A DNA stretch of 64,000 nt from a virus. The stretch is taken from the IMG/VR virus record IMGVR_UViG_3300031578_000001; one strand, given 5' to 3'. Every line of letters begins with the position of its first letter. Positions within the stretch are counted from its first letter, which is position 1. This document shows positions 1 to 64,000 of the stretch, in pieces. The notes below the pieces were generated by a model that saw only the letters and a list, made by a program, of their open reading frames with translations, ran no database searches and had not been told where the DNA came from. A program made the position numbers and the translations under genes.

Positions 1-887
1 ATGCCGGACACTTCCATTGCCGCCGCGGCGAACGTGGTCTTGATCTCCATGCCGGCCCATCGATCGAGTCCTCGGTTTGTGAGATATCTGCGGAGGAAGT
101 AGAAGAGCCTGAGCGTTTGCCGCGCATCGTCCTCGGCGTACTCGCGCTTCTGGGCATCTGCTTCGGCCTCGAGGTGAACCATGTCCGCTTTGAGGTCTCC
201 GATCTTCCGGTTCATAGCCTCGATGGTTTCGTTCTTGATCTGGCTTCCGAACTTCCTTTCGATGTAAGCGTCGACCTTCGCCTGGTAGATAGATCTCTCC
301 TCTCGGTCCTCCTTTTTCCTGCGGCCCTTGAACCTCTCCTTCAATTCGTTTCCGAGCCGCTTTATTTCGCTCTTCGCTTCCTTGTTGATCTCGGTGATGA
401 TCTGGGACTTTCTCTCCTCGAGGTCAACTATAACCTTCTCGCTTTGACGAATCATCATCATGGCTGGAGAGTAGATGTACGCCTCCTCGTACGTGACCAT
501 CTTGTAGCCGAAGATCCGATCGACCATCTCTTTCAACCCGTGAGGGATCATCCCCTTGTAGAGCCACGATAGGGGGAGCGTATCGATAACCTTTGCCTGG
601 ACGTCGTTCAAGTTGAAGATCCCATTGAAGTGGAGGACCTCGAGGTCGAATCGGATGATGTTGTGTCCGATGACGCGAAGACTCGGGCGCCTCAGTTGTT
701 CTTTGACGAACGATATGACCTCCGAGGTCGGAGGGACGGCCACAGCTACCGTGGCCGTCCCTTTACCCGAAGCCATTGCGACGAGTTCGACCTTGGCTTC
801 CCTCGATATTTTGGAGGTCGTCTCAAGGTCGAGAGATAGGATGCCGTACTCGTCGATCTTATCCCTGAGGAGCCTGAACTTGGACAT
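1..887 (-). CDS. polA: Family A DNA polymerase, N-terminal 3'-5' exonuclease part (runs off the window edge; not in ORF track)
   Basis: Manual translation from ATG at 887 (MSKFRLLRDK...) gives ExoI DLET, ExoII GHNIIRFDL, ExoIII YAEDDA and ME..G. The start overlaps the upstream stop (ATGA). Confidence 0.85.
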   Translation of the reverse strand, partial: MSKFRLLRDKIDEYGILSLDLETTSKISREAKVELVAMASGKGTATVAVAVPPTSEVISFVKEQLRRPSLRVIGHNIIRFDLEVLHFNGIFNLNDVQAKVIDTLPLSWLYKGMIPHGLKEMVDRIFGYKMVTYEEAYIYSPAMMMIRQSEKVIVDLEERKSQIITEINKEAKSEIKRLGNELKERFKGRRKKEDREERSIYQAKVDAYIERKFGSQIKNETIEAMNRKIGDLKADMVHLEAEADAQKREYAEDDARQTLRLFYFLRRYLTNRGLDRWAGMEIKTTFAAAAMEVSG

Positions 888-2527
888 CAGAGGTTACCCT
901 TCTGGAAAGGGTCGAAAGCCTTGTTTCCATCCTCGATGTCATCGAGGTCATCGATCCCCGGGCGCTGGACCATCCCCTGAGGAACGGTACCTTGGCCCTG
1001 GCCTTGGCTGAACGGGGCTCTGGGATCCGCGAAGGCACCCTGGGCCTGCGGAGGATTTCCGATCTGCTGACCCTGCTGACCCTGGGGCATGAACATCTGG
1101 CCCTGGGTTTGGGGTTGGCCCTGAGGTGCCGGCTGGCCGAACATCTGACCTTGTGGCTGCGTCTGAGGGACCTGCTGGCCCTGGGACACCGGCTGACCGA
1201 ACATCTGGCCCTGAGGGGCAGTTCCAGGCTGCTGGAAGCCTCCCTGTGGCTGCTGGCCTCCCTGAGGGAGAGGCTGCGCCTGAGGCTGCGCCTGAGGCTG
1301 GGCTTGGAAGGGTGCCTGGATATTCTGGCCTGCCATAGTGGCAGGATGGCCCTGGCCGAAGATAGGGAAGTCCTGGGCGGGCGAGGTGTTGGGCATCGGG
1401 CCTCCAGAAGCTCCGTGAACGCCCTGGAATGCCTGTCCCTGAGGATTCTGGGGCTGCCCCTGACCTGGGAGGGGTACTTGGGCTACGAACGCGATTTGAG
1501 CGCCTCCCTGCACCGAGGGGAGCGTCTGGGCGTTGCCCTGCATGAAGGCTGGAGTTCCCTGCTGCCCCTGAGGCTGCTGGGCGGGAAATTCGCTCCCCTG
1601 GGGTACGAACTGGGATCCCGGGGCCGGAGCTACGACGGCTCCCTGCCCGAAGATCTGGAGGGCGCCGTCACGACTGTAGGTTTGCCTGTTCCCCATGTCG
1701 TGCGAGTCGCAGATCTGGATGTGTTTCATCAGCACGTCCTTCAGGCTCGCGTCGTCGAAGACAGGCCACCCGGCGTTAATGTCGGGGAGGTGGGGCATGA
1801 ACTGCTGGCAGTCGTTCGGATTGGCGAACTGCTCGAAGACCCAGGTGTCGCCGATCCGGGGGGCACGGGGCGCGTCAGAGCGGCTCACCCGGAAGATGGA
1901 GTACCGCGGGTACGGGGGACGGCCGAATTGTGGTGCCATCATGTCCACGGACCTGGTGATGGTCTCACGGACGCCGTCATCGGTGAGCTCGAGGTAGCGC
2001 ATCGTGAAGGGATGCGTCTGATTCGTCTTCCTGTCGTGGTAGGGTCTGAGATCGATAACGATGAAGATGAGCGCGAGTCTGGGGTCACGTCCGAGGACCT
2101 TGCAACTGGCGCACGGACGTCCGTTGGGATCCTGGATCCATCTTCCGTGCTGGTCGAGGGTGTAGTAGGTGCAGCGCACCAGCTCCGAGATGGCAAAGGC
2201 TTTGATCCCGCTCTTCCACGTCCTGTAAACGTCATGCGCCAGGATGGGGGAACCGTCGTTGAGGAGAAGCGCTCTCGTCGACTGGGTCTTGTCGAGCCAG
2301 AAGTCGTAGAGATGCTTCCTGGCGTCCCAAATCGCTTTCCAGACCTTGCTGGTGGTGGTGACGTTCCTCTGCTTGGATTCCTGACCCGCTCGAGTGAGGA
2401 ACTGAGTCATCGGACTCGCTTCGATCTGTGGTTGGGCGAAGATCCCTCCGGCCGGCTGCCCTTGCTGGTTTTGCGGTGCGGAGCCGAATCCCTGGCCCTG
2501 CGGTGGTCCCTGCTGGTAGTTGCTCAT
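887..2527 (-). CDS. Putative single-stranded DNA-binding protein (gp32-like core) with Q/G/P-rich low-complexity arms
   Basis: Position between primase and polymerase; core contains C..CASC and LIFIVIDLR; acidic C-terminal tip DDLDDIEDG..F. Start at 2527 (MSNYQQG) overlaps the primase stop; the ORF track extends it to 2575. Confidence 0.55.
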   Translation of the reverse strand: MSNYQQGPPQGQGFGSAPQNQQGQPAGGIFAQPQIEASPMTQFLTRAGQESKQRNVTTTSKVWKAIWDARKHLYDFWLDKTQSTRALLLNDGSPILAHDVYRTWKSGIKAFAISELVRCTYYTLDQHGRWIQDPNGRPCASCKVLGRDPRLALIFIVIDLRPYHDRKTNQTHPFTMRYLELTDDGVRETITRSVDMMAPQFGRPPYPRYSIFRVSRSDAPRAPRIGDTWVFEQFANPNDCQQFMPHLPDINAGWPVFDDASLKDVLMKHIQICDSHDMGNRQTYSRDGALQIFGQGAVVAPAPGSQFVPQGSEFPAQQPQGQQGTPAFMQGNAQTLPSVQGGAQIAFVAQVPLPGQGQPQNPQGQAFQGVHGASGGPMPNTSPAQDFPIFGQGHPATMAGQNIQAPFQAQPQAQPQAQPLPQGGQQPQGGFQQPGTAPQGQMFGQPVSQGQQVPQTQPQGQMFGQPAPQGQPQTQGQMFMPQGQQGQQIGNPPQAQGAFADPRAPFSQGQGQGTVPQGMVQRPGIDDLDDIEDGNKAFDPFQKGNL

Positions 2528-3534
2528 CAGATAACTCCTCCTGTCAACGATGTGAGGTCTTCCCTCGTGAGACACTTCGGATCTTTGGTCGGAACGATCG
2601 GAGCCACCATGAGTCCGGCCTTGCGGATTTTCATCACGATTCTCTCGACTCGTTTTTGACCTTCGGGATCAGGATCGAGCATCACGAACACGATCCTGGG
2701 TTGGTTACAGACGATCTTGGCCACGCGTGGTTGGTTGAGATAGAGACCGAAGAGACCTACTGAGTGAACTCCGATGGAGGCGAAGTGGGCGACATCCAGC
2801 GGTCCCTCGAGAACGAATAGGGGTTTACCCGATGCGTGGTGGAGCAGATGTTCGGCGTAGAGGAAATGACCTGCCTTGAATTTGAAGAACGTGAAGTATT
2901 TGCTTCGTGTGGTCTTCCTTTTGATCGGACGAGCCTGCGCCCCGATGCAGATAAGCTTCCCGGATACCCTCGACATCACAGGAATCAGGATGCTATCTTT
3001 GACCTCGATCTCGGTCTTGTCGTATTTCTTGATCGTGGCCTTTTCGATCCACGCGAAGTTCATGAATCGTGCCGTCTGCTCCGGGATGCCTTTCGACGAC
3101 AGAAATTCCAGAGCATGGGGAGGAAGTCCTACGGCGAGGTACTTACGAAGTTCAGATGAGTAGTTGATGATGGATAAGGGTTTGTCTTTTTTCTCCTTGG
3201 CTTCAATAGTCCCGAGTTTCTTGAGAGCCGTGTCCACCTCTCGAACCCATTCGGCCAGGTTTCTGAATCCTCCTCTATGGAGCACATTCAGATCCATCAC
3301 CGCGTTGTAGAGACTGACGCGATACTGGCACATGTGGCAGCGGACAGTAGACGGTCCGGTATCGTCTACCGATACAGTCATGGAGGGGGTGCCGTCCATC
3401 CCTCCTTCGTGCCGGTAAGGTGCCATGAGGCACGAAAGGGACAGATGGCTGTCACCGGATTCACCGATACTTGATGTTATGATTCCGGCGTTCTGAAGAA
3501 CACTTAGGACTTTCATTAAATTCGTCCTGTCCAT
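2527..3534 (-). CDS. dnaG: DNA primase (Zn-binding domain + TOPRIM)
   Basis: N-terminal C..H..CHMC; TOPRIM motifs LFVLEGPLD and MLDPDPEG. Confidence 0.85.
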   Translation of the reverse strand: MDRTNLMKVLSVLQNAGIITSSIGESGDSHLSLSCLMAPYRHEGGMDGTPSMTVSVDDTGPSTVRCHMCQYRVSLYNAVMDLNVLHRGGFRNLAEWVREVDTALKKLGTIEAKEKKDKPLSIINYSSELRKYLAVGLPPHALEFLSSKGIPEQTARFMNFAWIEKATIKKYDKTEIEVKDSILIPVMSRVSGKLICIGAQARPIKRKTTRSKYFTFFKFKAGHFLYAEHLLHHASGKPLFVLEGPLDVAHFASIGVHSVGLFGLYLNQPRVAKIVCNQPRIVFVMLDPDPEGQKRVERIVMKIRKAGLMVAPIVPTKDPKCLTREDLTSLTGGVI

Positions 3535-6225
3535 CTATCCCCCACACTGTCCTTCCGAGTTGGAGCAGTAGGAACACTGCTTGCACAGCGAATTGATACG
3601 GTGCATCAGGTTCCCGCAATTACCGCACACGTCACCGAGGATCTCGTCGCTTTTCTTCGAGATGTGGATCTCGGTGGTGTCACGGCTCTTCGGAATCTCG
3701 GTTTCGGTCTCGTCCTTCGGTATGCCGTTCATTCCGAGGACTTCCTGGCATTCCAGGTCGAATTGGGCCAAGAGTCTGAAGACGTAGTCAGGAACGGATC
3801 TCGCGAACCGGATCTCCGGATCGTCGGTGAACCCTCTCGGATCGAAACTCTGGTCCGCGAATTTCTCCGCGAAAACAGAGAGGGGGATTTGATGCTGGAG
3901 GCCGATCGAGATGGCCAAGGCGAAGGCATCGACCCACCCGGTTAGGGCTGATCCAGCCTTGCCGATTCTGAGAAATACTTCTCCGACCTTCTTGGTGTCC
4001 GGGTAGAACCCTACGGTTGTGTAGAGTTTGATCTGGTTGATCTTGGTCGTAATATCTTCCGCAGGCCGCCGTCTTGGCAGTCTCTTTTTCTGGGACTTCA
4101 TCACCGTGGATTGAGGGGTCGAAGTGCTCGCGCCGGATATCGGTTGCGTGACCTTGGATCCATCCCTATAGATCGTCACGGACTTGAGACCGAGTTTCCA
4201 GGCCTTGTAATAGATCTCGAGGAACTCTTCCGACTTAGCGGAACTCGGTCTTCCGATCGTCTTGGAGATCCCTCCGGAGATGAAGGGTTGGCAGGCGGCC
4301 AGCATGAGTAGATGACCGTCGGGCGAGATTGTTCTCCCCGACTTGCCATTCTGATACGAGGTGTCGAAGATAGGGAGGTGGTCCTTCTTGAGCGAGGGGC
4401 ATCCGTCAATCGTGTGGTGCTCTTTGATGTACGAATGGATCGCCTCCTTATCACGGTCCGAATATCCGAGAGTGTTGAGCGCCTTCGGTACGGAGGTGAG
4501 AGGCATGGCCATGATCCCACCGTCGGTGAGTTTCTTGTTCATGGTGAGCCAGTTGCCTGCCTCGATTCCGGTGGTCGACGCATCCATGAGGAGCGCCGTG
4601 GTTCCGGTAGGAGCCAGCAATGTAACCTGAGCGTTCCGAACCCCATACTTAGGTGTATCCCTGATGACCTCGTCCCAGACCTCCTTGGCCTTGCGGAGGA
4701 TATTCGAGATCTCCTGGTTCTTCGACATGATGAGTTCCTCGAGCTTGGATTCGTGCTGCTTGAGGACTTTCATCATAGGTCTCTTGTTCTTCTCGAAGTG
4801 CTTGAATGGACCCATGATCTTCGAGATCCCGATGGATGTCTTGTACGCCATTCCGGTCATGAGGGCAGAGATCGATGATCCCCACATTCTCGCCTCGTTA
4901 GAGTCGTAGGGGAGACCGAGGGACATGACCATGCCGCCAAGATCAGTGAAGCCGAGGCCCAAGGGCCTGAACTCGATGGAGTTAGTTCTGATCTCTTCCG
5001 TGGGGTAGCCACTAATCTGGCAGATGATGTCCTGGGCGATGATGAGCATAGCGACCGCGTGGCAGAATTCTTTCTCGAAGAAAAGACCCTCCGGGAGCGA
5101 GAGGAACGAAGACAAGTTGATGGACGCGAGGTTGCACGCAGAGTTGTTTAGGAAGAGGAACTCACCGCACGGATTTGACGAGTTGATCTCTCCGCTCTTC
5201 GTGCAGGTGTTCCAGTCGTTGATTGTCGTGTGGAATTGGACTCCAGGGTCGCCGCAGAAGTGACAGTTCTGTGCGATGGACTCCATCATCCTCTTCGCGC
5301 TCACGACCCGCGTGATCTTGTCACTGACGACGGATCGCAGGGGCCATTCCCGATCCTCAATCGCGGCCCGCATGAACTCATCCGTGAGGCCGACGCTGAG
5401 ATTCGCGTTCTGGCCCGATACCGTGGCATACGCCTCTTCCGGCGTATACCCGGCGAGAACCAGCACTCTCGCTTTCCTTTCTTCATGGCTCTTGAACGAG
5501 ATAAAATCGCTTCCCACCTCGAGGCCGTCGTAGACGTCGGGATGATTGCAGTCGAGCCTGTTGAACTTGGAGGCCCTTCTAAGGATTCCTCCGGACCGGA
5601 TCGTGCCACCCCAGGCGTTGTACCCGCGGAAGAACGACATAGGTCCGGAGGCCCAACCTCCTCTGGATAACGGTTCTCCTGTTCCTCGAAGAGTCGAGAG
5701 GTTGACGCCAGATCCAGATCCTTTGGAGAAGATCTCGATCTCATTCGTCTGGACCCTGGCGATGTCCTTTAGATCGTCCTTGATATCCAGAATGAAACAC
5801 GCAGATCCCTGCGGATTAGGTTCCACTCCCATGTTGAAGAAGACAGGACTGTTGAAGGATGCCCTCTGGTCCATGATCATCTTCTTCAACTCGTAGTTAA
5901 ATTTCCTCGAGTTGATCTTGTCTAAGTATCCCAGGGTGATGCCAGCTTCCGAGATTGGATCGATGATCCGGTCGAGGACATGTTTCAGGGAAGACTCTCT
6001 GGATCCGGTTCCCTCGTGCCCCCTGAAGTATTTAGAGGCGAGGATGAACGCGGCTCGATCGCTCCATGAGACCGGGACTTCCACGTTTTCCTGGAGGAAG
6101 ACTCCTTCCATACGGATAGTCCGCTTGGACCACTTGATCGTGTCGTACGGATGCTTGGACTTTCCGGCCTCGTCTTCTAAACAGAACATCGGCGAGATGT
6201 CCAACCTGTTTTTACTACCCCTCAT
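3535..6225 (-). CDS. nrdJ: Adenosylcobalamin-dependent (class II) ribonucleotide reductase with C-terminal TSCPD-like domain and Zn ribbon
   Basis: FNSP, SACF, SNPCGEF...CNLASINL, APTGT..ASTTGIE, GISKT, YRDGSK; C-terminal FDPRGFT and CGNCG/CSYC. Confidence 0.95.
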   Translation of the reverse strand: MRGSKNRLDISPMFCLEDEAGKSKHPYDTIKWSKRTIRMEGVFLQENVEVPVSWSDRAAFILASKYFRGHEGTGSRESSLKHVLDRIIDPISEAGITLGYLDKINSRKFNYELKKMIMDQRASFNSPVFFNMGVEPNPQGSACFILDIKDDLKDIARVQTNEIEIFSKGSGSGVNLSTLRGTGEPLSRGGWASGPMSFFRGYNAWGGTIRSGGILRRASKFNRLDCNHPDVYDGLEVGSDFISFKSHEERKARVLVLAGYTPEEAYATVSGQNANLSVGLTDEFMRAAIEDREWPLRSVVSDKITRVVSAKRMMESIAQNCHFCGDPGVQFHTTINDWNTCTKSGEINSSNPCGEFLFLNNSACNLASINLSSFLSLPEGLFFEKEFCHAVAMLIIAQDIICQISGYPTEEIRTNSIEFRPLGLGFTDLGGMVMSLGLPYDSNEARMWGSSISALMTGMAYKTSIGISKIMGPFKHFEKNKRPMMKVLKQHESKLEELIMSKNQEISNILRKAKEVWDEVIRDTPKYGVRNAQVTLLAPTGTTALLMDASTTGIEAGNWLTMNKKLTDGGIMAMPLTSVPKALNTLGYSDRDKEAIHSYIKEHHTIDGCPSLKKDHLPIFDTSYQNGKSGRTISPDGHLLMLAACQPFISGGISKTIGRPSSAKSEEFLEIYYKAWKLGLKSVTIYRDGSKVTQPISGASTSTPQSTVMKSQKKRLPRRRPAEDITTKINQIKLYTTVGFYPDTKKVGEVFLRIGKAGSALTGWVDAFALAISIGLQHQIPLSVFAEKFADQSFDPRGFTDDPEIRFARSVPDYVFRLLAQFDLECQEVLGMNGIPKDETETEIPKSRDTTEIHISKKSDEILGDVCGNCGNLMHRINSLCKQCSYCSNSEGQCGG

Positions 6226-6234
6226 CGGTCCTCC

Positions 6235-7542
6235 TCATCGATCTAAATATCCCCTCTTCTTCGACCTCTTCTCAGTATTCGTCGATTCGACGTGAACCGC
6301 GATCGGAGCCCACTGCATGTCGAAGAAGTTCCAGTGGTGAAGCCAAGGCAGCTGGGGTGCTGCGTCACGACCCTTCCCGATCCGGATGATGATCTGCTTG
6401 TTAATCTTTTCCCGCTTGCGCTGGATCAGGAAGATCGTGTTGTTCGAGATGTGGTTGAACTTATCCGTACCACCTACGGCAAGGTCATCGGAAGACCACG
6501 TTCCTATGGCGGATTTGTTGAACTGGGCGGTCAAGAACCAGTGGCGCTTCGAGGCCATGGAGACGCGCCGAACCTCGATGAGGTTCTCGTTGATCTTCTC
6601 CCAGCCCTTCTTGTCTTCTGAGCCCTCGGGGAAGTCATAGAAGGCATCGGCCATGACAGCGTGCGCCCCGAACAGATCCGCCTGCGCCTCGACGGAGTAG
6701 ACATCTGTTATCGCCTCTGGGTTCATGATCCTGAGATTGTTCCAGTAGCCGATCCTATTGGCCGCGTCCGCGAGCGTCTTCTCGAAGATGGGTTCTTGCT
6801 CCGGGAGCAGGGTTCCCTTGATCACGCGATCGAAGTTCACCGTGGACGCCATAGCGGCGAGCCTTCGCATGATCTCAGTGTCGAGCATCTCCATGGAGGC
6901 GATGACTACCTTGAATCCACAGGCCGCGGCGTAGAGACACTGGATCAGGCAGAGCCACGTCTTTCCCACGCTGGACCTGGCCACGACAGTCGTGATGTTC
7001 CCGAAGCGCCACTTGACGAAGGCGTCTATCAGAACTCGGAAATGAGGATGGATCGGGATGCCCGGCATGTTTCCGGCTTTAGTCATGAGATACTCGTTCC
7101 AGACAGGCTGGGCGAGTTCTGCCGGCGACGAGGACTTTCCAGTCGCGCCTGAATACCGAAGTTCGACCTTGCGGATCTGCTCGGCCGTCATCTTGAGCAT
7201 CTTCCTGGGATCGTGGACATGTTTGTTATATTCTATGGCCGAGAACTGGATGGCGTTGGCAAGATCGGCCTCGAGGTAGCCATCGACCAACTGCTCCCAG
7301 TAGACCGACGCTTTCGAGGGACACTGGCTCGCTGCCGCAACCGTGATTCCGCCGATGTCCTCGCACATGGACTGAAGCCGCTTGACGCCCGGGAGCTGGT
7401 TATGCTTCTGGTAGAACTTGATGAGGCGGTGGAAGGCCTCGTCGTAGGGCGGCTTCAGGATGCTTGGATCGAATCCGTTCTGGTACAACTCCCAGAGTTC
7501 TCCATCGATCGCCTTCCTGAGGAGTTTCGATTCGATTAACAT
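6235..7542 (-). CDS. dnaB: Replicative DnaB-like helicase
   Basis: Walker A ARSSVGKT, SMEM, Walker B-like VMADAF, TAQFNK, KGRD. Confidence 0.85.
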   Translation of the reverse strand: MLIESKLLRKAIDGELWELYQNGFDPSILKPPYDEAFHRLIKFYQKHNQLPGVKRLQSMCEDIGGITVAAASQCPSKASVYWEQLVDGYLEADLANAIQFSAIEYNKHVHDPRKMLKMTAEQIRKVELRYSGATGKSSSPAELAQPVWNEYLMTKAGNMPGIPIHPHFRVLIDAFVKWRFGNITTVVARSSVGKTWLCLIQCLYAAACGFKVVIASMEMLDTEIMRRLAAMASTVNFDRVIKGTLLPEQEPIFEKTLADAANRIGYWNNLRIMNPEAITDVYSVEAQADLFGAHAVMADAFYDFPEGSEDKKGWEKINENLIEVRRVSMASKRHWFLTAQFNKSAIGTWSSDDLAVGGTDKFNHISNNTIFLIQRKREKINKQIIIRIGKGRDAAPQLPWLHHWNFFDMQWAPIAVHVESTNTEKRSKKRGYLDR

Positions 7543-8039
7543 TTAGGCTTCTCCACACGCCCTTTATAGGCGTCGATCGTCATATGGAAGTCCTTGGTCC
7601 TCTTGTCTCCGAACAGGATCGTGACCTTCGGATGCCTGAGCGCCCTGACCGCGATCTCACGGTCGAGTTCCTTGATCGTAATCGCTTCCATGCCGTCGAT
7701 GTAGCAGATGCCCATGACATCAGTCGTCCAGATCAGGTCGCTGAATGACATCTCGCCCGGTTCGTGCCATGCCCCCGTCCGAAGCCAGGTCAGGACCTGA
7801 GAGCCCGGCAAGCAGTCCACCATGTCCGCATGATGGGCGAGGGCGGCGAGAACGTCTGCGACGACGCTTTCTCTTTTTTGTGGAATGAGGATCAGGCGTC
7901 CCTTTAGGAGGTCTTCGTTCGGAGTCTTCTTCTCCTGCACCTTCTCCAGGACGGTTTCCGCGATACCAATCGGATATATCCACTCTGCCAACCATTCCAC
8001 CACGTTCCGGCTTTTGTGGATCGGGTCCCTCCAGATCAT
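7536..8039 (-). CDS. DnaC/IstB-like helicase loader (degenerate ATPase)
   Basis: Lies between the initiator and DnaB; VMGICYIDG..E..I..R....TI pattern resembles IstB/DnaC; no clear Walker A. Confidence 0.4.
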   Translation of the reverse strand: MIWRDPIHKSRNVVEWLAEWIYPIGIAETVLEKVQEKKTPNEDLLKGRLILIPQKRESVVADVLAALAHHADMVDCLPGSQVLTWLRTGAWHEPGEMSFSDLIWTTDVMGICYIDGMEAITIKELDREIAVRALRHPKVTILFGDKRTKDFHMTIDAYKGRVEKPKC

Positions 8040-8220
8040 TACGAACCTCCTTGATTTCCTTTTTCAGTTCACGGAGTAGCGTTTCAATCCGAGAGACGGA
8101 GGTCAGGAGGTCGGCCGGAACCGGCCTCCCTTCCTCCTCTCTTCGGCGGATTTCAGCCTTCAAAGAGGCCCAGTAGGCTGATGCGTGGATGATCGAAGAA
8201 TGGTCGTCGTCTATTCGCAT
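7720..8220 (-). CDS. Hypothetical protein (3' part overlaps the next gene)
   Basis: N-terminal ~60 aa fill the 8040-8220 gap and look coiled-coil; the rest overlaps 7536..8039 in another frame. Confidence 0.35.
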   Translation of the reverse strand: MRIDDDHSSIIHASAYWASLKAEIRRREEEGRPVPADLLTSVSRIETLLRELKKEIKEVRNDLEGPDPQKPERGGMVGRVDISDWYRGNRPGEGAGEEDSERRPPKGTPDPHSTKKRKRRRRRSRRPRPSCGHGGLLAGLSGPDLASDGGMARTGRDVIQRPDLDD

Positions 8221-8912
8221 CTCGGACCAATCAGTTGGGTACTATCTTGAAGATCGACGTAGACGGATTTCCGCTCACACACAGCCCATGATCTCGTCTT
8301 GATGAGACGGAATGCGTCCGGCCATTTCTTCTTGTTGGCCCTGTTCCCATTCACGCACGGGAAGAATTTGCATAGAGAACACCCGAGAGGGATGTTACCG
8401 ATGGGGACGTCCTTGTCGATTGCGACTCCATTCTTCCATGTCTGGCTGCATGCGTAATCCACCAGCTCGTTGAAGAAGTACCCTTGGTGTCCACGTACGT
8501 GCCGACCTACCACGGTCACGGAGTTCTCGAGGAGCGCCCGTTTAATCATTACGATTAGGTCTTCGTTCTTCTTCATGCCCCACTTGCTGTTAAACAAGAT
8601 GTTCAGGGCGTACTCGGAGTCTGACCAGGCCGGGATGATGCGCTTCTCCCCGTCGTTGAAAAACAGGACTGAGGCGCTGGCCAGGATGTTGAATGCGGTC
8701 AACTCCATTCTGGAGTTCGTGACGCTTGAGTAACCTTCCGCGTACTCGGTGCAGACCCGGATCCTGTCGAGCATCGGTATGGAGTCCTGGACTCGTGTCG
8801 TTACGAATGCAACCCCCGCGGATCCTTTAGAGAATACGCTCGCATTGTTGACGTTCACGGATCCGTCGAGGAACGCGATGATCTTAGGAACGGTCGGCAA
8901 CGAGGTCGACAT
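8211..8912 (-). CDS. rnhA: Ribonuclease HI with Cys-rich C-terminal extension
   Basis: AFLDGS, TNSRMELTA, WSDSEY, HVRGHQG..FNELVD. Confidence 0.85.
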   Translation of the reverse strand: MSTSLPTVPKIIAFLDGSVNVNNASVFSKGSAGVAFVTTRVQDSIPMLDRIRVCTEYAEGYSSVTNSRMELTAFNILASASVLFFNDGEKRIIPAWSDSEYALNILFNSKWGMKKNEDLIVMIKRALLENSVTVVGRHVRGHQGYFFNELVDYACSQTWKNGVAIDKDVPIGNIPLGCSLCKFFPCVNGNRANKKKWPDAFRLIKTRSWAVCERKSVYVDLQDSTQLIGPRCE

Positions 8913-9894
8913 ACTGCTCCTCCGGCTTGCTCACGAATTCAGCCCTCTCCTCACCCCACACGACCTTCCCCTCGTCGATGCGGATGTCGAAGATTCTGGA
9001 GACCTTCACGATCTGGAGCTCATCGTCCAGGTACATCGTGGACAGCGAGACTCTGGAGATATGCTGATCCTTCGAAGGCTGGGTCTCGAGTATCCAGATA
9101 ACCTCAGGCTTGATCGAATCCGCGTACTCACGAATCCTCTTCCACCGCTCAGAGTTCGGAACCTGGATGTTGACCATGTGGACGTTAACGTCGTCCATCA
9201 TGAGAAGGGTCTTGTGTGGTCTGGGGGTCTTCTCCAGGAACTCAGCCACGGCCGTCTCTGTTCTCGGTCTGATAGAGCCGCCTTCGATGAAGCCGTGGAC
9301 GATGATCGGCTGAAACTTCATCTTCTCGTTGAGTCTGGTGTCGATGATGGAATCTGTTCTCTCCTTCGCGAACTTGAACGAAAGTTCCCGAACGTGGGCC
9401 ATCTCGTTCATGTTGAGGAGGGCCAGGACGGCGGATGGCGTGTAGTTGAGAGACTCGTTGGTGAGGGGCCGCACGGTGAGCTGCGAGATGTCGTCATCCA
9501 GCTTGAGAGGAAGGTTACCGCCGATCCTCGCGGAGTACCGATTGAGGAGCCTGTTCAGCAGGTACTTCATCTCCGCGCTCAGCATCTTGAAGGCGTGAGC
9601 TGCGGGACGGATCTCGGGATCGAGGCCTCTTCCGGCCGGATGACAGCGGTCGACGAGGTACTGGCGCAGTTCGATGATCGTGAGGTTGATGTTTTTGATC
9701 TTGGCGAGGACCGTGATCTCCTCCTCGTTGAGTTCGACCACATCCCCCACCGTGAAGGCCTTGCCTCCGACGATGAAGTTATCGCCGTCGACGTACTGCG
9801 TGAGAACGTCGTTCTCGGACTTTAGGAACTCCAGTTCCTTGTTGAAGTTCATCAAGAGATTCTGGATGATCGGGTTCGATTGCGGGTCACTCAT
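8884..9894 (-). CDS. Hypothetical protein
   Basis: 336-aa ORF tiling the replication operon. Confidence 0.7.
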   Translation of the reverse strand: MSDPQSNPIIQNLLMNFNKELEFLKSENDVLTQYVDGDNFIVGGKAFTVGDVVELNEEEITVLAKIKNINLTIIELRQYLVDRCHPAGRGLDPEIRPAAHAFKMLSAEMKYLLNRLLNRYSARIGGNLPLKLDDDISQLTVRPLTNESLNYTPSAVLALLNMNEMAHVRELSFKFAKERTDSIIDTRLNEKMKFQPIIVHGFIEGGSIRPRTETAVAEFLEKTPRPHKTLLMMDDVNVHMVNIQVPNSERWKRIREYADSIKPEVIWILETQPSKDQHISRVSLSTMYLDDELQIVKVSRIFDIRIDEGKVVWGEERAEFVSKPEEQYVDLVADRS

Positions 9895-10966
9895 GGTTCT
9901 CCTTCCTCTCGAACAAATGGTCCAGGTTGTCTACCTCGGGAATCTCCTGCTCGGGGAGTTCGTTGTCCGTGTCCTTGAGCTGATCGAAGGTCGCTCGGGC
10001 CTCGTCGTACCCGGTGATCCGGATGACCCGGTCGATGTGTTTCCGGATCATGTAGACCGAGAGCTTCCCGTTCCACGAGATGGCCTCCTCGGCGTCTTGA
10101 TTCCATCGCTGGGCCACGATGAGGAGGATCTTCGCGAAGGCTGTCTTGGAGACTCCTCTGGACTCGGCCGCGGCAAGAGTATCGTTCATGGCCTTGGCGT
10201 AGCGAGGCGGAACGGAGGTCGGGGAGTTGAGGAACTCGACGTCGTCGCCGGATTTGATGTCGAATTGGCCACAGAGAAGGTGTAGGTAGTAGAAGAAGGC
10301 TTTACCTCCCCATTTTTCGGCGTTACGGGCGCTGATCCCGTGTGACGTTCGTTGCCGTTTCAGGGCCTGTTTCTCGATAGCTTTCTCGGATCGTTTCCCG
10401 GCGTCCTCAGCACACTGTTCCAAGGTCTTCCGTGGGCCTTTTCTCACGGCCTCTCCCTTCGTCTGACTCGCCGGAGTTTGCTCCGGCGATATGGATGTTT
10501 CTTGGATCTGTTTCATTGGATCTGTTTCTGTTAGCCAAAAAAGCTCACCCCCCACGCCAATTTGGCTCACCCCCCACGCCAAATTTGCGCACCCCCCGAA
10601 GCCAGGGGAGATTCGACTCGGGTCAAGGGGGAGCACATTTACGGCGCTGAGACGAACCGGAATGGTCTTGGGAAGGCCATTATCGTCGACCCATCGGCGA
10701 ACCAGGCCGTTATCCACGAGTTCCTTGATGTATCTCGATACGGACCGTCGACATATACCAAGTTCGTTCGCTATGGAGACGTTGGTGTACCAGATGGGTC
10801 TGGTCTTGTTGGGCCATCCTGAGGCGAAGATGATGAAGGCGTACAGCAGGCGTGCGCCTGGGGTTAGGGCCTTAGCCGTTATGATATCTATTGGAAAACG
10901 ACTGAACCTTATCTCGGGCGAGTCCGGCAAACAAGCGGACTCGCGCCGTTTTGCGAGCTCCATCAT
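9887..10966 (-). CDS. Phage replication initiator (N-terminal winged HTH)
   Basis: LTPGARLLYA....YTNVSIANELGICRRSVSRYIKELVDNGLV is an HTH_36-like pattern; the gene contains internal direct repeats. Confidence 0.7.
   Translation of the reverse strand: MMELAKRRESACLPDSPEIRFSRFPIDIITAKALTPGARLLYAFIIFASGWPNKTRPIWYTNVSIANELGICRRSVSRYIKELVDNGLVRRWVDDNGLPKTIPVRLSAVNVLPLDPSRISPGFGGCANLAWGVSQIGVGGELFWLTETDPMKQIQETSISPEQTPASQTKGEAVRKGPRKTLEQCAEDAGKRSEKAIEKQALKRQRTSHGISARNAEKWGGKAFFYYLHLLCGQFDIKSGDDVEFLNSPTSVPPRYAKAMNDTLAAAESRGVSKTAFAKILLIVAQRWNQDAEEAISWNGKLSVYMIRKHIDRVIRITGYDEARATFDQLKDTDNELPEQEIPEVDNLDHLFERKENHE
10502..10603. repeat. Iteron-like direct repeats inside the initiator gene (candidate origin)
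   Basis: gctcaccccccacgccaa(a)tttg x2 (10543, 10565) plus a partial third copy (10588); ttggatctgtttc x2 (10502, 10517). Confidence 0.6.
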
Positions 10967-11051
10967 TCCTCCTGTTATTCCGGCAGTTCTTTGCGGCGTT
11001 GCACCGCAGAGGCAAGTGAAATTGTATCGCTGGATGGGAACTCGTCAAGGC

Positions 11052-11711
11052 TTATTTGAAGAAGATCTCTACGTCCTCGTTGAAGATGGTGAGATGGTTG
11101 CTCGCGGTGGACACCGACACCGTGCTTCCTTTGATGATAAGAAGGTTCTGGGCAATGACGTCGGATAGCACGCTGGCGCATCTGGAAGTGCGCGATGGCT
11201 TCGATGCCGTGGAGATCTCGATCTTGATTTCTTTCTTGACGAGGCTGATCTTGAAGATGGTGTACTTCATCGATCCGGATCTGTTCTTGATCGTTCTCGG
11301 GATCAGATCCATGATGCAACTTTGCATTATCGTCGTCGACATGGTCTGGTTGTGGATCGTGGACCGCTTCTTGTATGGATCGAGGGTCCTCGATCCGGTC
11401 TTCTCGGTACGTTTCCCGGGATTGAAGAAGTCCTTGTGCCACCTACGTACCGCATGCTCGTCCTCCGTGACGAAGCAATCGGGGACGACCGATGGGTAGA
11501 TCTTGTTCTTGAAGAGGCTGCGCATGGCCTGACTCATCTCCCGTGTGCTCGAGTATGACGTCTTGGATCTCTCGGGCATGAACCTGAACATCAGGATGCG
11601 GAGATACTTTTCAACTTCGATGGAGAAGTTGTTCGGAAGCACGCAGCCGGCCTCTTTGAGAGTTTTCTTCAGCAGGGGCACGTCGACCGCTTCGATGAGA
11701 TCCTTCGCCAT
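11052..11711 (-). CDS. Hypothetical protein
   Basis: 219-aa ORF with RBS, tiles the operon. Confidence 0.7.
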   Translation of the reverse strand: MAKDLIEAVDVPLLKKTLKEAGCVLPNNFSIEVEKYLRILMFRFMPERSKTSYSSTREMSQAMRSLFKNKIYPSVVPDCFVTEDEHAVRRWHKDFFNPGKRTEKTGSRTLDPYKKRSTIHNQTMSTTIMQSCIMDLIPRTIKNRSGSMKYTIFKISLVKKEIKIEISTASKPSRTSRCASVLSDVIAQNLLIIKGSTVSVSTASNHLTIFNEDVEIFFK

Positions 11712-11712
11712 C

Positions 11713-12894
11713 TCACACTCCTTTCAGGATCTGGGTTTCAACGTCGGCCCCCTCGCCGGTCTCCGCATTCAGTAGTCCGACGCCGGCGACCTCGAATCCG
11801 GCTTCCTTTGCCCGTTCTTCGACTGCCTTCGCGGCGGCTACGATGTCCGACTCTTTGGCACTTCCACTTATGGTGATCAGGGCTGCTGTTTCGTAGGTGT
11901 GGTCTTCCTCGGGTCGGCGGCAATGGTCGCAGGGCACCGTGCAGTCGATCGTTCCGTGGTCGGTGAAGTGTTGCGTGCCGATTGTGAACGGGTGGGGTTT
12001 GATTCTGCTTCCCGGAAGTCCATCATCAGGTCCGGTGTAGTGTCTCATGAGGCGTTGGATCTTCAGGTTCTCAGGCATGGCGACTTCGTGTTTCAGGACG
12101 ATCTCGAGGTCGTCTTCCTTCAGGTCGGGGAAGAAGGGCTTCATCCCGGCCGTTTTGCGCTTCTTGTCGAAGAGGTATCTGGCCAGTGGGTCGTTGGTGA
12201 AGATGTCCTTGCTGCACTTCTCCCTGCCCAGTGAGCAGGCCCACTCGAACGCCTTCTTGTCGTTGATGATGTGCGTGGCTCTCCGATACCGGCAGATCCA
12301 TTTCGGACCGCCTCCTTTGTAGAGGTGCGAGATGAGCACGCCGGCGATCTCGGCACGCCCGATGATCTTCACCTGGAGGCACGACTCCACGGCGTGGAGC
12401 AGCTGTTCCGGATCCATGTTAGGATCCATGACGGTGGGATTGTCGTAGTAGCCCATCCACCATGAGTGGAAGGGCTCTGTTCCCCTGTACTCATCGAACC
12501 CATCAACCGGCGTGTTGCTTTCGATGGGGACAGCGTCACCCCAGCACCCACCGACGTCGAATACGATCCCGTGCTCGTTGGCGTACTCACGCATCCTTTG
12601 GAGCGCCCATTTTCCGATCTCGTCGTCTGCGTCGTCGCCTCCCCTCGGATCCCCGTCTTTCAGGCCGAGGGATCTCTCGAACGTGCTGAGGCAGTTCCCG
12701 AAGGAGCCTGGTGAATTGAGCGAGAAGTAGTCGGCGAGGATCTGCATCTCTCCGGTGATCTTGCAACTGTCACACGTTTCCAGAGTGTGCCTACCGTTCA
12801 CCCATTTCATCTTGAGCCGCTTGTCCGGTGGTGTCTCGTGCATCCAGATCAGCGTGCTCGCGTTCAGGTGGTACTTCCTCAGGGGTACTCCCAT
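11713..12894 (-). CDS. Hypothetical protein (several Cys pairs)
   Basis: 393-aa ORF with RBS. Confidence 0.7.
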   Translation of the reverse strand: MGVPLRKYHLNASTLIWMHETPPDKRLKMKWVNGRHTLETCDSCKITGEMQILADYFSLNSPGSFGNCLSTFERSLGLKDGDPRGGDDADDEIGKWALQRMREYANEHGIVFDVGGCWGDAVPIESNTPVDGFDEYRGTEPFHSWWMGYYDNPTVMDPNMDPEQLLHAVESCLQVKIIGRAEIAGVLISHLYKGGGPKWICRYRRATHIINDKKAFEWACSLGREKCSKDIFTNDPLARYLFDKKRKTAGMKPFFPDLKEDDLEIVLKHEVAMPENLKIQRLMRHYTGPDDGLPGSRIKPHPFTIGTQHFTDHGTIDCTVPCDHCRRPEEDHTYETAALITISGSAKESDIVAAAKAVEERAKEAGFEVAGVGLLNAETGEGADVETQILKGV

Positions 12895-13204
12895 CGATCT
12901 GCTCCTTCACTCCATCGACCAGTTTGAATCCGGCGATTTTCTCGCACTCCTTCAACCACTCATCGCACTCGAAGAACTCGACGTCGACGTCCATGTTCGC
13001 CAGGTGGCAGAGTTGGATGAGGATGAGGCAGACCGGTGCAGACGTGTTCTGCTTGTCAGTGCCCGGTCCGAAGGCCCTGTAGGCCTCGGTGAGAGCCTTG
13101 GATACGGCGAGCCCGTTACAGGCCCCATGAAAAATATAGAGGGCATCGGATGCGGCCTTGCGTTGCACGGCCGAGGATCCAGACGATATCAATTCCGTGG
13201 ACAT
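12791..13204 (-). CDS. Hypothetical protein
   Basis: RBS ggaggaatc upstream of ATG; overlaps the next gene by about 100 bp. Confidence 0.55.
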   Translation of the reverse strand: MSTELISSGSSAVQRKAASDALYIFHGACNGLAVSKALTEAYRAFGPGTDKQNTSAPVCLILIQLCHLANMDVDVEFFECDEWLKECEKIAGFKLVDGVKEQIDGSTPEEVPPEREHADLDARDTTGQAAQDEMGER

Positions 13205-13213
13205 GATTCCTCC

Positions 13214-13432
13214 TTAAGTCTGTCCCGACTGTGTCTCCAGTAAGACGCGGAGGGAGAAGAGGATCATCTTTTGGTTGAGCAGGATGCTGATCTGCCCCAA
13301 GAGGATCTCTGCTGTAACGATGCTGGTGGAAGCGGATCCGAACGTGACCATCGCGGCGGTCTCTTTGATCTGGGCGATCCTCTCGTCGATCAGGGGGATG
13401 GCGCTTTTGAGTGTATCTAACGCCTCAGACAT
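13214..13432 (-). CDS. Hypothetical protein
   Basis: 72-aa ORF with RBS. Confidence 0.6.
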   Translation of the reverse strand: MSEALDTLKSAIPLIDERIAQIKETAAMVTFGSASTSIVTAEILLGQISILLNQKMILFSLRVLLETQSGQT

Positions 13433-13463
13433 CAGAAAATCTCCTACTTAGATGCAGAGATTC

Positions 13464-13622
13464 CTAAGAGGAAGCGGGACCGTTTCCTTCGGGGTCGCAC
13501 GAGACTTCGATTTTGTACCCATTGTCCAACTTGAACCACGGGAATCCGTCCGTGCCTACGCCAGTCTCGACGATCGTTCGGCCTTTCAAAGATTCCATGT
13601 ATTTCTTCATGTTGTCGTTCAT
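13464..13622 (-). CDS. Small phage protein MNDNMKKY...SCDPEGNGPASS, possibly frameshifted at its 3' end
   Basis: Manual translation; 52 aa; RBS gaggaag. Confidence 0.55.
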   Translation of the reverse strand: MNDNMKKYMESLKGRTIVETGVGTDGFPWFKLDNGYKIEVSCDPEGNGPASS

Positions 13623-13696
13623 CGTCTTCCTCGCACCAAACGGTTAGGTACAACGAGAGGGCGGAGCGCCCGATTGGACGCCCCGCCCATGATTAC

Positions 13697-13951
13697 TTAT
13701 CCCCTCGACTTGGAACTCGTCTTGAAGTAGATGTGATCACCGTCCTCGAGGACAGTGCTCTCGTCCATGATCTCGCCGTTGACCAGGGCGGCCATGTCGT
13801 TGGTGATATTCATCTCATCGGAAAACCGGAATCGGATCTGCTTGACGGTGACGATCTCTCCCTCATTGAGGGTGAGTTCGATCGGTTCCATGTCTTCCCC
13901 GAGATCGCTGTTGGGTTCCCGTTCGATCGTGATGACTCTTGTGAGATCCAC
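13697..13951 (-). CDS. Ubiquitin-like (beta-grasp) protein ending in Gly
   Basis: 84 aa; ALVNG......LEDGDHIYF..SKSRG-COOH; GTG start with RBS gggaggag. Confidence 0.75.
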   Translation of the reverse strand: MDLTRVITIEREPNSDLGEDMEPIELTLNEGEIVTVKQIRFRFSDEMNITNDMAALVNGEIMDESTVLEDGDHIYFKTSSKSRG

Positions 13952-14657
13952 GGCTCCTCCCTTTCGTAACGAGGGACTTCTGAAGAAGGGGAATCATCTT
14001 CCCCGTTCTTGTGTCCACACGGATTTCGTTGATCGATGGCTTGGCCTTCGATAGCACATGATGAACGAGGATTTCCATGGCTACCGCCGTTGCCTTGTTG
14101 GCCAGAGCCGTCTGAGGCCCCGACTCGAGGCATCCTCCCTCGCCCGGAAGCGGATCCTTATCCGCGAGGATTTCCGGTGCGATGTGGGAGACTTTCGGAA
14201 GTATGTTGCGTCCGCTTTTACGGACGTATGCTTGCGCCTGGCCGCCGTGATTGTCGTTCCCTCCGACGACATAGATGGCGTTCTTTTTACGGGCTACCTC
14301 GGTCTCGAGGAATACCCTTACACCGTCTCTGTCGACACATCCGAGGAACAGATAGCATCTATCGATCCAGAGCGACCTATGCTTCTCCAGGGTTTCGTGG
14401 TTGAGGTACTCAGGCACGGCATGGATCATGACGTGGCCATCCAGGTCGAACCGTTCCTTGGCCATCGTTGCGATCATGATGGCCTTGTTCTTTCCGATAG
14501 CCGACGGGAAGAACTGCCTGGTCAGATTATTCAGTTCGACCGAATCTCCATCGATGACGTAAAGAGACGACTTCTTCTCAAGGGAGAGTAGATACCTGAT
14601 GATGTCTTCCCACAGATGGTAGGTGATTCCACCTGCTCCAAGGATCGCTACTTTCAT
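13863..14657 (-). CDS. ThiF/E1-like Ubl-activating enzyme
   Basis: MKVAILGAGG, IDGDSVELNNLTRQ, GKNKA, GCVD, GGN, GCLESGPQ..ANKA. Start at 14657 overlaps the JAB stop. Confidence 0.9.
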   Translation of the reverse strand: MKVAILGAGGITYHLWEDIIRYLLSLEKKSSLYVIDGDSVELNNLTRQFFPSAIGKNKAIMIATMAKERFDLDGHVMIHAVPEYLNHETLEKHRSLWIDRCYLFLGCVDRDGVRVFLETEVARKKNAIYVVGGNDNHGGQAQAYVRKSGRNILPKVSHIAPEILADKDPLPGEGGCLESGPQTALANKATAVAMEILVHHVLSKAKPSINEIRVDTRTGKMIPLLQKSLVTKGRSRGSHKSHHDRTGTQQRSRGRHGTDRTHPQ

Positions 14658-15802
14658 TGTCTCTCCTTCGAGTCGAAGTCCGGATCCGCATCCATGTCGT
14701 CGATCATGAAGTCGATCTGCTCGCTGATGGCTATATCCAGTTCCTCGAGATGTTCCATGGGAGCGATCGTTGAGAGGATCTCCACGAACCTGTCGTAGCA
14801 ACCGTGTTCCACGAAATACGTGGCGAAGACGCGCAGGACATCGTCGTGTGTCCCGTCTGCTGGTGGCCTGATCCCGGTCTGGGTGAACGTGAATATCCTC
14901 TCGTGGGGCTTCTCGGTTTTGGGGAGGTCAGCCGACATCTTTTTGACCGAATGCACCTTGAACTTGTCCGTGGCCAGTTCCGTCGCCTCTTCTTCGGTCT
15001 CGGTCCAGTAGACGACGTTGCCGGTGCGCTTGCTCAGGAGGAGGAATCCCGTCTTTTTACTCCTGACTTCTTCCAGCGGAAGGATCCTCTCCATGAACCA
15101 TCGGTACTCTTCGTCAGTGACGCGGTGGCTCGTGACCGATTCCGTAATCTTATTGATGCGGATGTCATGGCGTTCGCCCGCACCGGTGATGGATCCTACG
15201 ATGGACGGGGTATCATGATTCAGGTTTCCGATGACGATATAGATTCCCTCGCTCTCCATCTCGTTTTCGTCGTCGGTTCTCGAGAATCCGGCTCCGAACG
15301 CGCCATGGGAATGGATGGTTCCCGAGTGTCTGCCCTCGTAGCAGTATTCCAGATAGGCCGATCCGATGATCCCGAACTTAGCCCGATCGAGGACGTAGGA
15401 CTGGTGCTCCATATCCCACTTGAGAATGACGATCATCTCGGACTTATAGTCCTCGTAGGCTCTTCTGAAGATCCCCACGACTCTCGCAATGATGCTCATC
15501 GGGATGGGATGGATATGCTTGATGAAGAATCCAGGGTGGATCTTCCTCAGGGACGGGGCGACGTTCACGGGTCTGACTACGTGGAACTCGGCGGCTCTGT
15601 CCGGTCCTCCCACGTGCATGACCTTATAGATGCCGTCGTTTCCCGCCACGTAGGCGAAGTGTTTCTTGGACTGCTCAATGGCGTCCTGCACCGTTGTGTA
15701 TGGACGCTCGTAGAGGTCGTCCAAAGATACTTGTCTGGGCGTTCTCGAAGACGAATCCGATTTCGGTATTGTCCTTTGCTGCTGCTGCATTCGAGACTCC
15801 AA
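14654..15802 (-). CDS. JAB/MPN metallopeptidase (PRTRC protein A-like, deubiquitinase family)
   Basis: YVAGNDG, SEMIV, GTIHSHG...FSRTDDENE, GIYIVIG. Confidence 0.85.
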   Translation of the reverse strand: MESRMQQQQRTIPKSDSSSRTPRQVSLDDLYERPYTTVQDAIEQSKKHFAYVAGNDGIYKVMHVGGPDRAAEFHVVRPVNVAPSLRKIHPGFFIKHIHPIPMSIIARVVGIFRRAYEDYKSEMIVILKWDMEHQSYVLDRAKFGIIGSAYLEYCYEGRHSGTIHSHGAFGAGFSRTDDENEMESEGIYIVIGNLNHDTPSIVGSITGAGERHDIRINKITESVTSHRVTDEEYRWFMERILPLEEVRSKKTGFLLLSKRTGNVVYWTETEEEATELATDKFKVHSVKKMSADLPKTEKPHERIFTFTQTGIRPPADGTHDDVLRVFATYFVEHGCYDRFVEILSTIAPMEHLEELDIAISEQIDFMIDDMDADPDFDSKERQ

Positions 15803-15998
15803 TCATTTCCTTGATGATCTCTATAGCCCCGACCTCCTCGAGACGTTTGATGAACCTGTCGCGGGCTACGGGATAATGTTTGCCGGTATCGGTCTTCTTC
15901 ACGGCATCAAGTAGAGACTCGATCCTGTTTCTCGGTTCGGTCCAGATGGTCGCATTTTTGAGTCTCATAATGCAATTCTCGAATTCGATATAGTTCAT
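15675..15998 (-). CDS. Hypothetical protein within the Ubl cassette
   Basis: ATG overlaps the E2 stop; 3' end overlaps the JAB 5' end. Confidence 0.5.
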   Translation of the reverse strand: MNYIEFENCIMRLKNATIWTEPRNRIESLLDAVKKTDTGKHYPVARDRFIKRLEEVGAIEIIKEMIGVSNAAAAKDNTEIGFVFENAQTSIFGRPLRASIHNGAGRH

Positions 15999-16681
15999 TT
16001 AGCCCTCTCCACCAGTTTCCCGAATGTCTCGGTCTGGACCCACGTGAGACTCGTGATATCACTCCACTCCTTGCCAGCGTCCTTGGTCCATTTCGCCCAG
16101 CACTCGAAAGTGTCAACGGGTTTTTCGATCGGACCCTTTCCTTCCACCATTTCTGCTGGAAGATTGTCGATACCGCCTTTTAGATGATCGCTGTGGGCGG
16201 ACTTGTTGACCCAGGTAACGATCTTCGAGACGATCTCTGAGATCGGACCGGACCTTCCAACCTCGCTTACGAATCCGGTGCCCATGCACATTTCTCCGTC
16301 GAGACTGATATTCGGAAGTGGGACAATATATAGCGGGTCGTAGAAGTTGTGGATCTGGTTCATTGCGAACCGGAGATAGTAATTCACGATGAGATCGCCG
16401 GTGAACACAAAGGCGAAGACACGCCACGGAATCGCGATGGTATAGAACTTTCTCCCGTATTTGAGGACCTGCTTCTCGGGAGGTCGTTGGACGAAGTAGA
16501 GAGTTTTGTTCGTATTCTTCTTGAAGACGATAGTTCCGTACGGCAGGATCGGGGTCTCTATGTTCTTGATCTGGAGCGCCTTTATGGCGTCTTCGATGGA
16601 CACCGTCTTTCCGCGGGTAATGGTGAGCTGTCTCACGGTGTCATCCGGGCAGAAGAGAACGTAGCTGCCTTCATCGAGCAT
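15995..16681 (-). CDS. Prokaryotic E2 family D-like protein (PRTRC protein B-like)
   Basis: ILPYG, AIPWRVF, PLYIVPLPNISLDGEMCMG carrying the conserved Cys. Confidence 0.8.
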   Translation of the reverse strand: MLDEGSYVLFCPDDTVRQLTITRGKTVSIEDAIKALQIKNIETPILPYGTIVFKKNTNKTLYFVQRPPEKQVLKYGRKFYTIAIPWRVFAFVFTGDLIVNYYLRFAMNQIHNFYDPLYIVPLPNISLDGEMCMGTGFVSEVGRSGPISEIVSKIVTWVNKSAHSDHLKGGIDNLPAEMVEGKGPIEKPVDTFECWAKWTKDAGKEWSDITSLTWVQTETFGKLVERAK

Positions 16682-17685
16682 GTAAGATTCTCCAACTCAT
16701 CAAACTTTGCCTTCAGAGCCGCCCCCTTGTTCTGGTCGAGACTGGTGATGAACGCGATCCTGCCTTTCCACTGATCCATCGGGACCGGGATGATGGCCTT
16801 CTTTCTTTTCGCTTTATTGAGGATTTTTCTCGCCTCCTGATTCAAACCGAGAAGTGTGACCAGGCCGTCCTTCTTTTCGATTCCCTGGGCCTGCCTGATC
16901 TGTTTTCTGAACTCGTTGTCGAGATAAAAACCTGCGGGTACTATGGCCGCCCGCAGGTCCGTGATCGCGTTGTGGAGGTCTGCTCTCATTGATCTCCAGT
17001 ACGATCTTTTAGGTCCGATCTTGTCGTTGATCTGCACCCCGCAGACGATGAGCCGGGCCGGCTTATGGTGAAATCTCGTTTTGTTTTCGTTGATCTCGAA
17101 TCCTTCGGACTCGAGGATGTAGCGCACCTGGTAGAGGAGTTTCCAGACTTCTCTGGAATCGCACCCGAAGGTGAGGTTGTCGCAGTACGCGCTGAACACG
17201 ACAGGGCAATGATGTTCTCTGTTCCAACGGATGATGAGTCCACGGATAAGGGAGACGATTCGTTTCATGGCGACCGACGACAGGAATGGACTTGTCGGCG
17301 CCCCTTGCGGGAGAGCCTTTTTCCCGTCGATCATGTCGAAGCAGGTGTCCTTGATCTCGTCGATGAGCCACTTCGGAGCCCTCTCGTAGGAGAGAGACTC
17401 CTCCACGTGGTGTTCCAAGACCGAATGGAAGAAATCGCTGATATCGATTTTCAGAATGCAGTCCGGTGAACGTAACGTCCCATCGGCTTGCTTGAGCAGG
17501 AGGGCCTTGGCGTTGGTCCTTACGGACCGGCCCCGCATGTAGGCGTGGATGTGGTATCCCGGGTGGATCTTTAGGCGTTTGAGCCATCCCAGGATTTCGA
17601 GCTGTTTCTTCTTCAGCTTCGCATCCGGAATCCTGATCTCCCGGAATCCCCCACCTCGTTTCTGAATCTTGACGATCTGGTACAT
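16633..17685 (-). CDS. Retron-like reverse transcriptase with non-canonical YCDN motif
   Basis: KRGGGFREIRIP, GRSVRTNA, KIDISDFFHSV, LPQGAPTSPFLS, FSAYCDNLTF, INENKT, VCGVQIN (VTG-like). Confidence 0.9.
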   Translation of the reverse strand: MYQIVKIQKRGGGFREIRIPDAKLKKKQLEILGWLKRLKIHPGYHIHAYMRGRSVRTNAKALLLKQADGTLRSPDCILKIDISDFFHSVLEHHVEESLSYERAPKWLIDEIKDTCFDMIDGKKALPQGAPTSPFLSSVAMKRIVSLIRGLIIRWNREHHCPVVFSAYCDNLTFGCDSREVWKLLYQVRYILESEGFEINENKTRFHHKPARLIVCGVQINDKIGPKRSYWRSMRADLHNAITDLRAAIVPAGFYLDNEFRKQIRQAQGIEKKDGLVTLLGLNQEARKILNKAKRKKAIIPVPMDQWKGRIAFITSLDQNKGAALKAKFDELENLTCSMKAATFSSARMTP

Positions 17686-17916
17686 GTCTCCCCCTTAGAG
17701 CGCAGCGATGAGCGCACGCAGGACCGTGAGAATCACGCCAGCCTCCTTTCTGAGAAACGTACGAAAACCCATAGGGCTGGAGAGGGAGCCAGCACGTGGC
17801 CGGCTCCCTCTCCAATGTGTGGAGGAGTAGTTTTATTAGACTCTCTCGGGTAAAAGGCCAGAGAGAGTAGGGGCGGAGCCCATTGCTGGACCCCGCCCCA
17901 TGGTGATCGCGGAGGA
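17686..17916 (-). ncRNA. Candidate structured leader (msr/msd-like) upstream of the RT
   Basis: Three stem-loops: 17870-17899 (13 bp, GCAA loop on minus strand), 17840-17868, and 17778-17814 (13 perfect bp). Confidence 0.4.
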
Positions 17917-18456
17917 CTATGCCTCCTCTTCCTCGTCGTCGTCTTCCTCTTCCTCGTCGGTCGGATCGGCGGGCTTTTCCTCGCCTTTCTCGTCCTTCTC
18001 CTCGTCCCGCTTCTCGAATTCCTTCTCGAGTTTCTCGAATCTGCGGCGGATCTTCTTCGCCTGTTTGTCCGAGACCTCGTGGTCGAGGTGGTCCTCGATG
18101 TAGTCGATGACCTCTTCCGGGTTGGCGGGGATGGCTGCGGGCAGGTCCTTCGGATCGAGATCTTTCGGGATCTTGACGAAGGGGGCCGCCGTCAGCACGG
18201 CCGCTAAGCCGGCTCCTCGGAGCTGGTGGTTCTTGAAGTTCGCGCCGTCCTCGTTCTCGAATTCCTGAACGCGGGAAACCGCGTCTTCGGATGCCTCGAA
18301 GGGGGCGTCGGAGTCGGCCATGGCGGATCTGATGGCCAAGCCAAGGGCCAGGCCGGTTGCTCCACCGATTCCGATCGTGAGACCGACCGCGACAGGACTC
18401 ATCTCCTCGCGGTCTTCTTCGGTACGACTGTTCCTGTAGGAAATCACTCTCGCCAT
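17917..18456 (-). CDS. Hypothetical protein with hydrophobic segments and an acidic tail
   Basis: 179 aa; GLTIGIGGATGLALGLAI; poly-E/D C-terminus. Confidence 0.7.
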   Translation of the reverse strand: MARVISYRNSRTEEDREEMSPVAVGLTIGIGGATGLALGLAIRSAMADSDAPFEASEDAVSRVQEFENEDGANFKNHQLRGAGLAAVLTAAPFVKIPKDLDPKDLPAAIPANPEEVIDYIEDHLDHEVSDKQAKKIRRRFEKLEKEFEKRDEEKDEKGEEKPADPTDEEEEDDDEEEEA

Positions 18457-18536
18457 CTTACTACTCCTCCAAAGATGGCCTCGTATCGGACCGTAAAGTT
18501 CTCATGGATCTCCATGAGTACGGTCCGCTTCATTCT

Positions 18537-18548
18537 TCTTATGACACA
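18537..18548 (-). promoter_or_regulatory. Recurrent TGTGTCATAAGA motif (candidate phage promoter, extended -10-like)
   Basis: Near-identical copies at 18537, 31641, 48517, 50181, 51982 and 60822, each upstream of a minus-strand gene or block. Confidence 0.55.
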
Positions 18549-18622
18549 GCCGTACTCCGTTTTTGATGGCCTTCGGATCGGTGGATGGTATACTTTCTCA
18601 AGGAGCAGGAAGAGGAGGATTC

Positions 18623-19315
18623 ATGCCGGACAAAGAGGTTCAAGTCGGTCCACATCGGGAAACGCCGACGGGTTCCTTCACGGGAGCCCACGCTCTCGAT
18701 CGTATCGAACGCGAACGAGCCGAGAAGGCCATCGAGGAGGGAAAGCGCAAGGCCGAAGCAGGCAAGGAGGTGGAGGAGGAGAAGGACGAGCGGGATAAGG
18801 AGATTGACAAACTGCTCCCTGCGAAGATCACATCCTCCATCGGCCCCATGGCATTCGACTCATTCAAGAAGTGGTACTCCTCGATCTGGGATCAGGTCGT
18901 GAGCAAGGAGCATCTCGCCAGAGGTTTCTGCACGATGACTCGGGACATCTCGGGAATCTCCGTCGTCTTCAGGACGTTCAGATCAAAGGAGATGCGCATC
19001 ATCAACTCCTTCTCTCCTGTGTCGAATCCGGACTCCAATTTCGGGAAGTACCTCGAGGAGGACGCTGCCTATCGCGCTATCCAGATCGTTTTCGGTATCA
19101 CTGAGTTTGACGGGAAGACGGTGCCGCAAATTGGCTTTCCCACGGGCGATCTTCAGGCCTGGAGGGAGGGCGCGGACCTTAAAGCCAGGCTTGACTGGGT
19201 CGATACACTTCCCGAGGAGATGGTGTCTGTCATGAACGCGATTCTCGCCGACGTGACGATCGCTTACAGGCTGGCTCTGAGGGAGAACTTAAAAAACCAA
19301 TTAGCACCTCTTTAG
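18623..19315 (+). CDS. Putative tail assembly chaperone / baseplate assembly protein
   Basis: RBS gaggagg; VVFRTF.S.E pattern; lies upstream of the tape measure gene. Confidence 0.45.
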   Translation: MPDKEVQVGPHRETPTGSFTGAHALDRIERERAEKAIEEGKRKAEAGKEVEEEKDERDKEIDKLLPAKITSSIGPMAFDSFKKWYSSIWDQVVSKEHLARGFCTMTRDISGISVVFRTFRSKEMRIINSFSPVSNPDSNFGKYLEEDAAYRAIQIVFGITEFDGKTVPQIGFPTGDLQAWREGADLKARLDWVDTLPEEMVSVMNAILADVTIAYRLALRENLKNQLAPL

Positions 19316-19347
19316 CATTCCTGAGGGCCAGGCTTATAGCTAAGGGG

Positions 19348-19641
19348 GTGCATCTTTCAGAGTATGATCTCCTCGAGCAGGTCGATCTCATCGAGGCCGA
19401 GAGGCGAGACCTGTTCATAGATTTCGGAAGGGAAGCGATCAAGGTCCTGTCGACGGCGAAGGATCATGATCATGCGATGTCTCTCATAGGCCACCTCAGG
19501 AAGATTTTCTTCGTGGATGAGGGCCAGAAAGACCATGAGAAGATTTCCAAGCAGGCCGATGAACTCATCAGGATGGGTAGCCTGACTTACACAATCGAGC
19601 CCAAGAAGGGCGGAGCATCACTGGTGATCTCGAACAAATGA
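19348..19641 (+). CDS. Hypothetical protein
   Basis: 97-aa ORF in the structural operon. Confidence 0.55.
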   Translation: MHLSEYDLLEQVDLIEAERRDLFIDFGREAIKVLSTAKDHDHAMSLIGHLRKIFFVDEGQKDHEKISKQADELIRMGSLTYTIEPKKGGASLVISNK

Positions 19642-20186
19642 CAGACACCTACTACGCAGCGAACAAGACGCAGCAGTTCTCCGAGATGGTGAAGGAGGGC
19701 GTGCGGAATCTCCGGTCCAGCAAGCTCGTCCCGTACTACGAGGTGCCGGCCGTCTCAGGCGCAGACGCCTCGGCCAGGTATGATGCTTCCGTGACCTTCA
19801 GGTCGAAGAACGGTCTTCCACCAGTCACGGAGTCTTCCTTCTCGTCCCAGATCTCGAGGGGTTTCGGCAAGGACACGTTCATTCAGTTCTTGAACGAGAT
19901 GGGGATTGAATCTCAGGTCGTCATCGATCTGTTCAACGACGATCCTGGTGAACGAATTCCTCAGATCCCAGGTCTCTCGGACCTGATTCACGACCTCGTG
20001 AGGAAGGGGTTCAAAATCGATACCTCGGCTCTCATGAGAACCTTCCCGGGGCTCGACCTGTCGTCGGACCCGGTCCTCCATCTGAGCGAGGAGGATCCGT
20101 CCACGTGGGCGGAAGAGGATTCCGTGGTTGCAGCTCGACTGCGGAAAGCCAAGACCTACGCACGTCTGTATATGCAAGGGGGGTAG
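19638..20186 (+). CDS. Hypothetical protein
   Basis: 182-aa ORF with ATGA overlap. Confidence 0.65.
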   Translation: MTDTYYAANKTQQFSEMVKEGVRNLRSSKLVPYYEVPAVSGADASARYDASVTFRSKNGLPPVTESSFSSQISRGFGKDTFIQFLNEMGIESQVVIDLFNDDPGERIPQIPGLSDLIHDLVRKGFKIDTSALMRTFPGLDLSSDPVLHLSEEDPSTWAEEDSVVAARLRKAKTYARLYMQGG

Positions 20187-20187
20187 C

Positions 20188-20499
20188 ATGAACCGTATGA
20201 TCGTGGGAGTTCTCCTCCTGGCTGTCGTCTGTCTCGCGGCTCAGGGGTGCTTCCTATGCCCGGACAAGATCGACGGAGACCGCCTCCAGCAGGTCAACCA
20301 GGAGTGGTGGGCGATCTACAATTCCCAGCGTCGGATGACCAAGGTCGAGGCCTCGGAGTACGAGGCATTGGCGGACGAGCAGAAACTTGAGTGGCGCAAG
20401 GATGGGAAGCCAACGGATAGGCCCCTTCTCCTTGAGCAGCTCGACGCCGTCACCGATCTCAAGAAGGCGATTGACGAGGAGGCTGAAGCGGCGAAGTAG
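20188..20499 (+). CDS. Lipoprotein (possible spanin/lysis component)
   Basis: Signal peptide MNRMIVGVLLLAVVCLAAQGC with lipobox-like Cys; near the holin. Confidence 0.55.
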   Translation: MNRMIVGVLLLAVVCLAAQGCFLCPDKIDGDRLQQVNQEWWAIYNSQRRMTKVEASEYEALADEQKLEWRKDGKPTDRPLLLEQLDAVTDLKKAIDEEAEAAK

Positions 20500-20528
20500 T
20501 TGCGGTCTCAACCAAAAGGAGGATCTAT

Positions 20529-20990
20529 ATGGACGAGGAGAAACCCGAAGTCGAGGAGAACAAGTTGATCCAGGTGGCAGCCTTGAAGATCCTGGACGGA
20601 CTGACGAAGAAGGGTCTCGACCAGGTGAAAGACGAAAAGGTCAAGGAGTACCTGACCGAGGTCTGGGGCGATCTCAAGGACGAGATCCCGGATCTATTCG
20701 ACGTTCTCGTAGGGGACGGCGAGGTCGTTCTCAGTGGGAAGTACGAGGACGCCACGAAGACGATCATGAAGAAGATCCAGGACGACATCCTGGCCTTCCG
20801 GGCCGGAGGCATGGACGCCATCGACTTCGAGGAGATCGTCAGGATCCGCAGGGCCGCGATCTTCGCCCTCTACAACGCCCAGAAGGCGAGCCAGGCGCAG
20901 CCGAGCCTCCAGTACGTGCTAACGGCGGCGGAGAGCATCGCCACGATTCTCATCACCAAAGGAATCCCCTTCATCTTGGCCCTCCTGTAG
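20529..20990 (+). CDS. Hypothetical protein, hydrophobic C-terminus
   Basis: 153 aa; strong RBS aggagg. Confidence 0.7.
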   Translation: MDEEKPEVEENKLIQVAALKILDGLTKKGLDQVKDEKVKEYLTEVWGDLKDEIPDLFDVLVGDGEVVLSGKYEDATKTIMKKIQDDILAFRAGGMDAIDFEEIVRIRRAAIFALYNAQKASQAQPSLQYVLTAAESIATILITKGIPFILALL

Positions 20991-21025
20991 GGTCTCGGGG
21001 TTTCCGTACATAGGGAGGACCAGAC

Positions 21026-21385
21026 ATGGACTGGAACGAGATCATCCAGACCGCGCTCACGAACTACGTGATCCCCATCGTGTTCCTGATCATCTCCACC
21101 CTGGCCGCCCGCTACCTGATCCCCTGGCTCAAGAAGAAGGAAGCGGAGGCGGACACGGTGCTGAAGAAGACCGCCATCGGCATGGCCATCTCGGCCGTCG
21201 AGCAGCAGAACGAGGCCTGGAAGAAGCAGGACTCCGAAGTCCAGAACGGCGTCCAGAAGAAAGAATCGGCGATCACCAAGGCGTCCAAGGTCCTCGGGAA
21301 TTACGGAGTCAAGATGTCCCCTGAAGACATCGGGGACATGATCGAATCCGTTCTCGGAGAGTCCAAAACCAAGCCGAAAGAATGA
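21026..21385 (+). CDS. Putative holin (LL-H-like)
   Basis: Single N-terminal TM segment; AISAVEQ..G.QKK..A..IESVL pattern. Confidence 0.6.
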   Translation: MDWNEIIQTALTNYVIPIVFLIISTLAARYLIPWLKKKEAEADTVLKKTAIGMAISAVEQQNEAWKKQDSEVQNGVQKKESAITKASKVLGNYGVKMSPEDIGDMIESVLGESKTKPKE

Positions 21386-21408
21386 TCCGGACCGACCCTC
21401 ATCCCACG

Positions 21409-21443
21409 ATCCCCGCAAGCGCAGGCCGCGGGGATTTTTATTT
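21409..21443 (+). terminator. Intrinsic terminator
   Basis: atccccgc/gcggggat stem followed by ttttattt. Confidence 0.7.
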
Positions 21444-21488
21444 AGTCGTTGCCCGCTGTATACTTAATGCAAAATCGAGAGGAATCCG

Positions 21489-24400
21489 ATGCCGGATCCA
21501 CAACTTCGAGATCTCGTAGAAGCGGCGAGGCAGCGTTCCGAGGCCTTTCTACAGCAGTCCCACAACCAGATGCTCCAGAACTTCCAGGAGCATCGGGCCA
21601 TGGCTATTGGGGTCCCTGCTATGGCCGCGGCGGGCGTTGCTGGGGCGGGTCTTGGTGGATCCACACAGCAGGGAACCCCAGCCGGGCGCCTCATGGACAC
21701 CATCACTCAGCTGGTGAGGCGTGGGGCCACGTTCGGGGCCGGGGTGGCAGGAGACGTGGTCCAGCCGGTCTTCAGCGCGGGTCAGGGAGCGGTCCAAGGA
21801 ATTGCGGGTGGTGGCGCTTTCATGTCTGGTGCAGGGGCTTTTGGTCCTGCCGGAGTCGCCGGTGGAAGCTACATGGACATGAACCAGAGGATGGGATTTG
21901 CACAGACCGCATGGACGGCCTTGGGTAAGGACGTTCCCTGGTTCGGCAAATATGCAGGTCAACGTCTTTCGATGACTCGCGAACAAGCAACTCAGATGGC
22001 CCAGGAAGACATATTATACGGAGTATCTGGAGGAGCCAGGAGAGGTGCAGCCGGAGTAGCGAATGCTATCTCATTCGGTTTCTTAAACATGAGTCTGCGT
22101 AGACAAGGACTTCTCATGAGTACCGTCTACGCCGATCGTTTCGCTAAACACATTCAGAATCAGTTCAGATTCGTTACAAAAGAAAATTTGGCCCGGGCTG
22201 GAATGGGAGAGTATGCGGGAGCTTTTGAAACCGGAATCACGCGTGGTGGTGCCACGGCTCTATCGGGTCAGATGGCCCAAGAACTCGGGGGTCTTGAGGC
22301 TGAAATGGGTCTCGCTCCCGAAGAGATCATGACCCTCCAGTCGAGAGCTGCTGGAATGATGGGCATTCAGGGCATCAACAAGATGTTTACCGAGGGAGGA
22401 GGTCGTGACGCAGTAAGTAATCGTTTGAGTAGAACCATGAACCGTCAGACCAGGTCGGTAAAAGATATACAGCAGGGCTTGAACCTGAGCGAGAAAGAGG
22501 CTGAAGAGTTCTTCGATACTATCGGGCAAATGTATGGGACGGCGGACAGGGTCGCCAAGATGGTGAAGCAGACTCAGGTGCATGCGGGCAAGTGGGGAAT
22601 GAACAAGCGCCAGGTCTTCGATATGATGCGCGAATTCGAGGACATGGGAAGGACGATGGCCATAGGTCAGGAGGAGACTGGAAGAGTCGGAATGGATTAT
22701 GCCGGAGCTCTAAGAGCGCAGAGTTATCGTGGTCTGATGACTCGACAGGAGCTGATGAGATTCGGAGGCCGTACCGAGGAAGAGGCTCTACAACGACAGG
22801 TCATGACCAGGTTTCAGAGAAATATACAAATGTACGAAACAGGACGTCTTGGCGGAGCAGGGGTCCTGATGACGCAGAATCGTGGCGCTTTCATGCAGTT
22901 CATGACGGGCCGTATGGATCCCATGGAATTAGCAGGAGAGGTCGGGAGAGTCTACGCCGAGAACCCATGGGCAGGTGCCGCGGCTCGTTTTGATCCGCGA
23001 ACCAGGAGGATGGCTGGAAGACTCGGTGAACTTGTTCAATTCAGAAAAGTGACGGCCCTAAGGCAGTCGGGGATGCTTTTGACCCAGGATGTTAATGCCG
23101 CCATTTCGGAATTCCAAGGTCTCACTGGATTGCAGGATGCTGATGCTGCCCAGGATTTCAGGCGCTTCATGAGAGAGCAGGCGATGTTCGGTCGTGAAGC
23201 TGCCCAGAAATTCGGAAAAGGTGACAATGTCCAGAGAGGGGAGGATCTTCAGAATCTGTTCCATAGGATTCAATCCGAGGACTTGTCACAGCTGGCTTCA
23301 TCAATGTATGGCGGAGATGTATACGAGGCCACTCTTGGGTTCTATGATACGTTGACTAACGGAGGCAAAGACCGGTTGAGATCCGATCTCAATCTTGAAG
23401 ACGAACTTCTCAAAAAATCGTTCGAACAAGTTTCAACTCCAGGCGAGATAGCGGCTGAAATGAGAAAGTCCGATGTGACCGGACTCGGTAAGACCATAGC
23501 CAGATTTGGATCATCTCGTTCTGCTCCTACGAATTTGAACTTTCGCCAGATTGCCAGAGAATCTCAGGGAGCCTTTTCAAAGGACATAAGAACATTTATC
23601 AGTCCTCTCATAAAACGAGGAATAGGGCGTGCCGATCTCAATACGCTCATCTTCGGGGAGGCCTCTTCCGATCTCGGAACCAGAATTACAGTTGGCGAGA
23701 ATAATCTTCTTTTTATGTCGATGAATGAGAATGGAACCTTCAGAATAAGATCGGGAGAAAAGGAAGTTGAGAGTACATCTTTTGGCGATTTGGACAGATC
23801 CTTACGAACTATTCTTCCCGATGTAGATAACGATGTCATCAAAAGAGCTCAGTTCTTGATAGCGACAAGAGTAGCGAAAGGACTTGGAAGTTTGGCGGGT
23901 GGAGGACTCGAGACCGCTCTCGCTGCAATTCAAAAAACGGGCCGGATTATGAGTCCGGCTCGAAGAGCTTATGAGGCGTTGAACTTCCACAGATATAAGG
24001 GATTTGCCGAAACTGTCTTTGGTCCTACAGTCGATAATATGGGATCGTTGACCGAAAAAGCAGCCGATTCCGAGAGAGACACAAAAACATCTAATACGCT
24101 TATGAGACTCGGAGCCACTGGAGTCTATGCCTTCGGTCGTGCGTTCAAGCGGGCCGGGACCGGATTCGGTCTTGAAGATGGATTGGGGAAAGTGGCCGAT
24201 ATATTCGGATCGACCGAAGAAGCCGAAGACAATATACGTAGAGCACTCGAGAGAGCTAACGTACCCGGATGGAGTAATGAGAAAATAGGGAGGGCCTTAA
24301 CCAAAGAGGGAAATGAACGGAGGGAACTCAAACAGGCGATAGTCGGTAGAAATGTAGTTCAGGAAATATTGAATCTCGTGCTGAAAGCCCAGGAGGCCGA

Positions 24401-24491
24401 GAAGCTCGAGGATCCCCTCGGAACTACTAATAGACCGATGATCGTCAAGCCTGAGGGGACAACTTGGGATGCTCTGGTGAAACCCAAATAA
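21489..24491 (+). CDS. Putative tape measure protein
   Basis: 1000 aa, A/G/Q/M-rich and helical; located between chaperone/lysis genes and baseplate genes. Confidence 0.6.
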   Translation: MPDPQLRDLVEAARQRSEAFLQQSHNQMLQNFQEHRAMAIGVPAMAAAGVAGAGLGGSTQQGTPAGRLMDTITQLVRRGATFGAGVAGDVVQPVFSAGQGAVQGIAGGGAFMSGAGAFGPAGVAGGSYMDMNQRMGFAQTAWTALGKDVPWFGKYAGQRLSMTREQATQMAQEDILYGVSGGARRGAAGVANAISFGFLNMSLRRQGLLMSTVYADRFAKHIQNQFRFVTKENLARAGMGEYAGAFETGITRGGATALSGQMAQELGGLEAEMGLAPEEIMTLQSRAAGMMGIQGINKMFTEGGGRDAVSNRLSRTMNRQTRSVKDIQQGLNLSEKEAEEFFDTIGQMYGTADRVAKMVKQTQVHAGKWGMNKRQVFDMMREFEDMGRTMAIGQEETGRVGMDYAGALRAQSYRGLMTRQELMRFGGRTEEEALQRQVMTRFQRNIQMYETGRLGGAGVLMTQNRGAFMQFMTGRMDPMELAGEVGRVYAENPWAGAAARFDPRTRRMAGRLGELVQFRKVTALRQSGMLLTQDVNAAISEFQGLTGLQDADAAQDFRRFMREQAMFGREAAQKFGKGDNVQRGEDLQNLFHRIQSEDLSQLASSMYGGDVYEATLGFYDTLTNGGKDRLRSDLNLEDELLKKSFEQVSTPGEIAAEMRKSDVTGLGKTIARFGSSRSAPTNLNFRQIARESQGAFSKDIRTFISPLIKRGIGRADLNTLIFGEASSDLGTRITVGENNLLFMSMNENGTFRIRSGEKEVESTSFGDLDRSLRTILPDVDNDVIKRAQFLIATRVAKGLGSLAGGGLETALAAIQKTGRIMSPARRAYEALNFHRYKGFAETVFGPTVDNMGSLTEKAADSERDTKTSNTLMRLGATGVYAFGRAFKRAGTGFGLEDGLGKVADIFGSTEEAEDNIRRALERANVPGWSNEKIGRALTKEGNERRELKQAIVGRNVVQEILNLVLKAQEAEKLEDPLGTTNRPMIVKPEGTTWDALVKPK

Positions 24492-24499
24492 GGTGTTGC

Positions 24500-25075
24500 A
24501 TGGTGTTCGATCTAAACTTCATATCTGATGGTATCCAGGAGAGCATGAGCGCGATCGTGGAGACCACCCAGCAGGCAGATCGCGCTCCAGACGTCATGAG
24601 GGCCGGCAACAGGGACGTCTACAACCTACTCGCGACCGAGCAGCATATCGTCAAGGAGTACCTCGATATGCCATCCGTTCTCTCGATCCGGAGAGGACGA
24701 AGGATCATTGCCGCCACCGACCACTTCATTCTCGGGTCAGCGAATGAGTCCGATCAGGAGAGGATGTCTTTCGTTTTCACGTTCGGCGATCCCGTCTTGT
24801 TCGGTGGGATGGGCAGGCGGCCGAGGATCTGGACCTACGCCGGATTCCTAAAGGATTCACTTGTAGGTGGGAAGGGGATCTCAGGCTGGAGAAAGATGTA
24901 CGACGAGTATCTTCGTGGAACGAAGTGCAGGAGAAACGGGGCCATTGCTGATCTCAGGTATAGGGATCAGTGGCGTCTCGGATACATTGTGGCCTCGAGT
25001 ATGACCTACGAGGAGTCGAAGCCACGGGTATCCACGTTCTCATTTTCCATGTTCATCATCGAGTCTATTCCATAA
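24500..25075 (+). CDS. Putative tail/baseplate protein
   Basis: FTFGDPVLFG..RRPRIWTYAGFL; paralog-like to the next gene; position after the tape measure. Confidence 0.5.
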   Translation: MVFDLNFISDGIQESMSAIVETTQQADRAPDVMRAGNRDVYNLLATEQHIVKEYLDMPSVLSIRRGRRIIAATDHFILGSANESDQERMSFVFTFGDPVLFGGMGRRPRIWTYAGFLKDSLVGGKGISGWRKMYDEYLRGTKCRRNGAIADLRYRDQWRLGYIVASSMTYEESKPRVSTFSFSMFIIESIP

Positions 25076-25842
25076 TGGCCAATCTGACACCAGACAGACT
25101 TCCGTCGAGGATGAAGTATTTGACGTCTTCCCAGGACGTTAATGACATCGTCCGTTCGACTATCACGCTGCATAGGCTCCTCGACAACGGACTTCCGGAG
25201 GAGGCTCCTGTCGAAATCGCCGACATGCTCCACATCCAATCCATCTCGGTTCCGGATGAGGAGCGGATTCAAATCTCGGTGGATTCGGCAGACGACGGTA
25301 AGGTCTACATTTTCGGGCGTCAGGCTCGAGTCTACTCGGTCTCGTGTTTCCTTGTGGATAGCAATCAGGACTCCAGGGTCGGGTCCGCTATCGATCAGGC
25401 CTTCGGGGGAAACCTTCTGACCAGATGGCTCGAGTTCTATGAGGACCAGTTCAGGTTTACGAAGTGCCTCGAGAGGGGTTATATCGTCAGAATTCGGTGG
25501 AGGAACTCGGAATACTGGGGATACATTCTCAGCAACGCAAGGACCATCGAGTCCACGAATCCGAGTGTCATTCCGATCAGTTTCACGTTCGCTCATATCT
25601 TCGGCGAAGAGCATATGAACTTCGACGTGCTGGACCCTCAGAATGGGTATCCGTCCTTCCCGGTGATGATCAGTAGGGAGGGCTACCAGCATCTTATGAA
25701 CTATATCGCCACCGACCCATGGATCGGTGAGCCCGCTTCAGCGGTGTCGAGGCATTCGGAAGGGAGGACTTCGGTGCCATCAAACGCCGGTCCAGTGAAT
25801 CCGGACCTCGTTCCAGTGTTCAATGAAGAGGATCTCGGCTGA
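25075..25842 (+). CDS. Putative tail/baseplate protein
   Basis: YIFGRQARVYSVSCFL; TAATG overlap with the previous gene. Confidence 0.5.
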   Translation: MANLTPDRLPSRMKYLTSSQDVNDIVRSTITLHRLLDNGLPEEAPVEIADMLHIQSISVPDEERIQISVDSADDGKVYIFGRQARVYSVSCFLVDSNQDSRVGSAIDQAFGGNLLTRWLEFYEDQFRFTKCLERGYIVRIRWRNSEYWGYILSNARTIESTNPSVIPISFTFAHIFGEEHMNFDVLDPQNGYPSFPVMISREGYQHLMNYIATDPWIGEPASAVSRHSEGRTSVPSNAGPVNPDLVPVFNEEDLG

Positions 25843-28799
25843 TGCCAAAGATCTCAAGAAAGTTCGTTAAGTGGAAGGTAACGCTTGATGGTGTCGAGAT
25901 CCCTTGGAAGACCATTTCTCTTCAGGTCGGGGTTGACTCGCCTGGTCATATTACAATCGACATCGAGAGCGATCCGGTACTCAGGAAACTGAGAGCCGGT
26001 ATGAAGATTCATCTCTGGATGTACGACGACAAGATCGAGGGAGACGATGATCTCGACAAGCTCTTCCTGTTTTGGGAGGGAGATCTCAAGGTCAGTAGCT
26101 ACACCAGGTCTTACGGATCGAGGGTCTACGGTATCGTGGGTATCGGGGAATTTGCCGCATTCGGTCGCAGTAAGCTATTCGCTCACGGATTCGGGACCAT
26201 CTCGAATACCCATCTCGTCTCTGGTTCCGTATTCGTCTCGACGGATTCCACTTCGGCTAAGCAGCTTGTCAACTACACCATGTTCGGAAAAGCATTCGAT
26301 CCGAAGACACCGAACGATATTGGAAAAGAAGTCCCCTTTCGTGACACCAAGAATCCGAACTATTCCGAGAGGCTTCTCAGGCTTCTTTCCTACTTCTCTT
26401 CGTACAATGCCTTGTTCAGGCTCCAGATGGTTAGGTCGAACCTCTTCGGAAAGATCGTTGCTTTCCAAGATGATGCCCTCGGACGTCTTCTGCCGAGGGC
26501 GCTCGCTTCGGATTACTTCAATCAAGGGAACACGAAGTTACCGCCAGAATCCACCATGCTTGACCTCATCGCTATCTTCAACCAGATGATGTTCTATCAC
26601 TTCTCCAGCATGGCTGGTCCGGTCCTTCCAACTGATCTGGTCACGGCGGAGAAGCCCCCATACCTGTACCTTCCTGGCGTCAAAGCGGATGATCATATTT
26701 ATGCTATGCCGAGGAGGTTCTTGAGAAACGACTACATTCTTCTGCCGGAGACCTTTTACGCGATCCCACCGTCGTGCAACATGATCTTTCCGGAGCACAT
26801 GAATCAATTCTCGCTGACGAGAGATCTGTTCTCCGAGCCTACAAGAGCCCTCGTCTCCAATATTCACCTTAACTCACAGCTGTCGGCTGTGGCTCCGGAC
26901 ACGATCTTCAGGTACGCGGACGAGGGCAAAGACTCCGACCCGGCATCGTTCTGGTCTATCAACAAGGACGGCATCAAGGGTGACGGGAAGGTCACGAGCC
27001 CCTACCAGGCGAAATTGGACTCAGGCAAGAGCATCAACCTGTTCGGTGCCGTGAGTGACGAGGAGATCGATCGCGGTATCATCACGACCTCGAGTTATCC
27101 GCCATTTGAGTTCTTTTCAGCCGTGTCTAACGTGTTTGATCTGAAAACCCAGTACGGCAGGAACAGGATCAGGGAGATCGTGGACCGAACCGATAAGATG
27201 GCGGCAAGCGTTATTGAAGGAAGCACCACCCGTGATCGGTCTTTCCTATACATGATGAAGGCAATTGCCGACTACACCTATACGCTCGAGAAGTTCAGGC
27301 GTAACGTGACCATCAGCATCGTTGGGCACAGGTGGATCGTTCCTGGGTTCCCCTGTGTCATCCTGGCCTCGGATGGATCCTACCTCGCGTACGTGAAGGG
27401 GTATGCCCTCAGCATCTCGTCTGACGGCGATGAGATGTCGAACGTGGATCTCGACTTTGTCAGGCCTTTTCCGGAGATCGATTTCTCCTACATCAAGCGT
27501 GTGGAAGAGGCGTCTGAGGAACTGGCAAAGATCGAGGGTGAGACCAAGAAAGCCGAGGGTAAGATTGACGTTCTCGGAGAGGAAGGAGCCAGAGGACTTG
27601 AGGAGTACCTCAAGGGAATGGAGACGATAACGAATGTTATCTACAGCAAGGATAGGGATCTGGACACCGCAACTCGGGGGTATGATCGTCTGAAGTCGGC
27701 AGCTATTAAGGCCTACAAAGCAATTAAATCCGACCCGAATATGTTGGAGAAGACTGGATACTCCAAGAGTGAACTTACAAGAATTGTCGAAAATTTCAAG
27801 AACGTGCGTCCGGGAAGTCGGTACAACCAGGGGACTGTCGATGCTTACGTCGGGGCATATTCTGTAGAGACGCAGATGGCATTCTGCCGCTATGCGAATG
27901 ATATGGTCCAGAGATACGTAGCGGTCTTCAAAGAAACGATGAATACGGCCGTCACGAGTCTCGACTCCAAGAAGATTCCAAATAACCCGTGGATGGGGGA
28001 TCTGACGAAGGATCTAAGAAATGCCGTGTCCCAGGCGAAGTTAGACGACAACGTGCCCTCCGATTTCATGACGCCGCCGATCTTCGGTAATCTCGACCTT
28101 CTATCTGTGGTCAAGGCAGAGGAGATCTACAACGAAATCTTCGGGGCCAAGAAGGCGCTGAGCGGTCTTGTCGAGTCACAAGATATATCTCGCAGTACAC
28201 CGTCCGGAACGTCGGCCAGAGTGATCACCCTGAAGAAGCAGGCCTATACCAGGTTCGCTAATTTTGCCAAGGCTCTGAATCGAGTGTTCCCTGTGACCGG
28301 CAGACAGATGTATGAGGAGGAGGGCCAGGCAGGATCCAGCGAATGGGAGCAGGTGTCGGCGGACACGACGACTGAGAAGTCGGTGCGGGATTGGGCCGAG
28401 GAAAAGTTCATAAAACGCGAGCGTCTCCAAAGTCTCAGGCACTTCCTCAAGGTAAACGGACTCAATCTCGAGAGGCCCATGTCGGAGCCTCCGACTCCGA
28501 TGAGGTTCATGCACTTTGTTCCATCCCAGGTGAAGGAGATCACGTCCCCGATTGGCAATCTCGTCTGGGACGATACCCTATTCAGTAAGATCGTGGACGA
28601 GTTCAACATCAGGAGAAGGGAAGTTCTCGTCCGTGAGGAGAACGGAGACGTCAGAAGGTTGCCCAAGATTTCCGATAGCCAGATCGACCAACTCAGGAAG
28701 TCGGTCAAGGATCCGTTCCTGACCACGAAGGCCCGGCAGTCAATCATTCTTGACTATGCCAGCAGGCACTTCGGTTCGAGGGGATATGGTGGCAGTTGA
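25842..28799 (+). CDS. Putative baseplate hub (late control D/gp27-like) protein
   Basis: 985 aa; KVTLDGVEIPW..I N-terminus; GHRWIVPGFPCVI..AYVKGY. Confidence 0.55.
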   Translation: MPKISRKFVKWKVTLDGVEIPWKTISLQVGVDSPGHITIDIESDPVLRKLRAGMKIHLWMYDDKIEGDDDLDKLFLFWEGDLKVSSYTRSYGSRVYGIVGIGEFAAFGRSKLFAHGFGTISNTHLVSGSVFVSTDSTSAKQLVNYTMFGKAFDPKTPNDIGKEVPFRDTKNPNYSERLLRLLSYFSSYNALFRLQMVRSNLFGKIVAFQDDALGRLLPRALASDYFNQGNTKLPPESTMLDLIAIFNQMMFYHFSSMAGPVLPTDLVTAEKPPYLYLPGVKADDHIYAMPRRFLRNDYILLPETFYAIPPSCNMIFPEHMNQFSLTRDLFSEPTRALVSNIHLNSQLSAVAPDTIFRYADEGKDSDPASFWSINKDGIKGDGKVTSPYQAKLDSGKSINLFGAVSDEEIDRGIITTSSYPPFEFFSAVSNVFDLKTQYGRNRIREIVDRTDKMAASVIEGSTTRDRSFLYMMKAIADYTYTLEKFRRNVTISIVGHRWIVPGFPCVILASDGSYLAYVKGYALSISSDGDEMSNVDLDFVRPFPEIDFSYIKRVEEASEELAKIEGETKKAEGKIDVLGEEGARGLEEYLKGMETITNVIYSKDRDLDTATRGYDRLKSAAIKAYKAIKSDPNMLEKTGYSKSELTRIVENFKNVRPGSRYNQGTVDAYVGAYSVETQMAFCRYANDMVQRYVAVFKETMNTAVTSLDSKKIPNNPWMGDLTKDLRNAVSQAKLDDNVPSDFMTPPIFGNLDLLSVVKAEEIYNEIFGAKKALSGLVESQDISRSTPSGTSARVITLKKQAYTRFANFAKALNRVFPVTGRQMYEEEGQAGSSEWEQVSADTTTEKSVRDWAEEKFIKRERLQSLRHFLKVNGLNLERPMSEPPTPMRFMHFVPSQVKEITSPIGNLVWDDTLFSKIVDEFNIRRREVLVREENGDVRRLPKISDSQIDQLRKSVKDPFLTTKARQSIILDYASRHFGSRGYGGS

Positions 28800-29485
28800 T
28801 AACTGACAACCAATTGATCGTGCAGGCCAAGGCCGGGAATCTGATGGCGAAGAACGAACTGATTCGCCGGTACAAGATTCTTCTCAAGATCAAGGTCTCG
28901 GCCTACAGTCGGGCTCCGATCCCAACGGCTGCCCTCGACGGTGAGGCTATGAAGATTCTGCTGCACACGGTCGAGAAGTTCGATCCGAGTCGAGGTATCC
29001 AGTTCAAGACCTTCCTCGAGCAGAATCTCAAGGGACTGTATCGCTACGCGGCCAAGACCAAGAACGTGGCACGGATCCCGGAGCACAAGGTTCTCCAGAT
29101 CAATCTGTTCCAGCAGGCCAAGTCAATCGTTCAGACCCAGAAGGGCCGGGAGCCAACGGCTCACGAGCTCGCCGACTCACTCGGTTGGTCTCCCACTCAG
29201 GTTCAGAGCATGGAGACGGCGCTGAGTCGGCGTGATATTGCTGCTTCTGGAATCGAGACTCTTCACGCGCAGGAGCGGTTCAAGGATAGGATGGAGGATC
29301 TTCTCGAGTTCGAGTATTTCGGAATGGTCCCGGAGGAGAAACTCATCTACGACTTCAGCCTCGGCAGGCATGGGAAGCCGAGGCTCGACAGCGTGAAAGA
29401 CATCGCCGCCAGGACGGGCCTGAGCACCGATAAGGTGTATGCGATCAAGAGTAAGATCGCCCAAAGGATCACAGCGAGGATTTGA
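28796..29485 (+). CDS. RNA polymerase sigma-70-family factor (FliA/SigD-like)
   Basis: EKFDPSRGIQFKTF (region 2), ARIP, GREPTAHELADSLGW (region 3), C-terminal HTH. Confidence 0.8.
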   Translation: MITDNQLIVQAKAGNLMAKNELIRRYKILLKIKVSAYSRAPIPTAALDGEAMKILLHTVEKFDPSRGIQFKTFLEQNLKGLYRYAAKTKNVARIPEHKVLQINLFQQAKSIVQTQKGREPTAHELADSLGWSPTQVQSMETALSRRDIAASGIETLHAQERFKDRMEDLLEFEYFGMVPEEKLIYDFSLGRHGKPRLDSVKDIAARTGLSTDKVYAIKSKIAQRITARI

Positions 29486-29790
29486 AGATGCCCGAGATCA
29501 AACAGATCACGAAGGAGAGGCTCCGAAGCATCGTCCAGAAGCTCAAGGTGTTCCTGGGCAAAGCGAAGGAAAGTCCGAAAGGAGCGAGGCTTCTCGCCAT
29601 GATCGGACGCTTCGAGAAGAAGACGGACCCCATCAGGAAGATCGAGGACTTCGGGGGCTACTACAAGTACGCCGTGGCCAGGGCGTTCAGGACGGAACTG
29701 AAACCGGATACGATCACGAAGATGAGGGCAGGATGGCTAACGGATGCAAAGGCTGCGTCTCGGAGCAAGAAGTCTCCGAAGTCAGGCTGA
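29482..29790 (+). CDS. Hypothetical basic protein
   Basis: 102-aa ORF overlapping the sigma stop. Confidence 0.6.
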   Translation: MKMPEIKQITKERLRSIVQKLKVFLGKAKESPKGARLLAMIGRFEKKTDPIRKIEDFGGYYKYAVARAFRTELKPDTITKMRAGWLTDAKAASRSKKSPKSG

Positions 29791-30025
29791 TCACGAAGAG
29801 GAACCGGCCGCAGAACTGGGTCGAGGCGGCGGCTCCTGGGGACCTGTTCCTGTTCGGGGACAAAGTCGGTGCGGGTGGTGGGCTGCTCAGGCTTCGCTAC
29901 GCCAAGGCGTTCGTGACCTTGACTGATGAGCAGGTATGGAAAGGCCGGCCGGTGGCGTGGCCTTTTTCCGGAGACGTGATCCGGTTCAGGATCATGAGCA
30001 CCAAGATTACCTACTTCAAGAAGTA

Positions 30026-30063
30026 AAAATAACGCCGGGGATCTCTCGACCCCCGGCGTCTTC
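30026..30063. terminator. Probable bidirectional terminator between convergent blocks
   Basis: acgccgggg/ccccggcgt stem flanked by aaaaata and ctt. Confidence 0.6.
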
Positions 30064-30067
30064 ACGC

Positions 30068-30466
30068 CTAAACAAGGAATTGCTTAAATCTCTCGAGATG
30101 GCCTGTCTCGGCGTCCTCGAGTTGACCTACGAGCAGATTCCTTCCCACCATTTTCCAAGCCTTGAACTTCTTGGCCTTGACCGACTCTTCGGTCATCCAG
30201 AATACCCAGATGGTCTCGGACTCTTTATCGTTATAGGTCGCAACGATCTCGTCGGCTGGACCAACTACCACTCTCATTTGGTAGCATAGACACTCTATGT
30301 CGTCAATGGTCCCTTTCCCTTGGTCAGGCGAGCTGATCTCGATTACCTTCCCTATATGAAACCAGACTACGGCTCTGTAGGAGTTATAGTCTTTCGCGAT
30401 GTCTCGGATCATTTCCGAGAAGAACTCGACGGTACCCCGTTTCAGAGCCTCGGCGTATTCGATCAT
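30068..30466 (-). CDS. Hypothetical protein
   Basis: 132-aa ORF. Confidence 0.65.
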   Translation of the reverse strand: MIEYAEALKRGTVEFFSEMIRDIAKDYNSYRAVVWFHIGKVIEISSPDQGKGTIDDIECLCYQMRVVVGPADEIVATYNDKESETIWVFWMTEESVKAKKFKAWKMVGRNLLVGQLEDAETGHLERFKQFLV

Positions 30467-30732
30467 TCGAGCTTGTCCCTAATCTCGGCCATGGAGTAGT
30501 AGCGTCTCTGATTGTTGAAGTCCACGAACCAGTAGATGTCTTCACTTCGGACTCGTCCGAACTCCACGAAGACGAGGTCGTACCTTCGGCAGAAGGCGTT
30601 AAGAATCTCGATGTTGTTGGGAACGGATACAGTTGTCATGAACGAGATCCTCCATCGAATGCACACTGGCGTACTCAATAGTTTGATCTCGTTGGTCCTC
30701 AGAAGCAACTTTGAGGGCGGTGTTCGGGTCAT
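30463..30732 (-). CDS. Hypothetical protein
   Basis: 89-aa ORF with ATGA overlaps. Confidence 0.6.
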   Translation of the reverse strand: MTRTPPSKLLLRTNEIKLLSTPVCIRWRISFMTTVSVPNNIEILNAFCRRYDLVFVEFGRVRSEDIYWFVDFNNQRRYYSMAEIRDKLE

Positions 30733-31015
30733 TGGCGAAGACGAGTCTTACCTCACATCGGTACGGCCTGGCCGGAGGTATCGCCTTTCCGCCCTTCGAA
30801 TCCGGGTTCTTGATCCTGAGATGGATGATGTGTGCCCCGGCAAAGATATGTTTACCGGTCATGAGTTTCTCGGTCTTGAAGACATGACCGCAGTGCACGT
30901 CGGCACAGATCCACTTGAGCTCGTCCGGCTTGAGGACTTCGATCGTGGGACGATTGGGGTAGACTTCGTTGCACCCACACTGGGGGCAGTTGTTCGGCCA
31001 GTTCCACAGGATCAT
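30599..31015 (-). CDS. Zn-ribbon protein
   Basis: CPQCG...CADVHCG. Confidence 0.55.
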   Translation of the reverse strand: MILWNWPNNCPQCGCNEVYPNRPTIEVLKPDELKWICADVHCGHVFKTEKLMTGKHIFAGAHIIHLRIKNPDSKGGKAIPPARPYRCEVRLVFANDPNTALKVASEDQRDQTIEYASVHSMEDLVHDNCIRSQQHRDS

Positions 31016-31431
31016 CCGTCGAGCCTCACAGATCCCTCGAGTTGGCAGCTCGGGGAGTGGTCCTCACCCCTCGTGGCCCGGCACATCGAGCAGGCCGGAC
31101 CGTAGCCGAAGTTATCGACGATCGGTGCCGCGATGGCGGGTTCAGGCTTCTCGACTTTGGGCTTCGGCCTCGGTGTGGACTTCAGTGGATCGTTTTGGGA
31201 GATGCCCCAATAGGGGGTGGACTCCTTCTCGATCTTCTTCAGGTTGTCAGACGAGCACTTGGTTTCCGCGCCGTTTGGGCCTTTGATGTCGAAGCCCTTC
31301 GAGACGAAAGGATTGATCCGTTCGATTGTTCCCTTGGTCTTGTTCAGGATCTTCGGGTCGCACTTGTGGATCCTTAGGCATCCAGAGCAAGATCTTTCCA
31401 CCGTGTCCTTTGGTTTCAGCATTTCAGGCAT
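31012..31431 (-). CDS. Hypothetical Cys-containing protein
   Basis: Start MPEMLK with RBS ggaggag; CSGC and CSMC. Confidence 0.6.
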   Translation of the reverse strand: MPEMLKPKDTVERSCSGCLRIHKCDPKILNKTKGTIERINPFVSKGFDIKGPNGAETKCSSDNLKKIEKESTPYWGISQNDPLKSTPRPKPKVEKPEPAIAAPIVDNFGYGPACSMCRATRGEDHSPSCQLEGSVRLDG

Positions 31432-31459
31432 GTCTCCTCCTTCTCGGTATACTTTGGTG

Positions 31460-31624
31460 ATGGATAAAACGCAATGCCCTGAGTGTTCGGGATCCAAGAT
31501 GGTCCGCCAGGGGGAGCGCTCCGTACGGTGTCCAGCGTGCGGAGGAAAGGGGGTAATATCCCTGGAAGAGCTCAACTCGTGGCTACTCAGGAAAAAAGGA
31601 AAGCGAAATCGGAACGAAGACTAA
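31460..31624 (+). CDS. Small DnaJ-type zinc-finger protein
   Basis: CPECSGS...CPACGGKG; TATACT at 31448. Confidence 0.55.
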   Translation: MDKTQCPECSGSKMVRQGERSVRCPACGGKGVISLEELNSWLLRKKGKRNRNED

Positions 31625-31717
31625 AGTCCTCGTTCCAATATCTTATGACACAAATTTGCCTTGGTTTTACTTGTGGACATTGTCTTACCCACTTTACGGC
31701 ATATACTTAAATTTAAG

Positions 31718-32617
31718 ATGGCATCAAAAGAGGACAAAGACCGCGAACTCAGATCTAAGGCATTGGCCCTCGGCTTGCTTGGATACGTTCCGGCAACCGT
31801 GGGTGCTGGCGCTGCTACACGTCTGCTTCAAGGCAAAGGAGCCAAGGTCGTATTCTCCGGTCCTAAGATCAGCGAGACGGCCGCGGAGAGGTTCCCGATG
31901 AAGGCGTTCGGCAAGAATCCGAACATTGAATTCATCAAAGATGTGATGCCGTCTTCCGGACGTACAGTGCGTCTTCCTGTGGTCGTGGGGAAGGGGAGGA
32001 GGGAAGCAGTTCCGCTTCCGGCCGCGGCACACGAATTCGCGCACTCTGCTGGTGGCGCGATCCAGAAGATCACGAACGCCATCAAAGGAGCCCTCTTCAC
32101 ACGGCCGGCAATGAAAGTTCCAGGGACGAATATGATCGTGAGATCTCCGGCCATATCGCCTGCCCACATCCCTCTGCTCATCGCGGCGGCGACCCCGAGG
32201 AATAAGGACGAGAAGGGTGTGGTAGAGTTCGTCAAGAAGCACCCTGCTGCTCTTGCAGCAGCACTTGCGGCGGTTCCGATGGCATCAGAGGCTCATGCGA
32301 GCCTGAAGGGTCTCAGGGCCATCAAGAAGATCTACGGCTCGAGGGCGGCGTGGCAATCTGCCGGTCCACTGGCCAGAACTTTTGGAGCCACAGCTGCATC
32401 GTTCCTTCCGGCCATAGCCATGATCTGGGGGACGTCGAAGATTCGAGACATCCTCCAGGGTCGAAGGGAGAGGGAGAAGAGGGCAGGGGACCTCACTAAT
32501 CTCGTGAATCTTCCAACCACTATGCCTACCCGGTATGGTAGGATTGTTGAGATAGATCCCATCATTGTGGGCAAGAAGCTGAGTCCGTCTGAGAAGAAGT
32601 ACACGGAAATCTCTTGA
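31718..32617 (+). CDS. Putative membrane-associated zinc metallopeptidase
   Basis: AAAHEFAHS plus downstream SEAHAS; hydrophobic segments. Confidence 0.6.
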   Translation: MASKEDKDRELRSKALALGLLGYVPATVGAGAATRLLQGKGAKVVFSGPKISETAAERFPMKAFGKNPNIEFIKDVMPSSGRTVRLPVVVGKGRREAVPLPAAAHEFAHSAGGAIQKITNAIKGALFTRPAMKVPGTNMIVRSPAISPAHIPLLIAAATPRNKDEKGVVEFVKKHPAALAAALAAVPMASEAHASLKGLRAIKKIYGSRAAWQSAGPLARTFGATAASFLPAIAMIWGTSKIRDILQGRREREKRAGDLTNLVNLPTTMPTRYGRIVEIDPIIVGKKLSPSEKKYTEIS

Positions 32618-32629
32618 AGAGGAGGAGTC

Positions 32630-33025
32630 ATGGAGTCCGAATTCTTGAAGGGTCTCGAGAGAGGCTTCGGTAAGGAAGCCGGAGCAGAGGGGATCATGGC
32701 GAAGGTTGCCCAGGGTCTGAAGGAGATGCTGGAGGAAAATGGGGAGGAGGGCAAGGGCAAGGAGAAGGGCAAGGAAAAGGAAAAGGAAAAGGAAAAGGAA
32801 AAGGAAAAGGAAAAGGAGAAGGAGGAGGAAGGCAAGAAGGCGGAAGCCTCTGACGTCACCTCGTCCATCCGCAAGAAGTTGGGTCTGGACAAGGAGGCGC
32901 AGGTAGTTCCGGCCGCCGTCGACTCCATCGCAGCCAAGATCCAGGCCAAGCTCGGATTGGACAAGGAGGCGCAGGCGTCTCCTGAGGGGTGGAAGGGGAA
33001 GGTGACCGCGGTTCTCGATAAGTAG
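32630..33025 (+). CDS. Charged low-complexity protein with KE tract and duplicated LGLDKEAQ
   Basis: 131 aa; RBS gaggagg. Confidence 0.7.
   Translation: MESEFLKGLERGFGKEAGAEGIMAKVAQGLKEMLEENGEEGKGKEKGKEKEKEKEKEKEKEKEKEEEGKKAEASDVTSSIRKKLGLDKEAQVVPAAVDSIAAKIQAKLGLDKEAQASPEGWKGKVTAVLDK
32771..32824 (+). repeat. Hexanucleotide tandem repeat (AAGGAA)7(AAGGAG)2
   Basis: Read directly; encodes (KE)n. Confidence 0.95.
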
Positions 33026-33037
33026 CGAGGTCCCTTC

Positions 33038-34435
33038 GTGCTGCTTTCCCAGATCAAGGTCGCGTTAGACCGGAAGGGAGGAGAGCACGGTGAGCCCGGC
33101 TACTTCGCGCCAGGTCTTCCTTCCAGGGAGCTGAAGAGGGTCATTCCCTCGGTCAATAAGCCCGAGGAATGGGAATTCTCTGAGCAGATCCACGACGCTG
33201 ACCGGGCCGGACGGCATAGCGACCTTCGCCTGTCGGATGGTAGAACAGCCTTCTCGTGGGCGCTGCGGAAGGGCCTTCCGAGTGAGCCTGGGGAGAAGCG
33301 ACTCGCGATTCGGCAGCCGGACCACGCGCCATCCTATCTTCCGTTCAGCGGAAGGATCGAATCCCGATACGGACATGGTACGGTCGATGTGAATCGTATT
33401 GGTCCCGTACGGGTCCTTTCCGCATCCCCATCCAAGGTCAGAATCGTGGCCCTCGACCGCAAGAATCCCCAAGAGATTACGATGGTCAAGACCCCCGGTC
33501 AGGGCAAGGATAAGTGGCTGGCCATCGACACGACGCCGACTGTGAAGTCTCGTCCGGACATCGTGCTCGGCAAGGAAAAGTTCAGGCTCAGCTCTGCGAA
33601 CGATCTTGGTCGGTTTCTCAGCGGGAAGTTCATCATGGCCCCTAAGATCGACGGAGGGGCCGTAACAGTGAATCTGGGTGACCGAGTCGAGATATTTTCC
33701 CACGCGCCATCGACGAGCGGAGAGCTCGTCAATCACTCCTACGTGTTACCAACCGGCGAGGTGCCAAAGGATTTGAAGGGTACCCAGATCAAAGCCGAGA
33801 TCCTCGGGAGGCAGGGCGGTAAAGTGATCCCTCTCAGGACGCTTGGTGGGATCTTGAACTCGACTCCTGAGAATGCACTCGACCGGATGACAAAGGAGAA
33901 GATCAAACTATTCTTGGCCCCATGGAAGATGGTTAAGTTCCGCGGAAAGAGGGTGGACGATCTCCCGTATGAGGATCAGCTCGATCTGATGAAGGAGGTC
34001 ACTAAGAAGGTAGATGCCCCTTGGATCCGCATACCCCAGGCGTCGACTCCGACGTCCAAGATAAAACTCATCGAGGCCATGAAGAGCGGCAAGCATCCCC
34101 TGACCGATGAAGGACTCGTGGCGTGGCCCAAGGGGGCTATCTCTCCGATTCCGACCAAGGTCCCATTCAACGCCCACTCTCAGGTCTATATTGTGGACGT
34201 ATATCCCATGGTCTCCGGAGGTAAGAAGATGGCCATGGCTGGGGGTTTCTCGTATAGCCTGAAGCCAGGAGGGCCGGTTGTGGGGAACGTGGGAACTGGA
34301 TTCACGATGCAGGAGAGGAAGGAATTCTGGAGGGATCGAGAAGCTCTCAAGGGTGCCAAGATCGTGATCGAATCCAAAGGCCAGTTCCCCTCCGGAGCCC
34401 ACCGAGCTCCGAGTTACAAGTCTCTTCATTTGTAG
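33038..34435 (+). CDS. ATP-dependent DNA ligase with N-terminal LigD 3'-phosphoesterase-like domain
   Basis: QIHDADRAGRHSDLRL..FSWAL (PE), APKIDGG (motif I), DEGLVA, OB domain VGNVGTGFT...HRAPSY. Confidence 0.8.
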   Translation: MLLSQIKVALDRKGGEHGEPGYFAPGLPSRELKRVIPSVNKPEEWEFSEQIHDADRAGRHSDLRLSDGRTAFSWALRKGLPSEPGEKRLAIRQPDHAPSYLPFSGRIESRYGHGTVDVNRIGPVRVLSASPSKVRIVALDRKNPQEITMVKTPGQGKDKWLAIDTTPTVKSRPDIVLGKEKFRLSSANDLGRFLSGKFIMAPKIDGGAVTVNLGDRVEIFSHAPSTSGELVNHSYVLPTGEVPKDLKGTQIKAEILGRQGGKVIPLRTLGGILNSTPENALDRMTKEKIKLFLAPWKMVKFRGKRVDDLPYEDQLDLMKEVTKKVDAPWIRIPQASTPTSKIKLIEAMKSGKHPLTDEGLVAWPKGAISPIPTKVPFNAHSQVYIVDVYPMVSGGKKMAMAGGFSYSLKPGGPVVGNVGTGFTMQERKEFWRDREALKGAKIVIESKGQFPSGAHRAPSYKSLHL

Positions 34436-34505
34436 GGACTTGAAATTTTTCTGGAAAGAGGCATCCTCTTATTGAACAGTTGACCCCGTTATTCAGGAGG
34501 AAGCA

Positions 34506-35030
34506 ATGTCTCAATCGCCGTATTTCGGTTTCACCCTGTATCCCGAAGGGGACATGATCTTCGGGAAAGACCTGAACAAGGCCATCGTCGACATCGAAGA
34601 GAAACTCCAGGTGGCGCTCTTCGAGGAGCACGTACAGGATGAGGGCGTCTCCCTGGCCGTCTCCGTCGTCGGCATTCCGCTGACGACATCCTGGCTGCCG
34701 ATTCCCATGACCGGCGGTCGCGAGTTCGCCTTCGCTCGTGCCGGGAAGATCACCAAACTCCGGGCGATCGTTTTCAACGTCGTCACGCCGATCAACGGCG
34801 ACATCGAATTGGCGCTGGCTGAGGTCTCGGCTCCTACGGTGCCGATCACCCCGGTCATCACCTTCGCTGCCGCCATCGACGAGGTGGTGACGCCGCCCGT
34901 GCCTCCGACCTTCCTCGAGAGCGAGGAGTTCACGCTCATCGCCAAACTGCCGGTCGCGGGCGCCGCGACGGCGGGCGTGTTCGACATCCAGGCCGTGGTC
35001 GAGGCCGACCTCGAGCGCCAGGGGGCGTAG
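34506..35030 (+). CDS. Putative virion structural protein
   Basis: 174 aa, beta-rich; RBS aggagg. Confidence 0.6.
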   Translation: MSQSPYFGFTLYPEGDMIFGKDLNKAIVDIEEKLQVALFEEHVQDEGVSLAVSVVGIPLTTSWLPIPMTGGREFAFARAGKITKLRAIVFNVVTPINGDIELALAEVSAPTVPITPVITFAAAIDEVVTPPVPPTFLESEEFTLIAKLPVAGAATAGVFDIQAVVEADLERQGA

Positions 35031-35211
35031 GAACGGTAACAGCGCTGCGGGGGGCTCCGTCACCGCTTGACGGTGGCGACGGGGCCTCCCAAAGCGGTAT
35101 TTTCGTCAGAATAACCTTGTGTCGTACCAAACGGATTGGTACAACAGGGAGAACTGGACTGAGCATCCCATCCCATCCCATTAGGGACATCAGCCTCTTG
35201 TTCCCGGCAGG

Positions 35212-35239
35212 ACCCGCGCTCCCGAAGCGCGGGTTTTTT
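35212..35239 (+). terminator. Intrinsic terminator
   Basis: acccgcgct/agcgcgggt stem plus T-run. Confidence 0.8.
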
Positions 35240-35325
35240 ATTGGATCGAGTCGCCTTGACTCCGATCACGGCCGTCCGTATCCTTAACTGAAAGTGCAGA
35301 ACCTACATCAGTAAGGGGAGCACCT

Positions 35326-35535
35326 ATGACGATAATGGAAGTCGCGTTAGCTGAAGAGCTCGAGAAGATCGCCCTGTTCGGCAAGAAGCCCAAGGGGATG
35401 TTTCCGACGTTCAAGCGCATCGGAAGGGCCGCCAAGTGGGGAGGCCTGGGTCTTGGCGCTCTCCTGGCCTACGGAGCCCTCAAGGGGGCCACAGAGGCCA
35501 AGGACGAGATCAAGAGGGAGAGGGAGTCATACTAA
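35326..35535 (+). CDS. Small protein with EELEKIA motif and a TM segment
   Basis: 69 aa. Confidence 0.65.
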   Translation: MTIMEVALAEELEKIALFGKKPKGMFPTFKRIGRAAKWGGLGLGALLAYGALKGATEAKDEIKRERESY

Positions 35536-35762
35536 TGCTTCAGAGGATCCAGAAAGCATTCGTCGAAGAGATCACTAAGATCGCTTTCGGTTTCCCAGGG
35601 ATGCCCCAACCCATGCCGATGCTTCCGTCGGCGAGGCCACCCGTCTTCCAGACCGCTCGTCCGATGGCACCTTCGGTTCCACCCCCGCGTCCGCAGATTC
35701 CCGTTGTCGGGGCTGCTACCGGTTCGGGAGCCTTGGCGTCTGGATTGATGGGGAAGCGATGA
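35535..35762 (+). CDS. Small Pro-rich protein with AFVEEITKIA motif
   Basis: Start MLQRIQK via TAATG overlap; 75 aa. Confidence 0.65.
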   Translation: MLQRIQKAFVEEITKIAFGFPGMPQPMPMLPSARPPVFQTARPMAPSVPPPRPQIPVVGAATGSGALASGLMGKR

Positions 35763-35956
35763 GAGTGGGTCGCATCAAGAAGTCAACCAGGGACAAGCTC
35801 CCGAAGAATCTCGGTATCCCGAAATTCTTCAGCCCGTCCGACGTCGACCGTCTTGTGGCTGAGCGGAAGGCAGACCCGCACATCACCTGGCAGCAGGCCT
35901 TCGATCGTGTCGTTTTTAATTCGATTCCGGACATCAGGGCACTGGTGAATCAATGA
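35759..35956 (+). CDS. Hypothetical protein
   Basis: 65 aa; ATGA overlaps at both ends. Confidence 0.6.
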   Translation: MRVGRIKKSTRDKLPKNLGIPKFFSPSDVDRLVAERKADPHITWQQAFDRVVFNSIPDIRALVNQ

Positions 35957-36378
35957 GTCTATTCCCAGCATTCTGCGATGAGCTCTCCAACAGGGGCCTT
36001 GGTCCGAAGATCTACAGGGTCGAGGCTACCCCGGAGGAGATTGAGAACCTTCTCGAGGTGGGACACGCCGGCACGGAAAGCGGTGTGGCCGGATTTTCCG
36101 GATCAGACGCCAGGCGCGTCTTCAAATCACTCCTCACATCGGAGGGAGGCAAACAGATCATCCGGGGCGTCTTCAACAAATTCGATGCAGAGGCGGAGAA
36201 AGTTCGCAACTTGAAGGACGCTTTCGTTCGTGGCCTCCTCAGGGCGCGAAGGGATCTTCAGGGTCCTTCCCCTCACCAGAGGAAGGATCTCATGTCCATG
36301 ATCTTCCAGTCCGACGGCTCCTCCGACTCCTACTTCTCACCTAAAACAAATGGGCAGGAGGGAAGAGCCGGGGAGTAG
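35953..36378 (+). CDS. Hypothetical protein with AFCDEL N-terminal motif
   Basis: 141 aa. Confidence 0.65.
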   Translation: MSLFPAFCDELSNRGLGPKIYRVEATPEEIENLLEVGHAGTESGVAGFSGSDARRVFKSLLTSEGGKQIIRGVFNKFDAEAEKVRNLKDAFVRGLLRARRDLQGPSPHQRKDLMSMIFQSDGSSDSYFSPKTNGQEGRAGE

Positions 36379-36930
36379 GTCCCCGGCCCAACCCATTCAT
36401 GCTTCTGACGGTGCGACTGAGCACTCGAGGAGGCATGACCTACCCTCCCAGCGGGCGAAACCTTCGTGCTTTTTAGCGTGGAGCGGGTGCTCGGGACACC
36501 TCTCACGGAGCGCAGCGAAGAGAGAGGTGGGACGGAGCACGAAGCGAAATGCTAAATACTTCCATCTGCACCATTGATCTGGTTCTTATGGCAGCGGTTC
36601 GCTGCCCCATCCGGTCCTTGGATCACGACTGAATCTTTCGGAGCTCTTCCCTCTCTTCCCGGCGACCGGAGGCATCCGGTCTCACCCATCCCGTGAAGAG
36701 CAACCTATTCTATCTCTTGCCACGATCCATCTCACGGAGCGTAACCACGAAGGAATTTCCTGATGACAACATCGGAGTCTCTCCGTCGGAGGCCTGCCAC
36801 GTAGCATGAGGCGGTCGACGAGAGAGGCCGGACGTCCAAGACGTCTCGTCTTGGTCGTCCGGAAGAGCGGGGCTATGTTACCCAAGGTGTGTTGGGTGGC
36901 CGGCCCTTGGAGATATGAGGATGAGAAGGA

Positions 36931-36972
36931 CTCCGAAAGATTCCACGGAGATCTCCGCGGAATCTTTCGGAG
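36931..36972. repeat. 42-bp near-perfect palindrome
   Basis: ctccgaaagattcc-a-cggagatctccg-c-ggaatctttcggag; a single mismatched pair. Confidence 0.9.
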
Positions 36973-37106
36973 GATGGTCACCGGACGGATGAGCCTCGTG
37001 ATACGGGTAGGCCGCCGGCGGAGGGGCGAGATGGATTCTCAGGAGGGGTGTGGTTTGCGCTGGTGACAGCGGTTCGCTGCCATTCCCTTGCATGAAGGGA
37101 AGCTCA

Positions 37107-37532
37107 TCAGGATTCGGTCGTCTTCTTCGAGACGATACCGTAGTAGTTGGAGATCTTGTGGGGTCCAGGAGCCAGTTGTTCGACTTCGAGAGCGATTTGC
37201 ATCTTCCCGTTCTGTGGGATCGCCTTAGAGATCTTGACGAGGAGATCTCGGCCCATGGATAGGATGCGGCATCCGCCCGTGTCCGATCCGGAGATTACCT
37301 GGTTATCCTTGTCGGTGCCCTTGATCATGTCTCGGACGAAGGTGATGAACTCGGCCACGCGTGTCGATGTGGACGGGGAAACAATAACTTCTCTCGGGAA
37401 TGCGATGCACTTTCCGTCCTTATCCACGATTCGCAGAGTTCCTGAGAGATCGTGGTCCTCCACGAACGCCTGGGCTTCTTTGACTTTGTCCGATGGTATT
37501 TTGATCCCGAAGTCTTCGATCTCTACGGACAT
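37107..37532 (-). CDS. Hypothetical protein
   Basis: 141 aa; RBS aggag. Confidence 0.65.
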   Translation of the reverse strand: MSVEIEDFGIKIPSDKVKEAQAFVEDHDLSGTLRIVDKDGKCIAFPREVIVSPSTSTRVAEFITFVRDMIKGTDKDNQVISGSDTGGCRILSMGRDLLVKISKAIPQNGKMQIALEVEQLAPGPHKISNYYGIVSKKTTES

Positions 37533-37927
37533 GGTGATCTCCTTTTCCTGAACAGGAACTCATTAACTTCCTTCTTGGTCATGCGAGAAACTCCCATGTC
37601 TTGTAGCGCCATGATGTTTCCGACCTGGGTGCTGACCTCATTGTGAATCATTTCCTTGATCTTCCGCATGTCAGTCATGGGCGTCTGACTCTGCTGTGGC
37701 GGTTGACGAGTTGCCACGACTTCAAGCATATGTTCCATGAGATCGACGAGGAACATGCTCATCAATATTTCGAGACGGTCCAGCGCTATGCCGTAGTTGA
37801 TCTGCTGGCCGTCACGCACGGTGCTCAGCACGATCACGTTGGTGCCGATGTCCTTGAAGCGCTCTTTGAAACCCTCCTTGAACGCTCCGAGGATCTTGAA
37901 GGAGATCTCCCTGAGGTTAATTGTCAT
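37523..37927 (-). CDS. Hypothetical protein
   Basis: Start MTINLREI; 134 aa. Confidence 0.6.
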   Translation of the reverse strand: MTINLREISFKILGAFKEGFKERFKDIGTNVIVLSTVRDGQQINYGIALDRLEILMSMFLVDLMEHMLEVVATRQPPQQSQTPMTDMRKIKEMIHNEVSTQVGNIMALQDMGVSRMTKKEVNEFLFRKRRSPCP

Positions 37928-38828
37928 CCTCGTCCTCCTCGTCTTCGATCGAGTCAGAGGCCGTGTCGATTGCCCTGTCGAGGATCCGGATATCATTCCT
38001 GAGAATGGCCGTCCTCTCCGCGAACAGATCGTCATCTCTGAGCTCGAGGATCCTCGTCTCGACCAGGTTGTTGATGTAGTCGGGATCGAGGGCATCGAGT
38101 TCCCAGGACTCTTCACCGTATTGTTCCACGTAGGCCGCATACCTGGCGTCGGATGTCTTGCCCGCGTTGGGAGGAGGACCAAGTTCCTCGATCTGGTCCA
38201 TGTTGAGGGCGAGACGTTCCATCGTGACGGGTTCACGGAAAGTGCTGAACCTATCCTCGATGTCCCGGGTCATGTCAAGCCCGGACGGATCGTGGTCTCC
38301 GAGGTGCAGGATGTGGATCTTTTTCCCCTCGAATCTCTTTTGTCTTGCGCGTCTGGCCGCACGCCAGGCGGCAGATTGGGATACGAACCCCTTACATGCG
38401 AAGTATGTCACGTCGAGTTCGGTGCAGGGGCGTGCGACCACATCGACGAGCGCCTCCTTCTCGATCCACACTTCTACATGGACCGGCTGGTTGGACCACA
38501 TGTCGATGGCGTAGGAGTTCTTGGCCGACTCGAGGACCGATTTCGGATTCTTCCAGTGTGAGTTGGACCTGAAGTGTCTCGTTCTATCCACGATGGCATC
38601 CCAGTCGATCATTCCCGCCAACCGGCCGTTGGATATGACGGTGCCGAGGTTCTTGTAGGAGCGGTTGTTGTTCGGGATCAGAGCTCTCGCCACGAACTGG
38701 TAGTAGAGCTGCCGTAAGGTGAGGACGTAGCCCTTGGCAGCATACTCTTCGATGATCTCGTTCGCCTGTTCGATTCGTTTGCGCGAGTCTGGTCTAAACT
38801 CTTTTGATTCGTACCTAATCAGCATCAA
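37917..38828 (-). CDS. Stand-alone wHTH + TOPRIM protein (topoisomerase VIA/Spo11/JetD-like fold)
   Basis: LTLRQLYYQ, VEVWIEKEAL, KGFVS, HLGDHDPSGLDM, WELDAL. Confidence 0.75.
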   Translation of the reverse strand: MMLIRYESKEFRPDSRKRIEQANEIIEEYAAKGYVLTLRQLYYQFVARALIPNNNRSYKNLGTVISNGRLAGMIDWDAIVDRTRHFRSNSHWKNPKSVLESAKNSYAIDMWSNQPVHVEVWIEKEALVDVVARPCTELDVTYFACKGFVSQSAAWRAARRARQKRFEGKKIHILHLGDHDPSGLDMTRDIEDRFSTFREPVTMERLALNMDQIEELGPPPNAGKTSDARYAAYVEQYGEESWELDALDPDYINNLVETRILELRDDDLFAERTAILRNDIRILDRAIDTASDSIEDEEDEDDN

Positions 38829-39004
38829 TCCTCCTTGTGTTGCGGGAAGACGCCGACGATGTCGTAGTCTGAACGATAACTCGAGATCTCGGAATTCTTA
38901 GCTTTGTCCACGGCCTTGGCCATCGCTTCGATCTCGTTGCTCGCCTCGACCTCTACTTCGATTTCGCCGAGAGAGGTCCTGAGTACCTTGACCTTGTACT
39001 TCAC
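38825..39004 (-). CDS. Small hypothetical protein
   Basis: GTG start; VKYKVKV..EVEASNEIEA. Confidence 0.5.
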   Translation of the reverse strand: MKYKVKVLRTSLGEIEVEVEASNEIEAMAKAVDKAKNSEISSYRSDYDIVGVFPQHKED

Positions 39005-39566
39005 GGGGCATGCTCCAATCCAGGCCCAGAGAGTCGAGAACCTCGCGGGCCTCTTCACTGAGGTTCACGAATTCGGTGAATGCTGCAACCAGATCTGTGC
39101 ACCTACCCTCTGAAGCGGTACGACCGAATTCGGCACTGATCTCCTTGTACGGAGGGTGGTATCTGTGCTTCCGCACCAGGTCGTTGCCCAGGTGCATGAG
39201 GACCTCCTTGAGATCCTTGCGGTGAGGGCTTTGAATCATGCGGCGCAGGGTGTCGATGAGACGGTCGACCGCTGATACGCCGTACTGTAAGACGAGCTGC
39301 TCGAAGACATCGCCGTTGTCGAGGCCGTGGGCGATGATGTGCGCGACGTACTCCTCGGTGGTCATCGCCTCCGGACAGCAGCCTTGGCAGAATGGTTTGG
39401 CTCCCTCTTCGCCTTCGAGGTCTTCCATGCCGGTTGCCGGCTGCGCCCAGACGATCGTCTCTTCCGATGTCCACTTCTTGCAGACGGAGCACTCGATCTC
39501 GGGAATGCCTGGTGGATCGGAGGGCGGCGGAATCCTCCTGATTCCTTCGTACGTGTAGTCGGTCAT
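38898..39566 (-). CDS. Hypothetical protein with Cys pairs
   Basis: CSVC..FCQGC; RBS gagagg. Confidence 0.55.
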   Translation of the reverse strand: MTDYTYEGIRRIPPPSDPPGIPEIECSVCKKWTSEETIVWAQPATGMEDLEGEEGAKPFCQGCCPEAMTTEEYVAHIIAHGLDNGDVFEQLVLQYGVSAVDRLIDTLRRMIQSPHRKDLKEVLMHLGNDLVRKHRYHPPYKEISAEFGRTASEGRCTDLVAAFTEFVNLSEEAREVLDSLGLDWSMPREVQGQGTQDLSRRNRSRGRGEQRDRSDGQGRGQS

Positions 39567-39582
39567 TGGTGCCTCTCTTAAT

Positions 39583-39617
39583 AGAAAAGGAGGGCCGGGA
39601 TATTATTCCCGGCCCCC
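39583..39617 (-). terminator. Intrinsic terminator downstream of the CRISPR locus
   Basis: Minus strand: gggggccgggaataatatcccggccctcc then ttttct. Confidence 0.7.
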
Positions 39618-39853
39618 CTGTGGATGGTATGTGCCCGGCCCCGTAGGACCGGGCACTGCACACGGGAAAGTCCACCCCGGGACAGCCCGGGGCGAATGGG
39701 GAACATGTCCCCTTCCTGCTTCATCGACGACTGCTCCTCCACCAGATGGCTTCAGAGACTTACATCTCTCCACAGGCGTTAGGTTTCCGCGCACTTCGCG
39801 GTACCATGCACCCGCCCCTTTCGGAGCGGGAGATCATTCAGACTGGCTGTATA
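39618..39853 (-). ncRNA. Candidate tracrRNA/scaffold RNA
   Basis: Hairpins at 39631-39656, 39675-39692, 39787-39801 and 39811-39830 (GAAA loop on minus strand); anti-repeat at 39654-39670. Confidence 0.45.
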
Positions 39854-40186
39854 CCAACCTCTCTATGTGCGTGGGTTAGACGCTCGAACTTCACGTTAGT
39901 CTTCCCACGGCATCCAGTCTCCCCCATGTGCGTGGGTTAGACTCCTCGATGCTGATCCGGACCGATTCGGCGCCCCAGTCCTCCCCGTGTGCGTGGGTTA
40001 GACAGACCGACGTTTTGGGATTCGCCCGAGAAGCGCCAGTCCTCCCCGTGTGCGTGGGTTAGACCATCCTGTCGTTGACGACTGCGTCAGTGGGCTCCAG
40101 TCCTCCCCGTGTGCGTGGGTTAGACATCTTGAGTAGCTTCCTCGGCTCATGGATGTGCCAGTCCTCCCCGTGTGCGTGGGTTAGAC
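39854..40186 (-). CRISPR. CRISPR array: 6 repeats of 29 bp (last two degenerate), 5 spacers of 32 bp
   Basis: Repeats start at 40158, 40097, 40036, 39975, 39914 and 39854 (28 bp). Minus-strand consensus GTCTAACCCACGCACACGGGGAGGACTGG; period about 61 bp; degeneracy at the left end sets the orientation. Confidence 0.97.
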
Positions 40187-40209
40187 ACCAATATACGGTA
40201 TCCGAAGAA

Positions 40210-41496
40210 TCAGCGGATCGCAACACCAAGACCATCCTGCATGAGATTCTTTACGGCATTGGTCTCCCTTTCCTCGCTCATCCCGCATTCGTCACATACG
40301 AATATCCGTTTACTGAGCGGGAATTCTTCTTTCACGTATCCACATGAACTGCATTTCTTACTCGACGGGAAACCAGTATTCAACACCAGAAGGTCTGATC
40401 CGAATTTGGGACACTTGTATTCAAGCATTTTCCAGAAGATTCCCCATCCCTTATCGGCTATGGCGCGGCTGTACTTCTTCTGTTCAAGGAGGCGATCGAT
40501 CCTCCAGTCTTCGATGATGATCGTTCTGAAGTTCTTAGCGAGATAGGTGGATAGTTTATTAAGGAAGTCAGCCCGTACGAATCGAACTCGGCGATGGATG
40601 AGTGCTCTTCTGGTTCTGCTTTTCTTATAGTTGTTGGATACAGGCTTCACCGGTTTCCTGTCGGGCCTCATGGGCCTTCCGAGCCTACGTCTCGCCACTT
40701 CCCTATCTACCCGTATCAGCTTCTTGAGAGCATGATCGAGAGGGGAAGGGTGATCTATCCTGTATGTATTCCCGTGGACAGATACGGATCCGTCAAATTT
40801 GTCCGAGTCCATCTCAGGCGTTTCCCCGTCAGATCGCATGATCGTGAATGGAAATTTGAGGCCGAGGTGAACGGCTATGGCTGGCCCGTTCCTCATTCCG
40901 GGTTTAGCCGATTTATCCTTGCAGCGAAATGATATATACCATCGATCCACATCACGCTTCACCGTGACACCTATGATGTCTCCTCTGGCGACGTGTGTTG
41001 TTTCTTTCGTTCTGATGGTCTTCAGTGTGGGAAGGGTTACAGATCGATCGACCGCCCTGATGGTGCGGCCGTAGAGATGGAAAGACTCCTCCGACGGAAT
41101 CGCTTTCCTCCATTTGGGGAATCCAACTTTCCTTCTCTGCCCCTTAGGCTTCTTTCGGTTCGAGAAGAACGCTGAGATTGCTTTATCGAGATCCCTGAAC
41201 GCACCTTCAACAGTGCCTCTCGCAGTTCCGAGTATTCCGACTTCGATAAGTCGCTCTTTTCCACGATCACTGTTTATCCATACTGTCCACTCCTTCTGGA
41301 GGGATATTGATTTCGGCATGCGTTCCCTATTGTCTTTCGGTAGATTGAGCCAGTCTTTGATCCTTCCGAGTGCCCAGTTCCAGGCGTATCTGGCCATTCT
41401 TGCATGGCGCTTCATTTCCGTTATCTGGGCATTGTTCGGGTCGAGTTCGTATTTGAGAACCTTGACTCGGTCTGGTTGCGCATCGGTCTTAGCCAT
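40210..41496 (-). CDS. tnpB: TnpB/Cas12f-like protein, predicted nuclease-dead
   Basis: IS605 OrfB HTH-like N-terminus (ARYAWNWAL), GFPKWRK, RuvC-I AVHLGLK, RuvC-II IIIEDW, PSSKKCSSCG/CDECG, RuvC-III EERETNAVKNL. Confidence 0.9.
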   Translation of the reverse strand: MAKTDAQPDRVKVLKYELDPNNAQITEMKRHARMARYAWNWALGRIKDWLNLPKDNRERMPKSISLQKEWTVWINSDRGKERLIEVGILGTARGTVEGAFRDLDKAISAFFSNRKKPKGQRRKVGFPKWRKAIPSEESFHLYGRTIRAVDRSVTLPTLKTIRTKETTHVARGDIIGVTVKRDVDRWYISFRCKDKSAKPGMRNGPAIAVHLGLKFPFTIMRSDGETPEMDSDKFDGSVSVHGNTYRIDHPSPLDHALKKLIRVDREVARRRLGRPMRPDRKPVKPVSNNYKKSRTRRALIHRRVRFVRADFLNKLSTYLAKNFRTIIIEDWRIDRLLEQKKYSRAIADKGWGIFWKMLEYKCPKFGSDLLVLNTGFPSSKKCSSCGYVKEEFPLSKRIFVCDECGMSEERETNAVKNLMQDGLGVAIR

Positions 41497-41521
41497 AGTT
41501 ACTCTCCGTGTTTCACTCTGA

Positions 41522-41626
41522 TAGCGGGGGCAGGAATCGAACCTGCGACCTCCGGTGATTACACCAATAGGTTCCCGTGGGTTCCAAAGGCGAGTGCCGG
41601 TGTGCCTACCACTGCACCACCCCGCA
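41522..41626 (-). tRNA. tRNA-like gene with a 32-nt expansion of the anticodon loop (anticodon unassignable)
   Basis: Acceptor TGCGGGG/CCCCGCT+A, D arm GTGC-AGTGGTAG-GCAC, variable AGGTC, T arm GCAGG-TTCGATT-CCTGC; 41 nt lie between the CCGG/CCGG stem halves. Confidence 0.7.
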
Positions 41627-41634
41627 GTTGTTTC

Positions 41635-41979
41635 CTACCCGAAGGTGATCTTGACCTCGGTCTCGGTCTTGACGACGGAGTCCGCCTTGACGTGGGCGAT
41701 GATGATGCGCTGCTTGTTGAGGCTGGCGCCGTTCTTCTTCAGCCACGCGTTCGCGTCTTTCATGTCCGTGAGACCCTTGGCGATCTCGAGCAGGACCGTG
41801 GTTCCGGCCGAGAGGGGATGCGGTTCGTCGGCCAGGATGTCGTCGTGGGCCGCGATGGGCGGAACCTTCTTCGCGATGAAGATGGAGAAGGACCCCTTCT
41901 GCTGCTTCTTGGACTTGGGGACTTCGGTGCCCTGGTCGGATTCTTCGGCCCCCGCTTTCTTCTTTTTCTTTCCTGCCAT
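41635..41979 (-). CDS. Hypothetical Lys-rich protein
   Basis: Start MAGKKKKK with RBS gaggag. Confidence 0.65.
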   Translation of the reverse strand: MAGKKKKKAGAEESDQGTEVPKSKKQQKGSFSIFIAKKVPPIAAHDDILADEPHPLSAGTTVLLEIAKGLTDMKDANAWLKKNGASLNKQRIIIAHVKADSVVKTETEVKITFG

Positions 41980-42063
41980 GGTTAGGTTCTCCTCGCTGCT
42001 GGGACTTGGGTTACTTGTCACGGAGTGCCCGAAGGATATCCTTCGCAGACACCCCACTCTCGA

Positions 42064-42405
42064 TCAGGAATTCAACTTCTGGGTTGACCTGAACTCCGCC
42101 ATGGACTTCCTCGTCATCTCTCTAACGAGAACGGCGTACGCTGTGTGGCCGTGCTGCCGGAGAAGTTCTGCACGATCCAACGCTTCCATGGCCTTCTTGA
42201 AGTCCAATTCAGGATTGGGCCAGGTTTGCGGGATCAGTTTGCCGTCGCTCATTACACCCATGTAGACATTGACGAGTGTGCTTCCATGGCGCCTCTCGAG
42301 CTCCGTGGTGCAGAGGTTACAGAGCCTGGTCTTATTCTTCTTCCCTGGCTCCACCAGGTAGGCGTCGGCGCATCTGGGGCAGCGATTCTTCCGGTGGTTG
42401 GTCAT
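42064..42405 (-). CDS. Hypothetical Zn-finger protein
   Basis: CPRC..CNLC. Confidence 0.6.
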   Translation of the reverse strand: MTNHRKNRCPRCADAYLVEPGKKNKTRLCNLCTTELERRHGSTLVNVYMGVMSDGKLIPQTWPNPELDFKKAMEALDRAELLRQHGHTAYAVLVREMTRKSMAEFRSTQKLNS

Positions 42406-42413
42406 GGCTCCTC

Positions 42414-42761
42414 CTACTGGTGGTACGTGGGCCTCTTACCTTTGAATTGGTTGAAGCCATTGGTCAGGGCGTGTTGTCTGTTCCTCATTCCGAGGATCCT
42501 GTGATCGAGATCGTCCAAGACCTCGTCGAGTTCTTCCTTGTTCGAGATGAGGTAATAGCCTTCGGAACACGATCCGATGGGAAGGTGATCCTCCTCGATC
42601 ATAGGCTTGATGACATCGAGACGGAGAGACTCGGACGTGATCCCTCCAGGGAGGCCGAGTGCTCACGAGAGTTCGGCGGCTACGATGGCGTTGTCCTTTC
42701 CCGTCCCGAGCAGGGCCAGGAGTCTTGCCCGGATCTTTGGTGGAAGAGTTTTCTGTTTCAA
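42414..42761 (-). pseudogene. Winged-helix-like gene interrupted by an in-frame TGA (42663-42665)
   Basis: TTG start with RBS aggag; LGTGKDNAIVAAELS*ALG...PIGSCSEGYYLI continues in frame. Confidence 0.65.
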
Positions 42762-42774
42762 TGTTCTGCTCCTA

Positions 42775-43101
42775 TCAGGGCTTGATGACCCTCTCGTCCG
42801 AGTTCTCGTCGGTGAACTCGATGAACCATTTGCATCCGATCTGGAAAGTGTCACCGATCGACATTTCCTTGTTCCCCCAGGCTCCGAGCACATACTCGGC
42901 AGCCGCCTTGGCGGCTTTGGCTTCGCCCATCGTCATGAAGGGACCCATTCGCTGGGGGTGTGTGTCTGTGACTTTGATGATGTCGAACTGGGTGTCGCAT
43001 CTGAAACATCGGAAGCAGAACCTCTCGCTCTTTTCTTCCTCGAGGGCGACGTTCCACTTGCAAAGCGGGCATAGGGTATCCGATCTCGGATCCTTGGCCA
43101 T
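42775..43101 (-). CDS. Hypothetical Zn-ribbon protein
   Basis: CPLC..CFRC; RBS ggaggag. Confidence 0.6.
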   Translation of the reverse strand: MAKDPRSDTLCPLCKWNVALEEEKSERFCFRCFRCDTQFDIIKVTDTHPQRMGPFMTMGEAKAAKAAAEYVLGAWGNKEMSIGDTFQIGCKWFIEFTDENSDERVIKP

Positions 43102-43109
43102 GGCTCCTC

Positions 43110-43274
43110 CTATCTGAACTCGCCGGCTACAGGAACGATGTATTCGTTCCCGCACTTGTGTCTCTTGGCCTCCTCCTCCGACTCGAACGTCTGGGCCTTC
43201 TGTAGGCACGTCGTGTACGACCCAGGGCTTCCGTGCTTGGCCACGTACAGGTTTCCCTTCTTGATGACGTACAT
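43110..43274 (-). CDS. Small phage protein MYVIKKG...CGNEYIV (not in ORF track)
   Basis: 54 aa; RBS ggaggg; ATGA overlap. Confidence 0.6.
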   Translation of the reverse strand: MYVIKKGNLYVAKHGSPGSYTTCLQKAQTFESEEEAKRHKCGNEYIVPVAGEFR

Positions 43275-43582
43275 CAGCCCTCCTTTTCTGGATCAGGGAC
43301 CCATACCCAGGCCTGGACCCACACTCCTCCGTCTCCACCGATGCTCAGGCGGGCGCCATCGTCAACCTCGATGTTGTCATCGCTCGGGTCGGCATACCGT
43401 TTCCTGGCCTCTTTCACGCGCCTCTCCTTCTCTTCGGATGTGAGGCTATCGTCTTTGCAGATCGTGTAAAGGGTCTCTCCACACTCGTTGCAGACTATGG
43501 CGATGCCCTGTCCGGCCTTGATTTCGATTCCGAGGCCGTGCTCGTCGTGCTCGAAAATCTTATCAACGTCGGTTTCATTCAT
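43274..43582 (-). CDS. Hypothetical protein
   Basis: Start MNETDV; CNECG. Confidence 0.6.
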   Translation of the reverse strand: MNETDVDKIFEHDEHGLGIEIKAGQGIAIVCNECGETLYTICKDDSLTSEEKERRVKEARKRYADPSDDNIEVDDGARLSIGGDGGVWVQAWVWVPDPEKEG

Positions 43583-43881
43583 TTCTTGATTTCCTTTCCT
43601 GTGGAGGGTGCTTCCGTCTCCTGGCCATCGGGTCCGAGGCAGTAGGGAATCATATTCTCGCAGAGCATGATCGCCATCGGTACGACCTGGAATGATCCGT
43701 CCTCGTCGGGATATGAGCATGCGAGGAAGGCCACCTCTTCATCCTTGTAGGTGCCCTGTACGAGGCACAGTCCGGTGTACTTTTCCTGATCGTTGGAGTT
43801 GCCTTTAGCGAGCATATCGAAGTTACTCCTGGCCATGTCGAATCTTTGGATGAGAAGATTCTTAGAAATTTCAAATCCCAT
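43579..43881 (-). CDS. Hypothetical protein
   Basis: Start MGFEISK; 100 aa. Confidence 0.6.
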   Translation of the reverse strand: MGFEISKNLLIQRFDMARSNFDMLAKGNSNDQEKYTGLCLVQGTYKDEEVAFLACSYPDEDGSFQVVPMAIMLCENMIPYCLGPDGQETEAPSTGKEIKK

Positions 43882-43896
43882 TGTTTCCCCTCTTGA

Positions 43897-43930
43897 AAAG
43901 AAAGCCCGGGGGACGAATCCCCCGGGCTCA
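43897..43930 (-). terminator. Intrinsic terminator with TTCG loop
   Basis: Minus strand: gcccggggga-ttcg-tcccccgggc-tttctttt. Confidence 0.75.
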
Positions 43931-43958
43931 GTTCGCATGCCTGCTTCCACTTGTGGTT

Positions 43959-44408
43959 TCAGAGGCGCTGGGCCGGTTTGAGCCGACCCTTCAGTAGAAT
44001 CGTGGTCCCCCTAACCCCCTTCCCGTGCCGCAGATATTGCGTGCAGTAAGCGATCAAATCGACAGAGGTGTCCCAGTGATGCCGGACCCCGGGTCTCAGA
44101 CTCCCGGTCCAGGCGAGGAACCTCAGATCGTGCGTCTTCGTGGTAGCGAAGTACAGGTCGGTCTGATTGCCGCAGCGTTCGTCGTCGTAATTGACGGAGG
44201 TGGCTTCAAGGATGCCCGCGTCATGTGGAACGATCGTCCAGGGCGTCACGGTGAAGATCTCGGGGTGCGACATCATCTTGACGGTCTTTTCTTGGAGAGC
44301 CGGTGTCTCCGATCTCCCGTCCATCGTCGACATGGCGACGATGGCAAGCAGTCCGAAGACGAGCACCGTGATCATTACGATCAGGATGCCGATGTTGAAC
44401 ATTCGCAT
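43959..44408 (-). CDS. Membrane-anchored hypothetical protein
   Basis: N-terminal TM helix. Confidence 0.6.
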   Translation of the reverse strand: MRMFNIGILIVMITVLVFGLLAIVAMSTMDGRSETPALQEKTVKMMSHPEIFTVTPWTIVPHDAGILEATSVNYDDERCGNQTDLYFATTKTHDLRFLAWTGSLRPGVRHHWDTSVDLIAYCTQYLRHGKGVRGTTILLKGRLKPAQRL

Positions 44409-44581
44409 ACAATTTCCTCCTCGGATTTGGTCTTCTTGACGGGTCTCTGCCTTCCTTACGATGTGGTATCACACGGTTCCGGTACTGGCTGCCCCCGGCT
44501 TTCTCACACAGTACACCTCCTTTCCGATGACCTAATTGGTTTTGAGTCTTTATTATGCTCTTTATAGCGTCGGATTGAAAG

Positions 44582-44914
44582 TCAGGATTCGGTGATGCTG
44601 AAGGTGAAGCCCGAGACTCCTCCTTTATCCTTCTTGCCGGCGCTGAGTCTCAGTCTGATCGTATCGGCCTCGATGAGGGTCATGAGATCGCTGATCGGTA
44701 TCTTGAGTTCATCTTTCAGATTGGAGATCATCAGAGCCGTGAGCCTGATCTTCGAGTTCGCTGATCCGAACGCCCTTCCCGCGGACCGTTGACCCTGCTC
44801 GTTGAACATGAGGCCGGCGACGACCACGCAGTCGATTTTTTCGAGTTCGTAGATGTCCTTGAGGGCGACGTTGATGGCCTCTTCTGGAGTGGATGGCTTT
44901 ACGTCTTCGCTCAT
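44582..44914 (-). CDS. Hypothetical protein
   Basis: Start MSEDVKP. Confidence 0.6.
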   Translation of the reverse strand: MSEDVKPSTPEEAINVALKDIYELEKIDCVVVAGLMFNEQGQRSAGRAFGSANSKIRLTALMISNLKDELKIPISDLMTLIEADTIRLRLSAGKKDKGGVSGFTFSITES

Positions 44915-45333
44915 GGTTTCCTTTCCCTCTTCAGGACGTTGATGTTCTTCAGACCCCATTCTTTCATCAGAGGCGCCTCGCTCCCGCAGGTATTGTGTCC
45001 TCCACCTTCCCAGAAGGCTGTCTGGAGATTATCGGGAATCGGGTGCAGCATCTCCCAGATTTTGCTGACTGAGTCCGGGTCAAGGTTCTTGTGCGGAAGA
45101 TGGATAGGGAGTCCGTCTGATCCGTAGGCTCCGGAGAGGACAATCTCGTGGCCACAGACCTTGGTTTGCCCCATCATCCAGGGTCCGAATTGCTTCAGGA
45201 TGACAGATCTAAGGATGGCTCGAAGTTCTGGTCGCAGTGCCTTGGATTCGGGATCCTGGCATACGACGAGGAACGATCCGCGACTGCACTGGCACCCGTC
45301 TCCGTCGTACCATCCATTTCCATCGATGAACAT
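44911..45333 (-). CDS. Hypothetical protein
   Basis: Start MFIDGNG; ATGA overlaps. Confidence 0.6.
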   Translation of the reverse strand: MFIDGNGWYDGDGCQCSRGSFLVVCQDPESKALRPELRAILRSVILKQFGPWMMGQTKVCGHEIVLSGAYGSDGLPIHLPHKNLDPDSVSKIWEMLHPIPDNLQTAFWEGGGHNTCGSEAPLMKEWGLKNINVLKRERKP

Positions 45334-45530
45334 CAGGAACGCCTCCTCTTCTCCTCGATCACTTGGCATTTGTAGTAGGACGTACCGAGTTCGTACTTGC
45401 TCCAGTCAGGCTCGAAGCCGCCCTTGGCGATCCATTCCATCAGATCATGACACCACTGGTCTATCTCGTCGCCGCTCTTGCGCGACGATACGAACTCATC
45501 GATTCTTCTGAGACATTCGTTTGGATCCAC
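45333..45530 (-). CDS. Small phage protein MDPNECL...W..KGGFEPDW
   Basis: 65 aa. Confidence 0.6.
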   Translation of the reverse strand: MDPNECLRRIDEFVSSRKSGDEIDQWCHDLMEWIAKGGFEPDWSKYELGTSYYKCQVIEEKRRRS

Positions 45531-46122
45531 GCTTCTTCCCTTTCTTGAGCAGGGATGCGACGGTTCTGGACGCAGCCTCGGCGATCTTTCTCGACTCGTC
45601 CCAGGTCACTCCTGTGTCCGCTATGTTTCCGAGAATCTCTTTGATGATGGTCTCGGCGCCCGTATCTTCTGCTGGGTGACCGGAGACGACCTTCTCTACC
45701 GTCTTTTCGAGGTTCTCGACGATGGATCGCTCGATCCTTCCGGATACGGTTCTGATTGCGTACACCATGGCCTGAACGAGTTCCTTCTCCATCTCCTCAG
45801 ATGCCTTGAGGATCGCCTGGGCCATGTTTGATGGGACGGTGTATCGATTCCCGTAATCTCCGTATCCACCGATCCTGATCACGGTCGTCTCGTCGTCGGC
45901 GCTTCCGTATCTCGATTCCTTGAACTTGAGGGCGCGGAACAGCGGGCGAAGGACCCTCTCGAAGGTGCCCCTGATGCGGACGATAGTGGGCTCTCCGCGG
46001 AACATCTCTTCGCGTTCCTCGTACGCGTTGACGGTCACCTTGAGTGTTTCGATCATGCACCAGGGGCATCCTCTGTCATCTCTGAGATATTCCGGGTGCA
46101 CGCTGCATCTGCGCTTTCTCAC
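45496..46122 (-). CDS. Hypothetical protein
   Basis: 208 aa. Confidence 0.6.
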   Translation of the reverse strand: MRKRRCSVHPEYLRDDRGCPWCMIETLKVTVNAYEEREEMFRGEPTIVRIRGTFERVLRPLFRALKFKESRYGSADDETTVIRIGGYGDYGNRYTVPSNMAQAILKASEEMEKELVQAMVYAIRTVSGRIERSIVENLEKTVEKVVSGHPAEDTGAETIIKEILGNIADTGVTWDESRKIAEAASRTVASLLKKGKKRGSKRMSQKNR

Positions 46123-46131
46123 CTGCCCTCC

Positions 46132-46458
46132 TTACTTGGCCAGCGGGACGTAATTGTCGATCGGTTCGATCTCGAGCTTCAGACCGAGTGCTCTGCAACA
46201 GGACTCGATCGTGAAATAGGAGGGCTTCGATGTTCTTCCCCTGAACAGACGCAGGACGGTGGCCGGAGCCAGGAAGGCTTTTTCGGCGAGGCCGGATGGG
46301 GATAGTCCCTGTCTCTTCATTCCCGTCTCGATGTCCCGAACCTTGGCGATGAGTTCTATCGTTCTACGGAGATTTTCCATACTTGCACCAGTTTCCATGA
46401 TCTGCCTCTTAGTTAATGAAGCGGACTGTAGAATTAACAAATGAGGACGGGGGAGCAT
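46132..46458 (-). CDS. XRE-family helix-turn-helix regulator
   Basis: GLSPSGLAEKAFLAPATVLRLFRGRTSKPSYFTIESCCRALG. Confidence 0.75.
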   Translation of the reverse strand: MLPRPHLLILQSASLTKRQIMETGASMENLRRTIELIAKVRDIETGMKRQGLSPSGLAEKAFLAPATVLRLFRGRTSKPSYFTIESCCRALGLKLEIEPIDNYVPLAK

Positions 46459-46718
46459 TTTCGGCGTTTGTACCTGACCGAGGTCAGGCCACGTAGGTTT
46501 CCCATCGTGATACCGAGACGATCCCTCGCGTCACCTGTCCCGCTTTCGCGGCGTCCTCAAGAATGCAAAACCTCTCGGGGAGCAAATGAGGGTTTGTTGG
46601 AAGGCCTGTCGCACGGAGGCGCCCCGAGAGGAGATTAAACCGGTGGAGAAGTGGCCGTCAGGATCATTACATTCTCGCAGCTCATGATCTGCCCGCCTGC
46701 CGGCACCGGTCTCATGTT

Positions 46719-48170
46719 CTACAAACCGAGGTTTCCCAGCTGGTATCCGAGCCAGAGCGCATGGCCCACATCGGACACCAGGCGCTCTTCGATGATCGTG
46801 TCCAGGATCTCCTGGCGTGAGCCTACGATTTCCAGGATAGCCGGACCGTTCGGGGCCATGAGGGTAGCCTTGAACTCGTAGTTAGGGGCATGATCGAACG
46901 TCCATTGGCCTTTTTCGTCCCACCATTCCCGCACCCTCCGGTGCTTCTCCACGATCTCGAGAGCCGGAGCCCAGTCGCGTTCGTAGATGTGGGCCGACTG
47001 GGAGATGATGGTGAGGTCGCCGAGAGCGTAGCGCTTGTCGTCCTGGTAATCGCCCTTGCAGGCCGCGGTCAGAGTTCTCACGAGATCCTGTAACCTCATC
47101 AGGCCATACGCATTCTCCGGCCATCCGAAGTACATATCGTTGGACCTGATGGTGGCCGTCATATGGAGGGCGCCGTTCATGATCCTGAACCAGAGATGGT
47201 TCAGGCACGGACTATGCTTCCTCGTCCACTTCGGATCCCAGAGGCTGATGACCGCGGATCGTGAGGACTCATCTTTAGCCAGCTTCTGTGCTACCTTCTG
47301 GATCTGATCGACGCCGAAATAGCCTCGGATCAGGTTACCGTACGTGTAGGTCACGTCCTGGTCCTCGAAGTTGGTGATGAGCTTCGGATAGTAGGCTTCC
47401 AGGTGATCGTGATCGAATGGAATGTACTCCGGGATATCACCTGGTTCAACTTTCAGTTTCTGATCGCTGATCACGACGGCGAGGTTCATGAGTTCCCTGC
47501 TTGGTTCACCGTAGTGGGTGTCGATCACGGTGCCGAATTTCATGATCTGGTAGAGTAACTCCAGGTAGCCCTCTTCAATGGTCTTGACCCGGATGGGGTG
47601 GAGGTTGTTCGGAGATGGGTAGGCGATCGGGTTGATCCTTGGAGGGGCTATCTCGGTCGCCGGCATGTCCCTTGGGTCGTCGCTGGTGAAGCGCGGGTCG
47701 GTCAGGGTGCTCACGAGGAGTTCGGCCTTTCTGAGTTCCACGACCTTGATGTTCTTGAGAAGTGTGACGATCATGCTGAGCGGGATGTTGTCCCAGATTC
47801 TGATGCTGTTCCAGTCGGGCTCGTCGATCGTGTAGTAGTTGTCCTTGTGGACGAGGCTCTCTGGACGCCTCTTCATCTCGAGGAATGCCTCGCTCGCCCC
47901 CGATAGGTCTGGGCCACAGAATATGATGTTCCGGATGGAAGGGGCCGCGAGCAGGTTTCGGATCATGATGTCGATCCCACGGGAGGCCGTATAGAGGTTC
48001 CCGATGATCGCGATGTTCGCGAGGGGGCTGTCCTCGCCCACGGTCTTGCGCCACGCCTCGTCGAGCTTGCTGAGGAAGACTTCCCTCTGTGCCCACCCGC
48101 ACACCACTGCGATCGATGATTTTCTGTTCCCGACGATGACCTGGTCAGGGAGGAACGGAGGCCACTTCAT
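46719..48170 (-). CDS. thyA: Thymidylate synthase-like protein fused to an N-terminal MtrA-like domain
   Basis: IAIIGNLYT..GI..MIRNLLAAPSIR (MtrA-like); YTYG, RSAVISLWDP, PCL, RSNDMYFGWPEN, SAHIYE. The start may be 48185. Confidence 0.8.
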   Translation of the reverse strand: MKWPPFLPDQVIVGNRKSSIAVVCGWAQREVFLSKLDEAWRKTVGEDSPLANIAIIGNLYTASRGIDIMIRNLLAAPSIRNIIFCGPDLSGASEAFLEMKRRPESLVHKDNYYTIDEPDWNSIRIWDNIPLSMIVTLLKNIKVVELRKAELLVSTLTDPRFTSDDPRDMPATEIAPPRINPIAYPSPNNLHPIRVKTIEEGYLELLYQIMKFGTVIDTHYGEPSRELMNLAVVISDQKLKVEPGDIPEYIPFDHDHLEAYYPKLITNFEDQDVTYTYGNLIRGYFGVDQIQKVAQKLAKDESSRSAVISLWDPKWTRKHSPCLNHLWFRIMNGALHMTATIRSNDMYFGWPENAYGLMRLQDLVRTLTAACKGDYQDDKRYALGDLTIISQSAHIYERDWAPALEIVEKHRRVREWWDEKGQWTFDHAPNYEFKATLMAPNGPAILEIVGSRQEILDTIIEERLVSDVGHALWLGYQLGNLGL

Positions 48171-48234
48171 GAAAAAACCTTTCATACGAAAAAACCCGAT
48201 GCACTTGGCATCGGGTACAGGAGGACGACGGCTT

Positions 48235-48513
48235 CTATCCGAACTCGGGTGGAGCTGGAAGGCGCGTGACCTCCTGTTTGACTGTGGTGAGCATCGGGAT
48301 CTGGTTTCCCTGGCTATCCAGGACGTACGTGAGGAACACGGCACCGCTCACCTGCTGCGCCCGTCCATCGCACGATTCCCACCCCTGGTAAAAGCGGAGG
48401 ATGGGTTGGGATTGCCCGTCGGATCTCTTGTTGAGTCCGGGGGCAAACTTGCTGAGCGGTATCATCGCTCTCCTCCCTTTAAAAAAGAAACGGGAATGAA
48501 ACTTCTTCCTCAT
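48235..48513 (-). CDS. Hypothetical protein
   Basis: Follows the promoter motif at 48517. Confidence 0.45.
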   Translation of the reverse strand: MRKKFHSRFFFKGRRAMIPLSKFAPGLNKRSDGQSQPILRFYQGWESCDGRAQQVSGAVFLTYVLDSQGNQIPMLTTVKQEVTRLPAPPEFG

Positions 48514-48541
48514 TCATCTTATGACAAATCGAGGCTCATTT

Positions 48542-49474
48542 TTATCCCGTAATCTTGTAGCGCGTGTTTTTTCTGAATCTGTTCTTACTCATCGGTTTCA
48601 CATACATGGAAACGTAATAGTTACTGATATTAGTGATTTCCTTGAACACGGCTACGAGACCGCGTTCTCGCATCATGGTCCATAGTTTGATCATTCGTTT
48701 CCATCGATCGGTTCCGAGATTAGTCTGACGGTTTTGGTATCGGCCCACTGGGCGGAATCCTCTATTTTCGAGATCAGTCCCTGACAGACTCATTGGCCAT
48801 GTCGGAACTTCGTTGCCGATAAGATATGCTTCGTCAGTTCCTTTCTCGAATACCTCCTTGGAATAGCACATTTCACAGATCGATTCCTGGAGTACATCAT
48901 CCCATAGGAAGCACTCCTCATCCAGCTCACGGTTGCATCCTTCGCAATGCATGGTGTGGTCGCTACCTTGATCTCTGCATCTCTCGGAACAGAATTTCAT
49001 GATGATTCCTTCTGTGTTCTCGCGTGCGCTTTCGAAATGCTCAGAGGTGAGCCATTCGGAGATGACCACAGCGTCCTGGCATTCGGAGCACTCGAAGAAT
49101 GGCTCGACGACCTCGTCTTCAACGAGCTGATACCTGGCCTCGATCTCATCGTAGATCAGCAGGTGGAGGCGTTTTAGAGTTTCCTCCGGTGTCTCCTGAA
49201 GGAAGAGATCGAGCTCGGCCTGGTATAGAGTTCTTCGTCTGAACGGGATCTTGCGACCGAGTTCATTGCGGCCAGTATGCAGGATGAACCGTCCGCTGCA
49301 TTCGTCCTTGTCCTTGGAGCAGAACCGACAGGCTTCCCTGCCGTAGAATTGGATCTTCCAGCATTCGTCCGAGTACTTGTGATCTCGGCCCCTTCTCGTA
49401 TGGAAGGAAGGGACCGAGTTCCACCCATAGTATCTGTGCCGAGTCTCCTTGACGATATCTTTGATGTCAGGCAC
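48542..49474 (-). CDS. Cys-rich hypothetical protein
   Basis: Multiple CxxC motifs; lower GC than neighbours. Confidence 0.65.
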   Translation of the reverse strand: MPDIKDIVKETRHRYYGWNSVPSFHTRRGRDHKYSDECWKIQFYGREACRFCSKDKDECSGRFILHTGRNELGRKIPFRRRTLYQAELDLFLQETPEETLKRLHLLIYDEIEARYQLVEDEVVEPFFECSECQDAVVISEWLTSEHFESARENTEGIIMKFCSERCRDQGSDHTMHCEGCNRELDEECFLWDDVLQESICEMCYSKEVFEKGTDEAYLIGNEVPTWPMSLSGTDLENRGFRPVGRYQNRQTNLGTDRWKRMIKLWTMMRERGLVAVFKEITNISNYYVSMYVKPMSKNRFRKNTRYKITG

Positions 49475-49504
49475 CTGCGCCTCCTTGTACCAATCCGTTG
49501 GGTT

Positions 49505-49999
49505 CTACCTGAGAGCCACCGCCTTGATCTTTCTGAGGTCGATGTAGACGATCGGCTTGTCCATGGCCATGGCATACTCAACGCAGTTGGCCGTTCCTCC
49601 TCTCGATCGATCCCACACGGCCAGGAGAAGATTGGACTTATCAACCATCCATTTGTTCCTATCCTGCATCAGTTTAGGGCTGTAGGGTTGATCGGATACC
49701 AGAACCTGCGTCACGAATGGGTTGAAGAGAATTCCGCGGTATCTGGCCCTGCTCGTGTCGGGCCACAAGGCGTCCTGATTCTTGCACGGGATGCAGGCGA
49801 CCACGGTGATGCAGGCGGAGATTCCTGCCTCGGCCCACAGCATGTCCACACCCAGGGCCATTCCGCTCAAGATCCGTTCAGGTTTGTACTTATCGATGAT
49901 CTCGTCCATTTCGATTCTGATCAGGTTAGAGATCGGCCCGTTCCCGTTGAACTCGTTATTGAGCTTCCCGGGTCTGTGTCCAGTGCAGGCGATATACAT
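49505..49999 (-). CDS. YspA/DUF1273-like SLOG family protein
   Basis: IACTGHRP, SGMALGVD, RNKWMVD, GGTANCV. Confidence 0.85.
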   Translation of the reverse strand: MYIACTGHRPGKLNNEFNGNGPISNLIRIEMDEIIDKYKPERILSGMALGVDMLWAEAGISACITVVACIPCKNQDALWPDTSRARYRGILFNPFVTQVLVSDQPYSPKLMQDRNKWMVDKSNLLLAVWDRSRGGTANCVEYAMAMDKPIVYIDLRKIKAVALR

Positions 50000-50273
50000 A
50001 AAACCTCCTCGATACGGCCTCTACACGCGTGCGCGTTGGGGTCGAGTTAAAAATGTATGCAGACCCCTTCCAGGGTGGAGTGTCCAGATGGAGGGAAAAT
50101 TAGAGAGGGGCGTGGGGCCAGGGGTTGCGCCCCTGGCCCCACCAGTGCCGGTGGCCAGTAATACCGTCCATCAGCACTACTCTTATAACACAAAAAGGAA
50201 TCGTTTTCGTCCATTAAGGGAGGGGAGGGGAATACGCTCCCCCTCCCTCTCCCATTCCTTTCGTGATCGAGAC

Positions 50274-51332
50274 TCAGATGGTTACCTGGTAGAGGTTCTT
50301 GATGTAGTCCTTTCCCTTCCCTCGAGGGAAGGGAAGAATCCACTTCAGGCGTGTGGGCCTGTTCTCCACGTCACGTGGGCCATACGGGACTTCCCTGTAA
50401 TGGCCGCGTACCCAGTGGGCTCTTCGTTTCGCCCCTTTCGTTCCCTCTCTCGGGTCTCCTGATTCGTTGGTGTCGAGGGGAGAGATTCTTATTCCCCTTC
50501 CGACAACGTAGACGCGCTTCGAGGATGCCATCTTCCTCTGTTTCTTATTCATGAGCTTCTTGAACGGGATCCCCTGGTTCCCTTTGCCCCCGTCCACTCT
50601 TGCTTTCGGCATCGTGATGTAGAGTACGATGTTGATGAGCCACTCGAAGACACCCTTAAAGGACTCCATGTTCAGCTTCATGGCCTCCAGTTCATTCTCC
50701 GTGCTGATCCCTAAGGAGGCTCTCGACATGAATTCCGATATTCTCCAATCTATCTGTGGAAGCAGGAGATCGTTCCTGAAGAATATAGGGAAGCTGAATA
50801 GGCAATCGTCATTCTTGATTTTCGATTCCTTGATTACATCGGATACGGGGATGAAGATGATCGGTTTCAGAGGAACTCCGACAAGATGGTCGCCTCCTCC
50901 GATCATTGTTTCCATTACTTCCTTGTCGAGGGTCACAATCGGATCATGGAGTACATAGACTCCCGACAATGGGGCCGTTTGGATCTCAGATGGCATCGCG
51001 TACGACACCGTGAAATCGTTCTGTGGAAGGTCGATGAAGATCGAGTCGAATGGGAGGTTGAAGTGCTTCAGAGAGATCGAGTCGAGGCTCGTATTCAGAA
51101 GCAGGTCTCCGATTCCGTCCTCGATGATGTAGATTCTCGTGCCTCTCCACATGGCGAAGGTGATATCCAACGACGAGATACTCTGCCTTGATATCATCGA
51201 TATCACTTGCCGTCTGTATTCCGAGAACGTCGAGTCTTTTCCATTCAGGAGTCTCTTCTCGAAGAAGTCGTATACGGATTTGGAGATAGCATCGTAGGTT
51301 CTCTCCCACCGGATCGGATGCGGTTCTTTCAT
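50274..51332 (-). CDS. Phage hypothetical protein
   Basis: C-terminal AHWVRGHYREVPYGP...KWILPF. Confidence 0.7.
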   Translation of the reverse strand: MKEPHPIRWERTYDAISKSVYDFFEKRLLNGKDSTFSEYRRQVISMISRQSISSLDITFAMWRGTRIYIIEDGIGDLLLNTSLDSISLKHFNLPFDSIFIDLPQNDFTVSYAMPSEIQTAPLSGVYVLHDPIVTLDKEVMETMIGGGDHLVGVPLKPIIFIPVSDVIKESKIKNDDCLFSFPIFFRNDLLLPQIDWRISEFMSRASLGISTENELEAMKLNMESFKGVFEWLINIVLYITMPKARVDGGKGNQGIPFKKLMNKKQRKMASSKRVYVVGRGIRISPLDTNESGDPREGTKGAKRRAHWVRGHYREVPYGPRDVENRPTRLKWILPFPRGKGKDYIKNLYQVTI

Positions 51333-51892
51333 GACTCTAATCCTTGGTGCTGTCTAAGGAGCTTCTCGAGATCGTAGACGGCCTCGTTCCCGGCACCTAT
51401 CCGGACGAGCTCGACCACCAGGTATTGGAGTGAGATGAACTCGTCCTCCTGGGGGATGTCAAACTTCAGGATCGCTGGGATGTTCTTATCCATGGCGTGG
51501 ATGCACACGGAGCAGAACCCGTTGTAGATGACTACGTCGGGGTCGATGGTCTGGTTGATGCGCCTGTCCCTTCTGAGGATCGGGAAGAGAGGCTTGAGTC
51601 TCCCGTCGATCTCGGACAGATCCTTGAGAAGACTCCACGGATCCGAGACGAGTGTCGCTCGTTTCTTTGCCCCGACCTTCCCGCACCGGATGCACGTGAC
51701 CTGCGGCAGGAGATCGTTCTCCATGTTTGAGATGAACGTCCCCAGGTGGTTTGCGTCCTGAGGATTGATCCCCAACTTGATGGCTGCCGCCCTGAGCACG
51801 GCCGGCGTGTCGTACCTTGGCCTCGCCGATTCCAAGCCTGCTTTCACCTTGACTTTGTCGAGGGTCTCGACCGATTCCCTGGGTAGATACAT
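51329..51892 (-). CDS. Hypothetical protein with Cys pairs
   Basis: CIRC..CSVC; RBS ggaggag. Confidence 0.65.
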   Translation of the reverse strand: MYLPRESVETLDKVKVKAGLESARPRYDTPAVLRAAAIKLGINPQDANHLGTFISNMENDLLPQVTCIRCGKVGAKKRATLVSDPWSLLKDLSEIDGRLKPLFPILRRDRRINQTIDPDVVIYNGFCSVCIHAMDKNIPAILKFDIPQEDEFISLQYLVVELVRIGAGNEAVYDLEKLLRQHQGLES

Positions 51893-52049
51893 ACTACTCC
51901 TCCTAAAATGTCATTGTGTGAAGACACCCGGCACATCTATCGAGATGCCCGGGATTTACTTCACTGGAATCCTTTCAAAGTTCTTATGACACAAAAGGAC
52001 TGCTTTCTTAGAGACCAGTACAGCGTTATCCTTATGGTGGAGGTATCCC

Positions 52050-54017
52050 ATGGGCGACATGGTTCAAGCTTTGCAGTCTACCCAGAAATACATCGGCCAC
52101 GACTGCACTACGATTCTCCAAGACCTCACCCGTGCCATGCGGAAGATCACGGATCGCGAGGTGAAGCGTCAACGGGAGGAAGCAGGCAAGGTCCAGAAGG
52201 ACTTCGAGGCCAGGAAGTCCGGTGGCCTATGGGACGATATCACCTCCGGGCCGCTCAACGAGTTCAAAGCATCCATTGCCGAAGTCCAGACGAACTACGA
52301 CGAGGGATCTCAGCAGCAGCAGGGATTTCTCGAGAGGTATCAGAAGTATCTCGACGCGGGGATGAACATGGCCGGCATGGCCACCGAGCTCGTGTCGGGA
52401 GTTACTTCCGGGATCGTGGATGAGATGGGCGCCATCAACGCCGTGAGCGAAGCTGCCGGCATGGGCTCGCTCGTTCCTACGGGTGAGAACGAGACCTGCG
52501 GTACCGGATCCCTGCTTATCGGAACGGTGACCAGCGTCTTTCGTGTGGGCGCAGACGCGGCAACCCTCGCCGCGCAATCTGTTTTTGCTGTCCAGTCCTC
52601 CATCGGGATGGCACTCCAGGTACTGCCCGATCTGTACTCGGCTTTGATGAGCATGCCGTCAGGCCTTCTATCCATCATCCTCACGAACAAGGAGGCCCTG
52701 CTGGATCGGATCGAGAGTACCATCAAACAGTCTCTCGACATCGTCGTTTCGATGACAGATAAGGACTACCCTTTCGATCATGCCGCGTTCATTGCCGCTG
52801 CCAAGGCCCGGCTCGAGGATGCGGATGCGGATCTCTCGGCCGTGGAGGAGATCCTCGAGGCTGGAGGGTTGTTCCAGGAGCCGAACTGGAGTCGTGCCAA
52901 GGATACGATCGAGGAGACTGGAAATGATCTTCTCGGGATCGGGGAAGGATCCCTCATTCCAGGTTTCGTTCAGACGAAGATCATCAAGATCCTGGGATAC
53001 CAGAAGCTTCTCGAGATGCTGATCAAGGTGCTCGACGAGCGTCAGAGCATCTTTGCCCAGCTTGCCGGAAACATCGGATCTTTCCAGTCGAACTTCCAGA
53101 CCACGGCTAAGTTTCAGAATCTGATGGCTCCGATTGTTCAGCAGGTTCGCTGCACGCTCCAGAAGATTATCCAGGACATGGGAGACACCATAAATCTGAA
53201 CGCGCTCCTCAGGTACTTCATCAAGGAGAAGAAGTGGGGGATCGATCTCCTGTCCCTCGCCGTCTACATGGTCAACACGGGTCACCTCGGTGACGACCTC
53301 GGGGTCCCGTCCAGTGCACTCAACGATCTCGCGAACAAGATGTCGTCTTCCATTGGAGACGGTGCGGACTACTTCGCAGGAGCGGAGTCCTACGACGTTC
53401 TCACCGGGCTTCTCGCGAACTACACGAGAGAACTCAAGATGAAGGCATCGAGGAACGCTGACCCGAAGATCCTCGATGGGATCGCCCAGGCCATCTTCAC
53501 GGAGATTGAGATCCAAAGGAAAAGCAACAGCGATCTGTCGGAGATCCTGAATGGCTTCAACTCCTCGATCGCCGGAGCCGGTCTCGTGGCCGTGCAGGCC
53601 ATCTCGGGTCTCCTCTCGCTCCTTGGCGATCAGGGCCTCGACACGATCGTGGACTCCATCATGAACGGGGACATCGCCGCACTCTTCAGCGTCGATGCCG
53701 TGAAGCGTCAGGTCGAGGCTACGGCCAGGAAGGCGATCGGTGATGCGCTCCAGTGCTGCACGGACAACGCTGGAGACGGAGACGCGGCCGAGCGCCTTAC
53801 GAATATGAGCAGGGTCGTCCAGGAGCTTCAGAAGGGGAAGGAGATTTTCGACCGTTATACCAAGGGGTATGCGGATCTGTACGTGAAGAACGTCTACAAG
53901 AAGCAGATTCCGGGCCTACAGCAGATCAACAGGGACGTTGCGAACGTCAAGAGAGCCAGGTGCATGAACAAGGGGCAGACCAGCGCGGCGGGTGATCTCG
54001 GCTTGACTCTGGTGTAG
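52050..54017 (+). CDS. Putative virion protein (helical)
   Basis: 655 aa; RBS ggagg; heads a structural block. Confidence 0.65.
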   Translation: MGDMVQALQSTQKYIGHDCTTILQDLTRAMRKITDREVKRQREEAGKVQKDFEARKSGGLWDDITSGPLNEFKASIAEVQTNYDEGSQQQQGFLERYQKYLDAGMNMAGMATELVSGVTSGIVDEMGAINAVSEAAGMGSLVPTGENETCGTGSLLIGTVTSVFRVGADAATLAAQSVFAVQSSIGMALQVLPDLYSALMSMPSGLLSIILTNKEALLDRIESTIKQSLDIVVSMTDKDYPFDHAAFIAAAKARLEDADADLSAVEEILEAGGLFQEPNWSRAKDTIEETGNDLLGIGEGSLIPGFVQTKIIKILGYQKLLEMLIKVLDERQSIFAQLAGNIGSFQSNFQTTAKFQNLMAPIVQQVRCTLQKIIQDMGDTINLNALLRYFIKEKKWGIDLLSLAVYMVNTGHLGDDLGVPSSALNDLANKMSSSIGDGADYFAGAESYDVLTGLLANYTRELKMKASRNADPKILDGIAQAIFTEIEIQRKSNSDLSEILNGFNSSIAGAGLVAVQAISGLLSLLGDQGLDTIVDSIMNGDIAALFSVDAVKRQVEATARKAIGDALQCCTDNAGDGDAAERLTNMSRVVQELQKGKEIFDRYTKGYADLYVKNVYKKQIPGLQQINRDVANVKRARCMNKGQTSAAGDLGLTLV

Positions 54018-54070
54018 GCAACCCTATACTAAAATTCGGCTCAAGGTTTGTTCTATCTGGTAGATGGCTG

Positions 54071-54469
54071 ATGGACTTCGGTGCGATCACCTTCAATCGA
54101 GACAACTCCATCACGCTCGAGTCTGGCAATAGTCCTCGTCGGCTCAGCGGGATGGCGGCTCTCATGCAGACGGTGATCATCGATCTGCTCTCCGATCCTG
54201 CGATCACAGGCGGGGGATCAGGATTCATCACGGCGCTACAGAACGCGAGGATCGGATCCTCAGAAATTAAGGCGGTCCTCAGGTCGAGGATCAGGGCGGC
54301 TCAGGAGAACATCTTCTCCTACCAGCAGGACAGCAACTCTCCGGACGACGAGAAGCTGAAGAGTCTGGATCTCCTCGATGTCCAGGAGAACGATGACGGT
54401 GATGGCTGGGAGGCTGGGATCATCGTGACGAACGTATCCGGAGAAGTTCAGATGCAGACGTTAGGATGA
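54071..54469 (+). CDS. Baseplate wedge gp25/GpW-like protein
   Basis: LMQTVIIDLLSDP....GSG...PDDEKLKSLDLL pattern. Confidence 0.6.
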   Translation: MDFGAITFNRDNSITLESGNSPRRLSGMAALMQTVIIDLLSDPAITGGGSGFITALQNARIGSSEIKAVLRSRIRAAQENIFSYQQDSNSPDDEKLKSLDLLDVQENDDGDGWEAGIIVTNVSGEVQMQTLG

Positions 54470-54473
54470 GTCG

Positions 54474-54650
54474 ATGAACGAGAAGATCGCGGAAGCCTTC
54501 CTGGACGAGTTGGATAAGATTGGGATCTGGCCTGCCATCGCGGCGGCTGCAAGGGCGGCAGCTCCAGCGGTCATCAGCGCTATACCATCCCTGGTGGGTG
54601 GGGTGAAGAAACCCAAACCTCCCGTTTCGATAACAGGAGGCATCAAGTGA
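54474..54650 (+). CDS. Small protein with AFLDELDKIG motif (not in ORF track)
   Basis: MNEKIAEAFLDELDKIGIW...; 58 aa. Confidence 0.65.
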   Translation: MNEKIAEAFLDELDKIGIWPAIAAAARAAAPAVISAIPSLVGGVKKPKPPVSITGGIK

Positions 54651-54874
54651 GAGACCGTATCGCCGCGGCCATGCTCGACGAACTCGGGCGTCTCGACAAA
54701 GATGGTGCAGTGGGAGCGGCCATCGGGGCTCTGGCAAAGAAGGTCGTGGGGTCGTCGGCGGCCAAGTCGGTGGGCCAAGGGCTCGCCTATCAAGCCCCTT
54801 ACATGGCCATGTCCGCGATGCAGTCCAGACAGCAGCAGAAAACACCGAAGGACACGACAGGAGGCGTCTGGTAG
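54647..54874 (+). CDS. Small protein with AMLDELGRL motif
   Basis: 75 aa; GTGA overlap. Confidence 0.65.
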   Translation: MRDRIAAAMLDELGRLDKDGAVGAAIGALAKKVVGSSAAKSVGQGLAYQAPYMAMSAMQSRQQQKTPKDTTGGVW

Positions 54875-55261
54875 ATGGCGCTTCATCCGGACCAGATTCG
54901 CCTTTCCGACCTTTGTGTCCAGGGAGAGTATGATTGTCCGGCTTCCATTGCCGTGGGGGATCCGGCCTACCTGGCCTCGGCCGACGCGGTGGATCTGGCC
55001 GACTGTTTGGACGCAGATAAGATGCCGGCCGAGGGGATCGTGTCGAGGAAGATAACGGCGACCAGGTGTGTTGTAGTGACTCATGGATCGGTGAAGAAAT
55101 CGGGATGGAGTCTTGATCCTGACAACGAGTATTTTGTAGGATCTGGACATATCGTGAAATCGAACAACATTCCTATTTCGTTTGTCATGGTCCAATCGAT
55201 CGGCTGGGCCAAGAACACAGGTGAATTAACCGTCGACACCAGGGGCGTGACCGTCAGGTAG
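54875..55261 (+). CDS. Putative capsid decoration/fibre accessory protein
   Basis: IAVGDPAYL..AD..MPAEGIV..C.VVTHG pattern. Confidence 0.5.
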   Translation: MALHPDQIRLSDLCVQGEYDCPASIAVGDPAYLASADAVDLADCLDADKMPAEGIVSRKITATRCVVVTHGSVKKSGWSLDPDNEYFVGSGHIVKSNNIPISFVMVQSIGWAKNTGELTVDTRGVTVR

Positions 55262-55292
55262 CACCAGGCACGTATTGTGAAGGAGCAGAGAT

Positions 55293-58082
55293 ATGCCAGC
55301 AACTTTAGTTCTCGGTTTTAATACGGAAGCATTGGTGCAGACGGCACTGACGCTGGCCGAATCCCTGGCGCTCACAGCGGGCGAGCTCGCGGTCGATGCC
55401 GGAGGCGTCGATCACGACGCACTGCTCAACTACGATGTGGACGATCACGTCGCCCACTCGAGTGTGAGCATCACCGGGGTTAACGGTTTGTCAGGAGGTG
55501 GGGATATCTCGGCGTCGAGGGATCTTGCCCTCAACATCAACGGTCTCACGAATACGGAAACTGTCCTGGCCAGCGACGATCTCGTGGCGATCTATGACAC
55601 CTCTGGTGGCTCTACGGACAAGATGACCGTCGCCAACTTCAACGCAGGACTGTCGCACGATGCCCTGAGTGGTTTCGCAGCGGATAAGCATGTCGCCCAT
55701 ACCTCGGTGTCGATCGCTGCGGGTGAAGGTCTTGTAGGCGGCGGTGACGTCTCATCGACGAGGACCCTCACTACCGACTGGTCCGACCTCTCGAATACAT
55801 CGGTCGCCATGGTCGCCGCGGATCTCATGGCCGTCTACGACAACGGGAACTCAAGGAACGAGAAGATCTCCTTCGCCAACTTCAACGCGTCGGTCGACCA
55901 CAACGTGCTCACCAACTTCGTGGCTGACAAGCACATCGCCCACTCGACGGTCACATTCACGGCGGGTGACGGCCTCACGGGCGGTGGTGACACTTCCGCC
56001 AGCAGATCCTTCGCCGTGGACTTCAGCGACTTCGCGGTGACCGAAGCGGCCATCGTCGCCGCTGATCTTCTCGCCTTCTACGACACCAGCGAAGGCAACA
56101 TGGCCAAGATGACCTACGCCAACTTCGAGTCCAATCTCGCGATCCTGGGTTCACAGGTGGAAGCTGGAAGCCCGACGTTCGATGCCATTACGATGAACGG
56201 GAACATTAACGCGAACCTGAACAAGATCGTGAACATGGCCGACGGAACCCTCGCGACAGACGCCGTGACCCTGTCCCAGCTCCAGGCATCGCAGTCCGGC
56301 ATCACGATAAAGCCTCCTTCCCAGGCGTCCACTACGGAGGATCTCGAGATCACGACGAGTCAGACGATCGACTATCTCGATGGCCTCGAACCTCTGACCC
56401 CGGGTGTCGGTGCGACCCTGGAACCGACAACGAACGGAGTTCTTTCGGCTATCGACGGTTACACGCCGGGGCTCGGCGACACTCTCCTGATCAAAGATGG
56501 AGCCGGCTTTGAGGCGCAGGTCAGCCTGGCCACGGCCATCGCCGATGTCGGCGGAGCCTTGAACGGGAAATACTTCTTCATCTCATCCGCGAACGACGCC
56601 TCCAACTTCTACGTCTGGATGAACGTGGACGCCGGCGGAAACGATCCTCTCGTCGCCAATAAGACGGGAATCTCCGTTGCGATTGTTACGGATGACACAG
56701 CCACCGCCGTAGCCACCGCCGTAGCGACGGCGGTCGACGGGGAATCGGATTTCGCAGCCTCATCGATAGGCGCGAACATCACCATCACGAACGCCGGCAA
56801 CGGTCGGTCTACCGATATCGCGGACTTCAACACGGGGTTCACCGGAGTCGGTACCGACACAACCGGGAAGGGCTACGAGGTCGGAGGCTTGTACGAAGTC
56901 ACAGCGGTCGGGGACGAGTCGAACCCTTGGTTGCTTACCAGGATCACGCAGTTCGACGGCGATCCAGACAACCCGACTCATGAAATACGTGAAGGTGCCC
57001 TGACTCTGGTGATTCACGGGAGCACCAACGGAAACACGCAATGGGCGGTAGCAGCCGGCGTGGAAAACGTCGACGCCATCGAGGTCGGCATCAAGGCGAT
57101 ACCTTGGAACGAGTTCGCGCAGCCTTCCGTGCTTACCGCCGGGGCGGGCTTGACCGAGGCTCCGGCTCTCACGTTCAACGTGGGGGAGGGGACAGGCATC
57201 GTCGTCAACGCCAACGACGTGGCGGTCGACGTGGGAACGACCGCGAACAAGATCCTCCAGCTCAACGGTTCGGCCCAGATTCCGGCCGTGAACGGCGCTC
57301 TCCTCACCAACCTGAACGCCAGCAGCCTGACTTCGGGTCTGGCATCGTTCGCGGTGGGCGGCACCGGCTTCGACGCCTCCGTCCTCGCCGCGGGAACCCT
57401 GATCAAGACCAACGCGGGTGGAACCGCCTTCGAGGCTCTCAACCAGGGAACCGTCAACCAGGCCCTCGTGTCGGCTGGCGCAGGTGCGGCTCCGACCTTC
57501 GCGTCGCTGACTCTCGATGGCAACCTCGATCTGACCGTTACAAGGGTCGAACTTGACCAGTTGTCCGGCATTCTCGCTACCGTCACGGGCGCGAACCTCA
57601 ACGCTCTGACGGAGGGTATCAGTAGCGGGACAACACCGACCACACTTCACGCTCACGATGCCCTGGTCAGCAACTCGATCTGGAACTCGGCGGTTGCTCT
57701 CACCGCCAACCTCTTCGTATCCATGGCCTCCGGAAGCGTCACGATTGCGTCGGCCAGCACGCTTGCTCTCGCTGACAGTTTGATGGGGCTCTGCTACCAG
57801 TCCTCGCTCCTCGGCGCTCCGGCCTTTGTCCAGACGGGCGAAGGGGCACATCTGATCGGAACCCTTCCGAACACTCACTCGGCCATCACTGCCGGTATAA
57901 CAATCCTTTATCTGGAGCAGAACGGGGGCGCGGACATCGGGAAAGTGATCCCGGACTCAGACGTCGTCGTGACCCCAGGCAGCATCATCAAAAGGATCGG
58001 GCCTTCCGGCGCGAGTATCGCACCGAACACAGGCGGACCGGTCGCTCTGATCTATTCCCCGACATCCATCATCGTCGTGTAG
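55293..58082 (+). CDS. Long tail-fibre/spike-like protein with internal repeats
   Basis: 929 aa, G/A/T/D-rich; three HxxL..F.ADKHxAH...GLxGGGD units; DAVTLSQL motif. Confidence 0.7.
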   Translation: MPATLVLGFNTEALVQTALTLAESLALTAGELAVDAGGVDHDALLNYDVDDHVAHSSVSITGVNGLSGGGDISASRDLALNINGLTNTETVLASDDLVAIYDTSGGSTDKMTVANFNAGLSHDALSGFAADKHVAHTSVSIAAGEGLVGGGDVSSTRTLTTDWSDLSNTSVAMVAADLMAVYDNGNSRNEKISFANFNASVDHNVLTNFVADKHIAHSTVTFTAGDGLTGGGDTSASRSFAVDFSDFAVTEAAIVAADLLAFYDTSEGNMAKMTYANFESNLAILGSQVEAGSPTFDAITMNGNINANLNKIVNMADGTLATDAVTLSQLQASQSGITIKPPSQASTTEDLEITTSQTIDYLDGLEPLTPGVGATLEPTTNGVLSAIDGYTPGLGDTLLIKDGAGFEAQVSLATAIADVGGALNGKYFFISSANDASNFYVWMNVDAGGNDPLVANKTGISVAIVTDDTATAVATAVATAVDGESDFAASSIGANITITNAGNGRSTDIADFNTGFTGVGTDTTGKGYEVGGLYEVTAVGDESNPWLLTRITQFDGDPDNPTHEIREGALTLVIHGSTNGNTQWAVAAGVENVDAIEVGIKAIPWNEFAQPSVLTAGAGLTEAPALTFNVGEGTGIVVNANDVAVDVGTTANKILQLNGSAQIPAVNGALLTNLNASSLTSGLASFAVGGTGFDASVLAAGTLIKTNAGGTAFEALNQGTVNQALVSAGAGAAPTFASLTLDGNLDLTVTRVELDQLSGILATVTGANLNALTEGISSGTTPTTLHAHDALVSNSIWNSAVALTANLFVSMASGSVTIASASTLALADSLMGLCYQSSLLGAPAFVQTGEGAHLIGTLPNTHSAITAGITILYLEQNGGADIGKVIPDSDVVVTPGSIIKRIGPSGASIAPNTGGPVALIYSPTSIIVV

Positions 58083-58104
58083 GAGCAGGGAGTAGGAGAC
58101 TGAA

Positions 58105-58596
58105 ATGGGAGAAAAAGGTCCTGAGAAGCCTATTCCTCCGAGAGTGCCCCCGGCATCTCCGAGGAAACCACCGGAGCCTCCGACGAGGAAGAAGTTGGAC
58201 ATGGGACCTCCTCCTCCGAAACTGGAGACGGAACCGATCAATGAACCTGAGTCCCCGGGACCTTCCGTAGGTCCCGGGGACATTCCTCAGATCGGACCCG
58301 GAGGAGAGGTTCACGTTCCGATTCCAGAGGTCAAATATCTGAAGTTCAGGATCACGAAGCTCGAGGAGGAGAATATCAAACTCCAGGAGGCAAAGATTTC
58401 GTCGGATGAGACGATCCTCAGGATGAGCAAGATGAACTTATCGATGATGAAGGAGGCGTTCGCGAAGAGGACGTCCGAAACCTACAAGGAAATCGGAGTG
58501 GGCGACGGCGACAAGGTGATCCAAAGAGGAGACGGTTTCTTCATCGTCAAGGAAGTCAGGGGAATGGGGTTGAACCCGTCCGGCGTCAGGAAATGA
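58105..58596 (+). CDS. Hypothetical protein (Pro-rich N-terminus, coiled coil)
   Basis: 163 aa. Confidence 0.6.
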   Translation: MGEKGPEKPIPPRVPPASPRKPPEPPTRKKLDMGPPPPKLETEPINEPESPGPSVGPGDIPQIGPGGEVHVPIPEVKYLKFRITKLEEENIKLQEAKISSDETILRMSKMNLSMMKEAFAKRTSETYKEIGVGDGDKVIQRGDGFFIVKEVRGMGLNPSGVRK

Positions 58597-58619
58597 CTTG
58601 GTGGGCGGGATAAAGAATG

Positions 58620-58652
58620 ACCGGACGGGACCAATGATCCCGTCCGGTTTTA
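58620..58652 (+). terminator. Intrinsic terminator
   Basis: accggacggga/tcccgtccggt stem plus T-run. Confidence 0.75.
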
Positions 58653-58665
58653 ATTAGGTCTCGGC

Positions 58666-59703
58666 ATGACGACCATTCTCGGTTTTAACACGACGAGTCT
58701 TATGTTCCAGGGCCACCCGCTTAGCGAGGCCGAGGACGATCTCGTCTACTTTTCCGCGGAGGGAGTGCTTGCCGTAGGTGGGTCTGGAACTTCCAAGGCC
58801 CTAACCAAGGTCTATTCTGAACTCCTCGGACTTCCTCTTGATAATGGCGCCTTCACCATATCGAGGTCCTTAGATACGGTTTCGATGGCGAACTCGGCTC
58901 CGGCAGGAGAGACGCACTTCGGAACGCTGGTCCTTGATGCCTCCGGGCACTTTAGTCCGGTAGCGCCGGGTTTATACTATTTCGGGTATACCGGGTTCGA
59001 GTGGCTTGAAGTGGCGACGAACACGCTTTATATCAAACCGGGAGGAGGGGCCGCCAAAGCCGGTGATATTATCACGTCGGATTCAGGTATCGGAATAGAC
59101 GTCTATCTCTATGACTCCTACCTCGGTGATGTTAAAAAATTGATGTCGGAATATGATAACCTCGCCGGGGATGTTACCGGGCTTCTGAACAATACGGTCG
59201 TTGCCAAGATCCACGGTGATATCGTGGATACGGACGCACCTACAACTGGCGATGTATTCCAATGGAACGGGTCGGAGTGGCACCAACAGCCAATTTCGAA
59301 GGTTCGGGCACATTTGAGCACTGACTTTGCTGTTGCGCCCTCTACTTGGAAAAAAGTTCCGTTTGATACGGAGGACTATGATACTCTCTCAGAATACGAT
59401 CCTTCCGCAAACTATAGGTTTACATGCAATGAGGCGGGTTATTACAAGGTTGACGCAGCAGTCAAGTGGGAATTCAGCGCTCAGGGCGATCAAATTCTTA
59501 TAGCTATCCGGCGCAACGGTTCAATAGTTGCTGGCTGCGAAAGATACGTAAGGTATGGTGTATATAATAGCCAGCAAGTTAATGATGTGATCTATTTAAC
59601 AGCATCTCAGTATCTTGAAATCTTCGTATATACCTCATCAAATAGCGCCAACCTAATTGCCAGCGAAGGATCTTCTCACTTTACTGTTCACAGGGTTCTT
59701 TAA
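58666..59703 (+). CDS. Fibre/receptor-binding-like protein with C-terminal C1q-like domain
   Basis: KVPFDTEDYD...YRFTCNEAGYYKV...SHFTVHRV; N-terminus MTTILGFN resembles the 55293 gene. Confidence 0.65.
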   Translation: MTTILGFNTTSLMFQGHPLSEAEDDLVYFSAEGVLAVGGSGTSKALTKVYSELLGLPLDNGAFTISRSLDTVSMANSAPAGETHFGTLVLDASGHFSPVAPGLYYFGYTGFEWLEVATNTLYIKPGGGAAKAGDIITSDSGIGIDVYLYDSYLGDVKKLMSEYDNLAGDVTGLLNNTVVAKIHGDIVDTDAPTTGDVFQWNGSEWHQQPISKVRAHLSTDFAVAPSTWKKVPFDTEDYDTLSEYDPSANYRFTCNEAGYYKVDAAVKWEFSAQGDQILIAIRRNGSIVAGCERYVRYGVYNSQQVNDVIYLTASQYLEIFVYTSSNSANLIASEGSSHFTVHRVL

Positions 59704-59916
59704 GGACGTGACGACGGGAACGAAATATAGATTGAAGGTGGACAACGGGGTCGTCGTTCTTGAAGAAGTAGTATGAATGTTCCTCGTCCACGAGAGGCAG
59801 ATCTTCCAAGCTAAGTTACTGGCTAAAGACTGCATTCCCATACTATTTCAGAATTATTTCTTGGGTGATTTATTCCCATCCACAAAGGTGGAATGTCATC
59901 ACCCTTTGTCATAAAA

Positions 59917-59941
59917 AAGGGGGTAGGCTTACCTACTCCCT
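59917..59941 (-). terminator. Intrinsic terminator
   Basis: Minus strand: agggagtagg-taag-cctacccccttttttt. Confidence 0.6.
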
Positions 59942-60061
59942 AATGTCCCCAAAAGAGGACACTTTCCTTCCAGGAGATCTTCAGAATGATCGTGGCTGTC
60001 CGAAGACATATTCGGTCCAAGGAATGGCAGGAGCAGGTCATTCCGGCCATCAGTGAGACTG

Positions 60062-60559
60062 TCAGGTAGGATCCGCTTCCCATGAGGCGTTCCTCTTGAC
60101 GATGATGATGGCATCGGGGATGACCGATTCGATGATGGCCGAAACCACCCTCCAGTCACCCCCGCCAAGGCCGCACCCGTAGCCGTGGGGGAAGTAGATA
60201 GGGAGGTTGTCTCCGTAATGCTTCTTTCGCATGAGGGAGAGCCTCATGAGGCATATTCGGATAGCATTGTAGTCCGTGCGCCTGTAGTTGGTCCCCACGT
60301 CGCACTGGGAAGCGCAGTTGACCACGTAGAGATTGTCCTGGGGATCTCCTACGTTCACGATCTGGATGTCCCCCAGGCTCCACCCGTTCTTCTTGTACTT
60401 GTAGAGGTACAGGTCTCGCACCTTGGGCCAGCGGTCTGCGATGATCTTCGCGAGGCCTGCACCAAACAGGCCGGCGCAGTTCACCTGGTGGGTTATGAAG
60501 CCCGTCTTGAGCCTCATCAGGTCGCCCGGTAGCGCTATCATTGGCGTACTCCTTGTCAC
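60062..60559 (-). CDS. Macro domain protein (ADP-ribose processing)
   Basis: GDL..ITHQVNCAGLFGAGLAKII, VVNCASQ, YFPHGYGCGLGGGDW. Confidence 0.9.
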   Translation of the reverse strand: MTRSTPMIALPGDLMRLKTGFITHQVNCAGLFGAGLAKIIADRWPKVRDLYLYKYKKNGWSLGDIQIVNVGDPQDNLYVVNCASQCDVGTNYRRTDYNAIRICLMRLSLMRKKHYGDNLPIYFPHGYGCGLGGGDWRVVSAIIESVIPDAIIIVKRNASWEADPT

Positions 60560-60676
60560 AGGTCCTCCCTCGTTTCTTAGGCTCGACGGAACCCATTTCG
60601 TTGGGCGTCGTGCTATGATAACCAGTAAAAGAGCGGATGCCTTTCGACACCCGCCCTCGCGGATGATGGCGGTAGG

Positions 60677-60781
60677 TTATCCCGTGACAGACTTGAGAGA
60701 CCTCTTGACGTTTGCAGCGATACGCTGCGCCGCCCGCTTGACCCTCTTGCCTACCGACGGTTTCTTTTCCTTCTTTGCCAT
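60677..60781 (-). CDS. 34-aa basic peptide
   Basis: MAKKEKKPSVGKRVKRAAQRIAANVKRSLKSVTG; RBS ggaggag; promoter motif at 60822. Confidence 0.5.
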   Translation of the reverse strand: MAKKEKKPSVGKRVKRAAQRIAANVKRSLKSVTG

Positions 60782-60934
60782 GTTCTTCTCCTCCACTAAT
60801 GCGACAATTCGCACTCAGTTGTCTTATGACGCATCGGGGATATACTTTTGGTGGAGCAAAAAATAAGCCCCTGTCGGGGAGCAGGATTCCGACAGGGGCA
60901 CCTTGAAACGGTCCCGGGGGCGCGATCCCAGGAC

Positions 60935-61105
60935 TTAGACTTTCTTTTTCTTTTCCTTCCTCTCTTTGGCCAGGTACTCCTCGAGGGCCTCCGTCACGAT
61001 AATCTGGATGGAGACCCTATGCTTGGCCGCATGAACCCTGACCTTGTTTCCAGTCGCCTTCGGGATCCTGGTGGTCAGCGGCTCGAGATTCTCTTTGTCG
61101 GGCAT
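60935..61105 (-). CDS. Ribbon-helix-helix DNA-binding protein (not in ORF track)
   Basis: LTTRIP..TGNKVRVHAAKHRVSIQIIVTEALEEYL; 56 aa. Confidence 0.7.
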   Translation of the reverse strand: MPDKENLEPLTTRIPKATGNKVRVHAAKHRVSIQIIVTEALEEYLAKERKEKKKKV

Positions 61106-61108
61106 GGC

Positions 61109-61879
61109 TCAGATTTCGAGTGAAAAGTAGATAGGAGCCTCACTCTTGAGGGACACGTCTTTGCCGGTGGCCTTCAGGAATAAGGCGTTGATCTTAGCGA
61201 CAGAATCGAATTTGACGGTTACGTTTCCGGCCAAGGCCTCCTTTGAGACTGCGCCTCGGATCTCGAAGCCGACACTTCCGTCCTTGGACATGATCGGAAC
61301 GATGCTGATCATGTCCCAAGGAATCCCGGCCTTCATGAGGTCTCCGACGACGTCGCGGATGTCGGGTCGGTAGCTCCTCTTCGGTTGGGGGACGGGGACC
61401 TTCTCTGGTTCCCCGAGGGCGACGATCTCGTTTTCCTGAGACTCTTCGAAGTCATCAGCGGCCGGGATGGCCTGGCTGATTAGGTAGCGGGCGACAGTGA
61501 CGAATGCGAGGACGATCCCAGCCTTCGCCTCCGACTTCTCCTTTGCGCTGTCCTCGATCATCTTCACGATGAGAGGGATCTCCTCGAAGACGTAGGAGAG
61601 TTCGTTGGCGTTATTCGCCATGATCGCATCCGTATCGCCCAGGTAATTCTCCGTGATCCCCGAGAGGACCGAGGACACGCTCATGGCTTCGAACGATTCC
61701 CAGATCTTGGAGAAGGCCGCTACGAGGCCGATGGTGTACTTATCGTTCCCGGATCCTGGAATGGAGAGTCTCGATCTCAGTGCTGGGCACGCTTCGGCGG
61801 CCTCTTGGACGACTTGCTCGTTGATGAGCAGGCGCTTCGGGGGATCGATCGAGGCCAGGAGTTTGATTGCCTGTGTCAT
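61109..61879 (-). CDS. Hypothetical protein
   Basis: 256 aa. Confidence 0.65.
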   Translation of the reverse strand: MTQAIKLLASIDPPKRLLINEQVVQEAAEACPALRSRLSIPGSGNDKYTIGLVAAFSKIWESFEAMSVSSVLSGITENYLGDTDAIMANNANELSYVFEEIPLIVKMIEDSAKEKSEAKAGIVLAFVTVARYLISQAIPAADDFEESQENEIVALGEPEKVPVPQPKRSYRPDIRDVVGDLMKAGIPWDMISIVPIMSKDGSVGFEIRGAVSKEALAGNVTVKFDSVAKINALFLKATGKDVSLKSEAPIYFSLEI

Positions 61880-62058
61880 TCAAGTTCTCCCTAATGCTTC
61901 ACTACCCTTGCAAGATTACATGCAAGCATCTAAGCAATCAAGGATAAAAAGATAAAATTTATTGGATCATGGTTACGGTCCTTCATGTCTCTGTTGATAA
62001 CCCCAAGGGCTAACATATACTAAGAAGATGAAAGAGACTCTTATGAGACGGTGCGAGG

Positions 62059-64000
62059 ATGGCTGATCCAAATAGATTCTCGATTCCGGTGATCGATTTC
62101 ATCACGCAGATTCTGCGTGAATCGTCTCCCTCGATGGACCTCTCCAGGGGGAGCGCGAACTACCAGCAGCTCGTCCTGCCGGCGTCGGTGATCCTACAAC
62201 CGTTCAGGGACCGGAGCAACGTCATCAAGCGTAATCAGAGCCTTCGCAACTACCAGCTCATGGACGAGAGCGAGATGGACCGGAAGGCCGCTAACTTTCT
62301 CGTCGAGCGCAGTCTCGGGTCCAGGGCCTTCGGGCTCCAGCGCGTCTACTTCGCCGAGGAAAGGGCCGTCTACATCGACGAGAGTGCCCTATTCCTCGAT
62401 GACCAGGATCATAGATGGAGGCCGGTGGTTCCCGTGTCCGCCACCTCCATTGAGCTCTCGGCCAATGTGGTCACGGAAACGAACGAGTATTTTCTCGACG
62501 TGGCCGTCGTAGCCGAGGCAGATGGTGAGGAGTATCGGGCCGAGGCCGGGCAGGTGAACAGGGTCACGAACGTGGTAGGAGCCACGCGCACGACGAACCT
62601 GTCCGACTACTTCCGGGGCGATGATCCTGAGACCAACACCAAACTCTTCGTTCGGATCGTTGAGTCGATCACGAACAGGGATCTCGTGAAGTCGACCGCG
62701 ATCGTCGCGGCCATCAAGGACGCATTCCCAACGGTGCGTGCCGCCATCCCGATCGGGTACGGAGACACGGAAATGCTCAGGGATGTGGTCGAGGCCATTG
62801 TCTCGATCGATCAGGTCCTCCGGTTCTCTTTCTGCCAGAAGGTCAACCTACCTCTTGATGAGAACGGGGATGTGAAATGGTTCGACGATTCCGGTAATCC
62901 GATCATCAGTCCGGTCGGTGGCTACGTAGCTGGTGTCGTGGATGTGACCGGAGTGGACTTCAACAATGTGATCCTTTCCTCGGCTCCGGACACGTCAGTG
63001 CGCATCTCAGTTCAGCCCGGGTTCAGGGTTCGCATGTACGAGGCGTACAGCGGAGATTCGGACGCCGGCGACTACAGCGTGACCCGTGTGGAAGAGGTTC
63101 CTATCACTCCGAACGGAACCCCGATCAAGGTCATGAGGCTGAACCGACCTTTCGGAGATCCGCAGATCTCGACCTGGGATCCGGACACGGACTTCGATAA
63201 GTATTCCTACACGATCTTCGGAGGGGCGAGTACGAAGACGTTCCACATCGGTGGAAAGATCGATGTCTACATCGATTCGACAGCCGACGAGGAGGACTTT
63301 GTCATCGTGAGTACACTTCCCGAGATTGCCAATGGTGTCTCGGAGATTCAGATCACGGATATCAATTCGATCAACCCGTCCACGAACCTTCCGCTCTTCG
63401 AGAATAACAAGCCCTTCAGGCTTCCGATGCTCGGGATCTTAAAGGTGGAACAGGTGGACTTCGAGGACGACGCGAAGGTGGAGAGGGAGCTCGTCGCTGA
63501 CGCGAACTTCAGGTTCGTCTCGGCCGAGTCCCGCGGAAAGTACACGAGGGCTGAGGACGATGTTCTCATCATAAAGGGATTCGAGAGTGACGGTACGACG
63601 CCGGCGTTCACGGGCCGAAGGATCAAGATCTACTACACCACGAACTCCGACATTCCGCTGATCCAGGACTGGGCGAACCTTCCCACCATCAGAGACATCG
63701 GGAAGGACACGCTCATTAAGCCGAATAAGACCGCCATTGTCGATATCGAGCTATCCTACACTGGCCCTCTCGAAGTCTCCGAGGTGGATGAGATTCTCAG
63801 CAACTACATCAAGGCGAAAGGATTCGGAGGGACGATCAGTTCCCACGAGGTGGACGCCCTTCTCGCCGTGTTTGGTGTTACGGACGTACAGCACCCGGTC
63901 TACCTGCGTCTCAGGAGGGACATCGGAAACGGGGTCACTGAGTTCGACATTTCGCAGGATTCCCTCACGGCCCGGGCCAATGAGGTCTTCTATCCTGCGA
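62059..64000 (+). CDS. Baseplate J/wedge-like protein (runs off the window edge; not in ORF track)
   Basis: Manual translation MADPNRF...DRKAANFLVER..G.RA...GDDPETN..IGYGDTEMLRD..HIGGKIDVY; TATACT at 62016. Confidence 0.8.
   Translation, partial: MADPNRFSIPVIDFITQILRESSPSMDLSRGSANYQQLVLPASVILQPFRDRSNVIKRNQSLRNYQLMDESEMDRKAANFLVERSLGSRAFGLQRVYFAEERAVYIDESALFLDDQDHRWRPVVPVSATSIELSANVVTETNEYFLDVAVVAEADGEEYRAEAGQVNRVTNVVGATRTTNLSDYFRGDDPETNTKLFVRIVESITNRDLVKSTAIVAAIKDAFPTVRAAIPIGYGDTEMLRDVVEAIVSIDQVLRFSFCQKVNLPLDENGDVKWFDDSGNPIISPVGGYVAGVVDVTGVDFNNVILSSAPDTSVRISVQPGFRVRMYEAYSGDSDAGDYSVTRVEEVPITPNGTPIKVMRLNRPFGDPQISTWDPDTDFDKYSYTIFGGASTKTFHIGGKIDVYIDSTADEEDFVIVSTLPEIANGVSEIQITDINSINPSTNLPLFENNKPFRLPMLGILKVEQVDFEDDAKVERELVADANFRFVSAESRGKYTRAEDDVLIIKGFESDGTTPAFTGRRIKIYYTTNSDIPLIQDWANLPTIRDIGKDTLIKPNKTAIVDIELSYTGPLEVSEVDEILSNYIKAKGFGGTISSHEVDALLAVFGVTDVQHPVYLRLRRDIGNGVTEFDISQDSLTARANEVFYPA

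Follow-up and report, generated by a model that had tools for sequence, protein, structure and literature searches.

The 64,000-nt stretch of DNA that we analyzed (hereafter the window) carries six co-oriented open reading frames on the minus strand between positions 13697 and 17685. From 5' to 3' they encode a reverse transcriptase (RT), an E2-like protein, a small protein X, a JAB/JAMM metallopeptidase, an E1-like enzyme and a ubiquitin-like protein (Ubl); all features described below lie on the same strand. The genes are tightly packed: the 3' end of the RT gene and the 5' end of the E2 gene have 49 nt in common, the E2/X and JAB/E1 junctions each share an ATGA, X and JAB overlap by 116 nt if JAB starts at ATG 15790, and E1 and Ubl overlap by 89 nt if Ubl starts at GTG 13951. 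Within the block we found neither a minus-strand terminator nor a convincing promoter. With these data we could confirm the layout of six genes with overlapping stops and starts that the original prediction had described. The window also encodes a primase, DnaB, a class II ribonucleotide reductase, thymidylate synthase, a topoisomerase and a tail/virion protein, and we assign it to a large uncultured phage.

Predicted conjugation proteins

The E1 gene (13863–14657) codes for a minimal ThiF/MoeB-like adenylating enzyme of 264 amino acids with a basic tail. This protein matches ThiF (E = 3e-8), and its PDB matches include MccB, Uba1, Uba2, UBA5, MoeB and ThiF. An alignment of relatives shows that G7/G9/G10, D36/D38, R47/Q48, D109 and C176, the cysteine of the motif GC-LESG, are invariant. 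The JAB protein (14654–15790) has N- and C-terminal extensions and an uncertain start: ATG 15790 (SD GGAG) is favored, and TTG 15802, where the listed reading frame begins, or TTG 15724 are possible. It matches Prok-JAB (E = 6e-5), the JAMM motif H-S-H-x7-S-x2-D is invariant (H160, S161, H162, S170, D173), and the upstream Glu is kept. The β-grasp Ubl (13697–13951) ends in KSRG-stop and comprises either 84 amino acids from GTG 13951, preceded by the SD sequence GGAGGA, or 64 amino acids from ATG 13891. It matches ThiS-like (E = 0.012) and TGS (E = 5e-4) families and resembles atlas ThiS/MoaD clusters (features 0.91; structure TM 0.72–0.76, model pLDDT 0.77). The terminal Gly is kept, with the relatives ending in (E/R/Q)KG. 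Sequence comparison supports the assignments of E1, JAB and Ubl.

The predicted E2 (15995–16681, 228 amino acids) is supported more weakly than these three proteins. Against Pfam Prok-E2_D it scores 14.2 bits (E = 0.036), below the gathering cutoff of 25 bits. A profile of the E2 family (A6) matches the E2 of L098 (2e-13) and also P0189, which themselves score 42.4 and 32.7 bits for Prok-E2_D. Since the profile matches proteins that pass the Pfam cutoff, the window E2 can be linked to Prok-E2_D as a putative distant relative. With the structure model (pLDDT 59), the top rows from VIA-align were nearly all E2/UBC, UEV or RWD folds (Z ≤4.9), Foldseek returned nothing significant, and the E2 profile had no sequence match in the PDB. 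P123, N124 and C132 (LPNI...C132, in MCMG) are invariant among relatives; LPN takes the place of HPN, and the alignment contains no conserved His after C132. The catalytic residues of E2, JAB and E1 and the terminal Gly of Ubl, which the original prediction had read as intact, are conserved in the alignments of relatives. We consider it probable that the proteins constitute a working conjugation cascade.

Protein X (15675–15998) has no recognizable relatives in Pfam, PADLOC or NCBIfam. A small open reading frame occupies the same position in the related phages L086 (75 amino acids) and L087 (141 amino acids), with ATGA coupling at both ends.

The reverse transcriptase and its association with the cassette

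The RT gene (16633–17685) encodes a retron-type protein of 350 amino acids, which matches RVT_1 (E = 6e-19) and the PADLOC retron RT models (E = 4e-39 to 1e-35). The NCBIfam models for retron St85/Ec67 are its top matches, below cutoff, and the closest PDB sequences to its profile are those of retrons Ec83, Ec86, Ec67 and Ec78. A structure model (pLDDT 85) retrieved retron RTs as the top Foldseek matches (17/17). By sequence and modeled fold, this protein belongs to the retron RT family. Its clade contains invariant YxDN, NAxxL and VCG motifs (YCDN, NAKAL and VCG in the window) instead of the retron signature YxDD, NAxxH and VTG, as well as a Ser-rich tail and a conserved, clade-specific C-terminal domain of ~100 amino acids. 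The Asn of YxDN (N170) is invariant in 17 sequences (16 relatives and L086) down to 37% identity. PQGAPTSP, the Asp of motif A, the Lys of motif D and the first Asp of motif C are invariant too; this conservation argues that the RT is still under selection. Since the polymerase site is remodeled, the RTs of this clade probably make little or no cDNA, and the YxDN change may mean that the protein is not a polymerase at all.

Two related IMG/VR lineages, L086 and L087/L088, are syntenic with the window phage yet very divergent (23–57% protein identity). Both keep the block from RT to Ubl, with overlapping stops and starts and a micro-ORF upstream of RT, and the RT and E2 genes overlap or share an ATGA in three of three lineages (window, L086, L087). 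This pattern reflects vertical retention in one phage lineage, not independent joinings. Five more metagenomic contigs (15614, 4869, 3895, 71542 and 2740 bp) appear to carry RT with E2, and once E1, as judged from contig-length fingerprints; in L002 the RT is followed by an E2-like N-terminus. For RT-bearing contigs of 16.9, 50, 61, 13.5 and 12.9 kb, a search that also failed to recover known relatives at ≤45% identity retrieved no E2 or E1. An unrelated AT-rich phage, L119, contains the order E2-JAB-E1-RT with a different retron-type RT that overlaps the 3' end of E1 by 83 nt. This arrangement looks like a second, independent joining of an RT to the Ubl genes, with a placement on a long branch. 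Co-occurrence of RT and Ubl genes in other genomes, the absence of which was to count against the original prediction, is therefore found in L086, L087/L088 and L119. Relatives were seen only in viral contigs, with none among the 185,579 prokaryote genomes scanned.

E2-JAB-E1-Ubl also occurs without RT in about 20 other large-phage lineages, which makes the RT an addition to an uncharacterized phage cassette. Because most phage cassettes of this kind are RT-less, conjugation would not need the RT. These RT-less cassettes, together with the vertical relationship of L086 and L087 to the window phage, are what would be expected if the RT were a stand-alone, retron-like conflict gene upstream of an unrelated cassette, sharing its transcript and co-inherited with it, yet functionally independent. 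We consider this explanation unlikely. It is opposed by the RT/E2 overlap or shared ATGA in all three lineages, by a pairing that outlasts divergence to 23–38% identity while neighbors change, by the joining of another RT to E1 in L119, and by the derived motifs and C-terminal domain that the RT lineage has acquired. The phylogenies also speak against it: all Ubl-linked RTs of the window lineage fall into one 20-row clade (SH-aLRT 91), the E1s from cassettes with an RT also group into a single clade (support 84), and the two trees have the same branching order, albeit with few taxa and moderate support (84–91). The sequence data indicate that the genes are translationally coupled and co-inherited across deep divergence, and the block from RT to Ubl is very probably a single co-inherited unit. 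We conclude that the pairing of an RT with a complete Ubl-conjugation set in one tight phage operon is real; in the literature searched, we found no published description of it. That the RT is functionally coupled to the cascade is the reading toward which we lean.

The leader and the comparison with retrons

Retrons consist of an RT, an msr/msd noncoding RNA and an effector, and comprise 13 types (Mestre et al. 2020, PMC7736814). The window operon is like them in its RT family, by sequence and fold, in a structured region directly upstream and in accessory genes that co-evolve with the RT in one operon, as collinear, overlapping genes and agreeing RT and E1 branching. It differs by the motifs YxDN, NAxxL and VCG, by its host, which is a phage genome, and by an accessory module made up of an entire enzyme cascade. 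Neither PMC7736814 nor PMC8632793 mentions ThiF, JAB or ubiquitin-like partners for any of the 13 types; the original prediction likewise stated that no characterized retron type is known to have a Ubl-pathway effector.

The 231-nt leader directly upstream of RT is strongly structured (z = -5.8). A 13-bp hairpin with a GCAA loop (17871–17898) directly follows the stop codon of the upstream gene and is one of two GGGCGGRG...CYCCGCCC hairpins in the window, where 0.02 are expected; it has a counterpart in L086 (6303–6332), and a GCAA-loop hairpin also occurs in L002. The second hairpin (17840–17868; loop UGGCCUUUUACCC) contains the core CUCUCUGGNCUUUUAC, which is conserved in L086. Next lies a single-stranded linker, ACUACUCCUCCA (17820–17831), which is anti-Shine–Dalgarno-like and of which ACUCCUCCA is conserved in L086; for this linker we infer a possible regulatory role. 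A long hairpin of 16 bp (17778–17814) has a counterpart of the same place and shape but different sequence in L086 (6362–6416) and is missing in L087. Finally, a hydrophobic 13-codon leader ORF (17695–17736; MILTVLRALIAAL) with the SD sequence AGGAGG stops 9 nt short of the RT start. Such an ORF precedes RT in three lineages: the L086 version, MILAVLKALLAAL, shows seven synonymous and three conservative changes relative to the window, and L087 encodes MLLLALSAICAVI. In L002, a 12-codon ORF abuts the RT start. Downstream of the block, a hairpin at 13659–13688 directly follows the Ubl stop codon and closely repeats the stem of the 5' hairpin; none is present after the L086 Ubl.

A true retron would use this leader as msr/msd template, the RT would make msDNA, and the RT–msDNA complex would restrain the Ubl cascade as effector. 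The retron-type RT fits this description, as do the canonical YxDD of the RTs in L087 (NAAPH, VCG, YSDD), L002 and L119, the structured leader and its L086 counterpart (z = -4.6), which keeps the shape of the long hairpin. The description is at odds with the YxDN of the window clade, which also lacks the His of NAxxH, and with a leader that has no shared a1/a2-type flanking inverted repeats and no Rfam match. Furthermore, a structured leader is absent from L087, the most distant relative (z = -1.15), and part of the candidate RNA consists of the conserved 13-codon ORF; together with its SD and anti-SD partners, this segment is more suggestive of a translational leader. The derived motifs, these features of the leader and the predominance of RT-less cassettes weaken the classical retron reading, which we regard as improbable. 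The term retron-like in the original prediction applies to the RT protein alone; the leader shows no msr/msd hallmarks.

Other ubiquitin-like systems and a working model

Several known systems resemble the cassette. PRTRC families (NCBIfam TIGR03735–03742) are among the top matches, with E1 as PRTRC_ThiF (E = 1.8e-12) and JAB as PRTRC_A (E = 3.6e-6), and the Prok-E2_D/Prok-JAB/ThiF neighborhoods of plasmids and ICEs have the same content of separate E2, JAB, E1 and small Ubl. We rejected PRTRC membership because E1 (47.1 vs 144.75 bits) and JAB (26.7 vs 101.8 bits) score far below the curated cutoffs (TIGR03735/03736) and no ParB-related gene was seen; the other PRTRC models matched none of the six proteins, and the window element is a phage with an RT rather than a conjugative element. 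Operon type 6d (Iyer, Burroughs and Aravind 2006, PMC1779556) contains a Ubl, a JAB with an N-terminal domain, an E1-like protein, an E2-like protein that lacks the His of HPN, and an α-helical protein that diverges rapidly. Compared by description, this five-gene content matches ours, including an E2 with LPN and, in the place of X, a small fast-evolving extra protein. The window differs in that its E2 lacks a conserved His after the Cys and the JAB alignment shows no conservation of the JAB-N Arg/Trp; an RT is mentioned nowhere in PMC1779556. The anti-phage operons Bil type I/II (BilABCD) likewise have separate Ubl, E2, JAB-type deubiquitinase and E1 genes, but they are bacterial, differ in gene order and lack an RT. 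Bil membership was rejected because the conserved His near the E2 Cys, a Bil trait, is missing in the window, and PADLOC gave no matches for E2, JAB or Ubl.

In type II CBASS, Cap2/Cap3 similarly provide E1/E2 chemistry and a JAB as a regulatory layer on a nucleotide-handling enzyme. There, Cap2 is an E2-E1 fusion, a free Ubl is lacking and the partner is a CD-NTase instead of an RT; in our case no RT-E2 fusion was found, and the window E1 matches the PADLOC E1-E2 (Cap2) models weakly (E = 0.005). Since Cap2/Cap3 prime the CD-NTase (PMC11601603), by analogy the RT or its partner could be the Ubl target, with E1/E2 attaching Ubl as an on/off switch and JAB reversing the modification. The conserved unique C-terminal domain and Ser-rich tail of the RT clade would suit such a target, and the operon encodes no E3 or other target-recognition protein. 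This analogy is strained by the separate Ubl of the window, where CBASS conjugates the C-terminus of the enzyme itself; no conserved acceptor site was identified, and RT-less cassettes must act on other targets. We judge this possibility to be quite unlikely.

As our best explanation, which we give about an even chance as a whole, the leader, 13-codon ORF and six genes would form one early-expressed phage operon in which a complete ubiquitin-like conjugation system has permanently taken up an RT of retron descent as a subunit. E1 would adenylate the terminal Gly of Ubl and take it onto Cys176; Cys132 of E2 would receive Ubl and pass it to lysines of target proteins, and JAB would remove or edit the conjugates. 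We propose this chemistry because it is established for the E1, E2 and JAMM families. The RT would bind nucleic acid and serve as a regulatory or specificity subunit that makes conjugation depend on a cue from RNA or DNA, and fast-evolving X could be an adaptor. That the RT is a sensor or gate rather than a substrate is a tentative suggestion, and we are more doubtful still that the remodeled RT acts as E3-like specificity or sensor subunit of the virus-encoded cascade. The purpose would likely be conflict with other phages or host defenses, by superinfection exclusion or counter-defense. If the RT does act as such an E3-like specificity or sensor subunit, a nucleic-acid cue would turn on or direct protein tagging, and RT-type nucleic-acid sensing would be directly linked to ubiquitin-like conjugation.

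The GC content of the block is not anomalous. The small genes that flank it differ between the window phage and L086 and L087/L088.

Gene content and layout of the block

The original prediction placed six co-oriented genes at 13697–17685 of the window, in the order RT (a retron-type reverse transcriptase), E2, X (a small protein), JAB, E1 and Ubl, and we recovered these open reading frames on the minus strand at exactly those coordinates. The described overlaps are also there: RT and E2 share 49 nt, E2/X and JAB/E1 each share an ATGA, and E1 extends 89 nt into Ubl. Ubl starts with a GTG at 13951 behind the Shine–Dalgarno sequence GGAGGA; the best candidate for the JAB start, the only unclear start among the six genes, is the ATG at 15790 with GGAG six nucleotides upstream. 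Inside the block, the GC content of which is unremarkable, we found neither a minus-strand terminator nor a convincing promoter.

The catalytic residues that had been described as intact are all present. E1, a ubiquitin-activating-like protein, matches the ThiF family (3e-8) and, under the cutoff, PRTRC_ThiF (1.8e-12); its relatives in the PDB include MccB, Uba1, Uba2, UBA5, MoeB and ThiF, and the Gly-rich loop, the Asp and Arg motifs and Cys176 are conserved. JAB contains a complete JAMM motif. The ubiquitin-like protein Ubl matches ThiS/MoaD clusters in language-model features as well as in predicted structure, and its C-terminal residue is Gly. The ubiquitin-conjugating-like E2 is the least secure protein identification of the block, with a weak family match (Prok-E2_D, 0.036). 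In its alignment Pro-Asn and Cys132 are invariant, and the predicted topology is compatible with the UBC fold. In a structure search independent of Foldseek, nearly all of the best-ranked entries were E2, UEV or RWD proteins, at Z scores of at most 4.9, and the E2 family profile extends to phage E2s and to metagenomic proteins above the Pfam Prok-E2_D cutoff. For protein X we detected no relatives and no family, Atlas or fold match.

The gene content of this cassette is that of operon type 6d, which consists of Ubl, JAB, E1, an E2 in which the His of HPN is missing and a helical protein that evolves fast (Iyer et al. 2006, PMC1779556). PRTRC and Prok-E2_D are its best family matches, all under curated cutoffs, and the window E2 is not Bil-like. 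In L086, a divergent syntenic locus from IMG/VR, the last ~100 codons of JAB (8435–9970) form a Cys-rich end that resembles a zinc ribbon or RING and has numerous CxxC pairs; the window JAB lacks this end and carries an acidic tail instead.

The reverse transcriptase and its leader

The RT matches Pfam RVT_1 (6e-19) and many of the PADLOC retron RT models (~1e-36 to 1e-39), with no type preferred. Among solved structures, the RT family profile finds retron RTs first (Ec83 at 1e-29; Ec86, Ec67 and Ec78 at ~1e-24), and the top 17 Foldseek matches to the AlphaFold model (pLDDT 85) are all retron RTs. Group II intron RTs are reached at 1e-10 only, some fourteen orders of magnitude worse in E-value; since we also found no maturase and no match to an intron RNA, we rejected this assignment. 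A diversity-generating retroelement (DGR) was rejected as well, as there are no template/variable repeats and retrons are the best match of the RT.

At the active site, Y[C/A/S]DN is found in the window RT as well as in 16 relatives with identities down to 37%, and YxDD in none of them. In the same proteins NAxxL replaces the retron signature NAxxH and VCG replaces VTG, while the other active-site positions are invariant. Because YxDD is retained in the basal Ubl-linked RTs (L087 and L002) and in the RT of L119, a phage locus with a different gene arrangement, the Asn of YxDN is a derived state under purifying selection. This pattern of conservation suggests that the polymerase is altered or minimal and that the gene is not decaying. 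The conserved Asp-to-Asn exchange offers a naturally occurring test of which activities, other than ordinary polymerization, are open to retron-type RTs.

The region upstream of the RT bears on the possibility that the block is a classical retron with the Ubl cascade as its effector. The 231-nt leader of the window folds strongly (z = -5.8), and corresponding hairpins occur in the L086 leader, where the sequence of the long one differs; no such structure was found in the leader of L087. We found no shared a1/a2-like repeats in these leaders and no match in Rfam. The prediction of a retron-like RT holds for the protein, by sequence and predicted fold. A hydrophobic ORF of 13 codons, with a strong Shine–Dalgarno site, ends 1–9 nt upstream of the RT start in the window, in L086 and in L087; its window and L086 copies are separated by seven synonymous changes and three conservative ones, and its L002 counterpart has 12 codons. 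A CUCCUCC linker and hairpin arms are predicted to be able to pair with the Shine–Dalgarno site of this ORF, an arrangement that resembles translational control more than a retron template. When the leaders of the window and L086 were folded jointly, misaligned hairpins spoiled the consensus. A stretch of 12 nt in which the leader linker is complementary to the ribosome binding site of the upstream gene was discarded, as it is not kept in L086. The two ends of the block each carry a GC-rich hairpin motif that has no further copy in the window; the 3' copy is missing in L086.

To our knowledge, the retron effectors described to date are single toxins or nucleases. In agreement with the original statement that no characterized retron type is known to have a Ubl pathway as its effector, ThiF, JAB and ubiquitin are unmentioned in the retron classification (PMC7736814) and in a review of prokaryotic RTs (PMC8632793). 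A full-text literature search for the combination of RT and Ubl returned only general reviews and one CRISPR-discovery paper, with both terms used once.

Conservation and possible function of the RT–Ubl pairing

Scans of IMG/VR with E1 and JAB as queries identified 32 contigs from roughly twenty distinct phages. All 32 keep the order E2-JAB-E1, and many also encode a Ubl ending in (E/R/Q)KG. An RT lies within 10 kb of the cassette in only three of these phages. The RT and Ubl genes do co-occur elsewhere: RT-E2-X-JAB-E1-Ubl is present in L086 (125-kb contig, 28–45% identity to the window) and, in the same order, in the identical loci L087/L088 (193- and 92-kb contigs, 23–37% identity), with ATGA or a longer overlap at nearly every junction. 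Since L086 and L087 are syntenic with the window phage, sharing in the same order the reductase, helicase and initiator genes and several on the structural side, they show that the block has been kept for a long time, not that it was invented repeatedly. On the 1.8-kb locus L002, the RT is directly followed by an E2-like N-terminus. Metagenomic relatives of RT and E2 (once E1) occur on contigs of equal size (15614, 4869, 3895, 71542 and 2740 bp), which we read as the same contigs. Non-detection of E2 or E1 on several long RT-bearing contigs (16.9, 50, 61, 13.5 and 12.9 kb) is uninformative, because the same word-based searches missed L086 proteins at 38–44% identity.

A phylogeny of the RTs groups the Ubl-linked members of the window lineage into a single 20-row clade (SH-aLRT 91). 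The E1s of RT-bearing cassettes make up a single clade in their own tree (support 84) and branch in the same order as the RTs. Further scans with an alignment of YxDD-type RTs recovered L087/L088 only, a broader E1 alignment returned the same loci as before, and a metagenome scan with the RT alignment yielded mostly generic retron RTs (~30% identity). Single-protein queries found no close relatives in IMG/VR. Two scans of 185,579 prokaryote genomes detected no relative, although relatives do occur in IMG/VR, and GenBank phages gave distant ThiF or RT matches only, never both together. We found no RT–E2 fusion; the long E2-family proteins lack an RVT_1 domain.

A different arrangement occurs in L119 (7244–13591 of IMGVR_UViG_3300006056_000027), an AT-rich 121-kb phage contig on which E2-JAB-E1 precedes a retron-type RT (450 aa, YADD) that has an 83-nt overlap with the end of E1. 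A possible Ubl (63 aa) lies upstream, and there are no flanking genes in common with the window phage. This RT falls outside the window clade, on a long branch. L119 is probably a second, independent joining of RT and cassette. Among the loci L089–L122 there is a sizeable family of E2-JAB-E1(-Ubl) cassettes that lack an RT, on phage contigs of 40–370 kb (for example L096 7381–11836, L098 9154–11844 and L100 7515–12311). Several of these cassettes have the E2 domain at the start of a protein of 824–1220 aa with an unassigned C-terminal part. An exhaustive profile search of metagenomes gave 2,082 E2-family clusters at E <= 1e-3.

One interpretation of these distributions is that RT and Ubl cassette are independent modules. 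The best-supported reading is a single unit that combines Ubl tagging, reversal by JAB and an RT as regulatory or aiming subunit. By analogy with established E1, E2 and JAMM enzymes, the conserved residues suggest that a thioester relay from E1 to E2 would tag proteins with Ubl and that JAB would reverse this tagging. The gene linkage suggests that the RT may serve as a co-evolving subunit that binds nucleic acid and regulates or aims conjugation; X may be a fast-evolving adaptor. Alternatively, the RT could be the substrate of conjugation, as in type II CBASS. The bacterial ubiquitin-like systems CBASS Cap2/3, Bil and Bub are known as host defenses; this operon puts a retron-type RT and a ubiquitin-like system, joined, on the side of the virus. 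If the RT controls or aims conjugation, the block would represent a new coupling of nucleic-acid sensing to protein modification, and would also provide an entry point to the phage E2-JAB-E1-Ubl cassettes, an unstudied family of large size (>2,000 E2 clusters in metagenomes).

Flanking genes and phage setting

The small genes flanking the block differ between the window and its relatives; for the 179-aa gene upstream, no homolog was detected in L087. Downstream, proteins of 393 and 219 aa without family match follow the cassette in the window (11052–12894, minus strand) and in L086 (10990–12806), at 45% and 30% identity, respectively. They do not follow the L087 cassette and are probably mere syntenic neighbors. 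Because the 393-aa gene directly follows Ubl in L086, the ~800 nt between these genes in the window (12895–13696, minus strand) look like a small-gene insertion. This stretch contains ORFs of 52, 72 and 137 aa; those of 52 and 72 aa have good Shine–Dalgarno sites.

The window is part of a 182-kb contig, and its phage origin was borne out by genes for a primase, a DnaB-like helicase, a class II ribonucleotide reductase, a replication initiator, a thymidylate synthase, a topoisomerase and a tail/virion protein. The thymidylate synthase match covers the C-terminal third of a 541-aa protein (46719–48344, minus strand), the N-terminal 300 aa of which are without assignment. A 428-aa transposase-family protein (phrog_506, 7e-71) is encoded within the phage genome at 40210–41496 (minus strand). 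Finally, the replication-initiator gene contains three tandem copies of a 22-nt repeat (GCCAAAnnnGCnCACCCCCCAC) at 10534–10599, which look like iterons of an internal origin.

Follow-up and report, generated by a model that had tools for sequence, protein, structure and literature searches.

A phage locus joining a TnpB-like gene with an altered RuvC triad, a CRISPR array and an omegaRNA-derived candidate tracrRNA

Systems in which a TnpB-type protein is associated with a CRISPR array, of the kind considered here, were first described in 2023-2026. TnpB has been recruited to CRISPR arrays independently about 50 times, including a V-U group with a non-canonical RuvC-I (PMC10691335). In TranC (Jin et al., Cell 2025, doi 10.1016/j.cell.2025.09.004), the transposon RNA has been split into a tracrRNA and a crRNA, as related in PMC13565253 and bioRxiv 10.64898/2026.03.27.714800. 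Another such system, Cas12r-CRISPR, is carried by the Thermus Lalka phages (Trofimova et al., bioRxiv 10.64898/2026.04.20.719267). TldR proteins are RuvC-substituted derivatives of TnpB (bioRxiv 10.1101/2023.11.30.569447), and inactivated type V effectors that act by binding are represented by Cas12m and Cas12c (V-M and V-C; PMC12669027).

We analyzed a window of 64,000 nucleotides from a virus (IMG/VR record IMGVR_UViG_3300031578_000001) that contains a gene-array-RNA unit on the minus strand (39588-41496). In the direction of transcription, the unit includes a TnpB-family effector gene (40210-41496, encoding the 428-aa protein P0001), a 23-nt leader between the stop codon of this gene and the first repeat (40187-40209), a CRISPR array (39854-40186), a structured RNA of about 234 nt that we describe as an omegaRNA-derived scaffold and candidate tracrRNA (39620-39853), and an intrinsic terminator with 13 pairs and a U-rich tail (39588-39619) that closes the unit. 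No credible open reading frame is present in the approximately 234 nt that follow the array.

TranC resembles this locus in having a TnpB-sized effector beside a short array, a lack of adaptation genes, and a guide RNA that originates from a split transposon RNA; some TranC systems are also phage-borne and target phages. TranC proteins are active nucleases, whereas the RuvC triad here is His/Glu/Glu; the TranC scaffold is located between gene and array, whereas here it follows the array; and the repeats reported for TranC are 32-38 nt long, compared to 29 nt here. The linkage of effector and array is that of TranC and type V-U systems, but the canonical RuvC Asp/Glu/Asp is absent as judged by the residues themselves. 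Cas12r-CRISPR has in common with our locus a phage TnpB-like effector gene followed, after about 15-23 bp, by degenerate 29-bp repeats with 31-33-nt spacers, as well as the lack of adaptation genes, a host type I-E module proposed as the spacer source, and spacers directed against rival mobile elements. Cas12r is an active nuclease (the D238A substitution abolishes interference), no tracrRNA was detected for it, and its branch is specific for thermophiles, whereas the present system comes from soil and sediment metagenomes. The altered RuvC triad and the omegaRNA-derived RNA with an anti-repeat after the array also distinguish our locus from the Cas12r system as described.

TldR proteins share with P0001 the substituted RuvC residues, the shortened C-terminus, a frequent location in phages and, presumably, an action by binding only. 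However, each TldR relies on a single guide RNA encoded next to it, the fixed guide of which is directed at a host promoter, whereas here we find a five-spacer array and a separate guide-less scaffold, and at least one spacer originates from a phage gene. The canonical TnpB proteins of IS200/IS605-IS607 elements with their omegaRNAs (e.g., ISDra2, 8H1J) are similar in protein family and RNA scaffold; in contrast to them, the scaffold here is clear of the 3' end of the gene and has no adjacent guide, and the catalytic Asp residues are replaced. Cas12m and Cas12c provide a precedent for interference without DNA cleavage as a known outcome of RuvC alteration, but they are larger proteins from other lineages. 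Cas12m is not known to need a tracrRNA, and Cas12c uses a scoutRNA. It is a combination of features that sets this locus apart, namely a conserved altered RuvC triad, a multi-spacer array of type I-E geometry, and an omegaRNA-derived scaffold after the array.

P0001 is recorded on a 182-kb contig, and the genes in its neighborhood are typical of a large phage (a DnaB-like helicase, a thymidylate synthase, a ligase domain, and a PHROG topoisomerase family). Among the 10 neighboring open reading frames tested, no cas families were found, including adaptation genes, and neither a transposase nor transposon ends were seen at the locus. We found no minus-strand promoter-like site between the effector gene and the scaffold RNA, which makes their co-transcription likely. 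A tRNA-like gene of 105 nt (41522-41626, minus strand) is located 25 nt upstream of the effector gene; it matches the whole Rfam tRNA model with 46.7 bits, while ARAGORN makes no call, pointing to a long insert, and it might serve as a promoter, a processing site or an attachment site. Scans of IMG/VR for protein relatives, the scaffold motif, the repeat and spacer 1 returned no matches, and a BLAST search with the array against the INPHARED phages also gave none.

The effector matches the NCBIfam family guided_TnpB with 158 bits (cut-off 100) and the Pfam families HTH_OrfB_IS605, OrfB_IS605 and the Cas12f1-like TNB domain. Its score is 104 bits against ISDra2 TnpB (8H1J) and 54 bits against LaTranC from the PDB, the sole TranC reference compared, where the similarity is weak and confined to the C-terminal region. 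A tblastn search with P0001 against phages retrieved only ordinary TnpBs with identity of at most 29%. Alignments including active relatives, 8H1J and 9YYG place His210, Glu329 and Glu411 at the positions of the Asp/Glu/Asp triad of RuvC. P0001, which has a short C-terminal tail, forms an effector clade with P0002 (79% identity), P0003 (63%) and P0004 (49%), as well as P0122 and P0121, which were found via a profile search among 1.8 billion representatives. The His/Glu/Glu triad is common to P0001-P0004 and P0122, and all three RuvC residues are lost in P0121 (Ala, Gln, Gly). In the same alignments, Asp/Glu/Asp is intact in the nearest relatives beyond the clade, whose C-terminal tails are longer. 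The conserved His/Glu/Glu suggests that the complex binds DNA rather than cutting it, and by its residues P0001 is probably a non-cutting protein. The altered site might retain metal binding, and since His and Glu are conserved rather than randomly decayed, some residual activity, e.g., on RNA, is possible.

A TnpB-like gene is linked to an array in the window and in several other loci of this clade: L001 together with L088 (P0002), L005 (63% protein identity), L085-L087 (the paralogous P0122 lineage), and L084 and L022 (the P0121 lineage). The array in the window contains six repeats of 29 nt and five spacers of 32 nt. The four repeats nearest the gene (40158-40186, 40097-40125, 40036-40064, and 39975-40003) are identical, and the two distal repeats (39914-39942 and 39854-39881) are decayed; the location of the decay at the array end far from the gene fits the minus-strand orientation. 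The 29/32 geometry is that of type I-E arrays, and the base pattern of the repeat is like that of type I-E repeats. We found neither a stable Cas6e stem-loop nor a cognate cas operon: the window repeat has a weak, non-I-E fold of -10.7 kcal/mol, and the L005 repeat is unfolded at -0.8 kcal/mol. No cellular array with the window repeat was found in the 185,579 representative genomes scanned, where the repeat gave two single non-array matches in Chloroflexia MAGs, close to the chance expectation. In the last 8 nt of the leader (40187-40194), L001, L005, L084 and L022 share with the window a conserved motif similar to the 3' end of the repeat; it may be a partial repeat or an integration signal. 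The L005 array (2664-3440) has about 13 repeats, the length of which varies from 27 to 29 nt through gain and loss of CA units, and its terminal spacers are shortened.

Spacer 1 (40126-40157) is identical to positions 7190-7221 of the window at 25 of 32 nucleotides, compared to 23 for the best of 500 shuffled spacers. These positions are within the phage's own DnaB-like helicase gene (6235-7542, minus strand). Five of the seven mismatches fall on third codon positions, and the two peptides differ only by Ile/Val, Glu/Asp and Leu/Met exchanges, which indicates that spacer 1 was taken from the homologous helicase gene of a related phage. The resident helicase copy is predicted to escape spacer 1 by mismatch. 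For the other four spacers no match was found; their weak matches to the window (22/31 and 19/25) were judged to be due to chance. The addition of new 32-nt spacers is probably the work of a host type I-E adaptation module. We propose the host type I-E Cas1-Cas2 as the spacer source because the phage region has no adaptation genes while the array combines type I-E geometry with a uniform spacer length.

A metagenome scan for two invariant motifs of the RNA behind the array yielded 74 loci, most of which have the motifs across the 3' end of an ordinary TnpB gene with an intact RuvC, the expected site of an omegaRNA scaffold. We used 11 canonical omegaRNAs that overlap the 3' ends of active TnpB genes, and no array loci, for a covariance model (R1). 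Its consensus opens with a 5' hairpin and closes with a terminal hairpin ahead of the guide; its other elements are a 5-bp helix joining the two motifs and a covarying inner stem. In the window R1 has a single match, 39678-39808 on the minus strand (39.6 bits, E 1e-8), with no second match inside the effector open reading frame; it also matches the RNAs of L088, L085, L005, L084 and L022. These matches show that the RNA behind the array descends from the omegaRNA of the TnpB family and is a displaced scaffold of that kind. The homology extends over the 5' two thirds of the RNA, and the diverged 3' third, where the anti-repeat is located, is left unaligned. Two origins of the anti-repeat are conceivable: the terminal omegaRNA hairpin, of which it would be the 5' strand, or a helix that was inserted in the linker before the guide. 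Among loci from hot-spring metagenomes, L039 (467-1069) and L076 have two scaffold copies 525 nt apart with only a C-terminal TnpB fragment nearby, and many others carry an omegaRNA scaffold without a detectable TnpB gene.

The scaffold region has by far its more stable fold on the minus strand, at -146.9 kcal/mol (z -6.25) compared to -121.4 kcal/mol (z -4.26) for the plus strand, and the terminator is also on the minus strand, in support of this strand as that of the RNA. Near the 5' end, we confirmed a hairpin with a GAAA tetraloop that an earlier sequence-only reading had noticed on this strand (39811-39830, 8 bp); it is present in L088 and is not conserved in L005. It is followed by hairpin P1 (39787-39801), which is conserved in canonical omegaRNAs, and by the first invariant motif of 11 nt (39768-39778). 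Five bases of this motif pair with the second invariant motif of 12 nt (39711-39722), closing a variable hairpin, and the pairs between the two motifs are unchanged in all 11 canonical omegaRNAs. Hairpin A (39698-39712) has a tip of variable length that is expanded in L005. Hairpin B' (39675-39692), with 7 bp and a high G+C content, is directly 5' of the anti-repeat and covaries in L005, and in the G+C-rich, conserved hairpin C (39631-39656, 11 bp) three pairs are compensatory in L005. Across the three orthologous RNAs, the consensus fold includes 76 pairs, 14 of them with compensatory changes; in this fold the anti-repeat between B' and C is single-stranded except for a weak 5-bp long-range alternative. 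Behind the array, about 360 nt past the effector stop codon, the scaffold begins, and a hairpin and the terminator come after it. It neither overlaps the 3' end of tnpB nor is directly followed by a guide, as an omegaRNA would be at the transposon end; what follows hairpin C on its 3' side is short and in part conserved among the orthologs, unlike a guide.

The anti-repeat (39654-39673, minus strand) had been proposed in the sequence-only reading, and its geometry was reproduced in every detail. Its core (39658-39670) pairs with nucleotides 12-24 of the repeat over 13 contiguous base pairs, 11 Watson-Crick and 2 G-U, with a 3-bp extension (39654-39656, repeat nucleotides 9-11) across a 1-nt bulge at 39657, and it lies between two G+C-rich hairpins (39675-39692 and 39631-39656) upstream of the terminator. 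RNAduplex adds 2 further pairs on the spacer side, between 39671-39673 and repeat nucleotides 26-27. The 3-bp extension shares bases with the outer stem of hairpin C, so the two structures compete. Co-folding with the repeat, which the same reading had suggested as a check, also gave the helix in the dimer MFE; in the window the gain is -17.4 kcal/mol, which was matched by none of 100 shuffled repeats, and the dimer MFE structures of L088 and L005 contain the helix as well. By loop-tolerant RNAduplex energy, 127 of 2000 shuffles (6%) equaled or surpassed the observed duplex, which is not significant. A contiguous helix equal to or better than the observed one was obtained in 4 of 3000 dinucleotide shuffles of the 234-nt RNA, a statistic that was taken up after the energy test had given no significance. 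Two comparable helices occur elsewhere in the 128 kb of window strands. The pairing by itself is thus only moderately significant, and the case rests on the identity of the RNA and on the position and conservation of the anti-repeat in related loci. With these taken together, pairing of the folded RNA with the CRISPR repeats is very probable.

In two orthologous loci, with 79% and 63% protein identity, gene, array, scaffold and terminator follow one another as in the window, with the anti-repeat in the same place. The P0002 locus was split by assembly into L001, containing the gene and the start of the array, and L088, containing the end of the array, the RNA, the terminator and the next gene; the locus has the same repeat core and the same anti-repeat core as the window. 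After the third repeat of L001 (1790-1939), the last ~110 nt of the effector gene recur in slightly diverged form together with the leader and a repeat, reflecting either chimeric assembly from two strains or a genuine tandem duplication. The informative changes among the orthologs come from L005 only. This locus has the same layout, and its RNA contains both invariant motifs of the window RNA. The L005 repeat has three differences in the paired part, and its anti-repeat differs as well, so that the duplex consists of 3+5+8 bp around a small internal loop. Two changes in the repeat and two in the anti-repeat keep pairs; a G-U pair becomes A-U by a repeat change, and another becomes G-C by an anti-repeat change. 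When the partners of the window and L005 are swapped, one combination is much less stable (-16.8 vs -27.6 kcal/mol). As to covariation in homologous loci, which had been named as a further check, both partners have changed in L005 with pairing kept, but no position shows a strict double compensatory pair.

In the P0122 lineage, the repeat is an unrelated 36-nt sequence, and a homologous scaffold is again found behind the array. The L085 anti-repeat directly follows the second invariant motif and forms 9 perfect base pairs plus 9 more with the repeat (-38 kcal/mol). In L085 (2701-5194), as well as in L086 and L087, only 2 nt separate the end of a tyrosine integrase gene from the RuvC-altered TnpB-like gene that follows it, with a ParB-like gene upstream; a functional link between the integrase and the RNA-guided protein may exist in these loci. 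The P0121 lineage has a different order, with the gene followed by the scaffold, a hairpin with a U run, the leader and the array, and its repeat self-folds into a hairpin resembling the terminal omegaRNA hairpin. Candidate anti-repeats in L084 and L022 were rejected, as they offered scattered pairing only, or 5+4 bp overlapping a hairpin. In those array loci that show pairing, the paired part of the repeat stops 2-7 nt before the spacer, which puts the spacer at the place of the guide in a canonical omegaRNA.

The RNA thus carries an anti-repeat that exceeds chance and is conserved, and it is located beside the array, as is characteristic of the tracrRNA class. The proposal that it is a tracrRNA or scout-like partner of the array gains support from its omegaRNA homology, from the conserved anti-repeat in L088 and L005, and from the separate pairing in L085-L087. 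Two considerations count against this role: a helix of 13-18 bp is short for RNase III, and Cas12r, with the same array geometry, works without any tracrRNA (bioRxiv 10.64898/2026.04.20.719267). The latter also favors an explanation by descent, in which the array arose from the duplicated last omegaRNA hairpin and guide, the complementarity is ancestral, and the scaffold now serves as a fixed-guide, TldR-like omegaRNA or is idle, with crRNAs loading without it. This explanation accounts for the similarity between the 3' ends of the repeats and the guide-adjacent end of canonical omegaRNAs, as well as for the self-folding repeat of L084 and L022, where no clear anti-repeat is present. However, complementarity was kept between the window and L005 though both partners changed, and it was re-created with a different sequence in L085. 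Furthermore, the repeats of the window and L005 have lost the self-hairpin, so a partner strand is needed to form it, and the short, partly conserved stretch after hairpin C does not look like the guide that a fixed-guide RNA would carry. We therefore regard this explanation by descent as unlikely.

The 29/32 geometry, the type I-E-like base pattern, the absence of adaptation genes nearby, and the occurrence of helices of similar length by chance in the window would all fit a type I-E mini-array, processed by host Cas6e and used by host Cascade, with the TnpB-like gene and the RNA as unrelated cargo and the complementarity fortuitous. This is highly improbable given that the stable I-E-type stem-loop is absent (L005 has none at all), that gene, array and RNA are linked in three protein lineages, one of which has a 36-nt repeat not of type I-E, that the anti-repeat co-varies with the repeat, and that the window repeat is present in no cellular array of the genomes scanned. 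The earlier suggestion that the array serves the TnpB-like protein, and not a host Cascade alone, is further supported by the missing I-E-like stem-loop and by the lack of a host array with this repeat. Alternatively, the anti-repeat could act in cis, pairing with repeats of its own primary transcript for cleavage or 3'-end stability outside any effector complex; the likely co-transcription of the unit and the position of the anti-repeat between stable hairpins just before the terminator are compatible with such an element. But the rest of the RNA is a conserved protein-binding omegaRNA scaffold, which a mere processing signal would not need, and we consider a purely cis-acting role very unlikely.

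We favor, with a probability of about 0.75, the interpretation of the unit as a phage-borne intermediate between TnpB and type V CRISPR systems, in which an omegaRNA-derived tracrRNA ties the guides of the array to the TnpB-like protein. According to this model, the whole unit would be made as one transcript, or from an unrecognized internal start, that stops at the terminator. The omegaRNA-derived RNA no longer has a guide of its own and bears in its place, between two conserved hairpins, the anti-repeat, which would pair with nucleotides 9-27 of each 29-nt repeat. As the helix would stop a few nucleotides before the spacer, the latter could take the guide position of an omegaRNA, and the dual RNA would be loaded into the TnpB-like protein. 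The resulting complex would bind DNA and block replication or transcription without cutting, and RNA processing by it is conceivable. Its targets would be related phages, as one spacer from a homologous helicase gene indicates, so that the system would act in competition between phages. A bolder version, which we offer only tentatively, is that the clade represents the first array-fed, tracrRNA-dependent, binding-only effector of TnpB level, i.e., a TldR supplied by a CRISPR array, that silences replication genes of rival phages without cleavage. The arrays of the clade would meet the host's type I-E specifications for loading by its Cas1-Cas2, and the omegaRNA-derived tracrRNA would divert the crRNAs to the phage protein.

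Under the interpretation favored above, the locus shows the step from a transposon guide RNA to a tracrRNA plus crRNA. The relatives with an intact omegaRNA and the three array lineages of differing layout permit a side-by-side comparison of this step, which here is linked to an apparent loss of DNA cutting and to conflict between phages. If binding without cutting is true, the 428-aa effector would amount to a very small programmable repressor of natural origin, served by a multiplex array. If a host type I-E module indeed feeds the array, the phage would be exploiting spacer acquisition by its host for the benefit of its own effector.
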